The notes under the pieces: generated by a model
Told to the model about the DNA's origin: nothing
What the model saw: only the letters and a program-made list of their open reading frames with translations
The model's database searches: none
Shown: one piece after another, positions 1 to 64,000 of the stretch
Numbering within the stretch: the stretch's first letter is position 1
How the letters are laid out: each line of letters starts with the position of its first letter
Position numbers and translations under genes: made by a program
Assembly: GCF_902459465.1 (NCBI RefSeq)
Contig: NC_047068.1
Location: 434,001 to 498,000 of the forward strand
DNA from: Asterias rubens
Taxonomy: Eukaryota
DNA length: 64,000 bases
Direction: 5' to 3'

Positions 1-10
1 AAGTGAAGAC
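1..10 (-). CDS. Start of a downstream coding exon of the left-hand coiled-coil gene (continues off the window)
   Basis: Minus strand reads ...ttttaatcttttctttgtttctgctcaaaataatAG|gtcttcactt: long pyrimidine tract plus AG. Phase fits the previous exon (CA+G = Gln, then Ser-Ser-Leu). Confidence 0.6.
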
Positions 11-439
11 CTATTATTTTGAGCAGAAACAAAGAAAAGATTAAAAGTTGATAAAATATCTTTTGAAAAAATATTACCCTCCTGTGCTTAAAGAAGCCTC
101 AAAATCACCTTCCCTCATTATTTTGGCGCTGATACCTCAAACAAATGACAAAGGCAGAGATTTGAGAACCTTAATTCTTTCAACAGTGACCAAAATTCCA
201 TTATATTTAATTACTAGTTACATTAAGCTGGTGGTTTCTTCACATAACATGTATGTTAGTGACATATCTTGTCCCCAGCCCTAAACTTGTTTGAAGAAAA
301 TCAAATTTGAAGTTGCACTCTTTTTTTAAACTGCTTTTTCGAAGTCTGCTTACTATTTTTATTTTAGATTCAAGTCCTGCCCAAGTAAATTTTTCTTTGT
401 TCAACCCCACTCATGCATTTGGAACAGTTTTAGCTTTAA

Positions 440-872
440 AGGATTTGGGTACTTTTTCCAAATGTCCAAAGATTTACATTAAACTTATATATACATTGTT
501 TGAAGATAATGAAAGTAGAAAACTTCCCCACAAATATTAATTACTGAGGTGCTGCAATTTTTGAAAAATAAGTAAAACAAGTCACAAAACAATTCTTGTC
601 TCAGTGAGACAAAAATTATTTTAGCATGTAAAACAATATTATCCAGTTATGGTTATAACATACCATAACTGGTTGATACATTTTTACATGCTAAAACTGA
701 GACGAACATTATTTTTGTGACATTGTTTACTCATTTTTGAAAAAAATGCAGCACCTCAGTATAAAGTAATATTTTAAGGGAAGCTTTCTACTATCATAAT
801 CTTCATACTGTGTAAGTTTAATGTAAATCTGTGGACATTGTGTTTTGTGTTTGGAAAAAGTACATAGACCCT
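440..872. mobile_element. Kolobok-like MITE family C (palindromic body)
   Basis: TTAA at 436-439 and 873-876. Ends AGGATTTGGGTACTTTTT / AAAAAGTACATAGACCCT; long imperfect internal inverted repeats; second copy at 27108. Confidence 0.85.
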
Positions 873-918
873 TTAATCCGATCTCTCTTTTTCCCACAAG
901 AAAATTGTTTTCACATAC

Positions 919-1113
919 TGTATCCTATCGAGAGTCGTCATTTGTATCTCCAGCAATCTCTGCTCATCCTCCTCTACCTGCACCTCGAGGTGCGCGACCT
1001 CTTCTCGTAGCCTCTCTATCTCAGCGCTGTATCGGTCCTTAGACTCCTTCACTGTTGTCATGGCGGCCAGACAGTTGTCCAGCTGGTCGTCATGGTCACC
1101 ATCGTCGTTAAAT
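919..1113 (-). CDS. Internal 195-bp coding exon of an unidentified coiled-coil protein (FNDDGDHDDQLDNCLAAMTTVKESKDRYSAEIERLREEVAHLEVQVEEDEQRLLEIQMTTLDRIQ)
   Basis: Acceptor aatatAG at 1115-1114 and donor GTATGT starting at 918. Symmetrical phase 2-2, open frame, codon-like GC-rich composition in AT-rich surroundings, heptad-like E/L/K/R pattern. Confidence 0.85.
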
Positions 1114-1358
1114 CTATATTGTATTATAATAATAAAACCAATTTGTTTAAATTCATAGCTGAATAATTTCATTTTTAAGTTTCCAAATTAAACAAGTTTT
1201 TTTTTCTGAATTGAGTTTCAGCAGCTAACAATTTCACTTTCAAAGAATGGCCAATTCTGATATAATAGGCACAACCAATAAACAAGACATCTGAATAACA
1301 TTACATGTACTGCTACTGTGCTTTCACTTTTGAAAGTTTTCCAAAATAGTAAACTTAA

Positions 1359-1735
1359 AGGGAAGGTACACGTTTGGTAATTACTCAAAACAAATATTAA
1401 CTTAAAAACTGACTTGGTAACGAGCATTGGAGAGCTGTTAGTATAAAACATTGTGGGAAACGACTCCCTCTGAAGTAACGCAGTTTTTTAGAAAGAGGTA
1501 CTTTCTCACTAAAATAATAAAAGACTTCTAGCTAGAAGTCTTTTATTCCTATCTAAAAGCACACAAATTCGTCCAACAAGGGTGTTTTTTTCTGTCATCA
1601 TTTTCAATCAACTTTCGGTCAACTTCGATGACCGATTGAGCCCAAATTTTCACAGGCTTGTTATTTTATGCTTATGATGGGATACACCAAATGAGAACAC
1701 TGGTCTTTGACAATTACCAAACGTGTACACTGCCT
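1359..1735 (+). mobile_element. Kolobok-like MITE family A (central palindrome type P2)
   Basis: TTAA TSD at 1355 and 1736, AG..CT termini, ~24-bp TIR, 32-bp perfect palindrome 1516-1547. Strand is the family orientation. Confidence 0.9.
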
Positions 1736-2165
1736 TTAACCTGTGCTTGCGATAATCGTAACTCTAATTAGATATGTACATGCAAGTTTTGATCATTCCC
1801 CTTGAACCTCAGCAGTGTTTTGACGGATCAATCCTGTGACACAAATGACGCTTACGGTACCTTAGTAATTGGGTGGGTACACTTCAAATGTTAAAACAAA
1901 AACTGAGTTTCCCCAATTTTAACCTCAGTTTTGTCATTCTCTTACGTCTTATTATGAAACCCTTAATTTGAATCCATTGAATTTTCAGCCATTTCCGTCA
2001 GTTCATAAAAAACCCAGACAAAGTCATCAAGTTGCGCCAATTTTTTTTAAAATAAACTTTGAAGGCCAACTGTTCAGTGTTATAATTATCAATTTTCTGC
2101 AGCGTAGCGATACTGTACTATACTATGTAGGCCCTACTTCCAAAAAAAGACGAAAAAAAAGACAA

Positions 2166-2302
2166 CCATTCTGTGAAAGGGGTGTTACTAGGGCTAGGCA
2201 GTGCTGCAGTGCTGCAGTGCGTGGGCGCTGTCCGTTTTCAATACCCGTATATAGTTTGCACGCACTGCCGCACTGCCTTGAAACACCCCTTTCACGGAAT
2301 GG
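2166..2302. mobile_element. 137-bp MITE with CC..GG ends, piggyBac-like
   Basis: CCATTCTGTGAAAGGGGTGTT / AACACCCCTTTCACGGAATGG TIR. TTAA on the right; the left flank reads ACAA (imperfect). Confidence 0.6.
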
Positions 2303-2555
2303 TTAAGTCTAACTCGGCCGCGGCTCGGCAGTTCATCAATCCAAAAACATAAAGCATTATGCATATTGGGAAGTCAAAAAAATGGGCAATGCGGCAGAAA
2401 AACAACAGTGAGTAACACGTTTTTTAAATTTCACTCATCAAAACGGCAATGCAAGCATTATGAATGTATAGTTCAAAGGAAACTTCAGTTAGTGGTGGCT
2501 AACGGTCGCAAAACTTTCATCTATCAACGCCGGTTTCAAAAACGTATAGCGTTAA

Positions 2556-2943
2556 AGACAGTGTACACTATTGGTAACTGTCAAAGAGCAGTCTTCTCAC
2601 TTGGTGTATCTCAACATATGCATAACATAACAAACCTGTGAAAACTTGAGCTCGATCGGTCGTCGGAGTTGCGAGATAACTATGAAAGAAAAAACACCCT
2701 TGTCACATGAAGTTGTGTGCTTTCAGATGCTTGATTTCGAGACCTCAAGGCTCAAGTTCTAAACTTGAGGTCTCGAAATCAAATTCGTGGAAAATTACTT
2801 CTTTCTCCAAAACTAGGTCACTTCAGAGGGAGCTGTTTCTCACAATGTTTTATACCATCAACCTCTCCCCATTATTACTCGTTACCAAGTAAGGTTTTAT
2901 GCCAATAATTATTTTGAGTAATTACCAATAGTGTCCAGTGCCT
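2556..2943 (-). mobile_element. Kolobok-like MITE family A (hairpin type P1)
   Basis: TTAA|AGACAGTGTACACTATTGGTAA ... TTACCAATAGTGTCCAGTGCCT|TTAG; GATTTCGAGACCTC..GAGGTCTCGAAATC hairpin. Confidence 0.9.
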
Positions 2944-3420
2944 TTAGTAGGCCCACAATATTAGACCCCTAAAGGCTCACGGGGGAGCCTTATAGTTTCT
3001 AGAAGTAGAGACTACGGGCATGTGTCAGGCAGGGGGCATCCATTTGCCCTGTCTCTGTCTGTCTGTCTGTTGCCCCAGCTTCTATTGAGTATTGTCAATT
3101 GAAATAACTTAGGTTAGGGGGCTTAGCATGCTTAGTTCTATTCTAAATCTAACTTCCAAGTTCTATTATTTTTTAAATAGACAAAACTTAAGTGGCCTAT
3201 TTGCCCTCTCAGAGATGAATCCTAGGCTTGCTTGAATCGATCAATGCTGGTACGGTAGTGAATAGTGTGTTGTTGTTGGGCGCTGGCAATCCGAAACGGC
3301 GACCCCAACCCAGTCACCGTACCCAGTCAGCGAGCATAGCGAGTGTTGAACCCAATTCGTGAAAAAATATTTAGGCTACATTTTATTTGGTATAAATTTC
3401 GCCTGTTTTGCAAAACTTAC

Positions 3421-3476
3421 CCCTGAAGGGCTCTATTCGCCTCTTCGAAGATATCGGCATCTGACGAGGCTGCCAT
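3421..3476 (-). CDS. First coding exon of the same gene (MAASSDADIFEEANRALQG); exon probably spans 3421-3509 with 33 nt of 5' UTR
   Basis: ATG at 3476, donor GG|GTAAGT at 3420. Phase 2 joins exactly to the 919-1113 exon (GG+A = Gly). Acceptor-like tract tttttccttctttctacacttacatttacAG ends at 3510. Confidence 0.8.
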
Positions 3477-4467
3477 CGATTGTTTGGTAGGTCAATTGGG
3501 AAGGAAAACCTGTAAATGTAAGTGTAGAAAGAAGGAAAAATTCAGCTAGCGGGTCACCATTTTTGGAAAGGAGCGCTAAATTATCTATCGCCTCTTGAGG
3601 GCGCACTGTAATTCAACCGGTGTTTTATTGATCAGACGCTTCCTCGATCAGCAGAGGGGGGTGCTTTTATTATGTTTTATAAAAGTTTCTCAATTTTGTA
3701 TTGTGTTCAGTAATGACAATCAACCGACTTAAATTATACCTAAGGGACATTTTCAATAATATACAATGGAACCAACCACTTGATGTAGCCTTGGGGTACG
3801 TTACACGTGGCAAAAGTTCAAGGATATCTCATGGAAAAATCGAAGAAGAAAAACGAGCAATTTCTTGGCCCATCAACATTTCAAACTCACTTTTCTTGAG
3901 TTTGGAACAATATGCTAGTTCCTCTGTTTTGGAAAGTGTTTCTTTTGCACGCAGTGTTCCTGTAACTTGTTGTTATTTAAAAAAAAACTTATGTTAGGCC
4001 TATTTGCAACGGCTGTTTAAAGATCGAACATGTTCGTGTGTAGCCCGAACATAGGCCAATCGCCAGGGCAATTCGCAAGTCTATGGCATACCATATTGGC
4101 CTGCTGGGTAACTGGTTGTGGGGAAACGTTCCGAACGTGTTCCCTAAACCGTGAGAAATTAATAAAACAATTGGTTTTGATTATCTCAGTCGAAGAAACC
4201 TTAGAATAAAACAGAAATAATACCAAATCAATCTGGTTCTGCCAACTAGTGGAAAAGGTGGGAAAATAAGAGTGAACAAAATGTGACCCAACTAAAACAT
4301 GGTCCGCACTTATATGGGGGGGGGGGTGACTCAACATTGTTCAGGTCTCAGCTCAAACAGCCATCGAAGTCGAGTGTTCAGTGTTTTCAAACATGGGGTA
4401 TTTCTTTTCTAGAGCTCATGATCATTTTGTAAGTCTGATTCACTTTGGCTCAAAGACTCAGTGCCAG

Positions 4468-4647
4468 GGCCCACACAGAGCTGCTTAAGTAGAAAATATT
4501 GCTTAACGAAACTACTAAGCAGAAATGAGCAATACCAGTCACAAATTGCACATGATTGTGACATGGTAGTTTGGTTGGTAACCTTGGTAAGCATAATGTT
4601 GTTCTCAGCTGGTTTTGTGCTATAAAGGAGTTCTTTGAAATTGGCCC
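4468..4647. mobile_element. Harbinger/PHIS-like MITE H1
   Basis: CAG|GGCCC..AGAGCTGCTTAAG ... GAAATTGGCCC|CTG. Confidence 0.75.
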
Positions 4648-5364
4648 CTGATATCATTGGTAAAAATATGGTTCCTTCCTCCATGGTTAATGTTAAACGG
4701 TTATTGTCATGGTATTATCCAGCAATTAACGCAACCGCACCACCACCACCTCGCCTTCTTTTGGTCCCAGACTTTCTCTCCCCTCCCCTGCTTAGGTTTC
4801 CTCTGTCCATCTACCGCCAAGTCCACTGTTTATTTATTGTGGTCAAGTTCCTAATGGCCTCCGGTGAAGTATGGCTCAACTTTGCTCTCTTTTTACCTTT
4901 CCTAAGAAATTTACTAGGACAAGTAAACGGTCCTGCAATGTTTTGAAATACGGGGGTTAACCACGCTGAGTAAATAACGCGTGTTTAATGTATGCCTCAT
5001 TTGCCTTCATTAAATCAAGAGAGTTTTTTTTTCTCTCGTTATGAAATGGCAGTGCGACTATTGCGTTCGCTGGTGGGAAAATAAACACTTATCTATATAA
5101 AAGAGCCGCAGCGCTACCAACGTTTACCTACTGATGGATGACGTATTCATGGACTTTTAATGGACAGTTTCAGTTAAAAAAGTTATACTAGTAGGATAAT
5201 AGCGTCAGTATGGTTGAGATTTGTGCCTTTGATGATACAAGCATGGTATTTGACACAGTCAGTGTCATGTACATGAGAAAGTTTGACTATGGGCCATCGC
5301 AGGTTTGAACTTTGAAAACAAAAAATTAATAGAAAAGAACATGCAACCGGCGGCCATTTTGAAA

Positions 5365-5470
5365 TCTTCGATGTCCCAAATTTTTACAGGTTTGTCAAGT
5401 TATGCACTATAATGTAGGGATACGATACACCAAGTGACAATACTGGTCTCTGACAATCACCACTGCCGTT
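5365..5470 (+). mobile_element. Decayed 3' fragment of family A MITE
   Basis: cttcgatg..aaattttacaggtttg..gatacaccaagtga..actggtctctgacaatcacc matches the right part of the family. Confidence 0.55.
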
Positions 5471-8400
5471 CAACCAACCCTTGTAGGCCTACAAACTTTC
5501 TATATGATATCACCTCTATTTCTACCTCCATGTTCTGACACAAAACATTTTTCAAAAGTTCTCCGAAACTTCATTTCAATTGAAATATTTTCCTCTAATT
5601 ATATTTTTCTGTATAAAAAGGGTGCCAATAACATTGATCTCTCTCATCAGTGCGTCACAGCCGACAGAAACTGAGATAAACTTCTTCAGGTGAAAAACTC
5701 GGGTATCAAATTTCATAGACACGGGATTGTCTTGTAAAAACTTCTCGAAAGGTTCTGGGGCGGTTCCCTGTTTCACATGGGGCATTTACTCATCGGCACC
5801 TCCCCAAGCCTTAGGCACCAGCCTTAAAGGGGCACGTTCTGCCTTTGGATTGGGCTCCTTTGTAGGCCTATAGGGCTATGAAAAGACTTGTATAATTGAA
5901 TATTGCATGAAAAAGGGCATTATAGCAAGTTTATTATTGTGATTCACTAAAAAAAAAAACCTTGACATTGTGTGGTTTTGTAACTGCATGACAGAACATG
6001 GTACTAATTTTGTTTTTACTCAATTCCGCTGGTTATAATGATTTCAATATGCACATTTTATCTTTCTTTAAAATCATTTTCACCATTTACAACATACTGT
6101 ACACTGTACTAATTACAACACGTTTCAAGGAACAACGGCAACTAAAGATAAAGGTTTTGTGTACTTTCAGACAACATTATTTTACAGAGTGACCATTGTA
6201 ACGCGTAAAAGCTTGGGTATCATAGCATCATATTATTGCAATGTAATGTTCCTGTTTGCACGAACATCGCTTCCAGATTTAGCACATGTCGGTTTTACTT
6301 TTCTATTGCCAAGTTTGCTCTTCTGCTGAATAGGCCATTAACCGTGCACTATTAACATCTTCAATTACTGTCTAGTTCCCTATCTGTGTATTTTAAAGAT
6401 TCACATAGTACCAAAAAGGGACCAGCCTATTTTACCTCGCAGCCTCGGTTTAGTTACAATTGAATTGAGTGAGACGACATGACAACAAAGTTCCAATCGC
6501 ACAATCCCTTTAAGACGGTTGAACAAGAAGGAACTTTTGGACCTGGACGATATACATATCCCGAGGACCTATTTCGATGTGGGGTGACGCATACACCTGG
6601 TTTCCCAATTGACCTGTCATACAAAATATTCCCGACACTATATCAGTTGAAATGATCTCTTCCGTAATCAATAATTTCCTGCTCGAGTTCCAACGGCATC
6701 CGCCGAGGAAATATTATGGCACAGTCTGAGGGTAAAGACACCGTGTACAGTAGCGTTCCACCACCACACACTCGAAGGGAGGAGGGGGGAGCGGGGTATT
6801 AGGGGAACCCCTTCAGGCTAAGCAAGGGTGATGTCATCCTCCACGAGATGTTTGTAGATGGGTCCATACTGGCAGTCGAAACAGGGGGACCGCACCGCAC
6901 CGCACGGGGCCATCCCGTGGGGGTTGTCCACACTTCAACACCGTTGAACTTGAATCAACAGTCGGGGGGCCGCGGTGGTTGTCGGAGATCGCCAAACCAA
7001 AACGCTGCCTGCATGCTCGCATTACCCCCACCAAGCTCGGGTTTGTGTGCTCAGGTTTCTAGCGGTAATTTCTCCAGATTTCCTGACAGAGCCTGGAGTT
7101 ATTGAGTGATGCCCGGGTAGCTTGTCATCACCTTTCGTTCTGCTGCTCCTCGCGTCTTAAGTCGGGCAGGTTTTTTAGACTCCCCCTTTTTATTTAAGTT
7201 AAGAGGAAATCGTATACGGGGGGAAAACTTTGGAGATCTTATAAGATTTATTTCCAAAGAGGAAGATTTCAGATGTAATGAGGCTAATACAACTTAAAGA
7301 GTTGATAACTACCTTTAAATCCAGCGGGGATCAAAAGTTCATTTCGGATTGGACGTTTATAAAATGTTGATTTCTGTCCTTCGGCCGGGCCGGGTCGTAT
7401 AAGTGGGTCGTTGGGTTTTTTATTTTGAGAGCGGGGGAACGAGACAGTCAAAAATAAAATGTAAGGCCTAATGCGGCGACCTCCTGCGATTAGAGTAGAG
7501 GTGAACGTTTATACATTATTACATTAGGAAGTCATTGGTGTCGTAACAAAACTTTTCATAGACCTGCTTATTGCTCTAAGAAAAGTTTCTGCTACAAACA
7601 TCTGAAAAGGTAAGGTCCAATACATAATGGCTATGCGTAGAAATGTGGCAATGTTTTAAAGTGTGACATGCCCCCCGCCCAACCCCACAAAGGATTCCTT
7701 GTTGAAATTAATGTCATACTTCTTCGATTATGTATGTCTTAAATTTAATACATTTTCTAGTGTACTAAATTACACCCTCTCAAACTTGACGATGGTGAAC
7801 ACAGATGAACAAGTTCTCTGGGGCGGGGTCTTCCTTGGAGGTCTGGGGTTTTCTACCTCCATGATTTTAACAGCAAATGTTCTTGGAAGCTGATGTAGCG
7901 TTAATGACAAGGATATATTTTTGTCTCAAGTACATATACACTATACCCCCTTCCCCACACATGTAGAAATTCCAAGTTTATGAATTATGAGTTGCAATTC
8001 AGTACATACGGGTGGTCCGAATCCACCACCACCAGAGTTACAATAGAAACACCATAGAGTGGCACTCAGTAGAAGTTGACGATGAGTAATTATGATTTTG
8101 TAAAGTAATGTCCCACCACCGCAACCGATGTAAAGATATGTGATTACAAGACCCATGGCCACAGTCTGGCCCAACGATGTTTTGATAGGTGAGTAGTCAA
8201 AGCTTTCGTTGAACAGGTGCCGTGAAGTGATGAATATATCCCCGTGAACTTTCGGGTCTCCACGCGCCTCGAAAGAATAAAACCCGTATAACTTTGCTAT
8301 TGACTCGATCCATCAAAGTTAATGTTTGAAATATATTTTTTTTATGAACACAAACTTATGGTTTCTTTGGGTTTTTTGTTCTTCTTGCAGAGCTCTTACG

Positions 8401-11400
8401 GACGCCCGAGTGAGCGGCGTTGACAGAGAACAACCATGGGTTCTGCAGCGCCGTTGTACGGTGGTGTAGTTGTGCGTTATTATAGCAGCCATGAGCCTAT
8501 TTCATGATTCAGAAATATTTCATCGTGCATTTCAAGATCAACTTTTGCTCTTGATTCCTGGCTGAAGTTCTTGATTCCTGGCTGAAATTATTTCAGGAAG
8601 TCTGTAATGGATTAATGAGCAGCGCCCTCTATAGTTAAGAAAACATAAACTTTTCCATCAAGGGATACGAAGGTACTTGCGAAGGGGGGGGGGTGAAGGT
8701 ATTCCACCCATAGTTACTTATTCCAGTTATTTATTCCACTGTAAGACATTCCATCACTCCCACATTATAAAATTGCATAGAAAACTTCAACTCGTTAATT
8801 CAGCTTTCCTAAAATGCATGTTTTACAACCACAGTTTGGGCTTCGGCAAAGTTTAAAAGTATTCCATTTCCACCAATCATGAGAAAGATATTTGGCAATA
8901 GGGCCAGTGCAGATTTCATGGCAGATAATAAAAATAAAAAAAAATGCTTGTTATTCTACCCGTCGGAGCTTATATTTTTTCTCTCCAAGATTCAATTAAT
9001 AGCCAAATGTCTTTTTTATGACATACTCTGACTGTATGCCAAAGTAAATGCTTGTATCAATATCCCCCCCCCCCCGCAATATTTCACCTGCTGTCCAACT
9101 ATAAGAAAATCACAACTAGAAACAGTATCAACTCATTACCTGCTGAGGATGCTCCTGATCAAACCGACCGCACCATCCACTGAGACCCGAACCATCCAAC
9201 GGACCACACATGCAATCGTTAATGGGTCGATTGAGCAGATATTACGGGGCGGTTTGTGGAAGAGTAGACTACCAGGTCGTGTGGCGGAACCCGGGACTGC
9301 TTGTCAGCTTCATTTACCACCTGTCGGATTATTGAAAGAAAGACGAACAGAAAGAGAGAGAAAAATGGAAATGTGAAACTAAAAATACTTGCAATTTTGT
9401 TTCCATGATTCTAAGCAGGTTCTAAGTAAACTTCAGGGTGGCCTAAAATGATACGGGTACCAATAGCCTTTCAGTCATTTTAGCAGTGGGTTCTTTTATC
9501 CCCGAATAACCACCTGTGAAATAACGAGGACAATCTTAAACAAACACAAGTGGAAGTTGGACACGTGGCCGTGTTATAAGAATGCAACTCAACCAAAGTT
9601 ATGGATAGTGTTGTTTCCTTAAATGGGTTTTAGAAATGTCAACATTACTCCTGTTGTGTTGTATTGAGGTACCATGCATTAAAGGTATAGTTTGAGTAAT
9701 TGTCAAAAACCAGTATCCCCACATGGTGCATCTCAACATGCATAAAATAACATACTTACGAACATTTGGGCTCAATACTAAACTTCTTTTACATGGCCAT
9801 TGATTTTGGTTTATATACATTTCCTGCAAAAAGAAAAGGGGGGGGGGGCGGGCGTCTAGAACTTTTGCCTGAGATGGAATGAAAATAATTTTTGCCTGCT
9901 TTGTAAACATACATTTCTTTTCTTTCGACTGTGCCCAAAATTGTTCCTCAGTGTTATTTTGCCCAAAGTTGAGCCCCTAAACCCTTGGTCATTGGACCAA
10001 ATGCTATTCAAAGATTATGAGTTTTTTTTTTTCAAAACAAGTTGAAAACCTGCAGATCACAGGCGTCTCACATTATATAAGACACAATGAACGAGAAAGG
10101 TTGTCGTTAGAGCAAGGGTTGACTCTAGACTAAGACCCCAGTTTCAACTACACTATCGCTCATACAATCAAAATATTAGCACCAAGTTATTGGCGTACAG
10201 CCAAATCAACCCCCTTTTAGTTTGTGTTGTTAATACATTTTCAAAATCGGCAAGTTTTAAGGATTTAGTTGGCAAAAGAGCCAGACACATTTTTGCTAAC
10301 GGGTGAACTTTATACACATTTTTAACTAATTGGATAACACCGCAAAAAATATCACTCTATTGGCATCCATTGACCGCAATATTGGGCACAGTTTCCTCCA
10401 AAACTAAAGCAGAGAGAGAGAAAGAGAAAAAAAAATCAAATTACAAGAGTTTTTTTCCTCTATTTTATGAGGGGAGCGGTCTCTGATGAGCCGCGCGTCT
10501 GCGGGAACGATCCGTAAATCAAACTACACCGAGAGTCGCACCGCGCCAGGGAACCAAGGCGGGGACTGGCCGTCAACTGACCCGGCACTGAGCCCCCATG
10601 GCTCCGCACCCTCGTGCCGCTACGCTCCCCGTGGAGCCGTTAAAACAAAATATATTTCACTATACAATTCACGGAAGAATCACAACTCGTGAGCTAGGTT
10701 GGGGCCTGTCGCTTGTTTTTGCGCTTGGAGGCTTAATTTTGAAACTTCCGTCTGAATGGACAAAATATAAGTATTATAAATATTGAGAGTTTCACAAAAA
10801 GATGAGCCTGTTGGGAACAAGAAAAAGCCATTGTTTACAAGCTAAAAAACACAACCTCTACATTTTAATGTCCGTTTTTCACCTCTGTCCTTACTCTATG
10901 GTTTGTACTTCAACAAACCAGGGGCTACCTTCGTGAATAAACTTCCAACGAGCTTGAATCAGACAAAATTTTCGGACCTTCGCCATAATGTGTCAGTATC
11001 TTTTTAAAAGTAAATTATGACTGATTTTTGTAAAGAGATATCGACATAACACACTTTTCATTGTAGGATATAAGTAACTAAAAGAATAATTTCCAAGGGC
11101 TTTATGGGAAGGTTTCAAAAGTATTATTAGGCCTGCATGATTGAAGGAAATAAAAAAAAGATTGTTTTATTTTAGTCTGAAAGCTTATGATTATGAAGCT
11201 CAATTAGAACCACTTTTTTTATTTGCAATAAAAATTCCCAACTGAAGTGAAGCCATATTCGAGAAAACTGTATCTCAAACCTAACAATGTAACAGCTGAT
11301 TTCGGCTTTTACAACCAAAATTTAGGACGATCATGTTTACATGCTGGAAATTGGTCAATACTATGGAAATATTGACTACTCGGAGGGGCACAGTTAAAAC

Positions 11401-11896
11401 TATAATAGGCCCAAGGTGATGTCAAAACCATGACTACGCCCGAAGCGAAGTTCCATTCATTATGGTTGATAAATATTAAAAAAAAACTAAAACAAAAAAA
11501 ACCACACAATTAAAAACCATTAAAAAAATATGAACACTGTGAGCATTTTCAACAAAAGCCCAAAATAATAAAGACAAACATAGAACTAATCACACAACTA
11601 TTTTAGCCATATTTTCACAATGTGTAACGGCTCCTCTGATTTCAGTTTTCCTGAATTGACCAGTGGCGTTAACGCTAACAGGCCTGCGCCATACGTCGAA
11701 TAATTATGAGTTCATAAGATAGATAAAGAAAGATTGGTAAAAGAAGTGGTTATAGAAGGTTAGGATTACCTTCTGGTACTGCAGAGTCATCTGGATTAGT
11801 TTACCAGCAGATTGGGTTACCTGCCAAATCATCCAGATAACTGGAATTGGAGTTACAAATCGGTTTAAAGGGGCTGTCGCGTCGTGATTAAACCAG

Positions 11897-12138
11897 GGCC
11901 CAATTTCATAGTGCTGCTAAGCACAACAATGTGCTTAGCATGAAATTAAGTTTGCCTTGATATTAGGATTACCAACCAAAATGTCCACGTAATTTTCAGG
12001 GTAAGCAAACGACAGGTGAATACCAGTTACACGCAATATGCAACAAATGAACACTTGGTTGGTAATCCTGTTTTTATATAGGAAGAAATTTCATGCTACG
12101 CAATTTTGTTGTGCTAAGCAGCTCTAAGAAGTTGGGCC
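11897..12138. mobile_element. Harbinger/PHIS-like MITE H1 (palindromic subfamily)
   Basis: CAG|GGCCCAATTTCATAG ... GAAGTTGGGCC|CTG; internal inverted repeats ggattaccaaccaa/ttggttggtaatcc. Confidence 0.85.
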
Positions 12139-12140
12139 CT

Positions 12141-12267
12141 GGCCTGTGGTTGTACATGGAATTATGAACTCTCACCTAGTTACTGCATGTACGTGTATGA
12201 TACAGGACAGGGTGTACGCATGCAATAACTGGGTGAGAGTTCAATAATCCATGTACAGCCACAGGCC
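12141..12267. mobile_element. 127-bp fold-back MITE abutting the H1 copy
   Basis: ~49-bp arms GGCCTGTGG(T/C)TGTACATGGA..GAACTCTCACC..TGCATG in inverted orientation. Confidence 0.8.
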
Positions 12268-15200
12268 CTCTGCTTTGATCACCAATTTGGTTTTTCCGTT
12301 AAAAAAAACCCATGAAATTTCAATAGTGAGTTTTATCGTAGGCCTATGTTGAATATTTTGTAATGTGTTATGATTTTATTATAAAACAATTTAGTTAAAC
12401 TACCCCTTTAATAGTCGCTGCCTTGAAACAAGATCAAGTGAAAAGGCCCCAAGTTCAAAATGCACCTCTTTTCTTTAGCCTCCGCAGAAAGCACAATATA
12501 TAGGTTTCCTGTTTACTTATTTCTTATTGGTGGGTTGCATACAAGAGGCTCGGGTTTTTAGGGTTGAAATTTAATCCGACTCCGGTATAGTTTGCCTTGA
12601 GATCACAAAAGCCGAAGTAGCAGAGAACATGTAGAATCAAAAAGATTGTGAATTTCTGAATTTTTTTTCGTTTGGTTGTATGTATTTCAACAAAAGAGGC
12701 GCCACTTTTGCGTACCACAAACGTTTTGTTTAAAATAAAATAGCATTTATTTTGTGCCTGAATACTTAATTTGTACTTATTTCGCAATATTGCTCGAGTG
12801 ATCTGCCTAATGTGCCGCTAAAACCCCCAGAATATAATCTAAAGTGGTCGAACATCCTAAAACCACTTTGTAAAAAAGATGGCTTCCGTTTCTGCGGTTA
12901 TGTTTGTATATTCTTGATTGCTTGTAAACTATAGGTCAACAAAAAACCAAGGGCTCGTATGATACATCTTGTAGATGACTCAAAAGATTGGTACCAAAAG
13001 AAGGAATCATCAAAACGAACAAAGGACGAAGGTTAGGACAAAAGAGTTTTCTCAGTTTTACAGCAGTTTCTTTAATTATATTTTTTCTCTGAACGAATTT
13101 TGAGAAAACAAAAATGCTATTTCGAAATGAAAAACGGGCAACTGCTTTCGCATAATGCCTAACCCGTATTTACTATCTGTAATTATTAAAATTATTATTT
13201 GTTTCATAAGTTCAAGCCCAAAAGTTCATAATTATGCAGCACACAATCTCCAAGTCGCGAAAATTATATTTAACGTCTCCCAAATCACTGCTGCTTATTT
13301 CTGACACAGTAACCGAAATAAGCCAGTACAAAATTTTAAAAATCCCAAAACACACATCGTTTTTGTTAGTCTTGCAAAAACATCGTACACACCAACCAGT
13401 TTGATTATTTTTTTCGTATTTTGGTTGGGTGCTTTGAATTGAATTGAATTGAATGACGTGTTTATTGGAAACGGGAGGGAAGATAAGAATTGAGTCAAAT
13501 ATCATCAACCCCTCAATGCACGTAGATAAGGTACCGGTTTAGAACACACCTCGCCTATAAAGGCCTCTTAAAAGGTATGCAAATAACAACCCCTTGCCTG
13601 ATTTATCTGATTTATCTAGGTTTTTATTGAAATCAACTTTGACAACGTGGTCTTTTTCCAAGAACAAACTTTTCAACATGATTCCATTTTTTTATGAAGG
13701 AAAACCCCCCATTAAATATTGATTTTCTTTCTTATCCCAAATATTTATGCAAGCAAATCCCAGTGAGCTGGTTGACTTATGAAATGTTTTCATATTTTGC
13801 TTGAACTCCGGGGTAACCGATAGACTGGCGGATAACAGGTGATTTCTCCCGGGGCAGTCGAGGTGGCCAACGGTAGGGTAGACACTCAACCGTTACGGAA
13901 GAACCATGCAGTCTGAACATGACGCAGTGCTCAAAGACGGCGTGTGACACCAAAAAAAAGGCCCCAAAAGGTAAACACTTTGCCCGGTATTTTGTTTTTC
14001 TTAAAACTTAGAAGGGACTCTAAAATATCTATAGCTTCTTTTACGTAGGTTGTGCCGATGCAAGGATGTATTATTTACAAAATAAAGTAATAAACTACTA
14101 CAGGGAAACTAACTGTGTTAATTGGTAAAAGTATAAAAAAATAAACCCATGAAAAATACAACAACAGTTATTTATCTATATATACATTTGCATTATACTA
14201 AAGGACTGTTTTAGATTATTAACGGATATTTGCTAAATGGATTTAACTATAGCATAGAGTAAGGACAGAGACTCTATTGCTCTATGACTATAGTAACTTT
14301 ACGAGATCTAGGCGCTGTCTGAGGGTGTGTGTGTGTGTGGGTGTGTGTGGGGGGGGGGTCAACCTCAAATTTAGTCTGCGCATCGCCTGGCCGGCCATGA
14401 GCGCATGTGTTAACGACTCTGCAAAGGCCAGAACATGGCACTTCTTGAAATGTTTCCAGAGTTCGTTTGACAGTATTCCTGCCACATTTTTGGAGACTCC
14501 AGTGTGAAAAACAAACTTCTCACATCATGAGCTACATTTGCCTTATGGGTTCTGTAAAATGTCACTCCGATTCTATCTACAATTTCCATAGGATACAAGG
14601 TGTCTGAACATCGGACTGTTTGCAACACCTTAAAACAGGAGAGGGATAAAAACAAGGCTTGACCTGATTTCCGAATTGTCCCTATGTATAACCATGGACG
14701 CTGGAAAGTGTGCTGCATTAGTTTGGTCTTTATCCGTTCCCTGTATGTTATATTGTAGGGGCAAATATTAAAGGCGTAGTGCAGTGCATTATAGGTTTTT
14801 CAAAAAAATGACGAGGCATTAGCTCATGTTTGTATCCACTGGTTGAATTTGTATGATAATGACTATTACAGTTGGATTCCACTGACGAGATGAACCCAAA
14901 GTGAGAACTATTGTTTGAAGCTTTGCACGGTGTATATAAGAAACTATAACAAATAGTAAACTTGCAGATACAACTATTGCAAAGTTCGACTGAGGCACTA
15001 TAGTCGACCATTGGTTGATTTTGCCTGGTACCCAGGATGTATTGAACGCATAGGTAACCATGGAACATTGACCAGTGGTTGACAAATGGTCGCCACCCGA
15101 ACTTGCTCTATGGTACAACTAGGTGTAAATCTCTTTTGCGGGTTGGCTCTTAAAAGAGCCAGTGTGGTCTCGATGTTTTGAACAGTATAACCTGCTTGTC

Positions 15201-16784
15201 AGGAGACTTAACGAATAATGACATTCTATTCAACAACCCGACGATGAATACATTTAAGAACCCGACGTGAAACGGGTGCTTGGTCTTTATCTTTCCTTTA
15301 ACATACAGCAATCACCTGCGATCAGACCATCGGGCCACAAACTTATTGGGAAGTTATTAATTGCCTCTCCATTAAGAGATCCAACGAAATATAGAGCAAG
15401 TCCCAAATGCCACAACTTCAAATCTTCAAGTGCAGGACTTCCCCTCACGTCCAGAACTAAAATAAAAATTGGAGGCGTAATTTCTCCACAAACGGTAATT
15501 TATAAACGGAGCCCACTCCACACGCACAACCCTAAACGGAATTCACATTATAGACTTTCAATAATGAAAGAAGCAATTTCTGGCAGGGGATAGTTATGTG
15601 TTTATAGAGTTAGCTCATATTCTTGATGAGATAAATGACTTTGTATTCCTAAAGTGATCGTTAATGGTCCGAGACAAAATTTGATATCCATGGCCCAATT
15701 CACCTGGTGACGTCATCACCGCTTAGGCCATTTTCGGAGTCGGGGTAAAAACACAAGTAAAAGAATGGCTATGGTGAACATTCCTCTTTCAGAAAGAGAT
15801 AAAAAAAAAACACCACAAAACAATTAATTGAACCAAGAAAGGCGGACAACAGCGGAGTAACCAGACGTTTTCATGGGGAGGAGGGAGGGGACGACAAGCG
15901 GGCAAAGACGTAATTTGGGTTTGCAGTGATACATCTTTTCGATCTCATTTGGGCAGGGTTATAAGGGTTTTTAGTTGAGGGGTGGGGCATCCAGCACTGC
16001 CCCTCTTTATGTATGACGGGTGAACACGTAAAATAGGAGCTAACTCCCGTTAATCAAGTCGGAGTAAACCTTGATTTAATAACATATAAAATGGCGTGAA
16101 TAAAGATCTCATAATCATAACACAGTCCCAAGGGGGTAGACATGACGTATTGTTATTGACGGCAACCGACGACAGAATTATGCCCGCCATTTTTAATGTT
16201 TCGTTGCACCTGAATCCCATACAATCAATCTAATAATAACAGCACTGCCAGTCGACGCTTCAATCCCCACCATAAATCTGATCCTTATCGACTAAAAAAC
16301 GCTGGTTACGGCGACTTATGTTCCTAGGGGAGAATGTCGCTGCGGAGTGATATAGACGTAAGTTCAAGCCGTCTGCTGATGATATTGTATTGTGTTTTTT
16401 TGTTTCCTTTTCCACCTAAAATGTAATAAAATGTTGGAATTTTGATTTGATCGTCTCCTGCGAAGCGAATCTTTACCACACGAGGTGAAGACGCCAGCAG
16501 AAATGTGAAATTATGCACTATGGCACTAAGTTCACGCCTTTTCAAAAACTGAACATCGGGACCTAGGAGAAAATTTTATATGGCGTGGATGATGTGGTTA
16601 TTTTCACAGCAATCTAGGCATATGCGGTAGTAGAACCATGGACAGAGTCCTGAAATGGTAAAGCAAAACCAGATCATTGATCATTGAAGCTCACTTCGTC
16701 CAACCAGCAAGCCATTTCAGAATTTGTTCTGTTTCTTCAAACTCAAATAACCATTACCCTGAGTTTTGACATCATTTCATTTCG

Positions 16785-17036
16785 TTGCACTCTCTAAATG
16801 TAAAAGAGTGAAAAACACCACTCTTTACATTTCGAGTTGTCCCTCATATGGCTCTTTAAAAAGAGTGGTGGTTATTTCACTCTTTTAGAGGAGTTTCACT
16901 CCAGGACAGAGTGAAAAATCACTCAAAAAGATGCAAACTTCAATCTAAAAGAAAGGAAGACCACTCGAAAAAGAGTTGTCCCTCATTCGGCTCTTCAAAG
17001 AGTGCCTTTTCACTCTTTTGCATTTAGATAGCACCC
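16785..17036. mobile_element. MITE with reiterated AGAGTG/CACTCT motifs, possibly CACTA/EnSpm-like
   Basis: Imperfect TIR CACTCTCTAAATGTAAAAGAGTGAAAA / TTTTCACTCTTTTGCATTTAGATAG; internal direct repeat gagttgtccctcat..ggctctt. Confidence 0.5.
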
Positions 17037-18274
17037 CGTACAACCGTGTGCCACTGGAGTGCGCATAATCAGTGAATATTGTAATCAAAATTAACTCGAA
17101 AACCCAAAACACTAATACTGGAGTCAACATCAAACAACACAAATAATATACGCAAGGACAAAGTACTTTTCAACTTCCCACAAATTTCCTTTAAAAGTAC
17201 AGCGTTCTCCTCTATAGGTTTCGCGGTGATAGCTGCCGGCGCTTCGGACTTCCACCGTGACGAGAGAGGAAGTCGACCGGGAGATCCTCCCAATTTCCTC
17301 GGGGCGTTTTCTGGTTAGCATACCCAGCCTCCCTCGGTACCTTCCTCCATAATCCATGATGGTGGAATCTATCTACCATGAAACCGCTATGGAGGTGTCC
17401 TTTTGTTACCAAAGCCCAAATTACTACAGTGAGAGTCAAGTCGTGATTCTTTTTCGAAACAGACACCGTTTCTGAATTGGGTCGGTTAAAAACGTAATCG
17501 ATAAGAAAATCTGACCAATTTTGTTGTATAGGGCGAGATTCTGTGTCAGTTAATTGCATGAACAGTCAGGGAACACGACATAGGTGAATAGACCGTGATG
17601 CGGCCATCTTGTTTTCCTTCCATTCAACTTTAATGTAAAACTGAGTCGAGGAAAGTATAGCCTGAATCCATGAGTGACAATTCTCAAAGGTCCGTTTTCG
17701 ACTCCCCCCGCCCCCGTCGACTTCGGCTATGAGGATATTGTGCCGTTCACCTTCCGATGGTTCTTGCCGATGCAACATAAGAGGGACCGGTTTTCTGCGT
17801 CCACGTGGTTGCTGGACGTAAGACGGAGACTCAGCCCTTGCTGAAGCCATAACACAAGCCCCTGTGCCGAAGACCGCGGCTTTGGCTCCAGGCTCCGTCT
17901 GTGTCTTATTGAAGCTCCGATACCAAGAGCGTACGTTTAAAGGAAATTTACTCACGAAATCCCGAGTAGAAGCCTTGATTCGCAAAGCCCGTAAGTAAGG
18001 CCAATATTGGTCAGGGTACAGGCCTCCCTTCAGCAACCCAGGGAAACACAGTCCCCCATGTAACCGAATAAAGCTCGCCTCGGGTTAAGATGGATTTACG
18101 TGGATTTTCTCCTCGATACATTATTGAAACTTTCATAGCCAATCCCAGAGGTGGGTGTACACTGTACAAGAGACTTTGACGAGCGCGGTACGTACATGAG
18201 TCAAGGTCAGAGGTCAATATGTCTTTAATCTCTCTGCTGATGATGGACAGTGCCTAGATCTAGACAGTTATTAT

Positions 18275-18450
18275 ACTATTGCAATGCGTTGTGTACCACT
18301 CTGATTATAATGGTTGAATGTAAACCAATATTCTTCAGAAGACGGTCGGAGCACACTGATCGAAACGTCGAGCAGAAACCGGCTCTTCTCAGAGCTACCA
18401 CTACCCACAAAGACAAGATTTACTATACGTGATGTCAGCCGGCTTTCTCA
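18275..18450 (+). mobile_element. Penelope-like element end (pseudo-LTR) with degenerate hammerhead motif
   Basis: CAGAAGA-C-GGTCGG-AGCACA-CTGATC-GAAACGTC at 18336-18369, the CTGANGA..stem..GAAACGT pattern typical of PLE termini. Confidence 0.55.
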
Positions 18451-18499
18451 ACATTGTTCACTTTTTGCCAACTTGCATATCACTGACGTACTACCGACA

Positions 18500-18612
18500 A
18501 CACTAGTGCGTTGAGCACTATAGGCCTACTCATCATTTCCCAAGTCATGTGAACAATAAAAATCCACTGGCAAATAACTCGGGCGAGGTTCGAATCCACA
18601 ACCTTTGCCTGA
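18500..18612 (-). mobile_element. Probable fragment of another tRNA-derived SINE
   Basis: Minus strand ggttgtggattcgaacctcgcccgagttatttgccagtggattttt: T-arm-like sequence followed by a body unrelated to the DeuSINE. Only a fragment. Confidence 0.35.
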
Positions 18613-20259
18613 AGAACTAATGTTCCTGGCTCAAACTCAGAAAGGGCTTATTATAGTTACTGGTAGTGGTACTTGTGTTTTTAGTTTACAATTTCGAGCA
18701 AATCACCACCCACCCCCACCACGCCCCTTAAGAGTCCCCACACGCTTATGCCCAACTACTAATGTGCAGAGGAAAATATTATTTTTTTCTAGGCAATTAT
18801 TCCGGCCATTAATTATTTAATGCAAAACTCACAGCAAGATTCCCTCTCAAAATCCACACTTTGAAAGTTTTCCTGGATAAATAAGTCAAACTTATTCAAC
18901 GCTGGGGCTGGTTTTTTTTCTCGAAAAGTCAGATCTTTAAATCAATACATTAATGGAACGAACATACATTGGCCAGGTTTGCGAACAAGCCACAACAACT
19001 GATGAAAAAAAAACTCACTAGTATCAGAAGTCAGAATGGAATAAACAGATGAAGAAATTGTGGAAGAAAAGAAGTGGTATAAAGTGAGAGCCGCGGGTGG
19101 GGAGCGAAAATGGTCCTAGTTTCTATTAAGTGCCGAATCCCGTGATAATTTAGCCGTTTTTATTATGTCCGGTCACGGTGCGAGATCCCAGTTGCACCCC
19201 TACTGCTTCCCCCTAAACTTTCAATTCGGGTTTAATTTCTGTCAGTTGTAGTTCTACGCTAACATTAATTTCCGAATTTGATTTGTAGGCAGTGCTACAC
19301 CCCCATGCTGTGCCTGGGTATACATTGGTATACAGGTATTGTGAAAGCTAAGAAGCCTTTGCACAGTAGGAACACTTTCCAACCAAGTGTTTTGGGGGAT
19401 CGTTTTTCCTACTAATGCGATTGCCAGATTTGTTAATATTTGTCATTGTGAGGGTTTATTTATTTCTTCGTTGTTTGGTTTAAAAAATCAGCACAAATAA
19501 GGCGGAATTGGGTATAAATTATAATATCAAGGGATGCTGTTTAATAACCGGATGCGATTTGGCACTAATAGGCTTCAAGGGAGTCTGCTTCCCCGCCAGG
19601 ATAAACGTAAAAACAGAAAGTTACCTAAACTGGAACATTGTTCTAAAGAAATAAAGCGAACCATAAATTCAGGCCACATAGAGTTTTCGAAACAGAGATC
19701 ACCTTTTTCACATGATCTGTTGGTCTAGCATTTTGGACAAGTTCGAAATTTAATACTAGAATATTCTGGTATAATGAAGGGTAGAATTGGGTAATGAGGT
19801 ATTAGTCGTAAGGATTTCAATATCAAGTTTGCACAGTCTAGAGCTTACCTGAACGGGATTCCTGGTCGGAATATTTCTTCTGCACTGAGAAATCGTCACT
19901 GTCGTGCTGCTTTCCAATTGAGATTGTTGTCCTTGTTCTAAAAATAGATTAAAAAAAGTGAATTTTGTTAAACACAAAAACCAGGAACACAAATTTGAGG
20001 ATCTAAATTCTAAACATCAGAAAAACATTGCTTCCCGGTCACAGGGACCAGACTAATTTCTGGGGATGACCCGGATTACGTGTTGAAATTACTCCAAACT
20101 GTGCTTATAAAACTGCTTGGCAAATGTTGGAAAAACTTTATAAGCTGACATCTGGACTTAAATATCTATAGTGGGAAAGTTGATAGAAAATGGATAGCGG
20201 GAAAACGGGTTATGAAAATTACTGGTTATTGAAACACTGGAAGGGAACATCTGTTTTAA

Positions 20260-20626
20260 AGGGAAGGTACATGTTTGGTAATTATTCAAAACAAATATTC
20301 ATTTAAAAACTGACTTGGTAATGAGCATTAAAGAGCTGTTGATAGTATAAAACATTGTGAGAAACGGCTCCATCTGAAGTAGCATAGATTTTGAGAAAGA
20401 GGTAACTACTCACTAAAATAATAAAAGACTTCTAGCTAGAAGTCTTTTATTCCTATCGTAAAGCACACAAATTCGTCCAACAAGGGTGTTTTTTTCTCCT
20501 CATTTTCTCGCAACTTCGATGACCAATTTAGCTCAATTTTTTCTTAGCTTGTTACTTTATGCTTATGTTGGGATACACCAAGTGAGAAGACTGGTATTTG
20601 ACAATAAACAAACGTGTACCTTCCCT
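20260..20626 (+). mobile_element. Kolobok-like MITE family A (P2 subfamily, AGGGAAGG ends)
   Basis: TTAA at 20256 and 20627; TIR AGGGAAGGTACA(C/T)GTTTG at both ends; palindrome 20420-20451 identical to 1516-1547. Confidence 0.9.
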
Positions 20627-22800
20627 TTAACTGGGGGTAAATTGGTCAGGAAAAAAAAGATGACCAATATTTACACAATGAAAATCGTCACATCGGCATT
20701 CAAGATATGCAGCTCAGATGGTCAAGATGCAAGCAGCGCCTCTCTGTGAGGAATGAAGACACTCAGAGACCGACTGACCGAATTCCTGGTGAAGATCACA
20801 AATCCATTGAACACTGGTATCTTTATACGGTACAATACTAAGAAATTGTCATGGTTTGATAATGACCACTGCAGAAATTTTGACGTATATTCCATACATA
20901 TACTCCGGAAATACAGATATGTGTATTATTATTAATTAGGCCATGTCCGAATTGGTGGCTTCGGGCTTTGCTACCAATGGCCACAAGTATAGAAAAGGCC
21001 TATATTTCGAAGTTTCTGCTTGATCTTGTTCTTTCTTGGTCTTTTTTGATACTCCACCAAAATTAAGACATTCAGAAAAAAGGGCGAACGAGGGAGAAGA
21101 AAAGAAATCGTCCCAAGCCCAAGGTTCACCGCCCACAACCATGAGCTTCGATGTCCTACATGTCATCAAGATTCCATTCTAGACCGTACTACACCAAGCC
21201 TTAGTAGCGAGCCCCCGTTAATGAAGAGACGGGGCCGGGCCGACCGTGACTCCAGGGCAGACCGGGGGCCGTCGATGATCGATTCTGACTGACGTATCCT
21301 CCCACGGGCACCCATTCTGTCACTCCGGTAATTACACCCTTTGCTTGTAGCACTGGTATTATATTCAGTCGATACTATATTGAAAATATGAGTGACAGGA
21401 GGGGTATTAAATGAAGTTATACGAAGAAATCGATATTGGAGATGAGGGTTTTGGTTTGGTGAGTTGAGTAGGTCTTTAAAACATAAATCGAATAGAATAC
21501 TAAACAAATATCAAGTTAACATAATCGATACAACATTTTATAATTTGGGCATTATAATCAATACTGGAGTTTAAAGCACAAATTTGCCCTAATACTCGAC
21601 AATTTGAGTCTTGCTGTATAGAAAGAGTGAGTTGAACATATAATTGTCATTAATTATTAATTCAAGAGCTATTTAATTTATGATTCCTGGAAAATTAAAT
21701 CTATTCACACAAAATAACATTTCTGCAGTTTTGGTTCATTTTTGCCTTTAAGTCGTCCAAGCATTGGGAGAAATGAATGGAGTGAATTGGATGGGGTGCA
21801 TATAAGACAGTCTCTAAACAAAACAAATGGGAAAATAAAGAGAGTTCCCAATTATCTGATTCGGCAGACATAATTGGGTTTTACTTATCGTTGAAACGGA
21901 GGACTTTATAACAAAAGGGGGTCTGGGTGTTCCGACGGAGCGAATATGTCCTTGCTTCGCTTTCGTGTAAAGAACCACTGGGAAAATCTCTCTCAAACAA
22001 TGGGAAGTATCTAAACAATGTGATAACACAGAGTATTCCTCGATTTCAGGGGTTAACAAATATAAAACTTTGGTTTGTGTGTCTGTGTGGGCATGTCTAC
22101 TATTGATAACCGATGACTTTAACAAAAGGGATCCGGGAAAAAGTCACACCGGGGACAGTCCTCGGTAGATTTTGTGTACAAAACCAATGGGGATGTCCAA
22201 ACAATGGGAGAACAAAGAGAAGTCCTCGGTCTCTCGGGGTGTGTGTGTGTGTGTGCACATGAGGATTTGGATGGGGTTGATAAGAAATACATTTACTACA
22301 ACAAAATCGCAACCAAAATGCATTGTATCTTGACAGGTATCTTGTGTTTGCTTAGCAGATTATGCACACTGCTCAGAACTTACATCGAACCAACATGACA
22401 ATTACGTCTAGTACTAATAATCTGCACTCGAAAGAGCATGGGTGTATTTAGTTCAACGGCCGGTAGGGTAAAATGTGACTGTTGGAGCCTTCCACACAGA
22501 GAAATCTCACGGGATCCAAGTCCACAAATCACGGGAGAGAAAGTTATAGACTTTCCCAAAGGATCCCAGATCACAGTAAAAAACTATTTCATTAAAATAG
22601 CGGCTGTAATTGCTGAAGAAAGCCAATTAATTATCGGCATTGATATAGAGCGTTAGAAAGAGCGTGTGGCGAGTTGGTCAATGTTTTTACGGCTCCGAGT
22701 GGGGAAACCTTCGACCGTCACGCCGCTAGTGCTGAGTTACAAGATGTCGTTGTGGAACTTGCCCGGCGCCAGTCTACCTGCGGTGGTTACAGGTCTTTAA

Positions 22801-22850
22801 AGGCACTGGACAACTTTGGAATAATTACTAAAACATAATTGTTGGAGCGA
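22801..22850 (+). mobile_element. Isolated left end of family A MITE
   Basis: TTAA|AGGCACTGGACAACTTTGGAATAATTACTAAAACATAATT. Confidence 0.5.
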
Positions 22851-22943
22851 AGAGCTAATAGTGCACACCAGACAAAATACCATGTCACTTGTACAATGTG
22901 ACCGGCGCATCCTGCATATTTTGGTTTAGCAGAAAATGTTTAA

Positions 22944-23321
22944 AGGCAGTGGACACCATTGGTAATTACTCAAAATAATTATTGGCATAAAACCTTTCTT
23001 GGTGACGAGTAATGGGGAGAGGTAGATGGTATAAAACATTGTGAGAAACGGCTCCCTCTGAAGTGCCATAGTTTTCGAGAAAGAAGTAATTTTCCACGAA
23101 TTTGATTTCGAGACCTCAAGTTTAGAACTTGAGGTCTCGAAATCAACCATCTAAACGCACACAACTTCGTGTTGCAATGGTTATTTTTCTTTCATTATTA
23201 TCTCGCAACTTCGATGACCGATTGAGCTCAGATTTTCACAGGTTTGTTGTTTTATGCATATGTTGAGATACACCAATTGTATTCGCTAGTCTTTGACAAT
23301 TACCAATAGTGCCCACTGCCT
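22944..23321 (+). mobile_element. Kolobok-like MITE family A (P1), full length
   Basis: TTAA at 22940 and 23322; AGGCAGTGGACACCATTGGTAATT TIR. Shares diagnostic variants with the 50631 copy. Confidence 0.92.
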
Positions 23322-23343
23322 TTAAGCAATATTTTCTGCTTAA

Positions 23344-24087
23344 AGGCATTGACACTATTGATGATATTGAAAATTTTGCATAAAACTTACTTGGTAACGA
23401 GCAATGGACAGTGTCAAACATTGTGGGAAACGGCTCCCTCTGAAGTTAAAGTTTTTGAGAAAGAGGTATAATTTCTCACTCAAATGTTTAAAGACTCCAC
23501 ACCTGAAGCCTTTTATTACTATTAGGCATGTGATAGATTGTGCAACAAGGGTGTTTTTCTTTCATTCTCTTGCAACTTTGATGACCAAATTTAGTCAAAA
23601 TGTTCACAGATTTGTTATTTGGGAGTGTCGTGTCCGAGCGATTAAGAGAACCGAATTCAAACTCCGGTGTTTCTGATCAGCAGAAAGTGGGTTCGAATCC
23701 CCAGCCGTGACACTTGTGTCCTTAAGCAAGACACATAACCATTGCTTCGTCCTTCGGATGGGACGTAAAGCCGTTGGTCCCATGTGTTGTGTAAACGCAT
23801 GTACAAGAACCCAGTGCACTTATCGAAAAGAGAAGGGGTTCGCCCCGGTGTTCCTGGCTGGATTGGCAGCATATTGCGCCACAGCACCTTGTAAACCAAT
23901 GGTGCTTTAAAAGGATTAGGTCTTATATCTCAAAATTCGCCCCACTCCTTGCAGTAATAATACCTGGCGCTTTGTATCCTTTGGCAAAAGGCGCGTTATA
24001 AATACGGTTATTATTATTGATGCAAATGTTGGGATACACCAAGTTAGCATACTGGTCCTTGACAATTACCAACGGTGTCCAGCGCCT
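23344..24087 (+). mobile_element. Family A MITE interrupted by a SINE at 23621-24018
   Basis: TTAA at 23340 and 24088. Consensus tttgttattt|atgca..atgttgggatacacc is split by the SINE. Confidence 0.85.
23621..24018 (+). mobile_element. tRNA-derived SINE with Deu-like core and L2-type (TTA)n tail (DeuSINE)
   Basis: A box GTGTCCGAGCGATTAAG, B box GGTTCGAATCC (23690), tRNA-Leu(CAA)-like head with variable-arm hairpin. Core CTTCGGATGGGACGTAAAGCCG..GGTCCC..AAGAGAAGGGGTTCGCCCCGGTGTTCCTGGC resembles the AmnSINE1 Deu domain as I recall it. Tail ggcgcgttataaatacggttattattatt. Confidence 0.8.
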
Positions 24088-24325
24088 TTAAGAGAAAAAA
24101 CCCTCAGCCTTTTATGATTTGTCCCGCTTAGAAGAAAACCTATTAAACGTCTGAGTCTTTACCAGTGGAAAGCGATTTATGAGCTTTACGTGATGGGGGG
24201 AACGGTGGAACCACTCGCTTGAAATACGAAACTATAGAAAGAGATTAAACTCCAAAAAGGGGATCAGTCATAAGGGTTCCGTGGATCAACTCGATTAACT
24301 TAAGCAACCGGTTAATAGAGCTTAA

Positions 24326-24701
24326 AGGCAGTGGACACTATTGGCAATTACTCAAAATAATTATTAGCATAAAACCTTACTTTGGTAACGAGTAATAGGG
24401 AGAGGTTGATAGTATAAAACATTGTGAGAAACGGCTCCCTCTGAAGTGGAGTAGTTTTCGAGGAAGAAGTAATTTTCCACGAATTTAATTTCGAGACCTC
24501 AAGTTTAGAATTTGAGGTCGCGAAATCAAGCATCTGAATGCACAACTCCGTGTGACAAGGGTGTTTTTTCTTTCACTATTATCTCGCAACTTCGACGACC
24601 AATTGAGCTCAAATTTTCACAGGCTTGTTATTTTATGCATATGTTGAGATACACCAATTGAGAAGACTGGTCTTTGACAATGACCATTAGTGTCCATGTC
24701 T
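24326..24701 (+). mobile_element. Kolobok-like MITE family A (P1), full length
   Basis: TTAA at 24322 and 24702, TIRs, central hairpin. Confidence 0.92.
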
Positions 24702-24907
24702 TTAAGTGATTTTGTTATATGCAAAATGATGTCAAAATAGTCAAAGTTTTAAATGAATATTTTCATAAAATAAACTATTTTTGTATAAGCATACATGAAT
24801 GATTTAGTTAATGTATCAGGAATAATGAAGTTCATTTTAAGTGGTGCCATGATTGGTGATGTATTAACCACCACAATGGCAAGAGGAGCAGACCTGTGAG
24901 GACATGA

Positions 24908-25023
24908 GCAATATGAGACTTTGGAACGCTAGGTGGCAGCAGACTTTCTGAGCATGCGCACATTACCAAGAACAATTGATTTTACCAATGCTGCCACCAA
25001 GCGTCCTAAAAGTCCCATATTGC
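24908..25023. mobile_element. 116-bp MITE whose arms contain CTCF-like motifs
   Basis: ~33-bp inverted arms GCAATATG(A/G)GACTTT..ACGCT(A/T)GGTGGCAGCA; TSD not resolved. Confidence 0.65.
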
Positions 25024-25158
25024 ATGCTGGACTGTGACATTTAGAAATCCATTTAACCGGTGGAAGCCGTTTGCATAACATTGATCAGGAAAATATAAAC
25101 CCATTATTAAACGGTAGCAGGGTCTACTTCATCAAGTTTGTAAAGTAATGAACTTTAA

Positions 25159-25320
25159 AGGCAGTGGACACTATTGGTAATTACTCAACAGGCTAATGAC
25201 CATAAAAACCTACTTTGTATTGAGCACAGGAGGGCTGTTAATACTATTAAACATTACGAGAAACACCTCCCTAGTTTTAAGTAAAGAGGTCATTTTCAAC
25301 CCCAAATTTGAATCTGAGCC
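25159..25320 (+). mobile_element. 5' half of a decayed family A MITE
   Basis: TTAA|AGGCAGTGGACACTATTGGTAATTACTC followed by diverged body. Confidence 0.7.
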
Positions 25321-25543
25321 AGGCTTCATTAACAAATTCATTAACGACTGACAAATTAAAGGTCTGGGCTCTCAGTTCACACCTCCCGTCAAGGTAGCTG
25401 TGGCCGTGACGTGACCGTGGCGTGACCGTGACGTGAACTCATAACAAGGCTAAATTCCGATTTCAATGCAACCGCTGCAGGTAACACAATATCAAAACCG
25501 TGTTTATAAGAGTGATCAAACGGGCAGAAGTTAAGGTTTTTAA

Positions 25544-25920
25544 AGGCAGTTGACACTATTGATAATTACTCAAAATAATTATTAGCATAAAACATCACTT
25601 GGTGACGAGTAATGGGGAGAGGTTGATAGTATAAAACATTGTGAGAAACGGCTCCCTCTGAAGTGACGTAGTTTTCGAGACAGAAGTAATTTTCCGCGAA
25701 TTTAATTTCGAGACCTCAAGTTTAGAATTGAGGTCTTGAAATCAAGCATCTGAAAACACACAACTTCGTGTGACAAGGGTGTTTTTTATTTCATTCATAT
25801 CTCGCAACTTCGACGACCAATTGAGCTCAAATTTTCACAAGTTTGTCATTTTATGCATATGTTTAGATACACCAAGTGAGAAGACTGGTCTTTGACAATT
25901 ACCAATAGTGTCCACTGTCT
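25544..25920 (+). mobile_element. Kolobok-like MITE family A (P1), full length
   Basis: TTAA at 25540 and 25921, TIRs, central hairpin. Confidence 0.92.
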
Positions 25921-25954
25921 TTAATCTGGCAAGATTGGTCAAATGTATCATTAA

Positions 25955-26364
25955 AGGCACTGGACACTATGTAATTGCTCAAAATAATCGGCATAGAAAT
26001 TCTGCTCACTCTGAATTAACGTAGTTTTTGAGGGAGATATATTTTCTTGCAACTTGGAAGACAAAGAAGTCCAGTTAATGTTCATAAGTTTGTTATTTCA
26101 TGATATGTTGGGGGTACATACCACCAAGTGAGAATACCGGGTGTTTGACCAGTAGCGAAGGTGTCCAGGGGTGGATTTCACAAAGTTAGTCCTAATGTAG
26201 GACTAGTCCTAATGTAGGACTAGTCCTAGGCAATGCTAAGAGATAGGACCAGTCCTAAGTTAGGATGAGTTACTGGTCCTAACTTAGGACCAGTCCTATC
26301 TCTTAGTATTGCCTAGGACTAGTCCTAAGTTAGGACTACCTTTGTGAAATCCACCCCTGTGCCT
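25955..26364 (+). mobile_element. Internally deleted family A MITE whose right TIR is split by a Harbinger-like MITE
   Basis: TTAA|AGGCACTGGACAC start; end gtgtcCAG[insert]CTGtgcct|ttac. Confidence 0.75.
26169..26356. mobile_element. Harbinger/PHIS-like palindromic MITE H2 (AGGACTAGTCCT repeats)
   Basis: TIR GGGTGGATTTCACAAAG/CTTTGTGAAATCCACCC, CAG and CTG flanks, whole element self-complementary. Confidence 0.85.
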
Positions 26365-27107
26365 TTACAACAGTTTACATTTGAATGTCAAAGACAATGT
26401 ATTTTAAAAGCTGATGGGGGGTTCATGTACCGGTCACTACCAAAAACCAAAAAATATTGATTGGGTTGAAAAATGGATGACGTGTGCAGAGAGACGCACA
26501 ATTATTGTAACTGCTTTGTAACTATCAAGAAATAAAAAATAAACCACAAGGGAAACTGGCTTTTCTAACTTGTTATGGGCCCACACCGTTTGGCATATAT
26601 TTCATTATAGAACTCCTCAAGGAATGAATGTGTACAGCTTCTTAAATCATATTTTACAAGCCCCCTTTTATACGATATTGCTAAACAGGGATTGGGTCTA
26701 GACTTGATTCTGAGCTTTATTAGTATCACAAGAAGAGCAAGCTAAGAGAAAGATTTCGTCACTAGTTTTTGTAAAAGTTTATACAGAGTTGCTCCGATCG
26801 GGCGCCCGTCATAACGCAGCTGTCGGCAAGTATCAACTTTGTCCAAAATATGAAAATTAATATATCGTCGCCGGTGTCACGTTGACGCGTCGTCTGCCAG
26901 GAAAGTGTCACGGCTGTCACTTTAGTGTGACCTGTGTCGTGAATCACACTCCAGTCAAACCATGGGATATGGTGCCCTGAACCGGTCAACTGATACAAAA
27001 TATCATAAATGATGATTATGTTGTGTGTTATTAAATATTAAAGGTGTGGTGTTTTTCTCCCGGTTGTTTTCCTTCTAATTGTGTTCCTGTTTAATTTTCT
27101 TGTTTAA

Positions 27108-27523
27108 AGGGTCTATGTACTTTTTCCTAACACAAAAACCAATGTCCACAGATTTACATTAAACTTTTTTTAAGATTATGATAGTAGAAAGCTTCCCTTG
27201 AAATTTTACTTACTGAGGTGCTGTAGTTTTTGAGAAATGAGTAAAAGTATTAATTTTCGTCTCAGTTTTAGCATGTACAAACGTATTAACCAGTTATGCT
27301 GTGGTTTTGGTATAATATCATAACTGGTTAAGGGGATTTTACATGCTAAAATAATTTTGGTCTTTTGAGACCAAAATTATTTTGTGACTTGTTTAACTCA
27401 TTTCTCAAAAACTACACAACCTTAGTTAGTAATATTTGAGGGGAAGCTTTCCACTATCATTATCTTTAAACCCTGTAAGTTTAATGTAAATCCGTGGACA
27501 TTTTGAAAAAGTACCCGAATCCT
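27108..27523. mobile_element. Kolobok-like MITE family C, opposite orientation to 440-872
   Basis: TTAA|AGGGTCTATGTACTTTTT ... GAAAAAGTACCCGAATCCT|TTGT; colinear with the reverse complement of 440-872. Confidence 0.85.
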
Positions 27524-28539
27524 TTGTAATTCAGCGTCCAGCGTCCGTAATAATGTGACTGTTGGGAAAAATTTGCGCAGGCTCCAACACACACAACAAT
27601 GTGTGAACCAAACCGAGACTGGAAGGGAGAGCAGTCTGGTCCCCTATCAATCACTGATTATTCATTATGAATACAGGGAGCGAGACCGAAGCCTCAGTGC
27701 TCTCATGCTCCGTAACAAGAAGGAAAGCGATCATACATTACCTTTAAGGTTGGTCTACGTGACCAGCAGTGATGGAGTTTGGAGAGTGGAGAACATCACA
27801 TGTCAGTATTAAGTCGCCTGTGATTTTGTACACCATGCTGAGCAACCGCTATAAATCATAACTCTGCATTTACGTAAGTCAATCTTCTGCCTCAATCAGA
27901 GAGGGAGGGGGGCACTACAAACAAGAACATTAACAATATGTTAACTATAGCAGACCTTCAAATGGAAAATTGAAATGATTTTGTCCGGTGTTGTGTTTAT
28001 TTTTGACCTACTTATGAAGTATTTTATCCTCAGTTGATAATCTGCGACTGGCAGGCCTGGAATTTCATATTAGAAAGAGCAAGGCCGTTTTGATTGGGTA
28101 AGAGCACTTCCAGTAACAAATCTTAAAGTCTGTGCGAATATTTTGAAGGGCCACCAAGTAAAGGCAAAGACTGGGGCAACAGCTAAAAGTTCATGCTTGA
28201 TGTTTGCATGACTATGTACAACAAATCAACAAAACTGAATTATAAAAAGCTTGGTACCCTAATTCCTTCACGCAATCCCGTACGGGCCGTAAATATACCA
28301 ACCGCCCATTCAGTATTGCGACTCAAGATGCATTAAATTATGACATAGATGTCAGTTGCATTGCCCAGATGTCATAACTCTTGTAGACTACGGTCGGCAC
28401 TGGGGCCAAGACGATCAGGTTTCAATGTCGTCTTAGACGTTCCACCGTCATTTTTCATAAGTTTCCCCGTCGTCAGACGGACACTTGTAATGTAAAGAGT
28501 GCTGTTAGAGCAGGGCCTAACTTCATAGAGCTGGTTTAA

Positions 28540-29153
28540 AGGCACTGGACAACCCCTGTAATTGCCAAAGACCAATATCCTCACATGGTGTATCCCAACA
28601 TTATGCAAACAATAACAGATCTGTAAAAATTTTGACTCAATTTGTCATCGATTTTGCAAGAGAATAATGACAGAAGACACCATTGTGGAACAAATTTTGT
28701 GTGCTATTAGATGCCTATTAAATTAATAAAAGGCTTCAGGCCTGAAGGACTTTTGAGTGAGAAATTACTTCTTTTTCAAAAACTACGTTACTTTAGAGGG
28801 AGCCGTTTCTCATAATTTTGTTTATACTATCAACAGGGGCCAATTTCATAGAGCTGCTTAAGCAAAAAAATTGCTTAAACACGAAAAAAGCTTGCTTATT
28901 TTACACAAGTTACTGGCCAAAACTTCATTCCATATCAGTGGTTTTGACTGGTATTTAGCTGTTTACTTAGCATAACAATTGAGTGGAGTCTTTGGCTGTA
29001 CGGGTTTTACTAAGCAAGGATGTTTTTGCTTAAGCAAATATTTTTGCTTAAGCAGCTCTATGAAATTGGGCCCTGCTCTCCATTGCTCGTAACCACGTAA
29101 GTTTTTATGCTAACATTTATTTTGAGTAAATACCAATTATAGTATTCATGCCT
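28540..29153 (-). mobile_element. Family A MITE (palindrome type P3) carrying an H1 insertion
   Basis: TTAA at 28536 and 29154; AGGCACTGGACA start; family body on both sides of 28837-29072. Confidence 0.85.
28837..29072. mobile_element. Inner H1 MITE
   Basis: CAG|GGGCCAATTTCATAGAGCTGCTTAAGC ... GCTTAAGCAGCTCTATGAAATTGGGCC|CTG. Confidence 0.9.
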
Positions 29154-30337
29154 TTAACATTTTGTTGTTGTTGCTATGAGCAGAATACCATTCATAAGTT
29201 ATAATGTGGCATAGCTGTTTGGCTGGTAACCTTATTCTAGAATATTTGCAATATGCTTAGCTACTTATGGTGTAAGTAGCTTATGCTTGGTCCGGGTCTT
29301 CGGTATACAATATTACACAGCTCTACTTGCCGTAAACGGACAGGTTGGTGGCGCTTACGGCAACGAAAGGCGCAAGGGTTCTCAGCCAGCCATTAAATTG
29401 TCAAATTTCATGAATAAATAAATTTACGAGTCACGTCTCTACACCTTTGCTGAGCAGAATTGCACCAGTGGAAACTAGGAGATACATACCATCATTTTCT
29501 GAGACTAAGTTTCTGCTAAACACTAAGCGTAAGCTCATGAGATTTGGCATAATTTTTGCTTAATCGTTCGGTTTATGGTTTGAAACTAAGTAATTTGCGG
29601 TGTTGCGCATCAATTTCATCTTGTAATAGATTGTACATGGTGCAGCCTACGGGTGCCTATATTGTATGGTACACTCCATTCAGAAACAAACCAAAAATCC
29701 AAAGGAAATCGAAATAGTTCGGTCGGGTACTCGAGAAAAACCACATAACCGTTTATTTTTAGCCTGTATCTCACATTTAATCACTGTCTTTGAAGTTAAA
29801 AAAAAAATGTACACAACATTTTGAAAGTAAATCATATTAATGGCGATAAAGGGAAAATGATATGTGGTTTAAAAGTCAGTTACAATCAGCTGATCTCATA
29901 AAAAGCTGGAATTATAATAACACTTATTCTCGGATTAAGTTTTTAGTCAAAATTGCTCTCTGCCGGTTATTGCCAGTTGTAAATCCATCAAGACACTAAT
30001 TCAACACCGAGGCCCCTCCACGGGAAGGAGACCGGAGCAGCGAGGCCGAGCAAAGAAACACCGGCGGTAGAATCAGAGAGAAACACGGCGGGGATGGTGA
30101 GCCCCAAATCCCCTCTCTCGTACACCGCACTTTCATCACACCTTCAAGAATGTTACAACTTTTCTTCTTGGTCATCATATCACCCTTCCAGAGAGGGTGA
30201 TGAAATCAACTTTAATGCGAGAGCTGAGATGAGGGAAGGTTGTAAAACTGTCCGCTTAAATTAGAAGCTCCTCTCAAAGTTGGACCAGGCTCATGAAGAG
30301 TTTTGAAATAAAATGACATGACCTTTTTAGGGGTTGT

Positions 30338-31459
30338 TACTAAGCCCGGGAAGGGACAGTGGTAAGAAAAAAATATGCAGGGGCTAATTCGTTCGCACGG
30401 TTAAGTAATCCGTTCGAACGAATTAATAATCCGTTCGAACGAATTAATAATCCGTTCGCACGGTTTAGTTATCCGTTCGAACGAATTAGCAATCCGTTTG
30501 AACGAATTAGTAATCCGTTCGCACGGTTTAATAATCCGTTCGAACGAATTAGTAATCCGTTCGCACGGTTTAGTTATCCGTTCGAACGAATTAGCAATCC
30601 GTTTGAACGAATTAGTAATCCGTTCGCACGGTTTAATAATCCGTTCGAACGAATTAGTAATCCGTTCGAACGAATTAGCAATCCGTTCGAACGAATTAGT
30701 AATCCGTTCGCACGGTTTAACTAAGGCATGAAATGGCGCTGCACGCATGCGTAAGCAATCCCCTCACAACAACACTTTGCTTCAAGATGTCCACCCTTGT
30801 CTTTTCAATTAGCAATGCATCTATTGACAAACTTATCAACACGGTCATCATCAGAGTCAGAACTTGTGTTGCGGCCCTCTGCCATCTTGAAGCAAAAAGT
30901 TGTTGTGAGGGGATTGCTTACGCATGCGTGCAGCGCCATTTCATGCCTTAGTTAAACCACTGAACGGATTACTAATTCGTTCGAACGGATTGCTAATTCG
31001 TTCGAACGGATTACTAAATCGTTCGAACGGATTATTAAACCGTGCGAACGGATTACTAATTCGTTCAAACGGATCGCTAATTCGTTCGAACGGATAACTA
31101 AACCGTGCGAACGGATTATTAATTCGTTGGAACAGATTACTAATTCGTTCGAACGGATTATTAGACCGTGCAAACGGATTGTTAATTCGTTCGAACGGAT
31201 TACTAAACCGTGCGAACGGATTACTAAACCGTGCGAACGGATTACTAATTCGTTCAAACGGATTGCTAATTCGTTCGAACGGATAACTAAACCGTGCGAA
31301 CAGATTATTAATTCGTTTGAACGGATTACTAATTCGTTCGAACGGATTACTAAACCGTGCGAACGGATTATTAATTCGTTCGAACGGATTACTAAACCGT
31401 GCGAACGAATTAGCCCCTGCATATTTTTTTCTTACCACTGTCCCTTCCCGGGCTTAGTA
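30338..31459. mobile_element. 1122-bp non-autonomous fold-back DNA transposon, IS3EU-like
   Basis: Direct repeat GGTTGT at 30332-30337 and 31460-31465; termini TACTAAGCCCGGG..CCCGGGCTTAGTA; 47-bp identical outer arms, 21-bp arrays (16 and 22 units), 69-bp inner arms, 93-bp spacer. TAY..RTA ends with a 6-bp TSD is the IS3EU signature as I recall it from the Repbase classification. Confidence 0.8.
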
Positions 31460-32484
31460 GGTTGTATATTTTCTCTTGATCAGTATTTTTAAGCCGGCGG
31501 TGACCCTTCGGCGATGGGGTTCAGGGCATTGACCGAGAGGCAACCTCAATCCCAGGTGATATTTCTCTAGAGGGATGTGACGGTATGGAGCTCGACGATC
31601 AGATCCCTGTAGTAGATTTTTGAGGACTTTGTGATTGATTTTTTGTTTGGTGAAAGTATTCTGTAATTTAACTAATAAGTCTAATGCTGTTTCATCGTGT
31701 ACCCCACTCCCCTCCCGAGTAAAATGGTCAGTGGCCGACGGGACATTTTTGTGAGGAGAACAAAATAAAGTAGACATTTTGAGGGGGGGGGGTCTCATGT
31801 ATCTAAAACCATCATCGCAGACATTGTCATAATGTGAGGTGAAGGGGAAAGCGGGTGCAAATACATGTTATTTAAAGTGTGGAACATTTGTTGTGTATGT
31901 ATTTTTTTTTTTTATCTTACTGGGGGGGGGGGGCTATCCCATGCAACCCCCTCTCTTTAGTTACGGTTACGACAGTGGCTTCGCATGTTGTCGATCCCAT
32001 GAGGAGGGGGCAAGATTTTTGAGCGGAGGAGGGGAGGGGAGGGGGGCTGCCCTATCCACTGGTTAGTCCACTCACTGAAAATGATTTCACACATCGTGGT
32101 TACTGGATCATAGGTCTACCCTCTCCGTATCCTCACATGCCATTTCAACCTAGTGCAATCAACTTTACCCTCTGTCTTATACCGTTGTATCATAAACAGG
32201 ACTATGTGGATTATATGGTGAAAACGCATTGAACAGACACGAAAAACTTTTGTATTTTAAAGTCTCTATCAATCTCATGTATATAGCGACTCAAAATGTA
32301 AGAAATAATTTCAGGGTGTATGCCCCCACGTATATGAAGCTCACTTCACTCATCACCTTAATACCCGACGGATATGTCGTTCCCTTGATATCTCTTTATT
32401 GCCAGGGGGCTCTTTGTCTTCATTATAGCTTCATTTGACTATCCTGTCTCATCATATAGGACCCTGCCCCCGCCGTGGACTGCA

Positions 32485-32897
32485 ATATTATAATATAATA
32501 ATAATATCGAAGTCTTATATAGCGCACGTATCTACCAAACAAGGTACTCAAGGCGCTGAGTATATACAAACTTTCAGAAAGGTAGGTTATTGCAGGGATG
32601 AATTCTGAGACCCAATTAGTTAGCACCTTATAAGGGTTTACAAGGTGCTACGGCGCATTAAGCAGCCAAGGAACACCGGGGCAAACCCCTTCTCTTTTCG
32701 ATAATTGAACTGGGTTCTTTTACATGCGTTACACAATGGGACCAACGGCTTTACGTCCCACCCGAAGGACGAAGCAATGGTTAAGTGTCTTGCTTAGGAC
32801 ACAAGTGTCACGGCTGGGGATTCTAACCCACACTCTGCTGATCAGAAACACCAGAGTTTGAATTCGGTGCTCTTAACCGCTCGGCCACGACACTTCC
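32485..32897 (-). mobile_element. Second DeuSINE copy with a different 3' tail
   Basis: Reverse complement is colinear with 23621-23940 (GTGGCCGAGCGGTTAAG A box, same core). Tail cagcgccttgagtaccttgtttggtagatacgtgcgctatataagacttcgatattattatt. Confidence 0.85.
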
Positions 32898-33459
32898 ACA
32901 ATATTACACTCTTCAACTTTTCATTCGTGCGACCGAATTTTAATCTTTTCCGCAATAAAAGATTAGGAAAGTGCTCTTTATTGAGCGTAATGTTTGAAAA
33001 CTGTGTCTGTACGAAGACTTGAATTTTGACAATCAATGTTCTCTGCATTAAACATTCCCCTTTCGCTTCGAATTCATCCAACTTAATCGAGGTCTGCCCA
33101 CATCCATTGTCACACAACTACCAAAGCGCCCGCTAGCGGCAAATAAGTCTCATTTAGGCTGCGTTACACTCTATTTGTTAGCTCCGCTATTGGGATATGT
33201 CTCCAAAGTATTAGAAACGATCTACAAGGCTAGAACAAGGTGAAAGTGCAAACCGTTACCAGAAGTGGTTACTACTCTCTTATTCGCTCCTATCCATACA
33301 ATCGGCAACTGTAACATTTGGGAAAAGGCCAAAGGCCAAATGATTTAACATACAACGACAGAGAACAACAGAATTGAGATTGTACCATACACATCCTGCC
33401 CCACCCCAAAAGTGTTCAATGGTGGTACCGAATTTACTCCATTTACAATCGAGTTTTAA

Positions 33460-33832
33460 AGACACTGGATACTATTGATAATTGTCAGAGACCAGTCTTC
33501 TCACCTGCTGTATCTCAACATATGCATAAAATAACAAACCTGTGAAAATTTGAGCTCAATTGGTCATCATGTTGCGAGATAATAATGAAAGAAAAAACAC
33601 CCGTGTCACACGAAGATATGTGCTTTCAGATGCTTGATTTCGAGACCTCAGATTCTAAATCTGAGAGGTCTCGAAATCAAATTCGTGAAAAATACCTCTT
33701 TCTCGAAAACTACGTTACTTCGGAGGGAGCCGTTTCTCAAAATGTTGTATACTATCAACAGCTCCCCATTCCTCGTAACCAAGTAGGTTTTTATGTTAAT
33801 AATTATTTTGAGTAATTGCCAATACACTGCCT
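33460..33832 (-). mobile_element. Kolobok-like MITE family A (P1 variant)
   Basis: TTAA at 33456 and 33833; TIRs; hairpin GAGACCTCAGATT..AATCTGAGAGGTCTC. Confidence 0.9.
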
Positions 33833-34672
33833 TTAAGAGCAATTTTATTTTGAGGAAGCCGTCTAACAGAATATTTGTTCATTGCTATACTTGCTCCTCC
33901 ATGCTACTTCCTACCCCGTCAGTTCTAAACCCACTGCCTTTTTCACACAGTCCCCATATTGGCACATTAGCGCCTATTACCACCTCTTCAAGTACCCATC
34001 CGTCAAATCCTTACAAAAACCTCTCCAAGTTTCTCACCCAAGTCGCGATAAATAGAGGGGTTCAATATCAAAATCAGGCCCCCATGACCGGACTCACTGA
34101 GCCGTACTAAGGTGGCAGACTTTACGTCGCTAGTGCCAGGCCCTTTTTTTTCACCAACTTGCCCACGCCCTGAACTACTGTCGCGAGCCCTTCATCTATG
34201 GTCCCATTGGCGATTTCTTATCGTTTATTTATGGTTCAAAGTGAAAGTTGGAGTTGGGTTTACGAACTGTTGTGTGAATCATGATATCGTTCACTAATAA
34301 GATTATAAATCCACTTGGAATGTTCAATGAGTGTATTAACTATAGACTGGTCCAGATGTGTTAATAAGATTTCACCGTACCATGTCTAGATGTTAACTTG
34401 ATGGTTACTATTTTCTGAGAAAATGGGCTTTTCTTATATGTGGGCATGAACAACATTGGTAATATTGAAACAAAAATATACAAATTTGAACATTACTTAT
34501 ACATTGTAAGACGATGTGAAGCTAAAATGCATCAGTTGTTTAAGAATTTATTATAACAAAGAGTCACTATTTTTAGATTTACAAATACACACAATGTTTT
34601 TTTTCTTTTTCTTTCATTATTCTCTTGCATTACTTTGATGACCAATCATTGAAGCAACATTGTCACAGAAAA

Positions 34673-34827
34673 GGTGAGTACACAAAGAGTTTAGACAAGT
34701 CCTAACTTAGGACTAGTCCTATAGGAGATATAGTAAAAACATAAGGGTAGTCCTAGTAAGTTAGGACGAGTAACTCGTTCTAACTCTAGATAAGACTAGT
34801 CTAATAAGACTAGTTGTGAAATTCACC
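34673..34827. mobile_element. H2 MITE copy (left end degraded), again inside the right TIR of a family A remnant (34570-34835)
   Basis: aggactagtcct repeats; right end GTGAAATTCACC|CAG tgcct TTAA; family A body sequence immediately upstream. Confidence 0.75.
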
Positions 34828-35127
34828 CAGTGCCTTTAAGCTATAACACACATCTTGGCACTGCGAATCAGTTCACTGAGTCACGTCTGGAGTGCTGTCA
34901 GTTTTTAGATCATTCTTTTGAATCCAACACAAGTTTGTTTTTCCCTTGAGAACAGTATAGCAATATTATAGGCATATATACAATCTGCACCACGAACCCC
35001 ACTTTTCGCAGTGACAAAATGGTTGAAATGGAAATCTTAATTCAACACTTCTTCTATTCTGAGTGTTTGCCCACTGCGTAAAATCTGGCACTTTGCCCAC
35101 ACCCCGCAGTGCCCCCAAATCGGTACT

Positions 35128-35183
35128 GACTCCTAGCCAGTTTATGGTTAGATCAGACTCCTAGCCAGTTTATGGTTAGATCA
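35128..35183. repeat. Perfect 28-bp tandem duplication
   Basis: GACTCCTAGCCAGTTTATGGTTAGATCA x2. Confidence 0.9.
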
Positions 35184-35958
35184 ATGCAAATGCAAACATC
35201 TTTCGTCATTGTAGCAGCCAGCCAGTCATTGCCAAAGTTCGTCACATCTACCTCCATCGCCACACCAAAACCTTTGTGAGGGATGAACCCCAAAACTGCT
35301 GTGAGGCATGGGGTGGGGTGGAGGAGGTGGGGGTGTCATCAGGGGTAGCCCTCAATCCACGAGACGGCTCATCGTGCCTCGATTTGGCTCACATACTGTT
35401 CATTGATTGAACATGAAAACAACAAAAAGAGCTGCACTGTTGAAAACATTAAAATCGTATCTGAAAAAATTTGGATAACAACATCGACAAGTTTGACCTT
35501 TCGGCAACCACCGCCATCCCAAAGCTGCCGTTTCGGACGCAGCATACGGATGTATATCATTATCACCCATTGTATTTCACAATCAAGATTTCGTTTCGTA
35601 TATATATTTTTTGCCGAAGCTGCAGGTAGTTTCTTCCCCTTTAATATAAAACTTTATGCCGCAGCTCCAATTAAATCGACGATGAATCGCCTGTCACGAC
35701 CCTTGTTTTGGGTTCGCTAATCGCCCATGACTCTGTTTATCCATACCAAACGGTGGTTTCTGGCCCACTCTGAGCGGGAAAACAGCCAAGGTTGCAGACG
35801 ATACCAACTTCCGGGGCATGGTTAGTCATTTGATGCCGTTAATTCAGTTCTGGGTTTGGATATGCTTGGCTCCATATTGGAATTAATTTAAGTTCAAATG
35901 ATATTGTTTCCTGTACAAGACGAGTTGGATATAGTTTCTTACATAAGGAAAATCTTAA

Positions 35959-36233
35959 AGGCACTGGACACCTTTGGTAATTGTCAAGGACCTGTGGTGT
36001 ATCCGAACTTGTACATAAAATAATAAACCTGTGAAAATTGTAACTTAATTGGTCTTCGAAGTTACGAGGAAAAATGGAAGAAAAAAACACCCTTGTCGCA
36101 AAAGTTGTGTTCCATCAGATGCTTTTCAAAAATTAAAAGATTTTAGTAAGGAATTACTTCTCAAAAACTACGTTACTTCAGAGAGAGGGAGCCGTTTCTC
36201 TCAGAATGTTTTAAACTTATTGCTCGTTACCAA
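35959..36233 (-). mobile_element. Family A MITE truncated by the adjacent copy
   Basis: TTAA|AGGCACTGGACACCTTTGGTAATT; body ends abruptly at gctcgttaccaa|TTAA. Confidence 0.85.
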
Positions 36234-36237
36234 TTAA

Positions 36238-36620
36238 AGACAGTGGACACCTTTTGTAATTGTCAAAGACCAGTCTTCTCACTTGGTGTATCTCAACATA
36301 TTATGCATAAAATAACAAACCTGTGAAAATTTGAGCTCAATTGGTTGAAGAAGTTGCGAGATAATAATGAAAGGAAAAAACACCCTTGTCACACGAAGTT
36401 GTGTGCTTTCTGATGCTTGATTTCGAGACCTCAAGTTCTAAACTTGAGGTCTCGGAAATCAAATTCGTGGAAAATTACTTCTTTCTCGAAGACTACTTCA
36501 CTTCAGAGGGAGCTGTTTCTCACAATGTTTTACACTATCAACCTCTCCCTATTACTGGTAATAAAGAAAGGTTTTGTGATGATAATTATTTTGAGTAATT
36601 ACCAATAGTGTCCACTACCT
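36238..36620 (-). mobile_element. Kolobok-like MITE family A (P1), full length
   Basis: TTAA at 36234 and 36621, TIRs, hairpin. Confidence 0.92.
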
Positions 36621-37825
36621 TTAAGTTCAAAATGATATTGTTTCCTGTACAAGGCGAGTTGATTGCATTGGGAACATCTTAAATGAATATTACCCACATA
36701 TCACCAACAAGTGGGTTTGAGAAACAGTTAAAGGAATAAATAGTGAAACCATATTTACTGATCGTTATCATAAAAAACCCACAAATCAAATCATATAAAA
36801 AGAAATTAAATATGACCCAAATAATATGGTGAATAATTTGAATTATGAGACTTCCGATTGGGATTAAAGACGCTACCATCTGTCTACGAAGGACAACGAT
36901 GGTCCTCTGATTATTGGAAGGTTCTGACCCAATGGGTCGCCAAGACAGAAAACAAATGTGCTGACCTTGGTGGCATATACCCGACTTATTATGAGGACAT
37001 AGGCAATTTTATGCCGGGCAGATACATTTGGAAAGCCATCAATAAGGTGGAAGCTGTTGGAATTACATGGTGGTTTGGGTACCATACATGCCATAGAATG
37101 ATAAACCACTACATTTCCTATTTAGACCTTTATCATGGTGAAGCCATCTTAAATTTCTCCCATTGATATTAATGTTACCAAACCGAGGCTGGAAGAACAA
37201 AATAGTCTGGTTCCCATTTGCAAAAATGATTAATAGCATTCATTATTGTTACAAGGTATATGACCAAGATGTGGTCAGCATGATAATGGTCTATACACGT
37301 TCAACGTGTCAACTGCATGCAAAGGCTGGTACAATCCCCTTAAAAACCCAGAAACCCAAGGTGAATCCATTTCCACTGCGCTCGATCGATCTCAAGTTAA
37401 TCCCTAGACTTTGTGGGTCTGCCATCCCCTTATCCGGTGGGGCTAAACTCGTCACATTAAAGAGCTTAGCTCCAATATGACGATAAACATTGCCAATCCC
37501 CTGTACGAGTCTGTAACGTGTGAAAGTGTGGATGGTTTTATGGATAAGGCCGGTGGCTAGATTTTCGTCGTGTGACGATTACATGGGTGGGGGAGACTCT
37601 ATTTTACTTTGGAGACAAAACAGCAGTAAATGATCCATTAAAATGTACAGTATTTATGGAGCCCAAGAAAAAAAAAAGTATCAATGTTTCACAAAGTTTC
37701 CAAGACCTAAAGTCTTCTTGAGTTTAAGTTGGAATGCTGTCATCTTTGAAAAGGGGTCTACAATTACAAACATGGCTCCGAGATGTAAGTTAGTATGTTA
37801 TAAATATTAGTCAACAAATAGTTAA

Positions 37826-38198
37826 AGACACTGAACACTAATGGTAATTGTCAAAGACCAGTCTTCTCACTTGGTGTATCTCAACATATGCATAAAACAA
37901 CAAACCTGTGGAAATTTGAGCTGGATTGGTTGTCGTAGTTGCGAGATAACTATGAAAGAAAAAACACCCTTGTCACACAAAGTTGTGTGATTTCAGACGC
38001 TTGATTTCGAGACCTCAAAAACTTGAGGTCTCGAAATCAAATTCGCGGAAAATTACTTGTTTCTCAAAAACTACGTCACTTCAGAGGGAGCCGTTTCTCA
38101 CAATGTTTTATACTATCAACCTCTCCCCATTACTCGTTACCAAGTGAGGTTTTATGCTGATAATTATTTTGAGTAATTACCAATAGTGTCCACTGCCT
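37826..38198 (-). mobile_element. Kolobok-like MITE family A (P1), full length
   Basis: TTAA at 37822 and 38199, TIRs, hairpin with shortened loop. Confidence 0.92.
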
Positions 38199-38254
38199 TT
38201 AAGGATTATGATTCACGGCATAAGTGGCAATAATTATTATTACTTGAAAAAGAA

Positions 38255-38365
38255 AGCGGTTACAGTCTTGTTCGACAGATGTCAGGACCGGGATTCGAAC
38301 CAACAACCTGATGAGTCTGCAACCAGATCTTGAGCCCACAGCAAAGATTGCTCGGACCATGGAGC
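38255..38365 (-). mobile_element. Decayed tRNA-SINE head related to the DeuSINE
   Basis: Minus strand TGGTCCGAGCAATC...ctcaagatctggttg...GGTTCGAATCCcggtcctgacatctgtcgaacaagactgtaacc. Confidence 0.5.
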
Positions 38366-39427
38366 TGGAACTTGGACAATGGGATCGGTTGGGGCCCAGT
38401 CTCGAGTTCCCGATATTTCCTTTCTTTCTTAGCAAAGCTTTATAAGACAAAAAATAGTGGAAAAACTCAAGTCTTTCAAGACTAACATTGTTTTTATCAA
38501 ATCCGGAACAAAGAGAACGAACAAAACAAGTGACAGACATGCCATAAATACACATTTTGACCTATTTTCATCTTGCAACGTTATGGTTATGGCTTCAGTT
38601 GGTGTAAATATTGCCATTAATTCGGAAGTGAGCATCTTGGGACCGAGGCACCGTGACGAGGCGACGGCGCCTGCCGTGCAGGGACCCGTGAGTGCCGGAT
38701 GAGGAGCGTACGCGAGGCACGCTGGTGGGCGAGGCCCGTCCCGGGAATATAATCTACGCCTTGGTTGGCCTGGCTTCTGATAAAAACAAGATCCACGATT
38801 TTCCAAAAATACGGAGAGTTGAAAACACGATGACGTGATTCGTGCACTTGACTGTGTCTCACTCACAGTATAACCAGAAATATTATGTACTAGGTGGTTG
38901 TGGTATATGGGTTGGTGTGTGCGGGGGGGGGGGGGGGGAGGTGATGTCGAAGGATAGAGCAGACATGTAGCTTTCTAAATGCAACACATGAGGAAATGGC
39001 CGACCATACTTAACTTTTGAGTACAGTGTTTTTCGGTTTTCTATGGCACTGTTTTGAGGAAATCAGCTGATCAGCTGATCAGCTGAAAGGTTGTATGCCT
39101 GACTAGATAGAGGTATTACTGGGGGAAGGGTAGAGGCAACGGGGAAGGGGGCGTTGGGGTGGTAAGCTCAGTTACGGACTGAAACATAAAACAAAGTGAA
39201 TTAATAACCATAAGGAAACACAGGCGAAGGCACACTATACACAGGCATTCCTATAACACAGAGAAAATGTGGCATTCCTATACAGAGAAAATAACTATGT
39301 TTATCTATAGGATGTAAAATAATTTACTCTTGCAAAAAAAAAAAAACAACAACAATGCTTTAAATTCCTTGCCATGTGGCACTGCTTGGGTGTAGGATCG
39401 GTCACTAGTCTATGATGAGTGTTGGTC

Positions 39428-39689
39428 AGGCCAAAATTGTTCTGTACGTACGGATTACAGATTCGTACGTACAAAATACTAACTCGTGGTACGTGCAAGT
39501 TACTATTCCGTACGTACACATTATTAAAACGTACTTACGATTGGCTAATTCGTACGCAACGATTCATACTCTGTACGATACGGTAATCTGTGTACGTACA
39601 TTGCATATTAGTAAAACCGTACGTACGAATTCCTTATTTGTACGTACCCAATAGGAAGTAGAACGTACGAAATAAAATGGTCCTTAGTA
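39428..39689. repeat. Degenerate ~21-bp CGTACGTAC array ending in CTTAGTA, probable old relative of the 30338 element
   Basis: Units such as GCTAATTCGTACGCAACGATT and ACAGATTCGTACGTACAAAAT parallel ACTAATTCGTTCGAACGGATT; followed by the same terminal heptamer. Confidence 0.55.
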
Positions 39690-40221
39690 ACACACTTTGA
39701 TACAAAACACATGTATAGGTGCCTCCCGTTAATTTTATCCACAGTTGTGGTACATGTAACCATAGCAAAATAAAACCCCAAAGTGTCCCGTACAGGACAT
39801 CATGATACAAAACGCTCACAGCTGCAACAGCTCGGCCAAACCAGCAAGAAATGTGTTCTTCTATTCAAGACGACTTAACTCAAATCCAGATAATAAAAAA
39901 ACCTAACCAGTATTATTATTACAGGCTGGGCAGAAAATGTGTGGAACCGTTTGGCAGTACGAGGGGGGAAATTATAACAATTTCCGGGTTTTGTTAATAA
40001 TATCATATTGGCACATGACAAAAAGATTGGTGGTGAGACTGGGAAGAGGGTGGGGGGGGGGGGGGGTTAGGAGGCGCACCTGTTGGGTAGATCATGGGGT
40101 ATATTTAGGGGTAACATGACTGGCAGGTTGGTAGTGTACAGTAATTTTTCATTCAGTCATCATTACCACGTTTGCTGACTTTTTTTTCACGAGGTGGATC
40201 TGTGACGATGGAGGGCCAGTA

Positions 40222-40308
40222 GTACCGAATCAGGGACCCTTTGCCTTGCTGACACTACTACACTACTACTTATAGTAATGTCAGGGCAAGGGGTCCTTGA
40301 TTCGGGAC
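40222..40308. repeat. Small fold-back (MITE-like) inverted repeat
   Basis: CCGAATCAGGGACCCTTTGCCTTGCTGACA..TGTCAGGGCAAGGGGTCCTTGATTCGG. Confidence 0.6.
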
Positions 40309-43300
40309 AGTCTTAGCATAGAGTATGGTCTTAGTGACCGTCCATATTCGGACCACTACCTCCATGGTCGGACTGAACATAATATTTAAGTACGTGTCCA
40401 TGGCATAGGTGTATACATGAAGTTGGAAGGGTGGGATGGGGGGGGGGGGGGGGGGGGGTTGAGCGGGGCCAGAATGAACGGAGCCATTTAATTGTGAATT
40501 GTTTCGATCTCAATGTGAAGGGGGTGGGGGCGGGGGCGGTAGGGTAAGGGTTGTCAACTCCCGCCCCGTGCCCCTCTGGTTATTACGCCACTGGTCCCTA
40601 GTCAAACAAAGTTAAAATTATCATAGAAGGTGTGTAATGGTTTGTTGAGCATTTTATATTATAGACTGATTTTGATAAACATTGAAGAAACCTGCCATAC
40701 TGAGACAAAATGAAGCTCTTCTGGTTATAACCTCCTTTATAGATCTTGCATATGAGGTGCATGTTTAGGGTTTGTGCTTGCTCACATTAGCTGATGTGGA
40801 AAGCCATCGTTTTCGAACCTTAAGGTCTTGTCAAAAATAGCTCTCCAGCTCCGGCTTGATGGACTCCGTGAGTAAAGCTTGAGAACTGTACACTAACTTT
40901 AGCACCCGAAATATCAAAGATTGCCCAAGTTTCTAATAGCACCGTTGAGTCTAAATTAGACAAATGGACACCAAATGGTGTAGACCCTACAACAATGAGG
41001 AAGCAAACCTATATTAAGACCAACTGGATTATTCAGAAAACACCCTTCTCAATGTGTTCAAACCACTGAGCAAGAAACCGATGGTTATTGCTTTCACTTT
41101 GTAAACGTAGTCTGCTAAAAACATTGTATGTTTTTCCCCTTTACACAGCGGGCACATGTTGTTGACGAGAGCAGAGCCTAACAAGGTCTTCAGGGTGAAT
41201 CTATGGTGAAGAAATCAGCAGATTTATGTAGTTATAGCGACAGAATGTGTCTTAAAGTTATGAAGCCTTAATATTTTCAGTCATTCTTGTTTGTTTAACT
41301 GCTCAGCTCGTGCTGCCCTGAAATGCGTACAGACCACCTTTTGACACAATTACCTAGCTAAATAATAGCCTGGACCTAAATGTAGCCCCAACCCTGTATA
41401 CGCAAATGGAGCTTCAATTACATGTAGGTACAAAGCCGGGGCTACATAGGCCCGTGCTATATACGTAGGGCTCAAAATCGAGGCTACATTCAGGTCCGGG
41501 TTATGTTTAGGACTCATAGGTGCAGAGTTTGGATAATACATCTAGGTCTGGGCTTCGTTGTAGCATGGTTATATAGAGCAAGGGTTATAGTTACATTAAG
41601 TTGAGCTACATTATTTTTTTTTTAAAAGAATGATGACATTTCACAGTGCATTAACTTGCTTTGTTTACAGCGTGAATGGTTCAGGTTATAACCTATTACA
41701 TGTACATATTCCCTTTAAAGTGCACAGTGTAAGTTTAAGTATGAGTTCCACGCGTCTGATATCGGCACTTGATTGCCGAGCATCAACTGTCCCAATTTCC
41801 GTAAGGTCGCAGGTGCGTTCACCGTCACAGTTGGGCCTAAAACCAGGTCGTGAACTTCCTTCCACTAGTTTTGTCTCAAAGGTATATGATTGGATGCGTT
41901 TTACGGCAGTATTGCCGAGGGCCAAGACGACGCCTGAGCTGCGCTCCGGCTGCCTCTCTCGATCAGGGAACCGCTGAACGTTGCCCGAACTTCCGAATCG
42001 CTTCTCACTTGCCTTTTAGAGTCGATACAAACAACGCTGTACCCTTTTGATGGGTCCGCTGAGCCGAAATTGGTACACGTAAGCATAGACGTAAGCGCAA
42101 GGGCTTTGCGAGTGTAAAGAGATCTGGGACAGTTCTGCAGTGTTGCAGTTTTGGAGACTTTTGCCATCAGTTATGAAGTAATGCCCTTGAAGAAAAATAC
42201 AATAATACAATCATGTTTGATCATGGAGTAAGGACAGGACCCCAACTAGATTAAGCTGTTTACCGGAAACTAATGTTTGCACTAATCAAGTTAGCATAAA
42301 CGATCAACAAGATTTTGACACTCCACAATTTTGACACTGTTGCATCTGCTAATACAAGACTGCTCTAATTTTGCTAAGCATAATATGAAATAGACGCTGA
42401 ATAAAGGAACGTTCTCTCAATCAAGATTGTCAGCGTGCAAGGATTTATGATTTTTTTTTTTAAAGAATGAACGCCAACTTCAAAATCACCCGCCAGTTCA
42501 GGACAAGCAAGATTTAACTGTGAGAACTTGTCTTTCCAATTCACTATCACGCTCATCGGTAAAGTATACGATACGTGAACAGGGGAAAAAAGAACTAGCA
42601 TACTATCATTAGCATTATTATCAAAACGGTAAATCGAAAAATACACAAGAACAACAGAACTGCCTTGTAAAAAGCAAAAATGTACAGGTTATAAAGAACT
42701 ATACCATTCAGTATTTGTGGTTAAAATAAAGCAAAACGAATAGCGAATAAGGAACTGCATACTGGCATTGTATGATTCATGTCTACTATAAACTAGTAAT
42801 GTCCGTCCTTTGTCATCATTACCAACCCAACGAGCATCGAACGGAAGCTTTTGCAACAAATTGGTACTCTATTTATTTTTTTGCAATTGACTTTTTAAAA
42901 ACATTGTTACTTTATCTCTGTAATGTTTAACTCAGATCGTGTAGTACATATACATGATGAAGAGGGGGTAAAGAGCATGGTTTGCCGGAATCAATCATTC
43001 AGTTGAAACCATTCCGAAGCAGAGCCTCGTCCCACCCACCAGGCTCCACGGTTCATGGGCCCGGGATTTTATACTCGAGGGCTGGTGAGATGTCACACCT
43101 GTTGATGGTGCCGACTGCGATGTGAAAACGGAACAAGTAACTGAAAACTATATCTTTACTCTACCGTGGGCATGATTCGCATTCAAAAGATATTACATCG
43201 GCACCGTGCAGGCTCAGTCAATGTTCAAATTTGTAGAATAATGTGCATTAAAAACCAGCCGAAAATGGATACCATACCAAGAAGTAAATTAGGCCCTATC

Positions 43301-44156
43301 AGTTTGTGAATAGTTTGGGAACGGTTCGTTCTATTTTGTTGCGTCTGAAAAGCATCACTACAGCTGTGTGTTAGAAAAACAAATGAACATAACTCGCCCT
43401 GGCCCTCGACTAAGCCAGGATTCGAACCGGGTTCCCACAAAAAATACATATAGCAGCAATAGTGTCATACCTTAACGTGAGACCATTGTTCTATGGTCTC
43501 AGAACATAGAACAATGATCACCTTGAGATTATTTAAGATGTGGTGGACACATTGTTACTGCACTTGTTTGGGTCAATTTGGCTGTAGACACCCAAACCGA
43601 ACAGTGCACTCCTATGGTGTCCGCCATGTCTAAAAAAGGGCTAACAGAGCAATGGACAGACCAAAATGCAAACTTGCACAACACCATGGCCAAGAGGATG
43701 ACACCATGTATGCCATTTGAGTCAAAGACCTACGAAAAACCACAGTTTTCTAAGTCATTTCAACAAATCTGTTCCCTCCAGTGTCCATGATGGAACAATA
43801 CGAGCGGGATGTTGCTTAATATGAGCATATGAGGCGTCTTTTCTATATAGCTGCGAGTAATTACAGCATCTTGCTGTATGACAGATGTCATGAGGATGAA
43901 CAGGGACAAATTAAAACCCACCAGGGTCTCGCCGAGCTACAAATGAGCATCCCCTACAACTCGAACCAGGCCTGGTTTCCGGCCACTAATTAAAGCCCCC
44001 GTCGGACAAAAAGGTTTTGCTGCAAGATTTGTGTATGTTGGTATTATTAGGCCTACTAAATAAGAGAAGGGGAAAATGAGATAATGTGATCTGCGGTTCG
44101 TCTGTGCATGGAGACAGGAATACATCAGCACAAACAGTTCCAACTTTTTTTAACCG

Positions 44157-44560
44157 ATGATCTATGATCGGAAAAGGGTACCAGAGAACGGTAACCTCCA
44201 GCGTCGCTCTGATTACAGTTTAAAAAGAGCAATTTAAGATCCGTGTATTATCGCTGACGAACCGAAGCAAGAAAAAAAGCCGAAAACTGAAGTTTGAAGC
44301 CAAAATTCAAAGCCCGATGCTGCGCAGACAAAGCCCAAACCCACGATTGAGCCGAATCCAGAGCAAGAGCAAACTGCCGAACCCCAAAAGCCAAGACCAG
44401 TAGTGGTCGATGTGACGAATCTTGCAAAAAAACACAAAAAACACAAAAAACAACCAGCAATTGCCGTTGATACCAAGTAAATTGAAAACACTAACAGAAC
44501 AATGGCGGCATAATCTAATTGGAATGTTGTTCTCTCGAAATTCCACTTTTTTTTTTGACT
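44157..44560 (+). pseudogene. Decayed K/P/E-rich coding relic, probably from a mobile or viral element
   Basis: One frame reads MIYDRKRVPENGNLQRRSDYSLKRAI*DPCIIADEPKQEKKPKTEV*SQNSKPDAAQTKPKPTIEPNPEQEQTAEPQKPRPVVVDVTNLAKKHKKHKKQPAIAVDTK*; the antisense frame is open for 122 codons. Confidence 0.35.
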
Positions 44561-45589
44561 AAAACTCGGTAGATTTGGGAGTTCAATGGGTTCGGTATAC
44601 ACTAATCACTTTGAGAGCACGAATTAGTGCATCCTCCAGGTTAAGGTTTTTCTCAATCTACTCTAGCTGAAGGTGGTCTTTAGTGTCCGGCCCTGCTAGC
44701 TCTGGGGTTCGTCCTTGCAACTTGCTCGAATTACTCGGTAATTATGATCAAGACGACCCTACAAGAGTCATTAGTGTTTCATTTCGACGCTGTGAAAGCA
44801 CCAGGGTTAACTAAGCAAACACGGGTATCCTATAGGGAATGAGTCATCGTTGTGAGTTGTTGGCGGATGTGACGGGTTGGGGTTTGAAGGGGGAGGGGCA
44901 GAGGGTTAGGACCGTGAAGCTCCATGGTTTCAGAGCCCGTGAATACAAATATTTGAAACAGATTTCAAATTGGACCGTCCAGTTCAGGCAACGATCAAAT
45001 TAGGCCCGAGCACCGTCATTTTCGTAGGCTAACTGGTTCGGGTATAGTTTTGCAAAACCAACAGTGCACTCATGTCCACCGTATCTCAAAAGTCGGGACA
45101 ATAATTCGCCATTGGAACCGTAAGTTCACGCCAGTCAAAACGTCTAAAACAAAATAATCTGCCAAATCAAATCCACTCCTGACAACAAACAAAAATGTTC
45201 ATGTACGACGACTCAAATTGGCTGCATTTTAACTTCAAGTCAATTTTGGTTTCAGCTTATACAATCTTTGCTCTTTACGTGCTTTATGACAACACCTCAC
45301 ATCTCAAAATGTCATTCTGATATGTTGATACAGCACAAGATGAAATTTACAAGACAATGACAGTGGATAAGTCAACAGCAAAGAAAACAGGTTTATAACT
45401 CAGGAATATAAAACTCAGGATAAGACCATTTAGCAACAACAAGAAAGCTTCGTAATAGCACCCCACAAATGTTTTTTTTACCCAAAGTTCCAATGTCTCA
45501 ATCCGAAGTTTATGAGCAGACGTTTTATTAAGTGGGCTTTCTCCCTCCTTTGGACACATTTCTAAAAAGAAAAACTGCTCACCACTTAA

Positions 45590-45736
45590 AGGAAAACCAC
45601 GCAATTTCGGTGCATGTTTGTGTGAAATCATTGTATTCTACTTTTACAACATCTTTCTACCCATATCCATTTTAAAAAACTTGGTTACAAACGCTTTTCA
45701 AAGACCAACTCGACCGATCCAAGGCAACGTGTTCCT
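45590..45736. mobile_element. Kolobok-like family B segment
   Basis: Ends ...CCGATCCAAGGCAACGTGTTCCT|TTAA; reverse complement matches 54698-54840. Confidence 0.8.
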
Positions 45737-45740
45737 TTAA

Positions 45741-46120
45741 AGGCAGTGGACACTATTGGTAATTACTCAAAATAATTATTAGCATAAAACCTTACTTGGT
45801 AACGAGTAATATGGGGAGAGGTTGGTAGTAAAAGACATTGTGAGAAACGGCTCCCTCTGAAGTGGAGTAGTTTTCGAGAAAGAAGTAATTTTCCTCGGAT
45901 TTGATTTCGAGACCTCAAGTTTAGAATTTGAGGTCTCGAAATCAAGCATCTAATAGCACACAACTTCGTGTGACAATGGTGTTGTTTCTTTCATAGTTAT
46001 CTCGCAACTCCGACGACTAATCGAGCTCAAATTTTCACAGGTTTGTTATTTTATGCATATGTTGAGATAAGGCAAGTTAGAAGACTGGTCTTTGACAATT
46101 ACCAATAGTGTCCACTGGCT
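45741..46120 (+). mobile_element. Kolobok-like MITE family A (P1), sharing its left TTAA with family B
   Basis: TTAA at 45737 and 46121, TIRs, hairpin. Confidence 0.92.
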
Positions 46121-48495
46121 TTAACTCATAAAACATTATTTCCGTTGGTGATAATCTAAAACAAAACTTGGTTCATCTTAGCGACTTGTTCAAACGTCCC
46201 ACAAAATCCAGGGACAATGCCAAAACGACACGTTTTATACGTGCATTATTTTAGGCGCCCCAAAAAAGAAACCGTTGTCAAACGCCGTGAACCTTTGTCA
46301 TCAGTTACCCCTGGGGACGAGCTTGTCCGTGAACTGCGACAATGTTTATCTTAACATTTCGACCCCGGTGATCTTGAACGTGTATTACACCGTGTATTAA
46401 CCCAGTTCGGGGGGTTTGTCCTGGTGTTAATGCGAGTGCGTAAGGAACAGACTTCGACCCAAACCTATAGTCAGGTTGGATGCAGGACATTAATTCGGCA
46501 TTGGAACCATTAGCTCACGCCAAACGAAACGTCGACAAACAAAACAATCGCGGCCATTTCAAATTCTAGTCTACAGACAGCTATTTTTGACTGAGGATTA
46601 AATAAACAAAACAAGTTCAAGTCACTGTGATAAATATTAAAACATTAAATATTTTTGAACGACTATAGCTACCATGACATGGTGAGCCTTTCGGGCAATG
46701 CAATAATCGAAACTCCAGTAGAAATTTGCTGGCCTGAAGCCTACTAAAGAATGATCAAATGAATTCTTCTTTAAAAGATAAAAAATAACTATAGTTCACA
46801 TAATTTCTGTTCCGAAATCACTGACCCTGTTTGAGAAAGAGAAGGAACCTTGCTGTCCTGGATGCTCTTCACACTATTTTAGTGGCGCCAAAAGTGTGTC
46901 CGCAGTCACAGCGAATGCACCATTTGACAACGGTGGCATAAAGGCATGGCATGGAGGACGGTGTAGCAGGAGTGCAGCTGCTGACAGAGAAAAATCAGAG
47001 TACGGGCGGCACTCCGAACTTGTTCTGCCTTCTCGAACGTCGTCAACGAACAGTTGCATTTCGAAAAGCACATGCAACAGTTGCATTCTAATAGTAATAC
47101 AGCACATGCAACTTCTCTGTACTATTCTGCAACCACATTCAATGTATAAACGAAACACATTCTGCAGGCTTCGTCACAGTCCGCCATTTTGTTTTTTCTT
47201 GCACACGCAAACCAAATCGACTCAACAGTCTGGTACCTTTTTATGACATGCTTTATTTATCGTTACAACAAGCTATAAGGGAACTCCTAACAAATGTGTC
47301 GTGACGTCATAAAGGGAACTTCTTTTTATAAAATTAATGAAAAATATGGTAAGAAAAAAATGTCACTTATGACTGACAAAGTGGAGCAAAAGCTGAGAAA
47401 AGCGGCGATGTAAAATAGAACACTGGTTATGGCTCGGACCAGCTGAGGACGAGGCAGCCACGGACGCAAGTCTATGCCAAATGAAGAATTTCCGTTATGA
47501 TGACATTGGGGAGTCTAAAATAATAACACACATGGAGTAAGTTTTTGCAAAAAAAAAATGAAAAACAAAAAAACAAAGGCAGGAATAAAGAACAAGTCCA
47601 CGGCTTTCCGATTGTTTGATATGACAAGGCGGCCCGTCCAGTCATAAGGACCCCCGGCTGGGTACCATAACAAGCCCGGTGGGGAGCCTGGGTGACTCGG
47701 TGATGAAGCTGCGCTTCGTCAAACGGAAAAGTGCTGATTACAATTTCATTCAGTTCAGACTTTCTTAAAAGAACCGCTCCGCTGAAATGATTTCACATCT
47801 ATGATTATTTACTTTGAAAAAACCCCAGTTTGTTTATGTTAGTTCCGTGTACATGGTCTGTCATGGAATAGGAATATACCAAATCAAAGGAGAGAGGAAC
47901 ATAAGTAAAACACCAAACCAATTGTAACTTCTTCTCAAAAACCTTATCTTCGTAGATAGCCAAGTTAAAATGTGTCCAGTAATGATATTTTAATTATACG
48001 CATAGCACACTGATGATAATAAGTTCCCAGTTCCTAGTTCACAATTAATAATGTCAATTAGAAAAGTTTCTAATTCATGTCTCGTCATAAAACAGTCATT
48101 ACGATTTTGTATAAACACCTTTCGTTTTGTTGAGGACATGTTGCGCTTTTTATAACTCACTTCCCAACGAGGTTAATTTCATCAATAATAATAACAGTCA
48201 ATATTTTTGAACACACTGATCAGTGCCACGCGGCTAGGTCCCGCCGCCCTCACCTGCTACAGCTTACCGAGCCAGCTGGTTATAAACGACTTGAACCTAA
48301 CTCGGGCCACTTCGCTCCAAGTCCGCACAAGCCCAACACGACCCTTCTCGGCGTGAGCCAACCCACCTGACCAAATCCATCCCGTCCCGGGCGGTACCTT
48401 TGATACCAACACGGTGATTAGTCCCTAAATCTGCTCCTCATGTCTTCATAGAGTCCAGTGAAGAGTCATCGAGATGGTTAATTTTGTTTCCTTAA

Positions 48496-48842
48496 AGGCA
48501 CTGGCCACGTTTGGTAATTGTCAAAGACCATTTCTCACTTGGTGTATCCCAACATATGTGAACTGTTTGGGCTCCATAGGTCATCGAAGTTACAAGTGAA
48601 TATTGAAAGAAAAACACCCTTGGTGCATTAATTTGTGTGCTTTCAGATGCATAATAACTAAATAGCTTCACTGAAACCGTTTATTTGAGTGAGAAAATGC
48701 CTCATTCTCGAAAACTACGTTCCTTCAGAGGGAGCCGCGTTTCTCACAATGTTTGATCTAAATCAGCAGCTCGCTCTATTGCACGTTACCAAGTAAGTTT
48801 TTGTATGCAAACATTATTGTTTTGAGTAATTACCAAGTGCCT
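48496..48842 (-). mobile_element. Older family A MITE (degenerate P3-type palindrome)
   Basis: TTAA at 48492 and 48843; one TIR has an internal deletion. Confidence 0.85.
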
Positions 48843-50282
48843 TTAAAGTCTCAAGTTATTATTATGATTTTTTTCTCCAAGTTACTGTCGGTGGGTTGTA
48901 ATTGAAATTATTACATTACGCGACAGGGTGCCTATAATGCGAGGTAATTGGTGGCCCGCTAGCGGTCTTACTGATAGGGGCCGATTTCACCGCTTGCGGC
49001 GGACTTGATCGGCAGCCACTGACAAATTATGGCAACAAGTGTTCGCCTCTAACATGCCGTCAAAACTCAAACATAATACCTGGACACCGATGCCTTGTGT
49101 TACTATATCGACGTTGGTATCTTGCTAACAGGCTCCATGTGCTGACATGCAGTGTTGTGTCAAGTTTTTCTGGAGGATTTTGACCCCAGAAATTAGTTGC
49201 AGACCCAACAAAGAAAAACCGAGCGTTGAAAACACTTTTCAAAATGGCGGTGTTGTGTCAGTTGTGTGCAGTCGCTGCTGGAATGAGACCACGGGTTACC
49301 TAGAATCAGGAGGTTCCTATATAAAGGTACACGAGTGGGCGGGTACCAGACTCGTATCAGAGCAATAGATTATCTTAGCTGGATATTTCGGAGAAAACAT
49401 TAGAGACAGGTTATGGCTAATATAATAAACAGTAGGCATAATCTATGATGTCTTTACTATGACAAATCTTCGAAACTCACTTAGGTAACTTTTAGCAATG
49501 TTTGCATGCTGTTAAGTGTAATTAATATTGGGTTTCTAATGATATTCTAATCATATTTCTATGGTTAACTCATTTGGAACTGTGAGACCCTTTTCAGCTA
49601 CGGAAAAATTGTATTATATAACAGTGGCGGAGTGAAAATAAACATCGGTGACATAACTTGATATTACTTTTTTTTTAATTCCAACAATGAATGGAAGTTA
49701 CATCGATCAACTATAAATGCAACATTGATATATAAAGGATATCATGTTTATCAAAAACTGATTTCAGATCAGAAGCTTTCTTTGGTTCGTTTTGGGGTTT
49801 TCGTTGGGCCAAAGGTCATTTTCCTGAGAATGAAATGTCCAGACACGATACTTTGCATGTCTGTTCTTATTCACGATAGTGTCCAGGGTATGTTTATTTG
49901 CATTATATAATGTAACCCACATCCGAAAGACGCGGCTCGAGCCACATATGATGTCAATACGTTGACTGGTCTCCCACCATCCAATTACTGATTATGTCTC
50001 AGTTTTATCTACGACAAGTCCCTTCTCAAGGACCTTGCTATTGGCTGTGCTTCGTTACAACCTCTTCCATTTAACTGCATCTTATGGCGTATTTGGTAGT
50101 AAGCATAATGACTTTCCTTTCAAGCCTCCGTTTTACCATGGAGAAGGGGAACATTTTATTGATCTGAACGGCAGAAAATAACAAGATGCCTGTCTCAAGG
50201 AACATTTTGTGTGAAAAGACAACACGAAGCGATGCGAACAATAGTAACGTAACTGTATATGGAGTCAGGGACCTACATATTG

Positions 50283-50459
50283 GGTCGATTTCACAAAGAT
50301 AGTCCTAACTTTCAGGACTAGGACTCTTTTATGAGTTAACTTAGGACTAGGACTCTTTTAGGAGTTACTAAAAACGTAAGTATATTGCCCTAAATTCAGG
50401 ACGAGTTACTCGTTCTAACTCGAGATAAGACTCGTCTTAACTCTTTGTGAAATTTACCC
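50283..50459. mobile_element. H2 MITE copy
   Basis: GGTCGATTTCACAAAG ... CTTTGTGAAATTTACCC|CAG with aggactag repeats. Confidence 0.8.
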
Positions 50460-50630
50460 CAGGCCTCCAAACAAAAAAATAGAGACTTCATCGGAAACCT
50501 CGGTGCGATCGGTTAAAATCTTACGGGGACGATTGTCTTGTTTTGAGAAGGCTGGCTGTTTTGTTACTAATTAAACCCGCGAGTATAGTTTGCTCAACCA
50601 TAGAGCAAGGAACAGACCATGAAGGTTTAA

Positions 50631-51008
50631 AGGCAGTGGACACTATTGGTAATTACTCAAAATAATTATTGCCATAAAACCTTTCTTGGTGACGAGTAAT
50701 GGGGAGAGGTTGATGGTATAGAACATTGTGAGAAACGGCTCCCTCTGAAGTGCCATAGTTTTTGAAAAAGAAGTAATTTTCCACGAATTTGATTTCGAGA
50801 CCTCAGATTTAGAACTTGAGGTCTCGAAATCAACCATCTAGACGCACACAACTTCGTGTTACAAGGGTTATTTTTCTTTCATTATTATCTCGCAACTTCG
50901 ATGACCGATTGAGCTCAAATATTCACAGGTTTGTTATTTTATGCATATGTTGAGATACACCAACTTTGAAGGCTAGTCTTTGACAATTACCAATAGTGTC
51001 CACTGCCT
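50631..51008 (+). mobile_element. Kolobok-like MITE family A (P1), full length
   Basis: TTAA at 50627 and 51009; nearly identical to 22944-23321. Confidence 0.92.
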
Positions 51009-54000
51009 TTAACTCCATTGCCCAACTATCTAGTCGTCGATAGAAGTGCTTCATGATCGCATGATCTTTCTGACCTTGGGGGAGTAGCCTAAACGAGATT
51101 AAGGTGGGGCAATCATTTGCCACTTACCAGTCAACCAAGATTACGCAAAAATATCAAAACAACTGTGAAATCCTTATCAACGGATCAAAAGCGTCCTATC
51201 TGTTTTCCCCCCAAGCTTCGCTCTCCAATAAAAGACAACCGGATGTGATGGACCTGGACATGTTCATCGTCGGTTAATAATACTTCTGGCAGGGGCCACA
51301 CACCGTTAGAAATAACCGTGGTCTGTCAGTGACGAGTGTTGCAAATTTACGATGGGTTGTCTCTTATTTTTAAAGGGAAAGTCAAACAGTTGTCTTTGAA
51401 ACTCTAAATTGTTAGACCGGAAAAGGGTTGCTTTTAAATGGTCGTGAGAACATCCTAACAACATAATATGAAATATACGAGTTTGGGATTAACGTCTCAA
51501 AAATTGGGTGAAGTCTTATTGACAGCTTCTGTCTAAAAATTGCCAGGCGATAAGTTTGATTTTTAACGCTCCTCCAAATATTTTATCATTAAGAATCCTT
51601 TCCAATGGTTTTCATAGCGACCGCATAGTGAGTGTACTACTGGTGGTTTAGGCTCACCAAGAATTTGAATGCAATAGGTTATCTAGTCAAAATCAGGGAA
51701 TATTGCTACACATGGCTTTACTCATTGCCCCCCCCCCCCCCGGACCTCAAGACTCCCTTGCTCAAGCCCCCAGCCCACCCCTAGATTTACGGGTAATCGT
51801 CAATACGCACATACCCCTCTTTATGTCGGTAACATAAACCACTTGCCAATGTCATTATGGGCTATATAATAACTTGAATAATACTCATGGGGCGAGTCTT
51901 GAATAATGCAATAATGCACGCATGACGAAACTTATGCTCTCTGCGGACAAATCATGAGAGCTGGGTGGTCGGACTCGATTTCTACATCGTGACTTATTAA
52001 GATGGATGGGCGAAGACAGTAAAGTTTATTATGGCAATAGAGGGTGTTATAAACATATTTTGGTAAACATGTTTAGGTACTGGCTCGGGAAGTTAAGCCT
52101 GAGTAAGTGGTGATTTTGTACGTTAAGCATTTACTGTGACAAAATAAATAATGTGTGGGAACTGTTTGGGATGCATTTCACACACAAACGAAATATATTG
52201 ACCACTTTGTTTTTCACTGATTGATACCAGTTTAGCTAAAATAATGTTTGTGCTAAATCCATGTTACTTCTGACAACACACGACTATAGAAGAACAACAG
52301 AGCCTGACTATGCAGGCACAACTTGTACACATCAGCTCAGATGCAAGAAAACATCAAATCTGTTTTAAGGAGATTGCATCGTCTGATTTTTTAGCAACCT
52401 TCATTTTATAACGAAAAGGGGCACAACTCAAAACCTCTACAGCTGTTATTTTATTTATATGGAAATTATCACACAAATTCTAAGAGTCCCTATGATGTGA
52501 CCAATGCCTGCCAGAAAGGCTTGGGATGTACAAAGTCACTCATTTTGTAAAAAATATTACATGGTCCTTACGAATTAATGTTATTGCTTTTCATTTTGTC
52601 TAGATCGCTTAATTATGTGTACTTTTAAAGTTTGTTGAAATCTTAAGATACAATTCGGTCGTTGGACTGTACTTTTTTAAAATGTTATTCGATCCATAAA
52701 CCACAAACATTAAAAATTAAACCTGAACTACAACAAAAGATTACAGTTTCTTCATAAACACACCGGTGTGCTTTATAATTAAGCCTTATTCGTTAAATAT
52801 ACGGTTGAGTAATGGTCAATCACCGTACTAACTCGATTTTTCTCTTAAATGAAGGTAAATGGATACATGTAATTAAAGCGACACTTGCCAACGATTAGAA
52901 AGTAAATATCCACGATTATAAGTTTTTCCTCTTAATGACCGAACTGACACGCTTAAAGCTCATTAGGTTACCTTTTGTTTCTTGGTGGTTTCCTCACCAG
53001 TTTCAATGTTCCTTTTGTTGTAACTTCACGAATCATGAAATCGCACGCGTGGCATTGGACCTGCATGTGGGTGTGTGTGTGTTAAGTGCTTTGGGAGACC
53101 GCACGCGCAGGTGTCGATGAAAAACGGTATACAATGATCCAAGTACAAGATTGATTACAGATTCAACAGCGTGTTTGTTATTTGTCTCAAAAAAACGATT
53201 TTGCGAAACTTTGGTTAAAACAAAGGATATCCGAAGTTGGTCTGAACATGGTCTGAAAAGTAAGTAAAACAAACCATGGAAACAACATCTTATGTCTAAT
53301 TTTAATGTCAATGCAAAACTTATAATTGCAACGACACGAACCGAATTTCTAAGACGAAACTTGGCTTTAGGCCTAATGTAATAGTTAAATTTGGGCACTT
53401 ATGCTGGTAATGCATGCTACTATTTCATATGTTTAAGTTTTAAACTGCTAGGGATCGGACAGTGACAATGCAACAAAGAAAAACATTTGATGTCAGCCAA
53501 AAAGAATCAGCTCCTTTCCTAACAATACATGAGAGCAAGTGAAGATAAAGGCCTACTAATGGCAAGCGCTTTTTCTAGAAGATTCCTTCGTTTTCTACAT
53601 GTAGATTGAGCCAATAGCTTGACTTCCATTTGACTCATGTATCAAGATCGAAACAATTTGCAATTAATCATCCCAAACCGGGACCGCCCTGAGCATCGCC
53701 ACCCCCCCCCCCTTTACCCCACACCTCCCATCCCCTGAAAAGACCCAGGTTTTTACCCGTTCCTTTCCTCCAGATCCAAGGGCCACAGAGAAGGGTTTCC
53801 GCCCGGTTGAACGCGATAACTCACCCGTCAAATAATTAGCTGTAGGGCCACTTTGCAAACACCAAATAAACACGAGGAGGAGAGCTTAGATAATTACCGA
53901 CAATAGTATAACTTGTTAAGCCCAGAACCCGGCCGAGCGGAAAGTCTATTGACAAAATAGCCCTCCAGTGAAAAGGAAGAAAGAAAAAAAACTCTTACTG

Positions 54001-54551
54001 GGTGTTCTTGGCAAATAAAAGAGTTTGACTAATTTGTAGGAATAACTGTTTTGGTTTTGATTTATACGGGGGAGGAAATTTGATTCTCCCCTCGCCTATC
54101 CTTAAGCTGAAAAATCACAGCTGCATGAATTGGCCGTCGGGTTAGACTACACTGGATTATGAGCGAAGAGAGCAAGCTGGCATACCGAAACTGGTTAAGG
54201 TAACTTTGTAAGTGCACTCGTTCTGTACTCTGTCATGGGGTAGAAACTTAATCACAATGTGTATCCAACAAGTAAGGTATCAAGAGAGATTTGTTCACTT
54301 ACCAACAAGGTCTTCTGCATAAGAAGATTGTTGAGGAAGGCGAGGAAGAAAGAATTACTCTGTCAAAGAATTCATCACAAAGTTTGGAAGGTTGCTAGTA
54401 GTGCAAAATAGCTGGAAAACAACAACAAAACAGACTTGTAAACAATTGTTGTATTCATTTAAATTGCAATTCGATATTACCGTCATTGGTTTGTGTTTGT
54501 ATGAAGAGTCCCTTCATCAGTTGGTAATCCTGGGCATTTAGAGCAATACTG

Positions 54552-54947
54552 GGAGCAATTTCATAAAGCCCTTTTATTTGGTTCAGCAAAAAAGGATTCA
54601 GCAATATGTTCTGCTTATTTCCCATTTCTATTTACCAAGTAAGGTTTCATGCTAATGATCATTTTGAGCATTTACCGATAGTGTCCACTGCCTTTAAAAG
54701 AACACGTTGCCTTGGATCGGTCGAGTTGGTCTTTGAAAAGCGTTTGTAACCGTTTGTTATAAAATGCATACGATTAGAAAGATATTTTAAAAGTAGAATA
54801 TAATGATCCACACAAATTTGCCTCTAAATTGCGTTGTTATCCATTTACTTTGCGAACTAACACGGTCGGCCATTTATGGGAGTCAAAAATTTGACTCCCA
54901 TAAATGGCCGACCGTGTTGCTTTAAAGCAGCTCTATGAAATTGGACC
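54552..54947. mobile_element. Composite: H1 MITE ends enclosing a family A end (54630-54693) and a family B half (54698-54921)
   Basis: CTG|GGAGCAATTTCATAAAGC at left and AAGCAGCTCTATGAAATTGGACC|CAA at right. A|TTAA|B junction at 54694; 60-bp palindrome 54859-54918; TTAA at 54922. Confidence 0.75.
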
Positions 54948-56403
54948 CAAGTTTGTGTTTGTAGCAATTTTTAACACAATATTGTGTGGGTGTATTTTTT
55001 TGTTCTCGTCTCAGGAATGAAAAAGTACCCGATGCTTCAGGGTTCTCATGGTGGAGGGAGTGTAGAGAGGAGAGACTTTTTTCTTCCTTCAACCATGCTT
55101 CAACCGGGTGGTCCGGGAGAGTGTCGACTCCCAACCGGGGCTGTCGTGTCCGAGGCCACGGTGATACCACGCGTTATTACGGCACGTTTCATTATGTAAT
55201 TATCGCCGGCTTCGGACATCCAAGGACAAACATTTCTCAAGACACTTCCGTTGGGTCTTAAGCGGATCTCGGTGGTCGGAGCTTGTGTGTTTCTTTTTTT
55301 TTTTATGTGGAGCAGACAGGCTGAACTAATGATGGGGTATCGTGCTGGGATGTTACTTTCAAACCATTTCCCCTACCCTCAGAATGCGAACATCAATGGT
55401 TTACTCAGTAAATAAAGTATACAAGTTAATTTGCTCTGACAACAAGAAAATAGTTTCAGCTTACAAACATCAACATCAATGGCATGGAAATACTAAGCAA
55501 GTCAAGACTTAGCAATCAACCCACATTTCCATTGGGGGGGGGGGTAGGAGGGTACAATTTATTTGTGTATTTGGTTCGATCTTATGGGTGGGGGCAGACA
55601 GGGTGAAGCTCAAGCCCCCATGTCCCTTTTGTGTTTTAATTCATTGACTATAATCAGAAGGAGTTCTAGAATTAGAGATAGTATCCTTTTGACCTACTGG
55701 CCCTTTTTTGCTTTTTTAGATGTTACCATAAAAGTCTCAAACCAGTTGAAACTGCTGACGTCTTCCCATAAATTGAAATGCACGTTCGGATTTACATTTA
55801 AGGAGATTACTGATTAACTTCTGTCGGTGTTGATTAGAGTAGTGGGCAGTACTCGAGTCGCGTTTATTATTACTGTGGCATACAACTTGATTTGACTTGG
55901 GTAAAGTTGACTTCTTGCTGGTTACAACATCGAGGACGAACCCCAATTCATACCACACTGCTCGTCCAGGACGGGGAAGGTCCCCGTGATGATTCAAAAG
56001 AATTAGTCACTAATTTAGTCGCTAAACAACAACAAAAACCGAGCGGTCAATGAACGGTTTTCAAAAACGAAAGTCCGCGAACACGAGACCTTGAACAAGA
56101 TTTGGTGATGAAGACAAATAACTCTCAATGGGGAACACTTGAGTTAATCAAGCTTCACAAAGGATTACGAATCAGGAATGAAGATATACAATAAGACACT
56201 TGAGGGACCATAAGACATGTATCATAGCATCAGAGCATCTCCTGTCAGGTCTGAAGACAGGGTCCCAATCGATAAGGCTCATATATGAAAACGACCTTTA
56301 GACGTAAAATGTGTCACCTTTTGGTTTCTTAGATGTTTGATGTTTGATGATTTTATACGAAAGCACACAAATAAAAATAAATCCACCCCTTTCCAATCTG
56401 ATA

Positions 56404-56505
56404 TTTACGGACTCACAATCCGTGATTCACAATATTACGGATTCATAATCTGTGTTACGGATTTCTGAATCCGTTAATAACGGATCGTGAATCCGTAAAA
56501 ACGGA
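56404..56505. repeat. Degenerate ACGGATTC/GAATCCGT repeat cluster, probable MITE remnant
   Basis: Several ACGGAT(T/C) and ATCCGT motifs in inverted arrangement. Confidence 0.45.
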
Positions 56506-59500
56506 ATGGTAATTTTGGATTGGGCTATTTGGGGCTTTCTTTATATTTTCATAGGTTAGCTGTAAGGCACATTTCATGAAAACATAAGCGATTTGACCAC
56601 ATCTATTCCAGCACGCTGGCTCTTCTGTTGAGCGTGTACAGGAGGCCCCTTATATATATAGCGACGGCGTGATATCTGAAATGAACATCGTTCCCCAAGC
56701 CTTTCGTGCAACAAAAGAGAACACTGAAGTTAACGTAATTGAGATCAAAGTCAACTACCAGCCATGCACACATACTTCTATATAACGAGGGTGAAAATCA
56801 CACTAATGATGTCAAACAAACAAACAAACAAACAAACCAAACAGTACGCACGAATACCCGGAGTCCGGACGAAACAAGAGATGTGACTTCATGAACAATC
56901 CATGCACCAGAACATTTACCAACGCTCAGAGACACCCACTGCCGGCTTTAAACACGGCTTTGAACTTCCCGCACGTCAATAATAGAAATCATGGACAACC
57001 CGTGGAGTCCATTTTCGATTTCCAGCGAAATCAACCCCGGCCCCAGCGAGTGCCGTGTGCGCCAAATTACAAATTGTCAGTTCGGAATTAGAGAGAACGT
57101 TTACGTATCATTCAGCCGGCAATAAAAAAAAATATATGTTCGGCTTACACCAAAGCGTCGACAAGTGTGTATTTTACGGTGTGCGGCTGTCTGCTCCTTT
57201 GTAGGCCACTTTGTACCGTGTACCGACTGAGGGAAGCTCACACCGTGGGCACTAGATGAGTCAAGAAAATTGTAGCAAGGCATTTAGCTAGGGGAGTTTG
57301 TAAATGGTATCCCCATTAGTATGTGTGATACACCTGTATTCTTCAGCCGTCTACCCTACGGGCTTGAATAATCGTTAACGGTTTTTTCTCTCTTCTTTAA
57401 GTATCTAAATAGCTTCTACTACGGGTGTAAGCTATGACCCAACAGATTAATGCACAAAGTGTTGCGTTTTGCTGCACGTTGTAATCCGCCGATTTCGCTG
57501 TGTAATTTTAGCCGGTATGAAAAGCACGGCACGCGGTGGCCCACGGTCTCTGCAAACTCAATGCACACCCGCTCGCAAGGTCAAACGTGCAAATACACTA
57601 CTGACCCATTTAAAACTCCCATACACTTGCGTTTTTCTAGGTTTTCTTTTTTCCCCTTCTTTTTCTTCCTCCAGTTTTTTGTTTGTTGCGAGAGATTACT
57701 TTCTTGACAACCGAGCCGCGCGGTCATGTTCCGACGGGGTGACTCAGGCAGGGTGACTGTCGTTATATACGGGGGCCGTTTGGTATGGTGTAACGTGTCA
57801 TGAATTCAATAAACAAAAGATTCCACAGATGTATGTGTAAATGAGCAAGGCAATTTGCAACAAAATGGGCAAGAAAAGTGTACCACTTTGGGCCGAATGA
57901 CGCATGGCTAACGTGTAATATATACATAGAACTAGGCTGCTCATTGCTCTTATGGTAATAATTGTGGTAGAGTAATTCGCCATGCATTGCCGGACTATTA
58001 CACGCTGACGTCATATGTTGATAGGGTGAGGTAATGCATTGGGGTTCGCTGTTCATATATCCCCAAGCTGTCAATGGCAGCCAAACTGGGTCGTGGGAGT
58101 TTTGGGAGAGTCCTGGGCATGATGCAATGGTGCTTAGCAGAGAGCACCAGACACGCAAAGAAACAGCTAAAATGCCTTCGACGCACACACAGTCTACAAC
58201 TGGTTCCCGCAATACTGCTAAGCTATTTTATATGACAAACTATATGTTTTTGTTTTGCTAAGCCGATTTATGTAAGGTTTTAACGACAGCTGTAGCAGTA
58301 TTTCTTTAATATTTACGACACGCAGGGTTTGGATTGACACAGGGGGAAAGGCTGAACTTTGAAGATGATGTGGCACGTCAAAAAGAATGCCAATTGACAT
58401 CGAAACAGTAGAACCCCCAGACACAATGCATTCACTACCAAAGCCCAGTGAAATTGGAGGTAGTCGCATAGCATCGTCTGAAGATGCTATGTCAGATTTT
58501 TGGCCGATTTGACCCAAACATTTTGATTTAAAATTCAATATTAGGTATTCAATTCAGGTATTTTGATGGGGGTCAAGAAAGTTACAAGCTTTCATTTGAG
58601 CCATTGCTGGAAAGGTCCGCCAATTATTAGTAGCAGTGAAATAAAGTGCTCAAAATTAGTTTTTGTCGGGATCCCGACAATATATCACGTGACCAATTCT
58701 TATGCGTTTTAAATTTTTGTCATGATTCCTGACCATTAAAAGTAAAAGTTGTTTTCGTTAGAGCGGGTGATACTCTTTGAAATACCATTCACTCAAACAA
58801 ATCTATTTTTTAATTAAGAAATAACCGGAAACCCCCCTCCCCAGTATTATTACTCCCGTATGGTAGTTATTACCATTAAGAATAGTAGTTTTCTGATATG
58901 TTCTCAGAGAACCAACAGTATCGAATTTTAAAGGGTTGTTCAACTTCGACAATTATTCAGAAAACATCACTGAATAACAATTTGTTTATGGGTGAGATAA
59001 GTCATAGCTATCTCGCAATTTCTAGTGGGTCATACAGCTTGTAGATTAAAATTCTTTGATCTATTTTAGTGCATCTTGTAAAGCATTAACCTACATATTA
59101 CCATTTGTAAAACAGATAATGGAGCCCGAATAATGTACAATCAGGGAGACACCAACTCGACCTCCTTCATTTCCAGACAATATTTGTCTTCGCTCTTCAA
59201 AGAAATTCTGTCAGAATCATCAAGCTTCTTAGGGAACCTCCTTGGTCAAACATGGCAAACACATCTCTTATAAGATATGATGGAAGCAGGCAGTAATATT
59301 GCGTGTCCACAGTCTGTCCACAAGTTATCAAGGAATGTTGGTGTTTACTGCGTTAAAGACATGCGCTACAGGTTTTAAATTTTACACAAATTATATCTTT
59401 TTTTAAATATTTTTTTTGATAAAGGTCAGTGGTACACAAAGTTGGCTTGGTAAGGACTGTCTCATGAAAACCATTTCCACATTAAATTCCGCCATTTCTA

Positions 59501-59904
59501 AGAAAGAATCAGTGAACAAAACCTTAATGACTGTTAGCAATGAAAATATATTTTTAGGCAAAAGTTATTTAATATACTCGAAAACGGGGCCATGAATTAA
59601 AAAAAATGGGTTACAGATTGGTTTAGGGATCAGTGTTTCATTCAAGTTGGCTACTTTTTATGAGAGGTTGATATAAGTTGCTCTTCGAAACAAAACCAAT
59701 CTGACGGTGCTATAAAACAGACGGAAACAAAATTGTGTTTAAGTGAAGATGCATCTTATATTATATTATATGCACAATTTGTTCACTTTTTAAAACTAAC
59801 ATACAGTTTGGCTTGGAACGAAAGCTCCAAATACAATCAACACACGTGCATTGCAATCCGCTACACGTTATACCGACCCGGTGAAGAAAATCACGTCCAC
59901 ACGA

Positions 59905-59980
59905 ACACACGACCAATCACAAACCACTTCTCTGTGACCGGCCAATCATAACCCGGTGTGGGCGGGGCCTAAAAGGTACA
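59905..59980 (+). promoter_or_regulatory. Candidate SoxE proximal promoter
   Basis: CCAAT at 59913 and 59942, GC box GGGCGGGGC at 59960-59968, TATA-like CCTAAAAG at 59968, about 300 bp upstream of the ATG. No TSS data. Confidence 0.55.
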
Positions 59981-60266
59981 CAGTGTCTGCAAGACGGGTA
60001 GTGTGTGGAGAGGCATAGGGGGTACAGCACAGTGCCGTAAGTCTAGGCTTCCCTTAATTATATGTCAATAAACGATTCAAAATATACGAAAAAAAAGTGG
60101 GTGAGAGAATTACAAGGGGGTGCTGAAGTGGTTTGGAGGAGTGCCGGTGACTAAACATCGTCGCCTCATAAAAGCCGAGTTGCCCCTCGAGCGTGAGTCA
60201 CAACGATTGTTATCATTCACGGAGTAACACTGCCGAAAGTTTTAGTGTGACTACTCCAAGTATTTA

Positions 60267-60655
60267 ATGCACAAGGACATCATCATGAGCGTACAGATTT
60301 CGGATATGGAGAGACCTTTATCTCGTGGAAGTGACGGGCCGGTTAGCCCGGGTTGCAGCGAGTCCGGCTCGGAGTCTTCAGACACCACGCTTCACGGTGA
60401 TGGTACCCCATCAGCGTTGGACCCCCGTTTCTCGCCGTCCATCCGCGATGCAGTCAGCCGGGTGCTCCAGGGTTACGACTGGTCCCTGGTCCCGATGCCG
60501 ACCCGAGTCAGCGGTAACCCCAACGCCAAGCCCCACATCAAGAGACCGATGAATGCCTTCATGGTGTGGGCCCAAGCAGCCCGCAAGAAACTTGCCGACC
60601 AGCACCCACACCTACACAACGCCGAACTCAGCAAGACGCTCGGCAAATTGTGGAA
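60267..60655 (+). CDS. SoxE: SoxE (Sox8/9/10-like) exon 1: dimerization domain and N-terminal part of the HMG box
   Basis: [20 protein letters not shown] matches the SoxE dimerization motif and is followed by [42 protein letters not shown]. Donor AA|GTGAGT at 60656, the conserved SoxE HMG intron position. In-frame stop upstream at 60243; alternative start ATG 60285 has better Kozak context. Confidence 0.97.
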
Positions 60656-60929
60656 GTGAGTAACTCAGAATGAATTTATGTGGTTCTGTGTGTCACGAGG
60701 GTCTTGTCTATAAATTAATTATCGTGAATTCATAGTAATACTAACATTCCAGAACACCTGTGTGTATAAAAACATGTGCGGTGACAACTTTGTAACATTC
60801 CTTTCACAATTTTTAAATAAACAACATGAGTACTGACTTTTTATGATTTAGAAGCTAAATTGCAATAAACAAGGTATACTGTCAGTCAAATACAATGTGG
60901 GTGTATTGACCGCAACCGTTGGTGCACTA

Positions 60930-61133
60930 TTTCAGAAAGTTTATCAAAATATAATATGCCAATTTGAAACTTGCTGTTTATGGTGGACCACACCGCAGTA
61001 ATGCGAAATATTAAAAAAATGATGATATGTTGTAAATGCGTTACGGCAAATTTTAACTGTTTTCAGAAAGTTTATCAACTAAAATATATGCCAATTAGAA
61101 ATTGCTGTTTTATGGTGAACCACAGAAATGCAG
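60930..61133. repeat. Diverged ~131-bp-period tandem duplication in SoxE intron 1
   Basis: tttcagaaagtttatcaa..atatgccaatt..ttgctg..ttatggtg..ccac..gcag at 60930 and 61061. Confidence 0.75.
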
Positions 61134-63053
61134 AATCTCAAAAAATTGATAAATATGAACCGTTGTGAATACGATGGGGAAATTTTTAAACTGATTTTAA
61201 TCGGCACGTGTACACCTTGCTGGCTGGGAACAAGGAGCTCGTCATAGCACGCAATGGCACGACAGGGAAGATAAAGCAGTGATGCTTGCATTGATCAAAA
61301 TGAATGTCAACTTTGTATAAATGACTATCAACTTTATGTTTATATATAACTGTCTCTGTGTCTACCCTGGCTCTTTAGTCTCAGACTAGTATACAATGGA
61401 AAATGAAAACTGCTTGTTCTTGCGGTATCATGAAACCATTGCGAGGGCAGCTTTCAATATTACCGCCTTTTTTAAATACCATGCAACTTGCGGTCATTCA
61501 GAGGTTGCGCCAGGTTCACAATGGGGTTCTCAACCGATTCACAATACATTACACATACTGTTTTATCTCCTTTGTGGACATGGTTGGATAATTTTAAGAG
61601 CCTCAAATCTTCCATTGTGCTGCAACTTTTTAAACTGTACGCGGCGAACTTTTCAACTTTTGAACCCTTTGCGATGGTATTGAAGCGGATCGCATGTGCA
61701 TTGTTTATGGCAGTTTTGAGCTGTATGACAAAATCCCCACCGACTAGTCGTAATTGTGTTAAGGTTTCTGGGTGCTCATTTTGTTCCTGTTAAGTTCAGT
61801 TCTGTGTCAGTGAGTGTCCCTGCTTCATCATGCATGCTTTGGCGGCATTTCTATTCTGTTGCACATTTTGTTGTGGAATTCTCTGTTCATGTTGTACAGG
61901 GAACAAAGACAATGCTGAAGTTTGTTTGCATATTGTTTTACTAAGGAAAGTTTTACTAAGGAAAATGGTCTTTAAACAAATATTTAGGCCTACAATATTT
62001 ATAATTAAATTCAATATTAAATTACTCTGCAATATGAGAAACTGCAAATATAACTAAAAAAAATAAAAAATGCTCGAGATCTTTGACTTCAGCAGTGTAC
62101 ACGTGCAGAATTCAAAAATCTTAATTTATGATCTGCCTCTTTATAACAACTTTAAAACACGCATGCATTACATTTGACGTGTATTGTCAAGACCATGTCA
62201 CGCGTCCCATTGATCAAGTTTCTCTCCAGCGTTTATTTCATAACATTACTCCCCCGTTCAAAAGTTGCACTCAATTCTGACTTACGGCAACAATGGAGAC
62301 AGAAAACTACGGTAGTCATTCTATCATTAGATTGCCAGCAACTCCCAATCAAACACTCTCGATGACTTAACAACCAAGGAAATATGAAAGGCGGCGTCTT
62401 TAAAAAGCCAGTGAGAGGTTTCTATTCTCTAACTAGTCATATCCTCAAGGTTTCCCATCAGTCACACCGCTGGTGCCATAGAAGACACGAAGAATGGCCA
62501 AAAAGACCGCCTTCTTCACGAGCACACAATAGAAAATTGAAAGGGGTTTTTCATGATTTAAACCGACGGGGTTTGCCATAATCGGTGAAAAAAAAATGTA
62601 AAAGCCTTTTGATTCGTTTTTAGTTTTGGTCTCATGCATGATGGATTTTATAGGGACTTGACAATGCATCACTGACCTATCGACAATCGCGTCGCGAACT
62701 TTTTAAAAGTACAGACTTCATATTTGCAGAGCACTGTATGATTTTAATACAAATTTTTGCAGCATTAACATAGCTATGATTGAACTGTTAACTAAAACTT
62801 AAATGTTATATCATGGATATTTACTGTTAGTCAGCCAATTTTTTTTTTAGATCACTAAACAAAGTGAGTTGGTGAAATGCAATGACAGTTGGTAAAATGC
62901 CTTCAATGCTAACGTCTTCACGTAGTGAGACAATAAACTAAAACAAAAGAAACTGAATTGGCTTTGATTTCTGCTTAAAACATTACCTGTATTAAACAAA
63001 ATAATTATGACACTGAGAGCTAACAAGTTACTTTTATATTTGTCTTTCTGCAG

Positions 63054-64000
63054 ACTGTTGTCAGAGCCAGAGAAACAGCCCTTCATCGAAGAAGCAGAAC
63101 GTCTTCGCCAGCAACATAAGAAGGACCATCCCGACTACAAGTACCAGCCACGACGTCGCAACAAGAGCAACAACAAACCCAGCAAGGGCCCTCTGAGTAC
63201 CGACACCACCACGCTATGCAAGGGGTCTCGCTCTCCGGGAGACACCAGCAGCGACGACGGTTCCAAGAGGTACGCCGTCCATGCCACACCCCAGCAGAAT
63301 GGTCCTCCTACCCCACCCACCACGCCCAAGAATGACACAGACTGCCTGAACGGGCAGCCGCCACAGAAACGCATGAAGTACATCCAGCTTCTGAAGGGCG
63401 GTGACCGTCAACAGCAGCAGCTACCCATGGACCTGGCTGGTGTGGACGTTCGAGATCTCAGTAGCGACATGATGGCCAATATGGACGGCCTGATCAACGA
63501 GGACCTCGACCACTACCTCGTGGCAAGCTCCGCTCAGAGTCCACAGGCGCAACAAACCGCCAACTGCAACACGTATGCCATGATGAACAGTTGCCAGAAC
63601 CTCACGCAATCAGAGCAGTGGGTCAACCGGCAGGGTATACCCCCAATACCCGTCGCTGTCTCAGTCTCCAACACCATGAAGCTGGAGGAGGAAATCCTGT
63701 CTCCCGAGCAGCAGCACTTCTCCTCATCACCTACCTCCTCAAACCAAGTACAGCCTTATGACTTCAGTATGCAGCCTCACTATGCTGAGTACCCCTCGCC
63801 TACCGGTCAAACCTATGACTATCCTCAGCAGCCTCAACCAGCCCAGATCGGCTACTATGCAAACAATCCCAACAGTCCGTCTGCAACCACGATGCCCTCC
63901 TCCTACCAGTTCCCACAACAGCAGGTTTCACCAAACCAAGCATACCTCGCAGTTGAGAGTACGCAATCCATCCTCCCAGAAGCCCGCACGTGGAACAACT
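63054..64000 (+). CDS. SoxE: SoxE exon 2 (partial, open to window end): rest of HMG box, GPPTPPTTP motif, K2 domain, P/Q/S/Y-rich C-terminal region
   Basis: Acceptor tgtctttctgcAG|A at 63053. Reads (K)[35 protein letters not shown]...[14 protein letters not shown]...[31 protein letters not shown]... with no stop before 64000. Confidence 0.97.

Follow-up and report, generated by a model that had tools for sequence, protein, structure and literature searches.

A recently transposed foldback element in the starfish Asterias rubens, very probably derived from a two-gene IS3EU transposon

A 64,000-nucleotide stretch of the Asterias rubens genome (RefSeq assembly GCF_902459465.1, contig NC_047068.1, positions 434,001 to 498,000 of the forward strand; hereafter the window) contains a foldback element whose arms are built largely of 21-bp tandem repeats. 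What kind of element is this, and how did it acquire its structure? We found that it is a recently transposed, non-coding miniature copy, which we assign by published traits to a kind already known, IS3EU. Very probably it is a non-autonomous miniature of an IS3EU-superfamily transposon that arose through a single internal deletion of a parent of about 9.2 kb. The interpretation given overall in a preliminary description, made from the letters of the window alone, is supported by these results, with some details revised below.

The element is 1,122 bp long (30338-31459), starts with TAC, ends with GTA and is flanked by two copies of the hexamer GGTTGT (30332-30337 and 31460-31465). At each end, 47 bp of the TACTAAGCCCGGGAAGGGACAGTGG... 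type found in the genome-wide terminus search lie ahead of an array (left terminus, 30338-30384, plus strand; right terminus, 31413-31459, minus strand); these outer 47 bp are identical in inverted orientation, and perfect identity actually reaches 65 bp. The left array (30385-30720, plus strand) consists of exactly 16 units of 21 bp, which are of two types with cores CCGTTCGAACGA and CCGTTCGCACGG, and its units 4-8 equal units 9-13, a higher-order duplication of 105 bp. The right array (30952-31412, minus strand, 461 bp) has 22 units of 21 bp, the innermost short by 1 nt, and a 63-bp higher-order period that was also called by TRF. Next come inner arms of 69 bp each (30721-30789, plus strand, and 30883-30951, minus strand), which have 2 mismatches between them and both end in CTTCAAGATG, and between these arms lies a 93-bp spacer (30790-30882). 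The preliminary description had all of its anatomical numbers right. The core motif CCGTTCGMACGR has 27 matches in the 64-kb window, all within the element, where shuffles predict 0; an Rfam search of the window gave no match. The inverted arms measure about 450-570 bp, and the computed single-stranded DNA fold is one long, near-perfect hairpin of about 500 bp (MFE -584 kcal/mol), in line with the hairpin-forming capacity proposed for the element beforehand.

Across the A. rubens genome, 52 termini of this type were identified, all beginning with TAC, compared to 0 for a control pattern. Of 15 paired copies, 12 are flanked by perfect TSDs of 6 bp, mutually different in sequence; in the other three there is one mismatch (C10) or no matching TSD (C14:9758362 and C19). 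An empty site for the window insertion was sought in the assembly and none was found, because both flanks are single-copy, so we examined instead the C58 long copy, whose insertion site is a repeat with four further copies, all of them empty. At every one of these paralogous sites the matches to the two flanks share exactly 6 bp, which agrees with the TSD length that had been read from the window copy. That copy is 99.8% identical to another at C15:5564706-5565827 (2 differences in 1,122 positions). Nine miniature copies, the window copy included, have one common deletion junction, at which ATG is followed directly by TCCACCC. Their arrays range from 10 to 16 units on one side of the element and from 12 to 23 on the opposite side, and the earlier suggestion that the arrays vary independently on each side is borne out by lengths that differ between copies and between arms. 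The arrays also give rise to higher-order repeats, and tandem blocks of 151-155 bp were observed at C14:9786458-9789651.

Long copies with two convergent genes, one of them encoding a DDE transposase, had been predicted, and the genome contains five copies of about 9.2 kb, among them a long copy at C18:1535769-1545011, in which a transposase gene and a HECT-domain gene face each other. Their two ends are slightly different, beginning TACTAAG or TACGGAG and continuing ..GCCCGGGAAGGGACAG; the transposase-side end is TACGGAGCCC. Each end carries 13-17 units of 21 bp, the core of which is a palindrome or near-palindrome of 10-12 bp, and an inner arm of about 250 bp that holds an ATG, an exon of 16-18 codons and a GTAAGT donor. 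Similar ORF sizes on both strands had suggested a single gene duplicated in two giant arms, an idea that was rejected when self-alignment gave arms of only about 600 bp. The same alignment identified L032 as the same element in opposite orientation. In one long copy both reading frames are open.

The transposase matches Pfam rva_4 with 82 bits (cut-off 26) and rve weakly (E = 0.0018). Its catalytic residues, D132, D191 and E232, do not vary among 23 homologues; the first D is about 130 residues from the N-terminus, and no H..H..C..C (HHCC) finger was seen on reading the N-terminal 130 residues. A Danio rerio protein with 58% identity to it belongs to an element whose termini, TSD length and partner gene are all alike, which lends indirect support to a grouping with IS3EU/GingerRoot. 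Use of the obvious acceptor to join transposase-side exon 1 to the transposase ORF leads to a stop after 6 codons rather than an in-frame join, so this exon would be a leader or an upstream ORF; speculatively, an alternative donor (GAC/GTATCT, cut at the slash) would put it in frame.

The second gene is a HECT-domain gene, and its product is predicted to be E3 ubiquitin-ligase-like. Single-exon searches were uninformative (Pfam was blank for exons 2 and 3 alone, and PDB sequence searches with single exons of the transposase and HECT genes returned nothing useful), so the HECT fold is clear only through a gene model, the homologue alignment and structure prediction. The A. rubens NCBI gene model P0001 reaches 29.6 bits with Pfam HECT (cut-off 23.9), the AHTC catalytic-cysteine motif is kept in exon 3 and is also the consensus of the homologue alignment, and the AF2 (AlphaFold) model of exon 2 has a pLDDT of 90.3, with HECT domains making up all of its best 50 PDB matches. 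The window spacer corresponds to positions about 800-898 of the long copy L033, which span HECT exon 1 and the start of the intron. A 26-residue peptide read from this spacer had been taken for a real N-terminus, possibly that of a gene of the long copies. It is indeed the N-terminus of one of the two, the HECT-domain accessory gene and not the transposase, but only in its first 16 residues: the peptide MAEGRNTSSDSDDDRV is HECT exon 1, and the remainder, DKFVNRCIAN followed by a stop, is intron read-through. On the minus strand of the window, the exon 1 remnant (ATG, 16 codons and one further base) occupies 30837-30885 and the start of intron 1 occupies 30790-30836, its former donor mutated from the GGTAAGT of the long copies to GATAAGT. 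The right inner arm, on the HECT side, includes a putative promoter and leader, with the palindrome ACGCATGCGT and a AAGATGGC motif at the ATG. In L033, exon 1 has a consensus donor (G/GTAAGT) and exon 2 would follow in frame (phase 1), with the predicted junction at about 849/2077; splicing between the two is probable from the consensus donor and acceptor and from the uninterrupted frame, although chance alone would preserve the frame in 1 of 3 cases.

A single internal deletion would have fused the transposase-side arm, just past its ATG, to the HECT-side intron 1, giving a 1.1-kb foldback. In the window copy the breakpoint falls between 30789 and 30790, and the left inner arm is cut off directly after its ATG (30787-30789). 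The inner arms had been described as ending exactly at this codon, which is true of the window copy because the deletion broke there; in the parental arms, homology runs ~170 bp further. Descent from a longer element by internal deletion, also proposed previously, is supported by the junction in nine copies and by termini, arrays and inner arms that are those of the long copies (L031-L033). Of the long-copy arms, the transposase-side one is the closest to the left inner arm of the window copy (97.8%). Because the arms of present long copies are only 87-98% identical to those of the miniature copy, no present long copy need be the direct parent. The foldback would then have spread, with 21-bp units gained and lost independently in each arm. 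The identical 47-bp tips are the result of secondary homogenisation, the long copies having two differing ends.

Placement in IS3EU/GingerRoot was judged on published traits, namely TSD, termini, transposase type and TIRs >30 bp. IS3EU elements have TA..TA ends, 6-bp TSDs, no HHCC motif and a first catalytic D located 100-300 residues from the N-terminus (PMC10045372); fungal IS3EU families that carry TET/JBP genes have TAYGG..CCRTA ends, 6-bp TSDs and a second gene on the opposite strand, the fungal accessory gene being an alpha-kinase, plus TET/JBP (Kojima 2025, PMC12730594). The starfish elements share the 6-bp TSD, an rve-type DDE transposase without an HHCC finger and long TIRs (arms of ~600 bp for the long copies, ~450-570 bp for the window element and ~1.5 kb for a second A. 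rubens family, family 2), and they have close homologues in the same groups, ray-finned fish, molluscs and echinoderms. Their termini, TAC..GTA with TACGG at one long-copy end, match both published signatures (PMC10045372, PMC12730594), as expected from the IS3EU-type ends recognized at the outset. They differ from GingerRoot, whose TIRs are 100-150 bp (2019, PMC6839031), in having arms of about 600 bp (family 1) or about 1.5 kb (family 2). Like the fungal families (PMC12730594), they have 6-bp TSDs, matching ends and a transposase and an accessory gene in opposite orientation, but the accessory gene encodes a HECT-domain protein in the animal elements examined, compared with an alpha-kinase (plus TET/JBP) in fungi. 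The published descriptions of IS3EU/GingerRoot that we searched contained no HECT partner, no 20-23-bp subterminal arrays and no start codon within the TIRs; HECT, subterminal repeats and a second ORF all go unmentioned in the GingerRoot paper, and a literature search for HECT combined with IS3EU found no paper.

Individual features of the layout have counterparts in other transposons. Maize MuDR (Mutator) has convergent transposase and helper genes that are transcribed inward from TIR promoters, and its internal-deletion derivatives are mobilised in trans; unlike the starfish elements, it belongs to the MULE transposase superfamily, generates 9-bp TSDs and is without tandem subterminal arrays or a shared start codon. 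Drosophila Foldback (FB) and Galileo have long inverted arms of short tandem repeats whose numbers are unequal between arms and copies, and in En/Spm and Ac repeated subterminal motifs are the binding sites of the transposase. All of these have other transposases and other TSD lengths, and the starfish arms additionally hold a first exon.

The convergent transposase/HECT pair is also present in the second A. rubens family, zebrafish, Lytechinus (sea urchin), Sinanodonta (bivalve) and Ptychodera (acorn worm). The TACGGAGCCC decamer was found in the second starfish family, Lytechinus and Sinanodonta (in the latter two, the transposase-side array and terminus only were seen), and the zebrafish terminus, TACGGAACCC, has one mismatch to it. 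At the Ptychodera locus, which has the gene pair and arrays, the terminal motif is looser and was seen at a single end; the right terminus was sought and not found. No transposase lies within 10 kb of a HECT locus in Misgurnus. TSDs of 6 bp flank both the zebrafish copy (GAGATA, perfect) and a copy of the second A. rubens family (GATTTG), the latter with TIRs of about 1.5 kb. In that family one ATG plus 12 codons is common to both gene starts, within the 1.5-kb inverted repeats, and a start codon within inverted repeats is found in both starfish families.

Long palindromes are a known assembly hazard, and the element could in principle be a local palindromic duplication or an assembly artefact; the probability of this is close to nil, given at least nine dispersed copies with the same internal junction and different TSDs and flanks. 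We also consider it extremely improbable that some other superfamily (hAT, P/Galileo, MULE or classical FB) gave rise to the element as a foldback or MITE, and that it is simply close to IS3EU-like genes in the long copies. Its shape does resemble that of Drosophila FB/Galileo, with long inverted tandem-repeat arms of unequal length. However, TSD length is 6 bp, as seen in 12 of 15 copies and at four empty sites, rather than 8, 7-9 or 9-10 bp, and the hallmarks of FB/Galileo would be a P-superfamily or FB-associated transposase and 7-9 bp TSDs, compared with 6 bp and an rve-type enzyme here. From termini through arrays to inner arms, the element is continuous with the long copies, in which the sole transposase is rve/rva_4, and the terminus TACGGAGCCC borders the same gene pair in other phyla.

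For the 21-bp arrays, an alternative is that they are neutral satellite-like expansions or host-factor sites, with only the terminal ~25 bp mattering for transposition. Unit numbers that range freely from 10 to 23, the higher-order repeats and C14:9786458-9789651 tandem blocks that arise from the arrays and the absence of the CGTTC core from the Ptychodera unit are consistent with this. We nonetheless judge it unlikely: arrays with a 20-23-bp period lie at the same subterminal position in all six lineages, between which transposase identity is only 50-65%, a CGTTC-containing core is kept in five of the six while the rest of the unit differs, and the arrays are always present in both arms in inverted orientation. 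Host co-option of the window copy, which would be kept as a hairpin-RNA/small-RNA locus or a regulatory element, might be suspected from its near-perfect ~500-bp hairpin (-584 kcal/mol) and two inward-facing putative promoter modules. This is very unlikely, as the copy is too young to show conservation, being 99.8% identical to another dispersed copy; the window has no Rfam match, and the flanks are ordinary single-copy DNA.

On the preferred reading of the element as an IS3EU miniature, the transposase of the long copies would bind the 21-bp units through its N-terminal helix-turn-helix region and pair the ends, then cut at the TA termini, with insertion at a 6-bp stagger. Each gene would have its promoter and first exon within an arm, so the miniature would keep two inward-facing, putatively active promoter modules, and it may form a ~500-bp hairpin or double-stranded RNA. 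More tentatively, animal IS3EU might be a conserved two-gene system, with identical TIR promoter/first-exon modules and a shared start codon, in which CGTTC-core arrays (spaced by about two helical turns) serve as transposase landing pads, the HECT protein acts on host factors or on the transposase to permit transposition, and miniature foldbacks exert feedback on the family through the double-stranded RNA they make. We regard this wider scheme as possible but doubtful.

These results describe a little-described layout, found across phyla, in which transposase and HECT ubiquitin-ligase-like genes face each other, each behind an array with a ~21-bp unit. The animal elements examined all fit it, with a near-invariant TACGGAGCCC tip (looser in the acorn worm), 20-23-bp subterminal arrays and a convergent HECT partner. 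Among transposon helpers, an E3 ligase of the HECT type would be a novelty, with a parallel in the alpha-kinase and TET/JBP genes that IS3EU carries in fungi. The layout also explains, as transposon genes, many fish and marine invertebrate gene models annotated 'uncharacterized HECT domain' or 'integrase core domain', and one long copy with both frames open, together with very young miniature copies, provides material for experiments.

The element occupies positions 30338-31459 (1122 bp), begins with TAC, ends with GTA and is flanked on both sides by the target-site duplication (TSD) GGTTGT. Its left array (30385-30720) consists of 16 units of 21 bp, with units 4-8 equal to units 9-13, and its right array (30952-31412) of 22 units with a 63-bp higher-order period; the inner arms, 69 bp each, differ at 2 positions, both terminate in CTTCAAGATG and are separated by a 93-bp spacer. 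The outer 47 bp are the same in inverted orientation, the perfect identity actually covering 65 bp. The arrays combine two unit types, with cores CCGTTCGAACGA (containing the perfect 10-bp palindrome CGTTCGAACG) and CCGTTCGCACGG, and a degenerate form of the core was counted 27 times in the window, each time within the element, compared to 0 expected. Folded as single-stranded DNA, the copy is predicted to form one long hairpin (-584 kcal/mol), from which the six surplus right-arm units bulge out. The sequence thus agrees exactly with the anatomy in the preliminary description (TSD, ends, tips, arrays, inner arms and spacer), and the hairpin proposed there is recovered by the fold.

We searched the 417.6-Mb Asterias rubens assembly (150 contigs) for the termini using a degenerate 25-nt pattern, which matched 52 sites compared to 0 for the reversed control and corresponds to roughly 25 elements. 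When termini were paired within the same contig, perfect 6-bp direct repeats, all mutually different, flanked 12 of the 15 pairs, and 1 more pair had a single mismatch. A long copy on contig C58 sits inside a dispersed repeat, and in four further copies of this repeat (C15:12616326-31, C19:851184-89, C15:14442691-96 and C15:12793028-33) the matches to its left and right flanks overlap, each time by 6 nt exactly. These are empty sites, and the overlap fixes the length of the TSD as well as the boundaries of the element. The family is mobile and, as first read from the window copy, duplicates 6 bp on insertion. For the window insertion itself, both flanking sequences occur only once in the assembly. 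Separately, a 3-kb cluster at C14:9786458-9789651 (loci L020, L026 and L030) contains ten termini, two of them back-to-back and one base apart (9788033/9788035); a terminus plus 5 units is tandemly repeated there with a period of 151-155 bp, and a larger block of ~1.6 kb is also duplicated. This looks like satellite-like growth seeded by a transposon end, or self-insertion.

The genome has five long copies of ~9.2 kb: C18:1535769-1545011, C58:8422-17603, C21:4490112-4499232, a fourth that begins at C15:14664560 and a fifth, decayed, that ends at C15:14124056. Exons of their genes were used singly in all searches. Each copy has arms of ~600 bp and two convergent genes, an rva_4 gene and a HECT gene, matching the earlier prediction of long copies with two convergent open reading frames (ORFs), one of them a DDE transposase. 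Both genes are open in the C18 copy; the C58 copy has a TAA in the transposase, the C21 copy a frameshift in the HECT gene, and the copy starting at C15:14664560 a decayed HECT gene. One long copy encodes a protein with 98% identity to an A. rubens protein at NCBI. Where the 3' ends of the two genes face each other, all long copies also contain a palindrome of 400 bp (4894-5293 in L033, the extracted C18 locus, and L031:4946-5345 and L032:4656-5055 in two others). The palindrome consists of an unrelated ~200-bp repeat, present twice in opposite orientation and very abundant genome-wide (3876 first-look candidates), and is a nested insertion that was in place before the long copies spread. In the C18 copy, the transposase-side intron 1 carries homopolymer runs of ~45 T and then ~20 G (L033:8560-8640, minus strand).

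The main exon of the transposase gene matches Pfam rva_4 ('integrase core domain') at 82 bits (cut-off 26) and rve weakly, and its homologues, hundreds of proteins of 380-390 residues with 54-68% identity, come from ray-finned fish, bivalves and echinoderms. Based on tblastn with these homologues, the gene has two exons (L033 8228-7395 and ~7180-6842, minus strand), and its own ATG aligns to residues 1-2 of the fish proteins. D132, D191 and E232 are invariant in 23 of 23 sequences, and no HHCC motif was found upstream of the catalytic residues. IS3EU elements are described as having TA..TA at their ends and usually a 6-bp TSD, with a transposase that lacks an HHCC finger and has its first catalytic D 100-300 residues from the N-terminus (PMC10045372); the A. 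rubens element agrees with those tested (ends, TSD, absence of HHCC and position of the catalytic D), and its membership of this known superfamily is supported. GingerRoot, of the same lineage, has 6-bp TSDs and terminal inverted repeats (TIRs) of 100-150 bp (PMC6839031). In fungi, IS3EU ends are TAYGG..CCRTA, and the transposase is accompanied by an alpha-kinase gene, an accessory that runs in the opposite direction (PMC12730594).

The second gene encodes a HECT-domain protein. Its relatives carry Pfam HECT, which the NCBI model of the A. rubens protein (P0001) matches at 29.6 bits (cut-off 23.9). An AlphaFold model of exon 2 reached a mean pLDDT of 90.3 (36 homologues in the alignment), and its best 50 PDB matches were HECT domains in 50 of 50 cases (Smurf1, NEDD4, HUWE1, UBR5 and E6AP). 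The catalytic-cysteine motif AHTC is retained in exon 3; the closest relatives have an additional N-terminal region of ~260 residues that this family lacks.

In the HECT-side arm of L033, CTTCAAG is followed by ATG, 16 codons and one base, and then GTAAGT, with a polypyrimidine tract and CAG acceptor ~1.2 kb downstream. Joining at this acceptor completes the split codon, and the frame runs on into the HECT reading frame. Because the donor and acceptor signals and the frame fit, MAEGR(D/N)TSSDSDDDRV would be exon 1 of the HECT gene. The spacer peptide had been taken for a real N-terminus: this part of it stands, for the HECT gene and not the transposase, but the final residues, DKFVNRCIAN*, do not belong to it. 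The donor GGTAAGT, intact in a copy on contig C10, is GATAAGT in the window copy, so these residues are intron read-through. The transposase-side arm has its own, paralogous exon 1, which is 18 codons long and has the same donor. If it were joined at the obvious acceptor that precedes the transposase ATG, it would stop after 6 further codons; its probable role is that of a leader or upstream ORF.

Alignment to the long copies placed window 30701-30789 nearest the transposase-side arm (97.8% compared to 93.3% for the other arm), while 30784-30990 equals the HECT-side arm read inward up to L033 position 898. This two-part match implies one deletion, from just past the transposase-side ATG to ~50 bp into HECT intron 1, the joint showing 2 nt of microhomology (TG). 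The junction ATG|TCCACCC is common to nine copies of 788-1122 bp, indicating that the deletion arose once and its product was then amplified. The window copy and one at C15:5564706 differ at only 2 of 1122 positions and have different TSDs, which indicates very recent movement. Unit number among the nine is 10-16 in the truncated arm and 12-23 in its counterpart, which confirms that, as suggested earlier, the arrays change independently on each side. The preliminary interpretation is supported, with four corrections. Two concern the peptide (the gene it belongs to and the end of its coding part); in addition, the inner arm stops at ATG owing to the deletion joint there, and the identical tips are secondary. 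Long-copy tips differ slightly, with TACTAAG at the HECT end and TACGGAG at the transposase end; this association is reversed in two 891-bp copies, and the window subfamily has TACTAAG at both tips; recombination or gene conversion between inverted arms would be the simplest reading.

A second A. rubens family (C2:6902752-6910812, C43:166992-175775 and C15:12820036-12832229) has a transposase 52-55% identical to the first and a HECT gene 27% identical. Its tips are TACGGAGCCCCTAAGGGGACATAC, with 8-14 units of the 21-bp repeat TTTCGTTCCCTCGAAATAATA at each end, and one copy has the perfect TSD GATTTG. The inverted repeats, ~1.5 kb with 97-99% identity in the C2 copy, reach 12 codons into both genes in the C2 and C43 copies, the transposase beginning MDQDEMDAAIKV-YFSMGL... 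and the HECT ORF MDQDEMD(A/V)(T/A)IKV-SIREQ...; the two genes thus have a common upstream region and a common start codon, and share their first 12 residues. In C43 the HECT ORF is a single open intronless frame up to a VHTCG motif and stop, and the evidence from this family is independent of splicing assumptions. Start codons had been proposed to lie inside the inverted arms, as they do here, which supports arms that hold expression signals, including putative promoters. In the first family, a 10-bp palindrome, ACGCATGCGT, lies in the arm and AAGATGGCGG at the ATG; as a lead only, we take these to resemble NRF1-type and YY1-type core-promoter motifs.

We opened homologous loci in four species. 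Zebrafish and the bivalve Sinanodonta woodiana have an rva_4 gene (annotated in zebrafish) and a convergent gene with a HECT match; the convergent gene of the sea urchin Lytechinus pictus lacks a recorded Pfam match but has a tblastn match to HECT relatives, and in the acorn worm Ptychodera flava an unannotated convergent transposase lies ~3 kb from a HECT gene. The zebrafish copy is complete, with TIRs of ~400 bp, tips TACGGAACCCCGGAAGGGAC, 13-15 units per arm of the 23-bp repeat TTTTGCGTTCCCTCGCAAAGATG and a perfect 6-bp TSD, GAGATA; it is inserted in a 186/371-bp satellite array (L048, CM111203.1; locus 1-9620 and 19911-21527). Lytechinus has the tip TACGGAGCCCGAGAGGGGACATG and 19.5 units of 20 bp (TAAGTCGTTCCCACCACTTA), and Sinanodonta the tip TACGGAGCCCCTTAAGTGAC and ~30 units of 21 bp (TATTTCGTTATTTCGAAATAG) with 42-, 63- and 105-bp higher orders. 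Ptychodera has 21-bp arrays (19, 105 and 23 units) whose core, AAGATCTT, is palindromic, and one end of the locus shows a tip-like motif; a right terminus was looked for at this locus (L034) and not found. A second, inverted partial HECT copy lies beyond the transposase (10908-11822 compared to 18100-19014; 915 bp, 96% identical), and the element at this locus is compound or rearranged.

The decamer TACGGAGCCC recurs across lineages, with one mismatch in zebrafish and only a looser motif in Ptychodera, the repeat period is about two helical turns in 6 of 6 lineages and a CGTTC-containing core is present in 5 of 6. With transposase identity of only 50-65%, the conservation of tip, period and core argues for functional arrays, in the simplest case putative transposase-binding sites.

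In shape, the miniature copy resembles the foldback elements of Drosophila. The closest functional analogue is maize MuDR, in which convergent genes are driven from TIR promoters. The structure and function of IS3EU were recently called largely unexplored (PMC11934779), and our literature search found no paper naming HECT together with IS3EU. What the window copy adds is the conserved architecture to which it leads.
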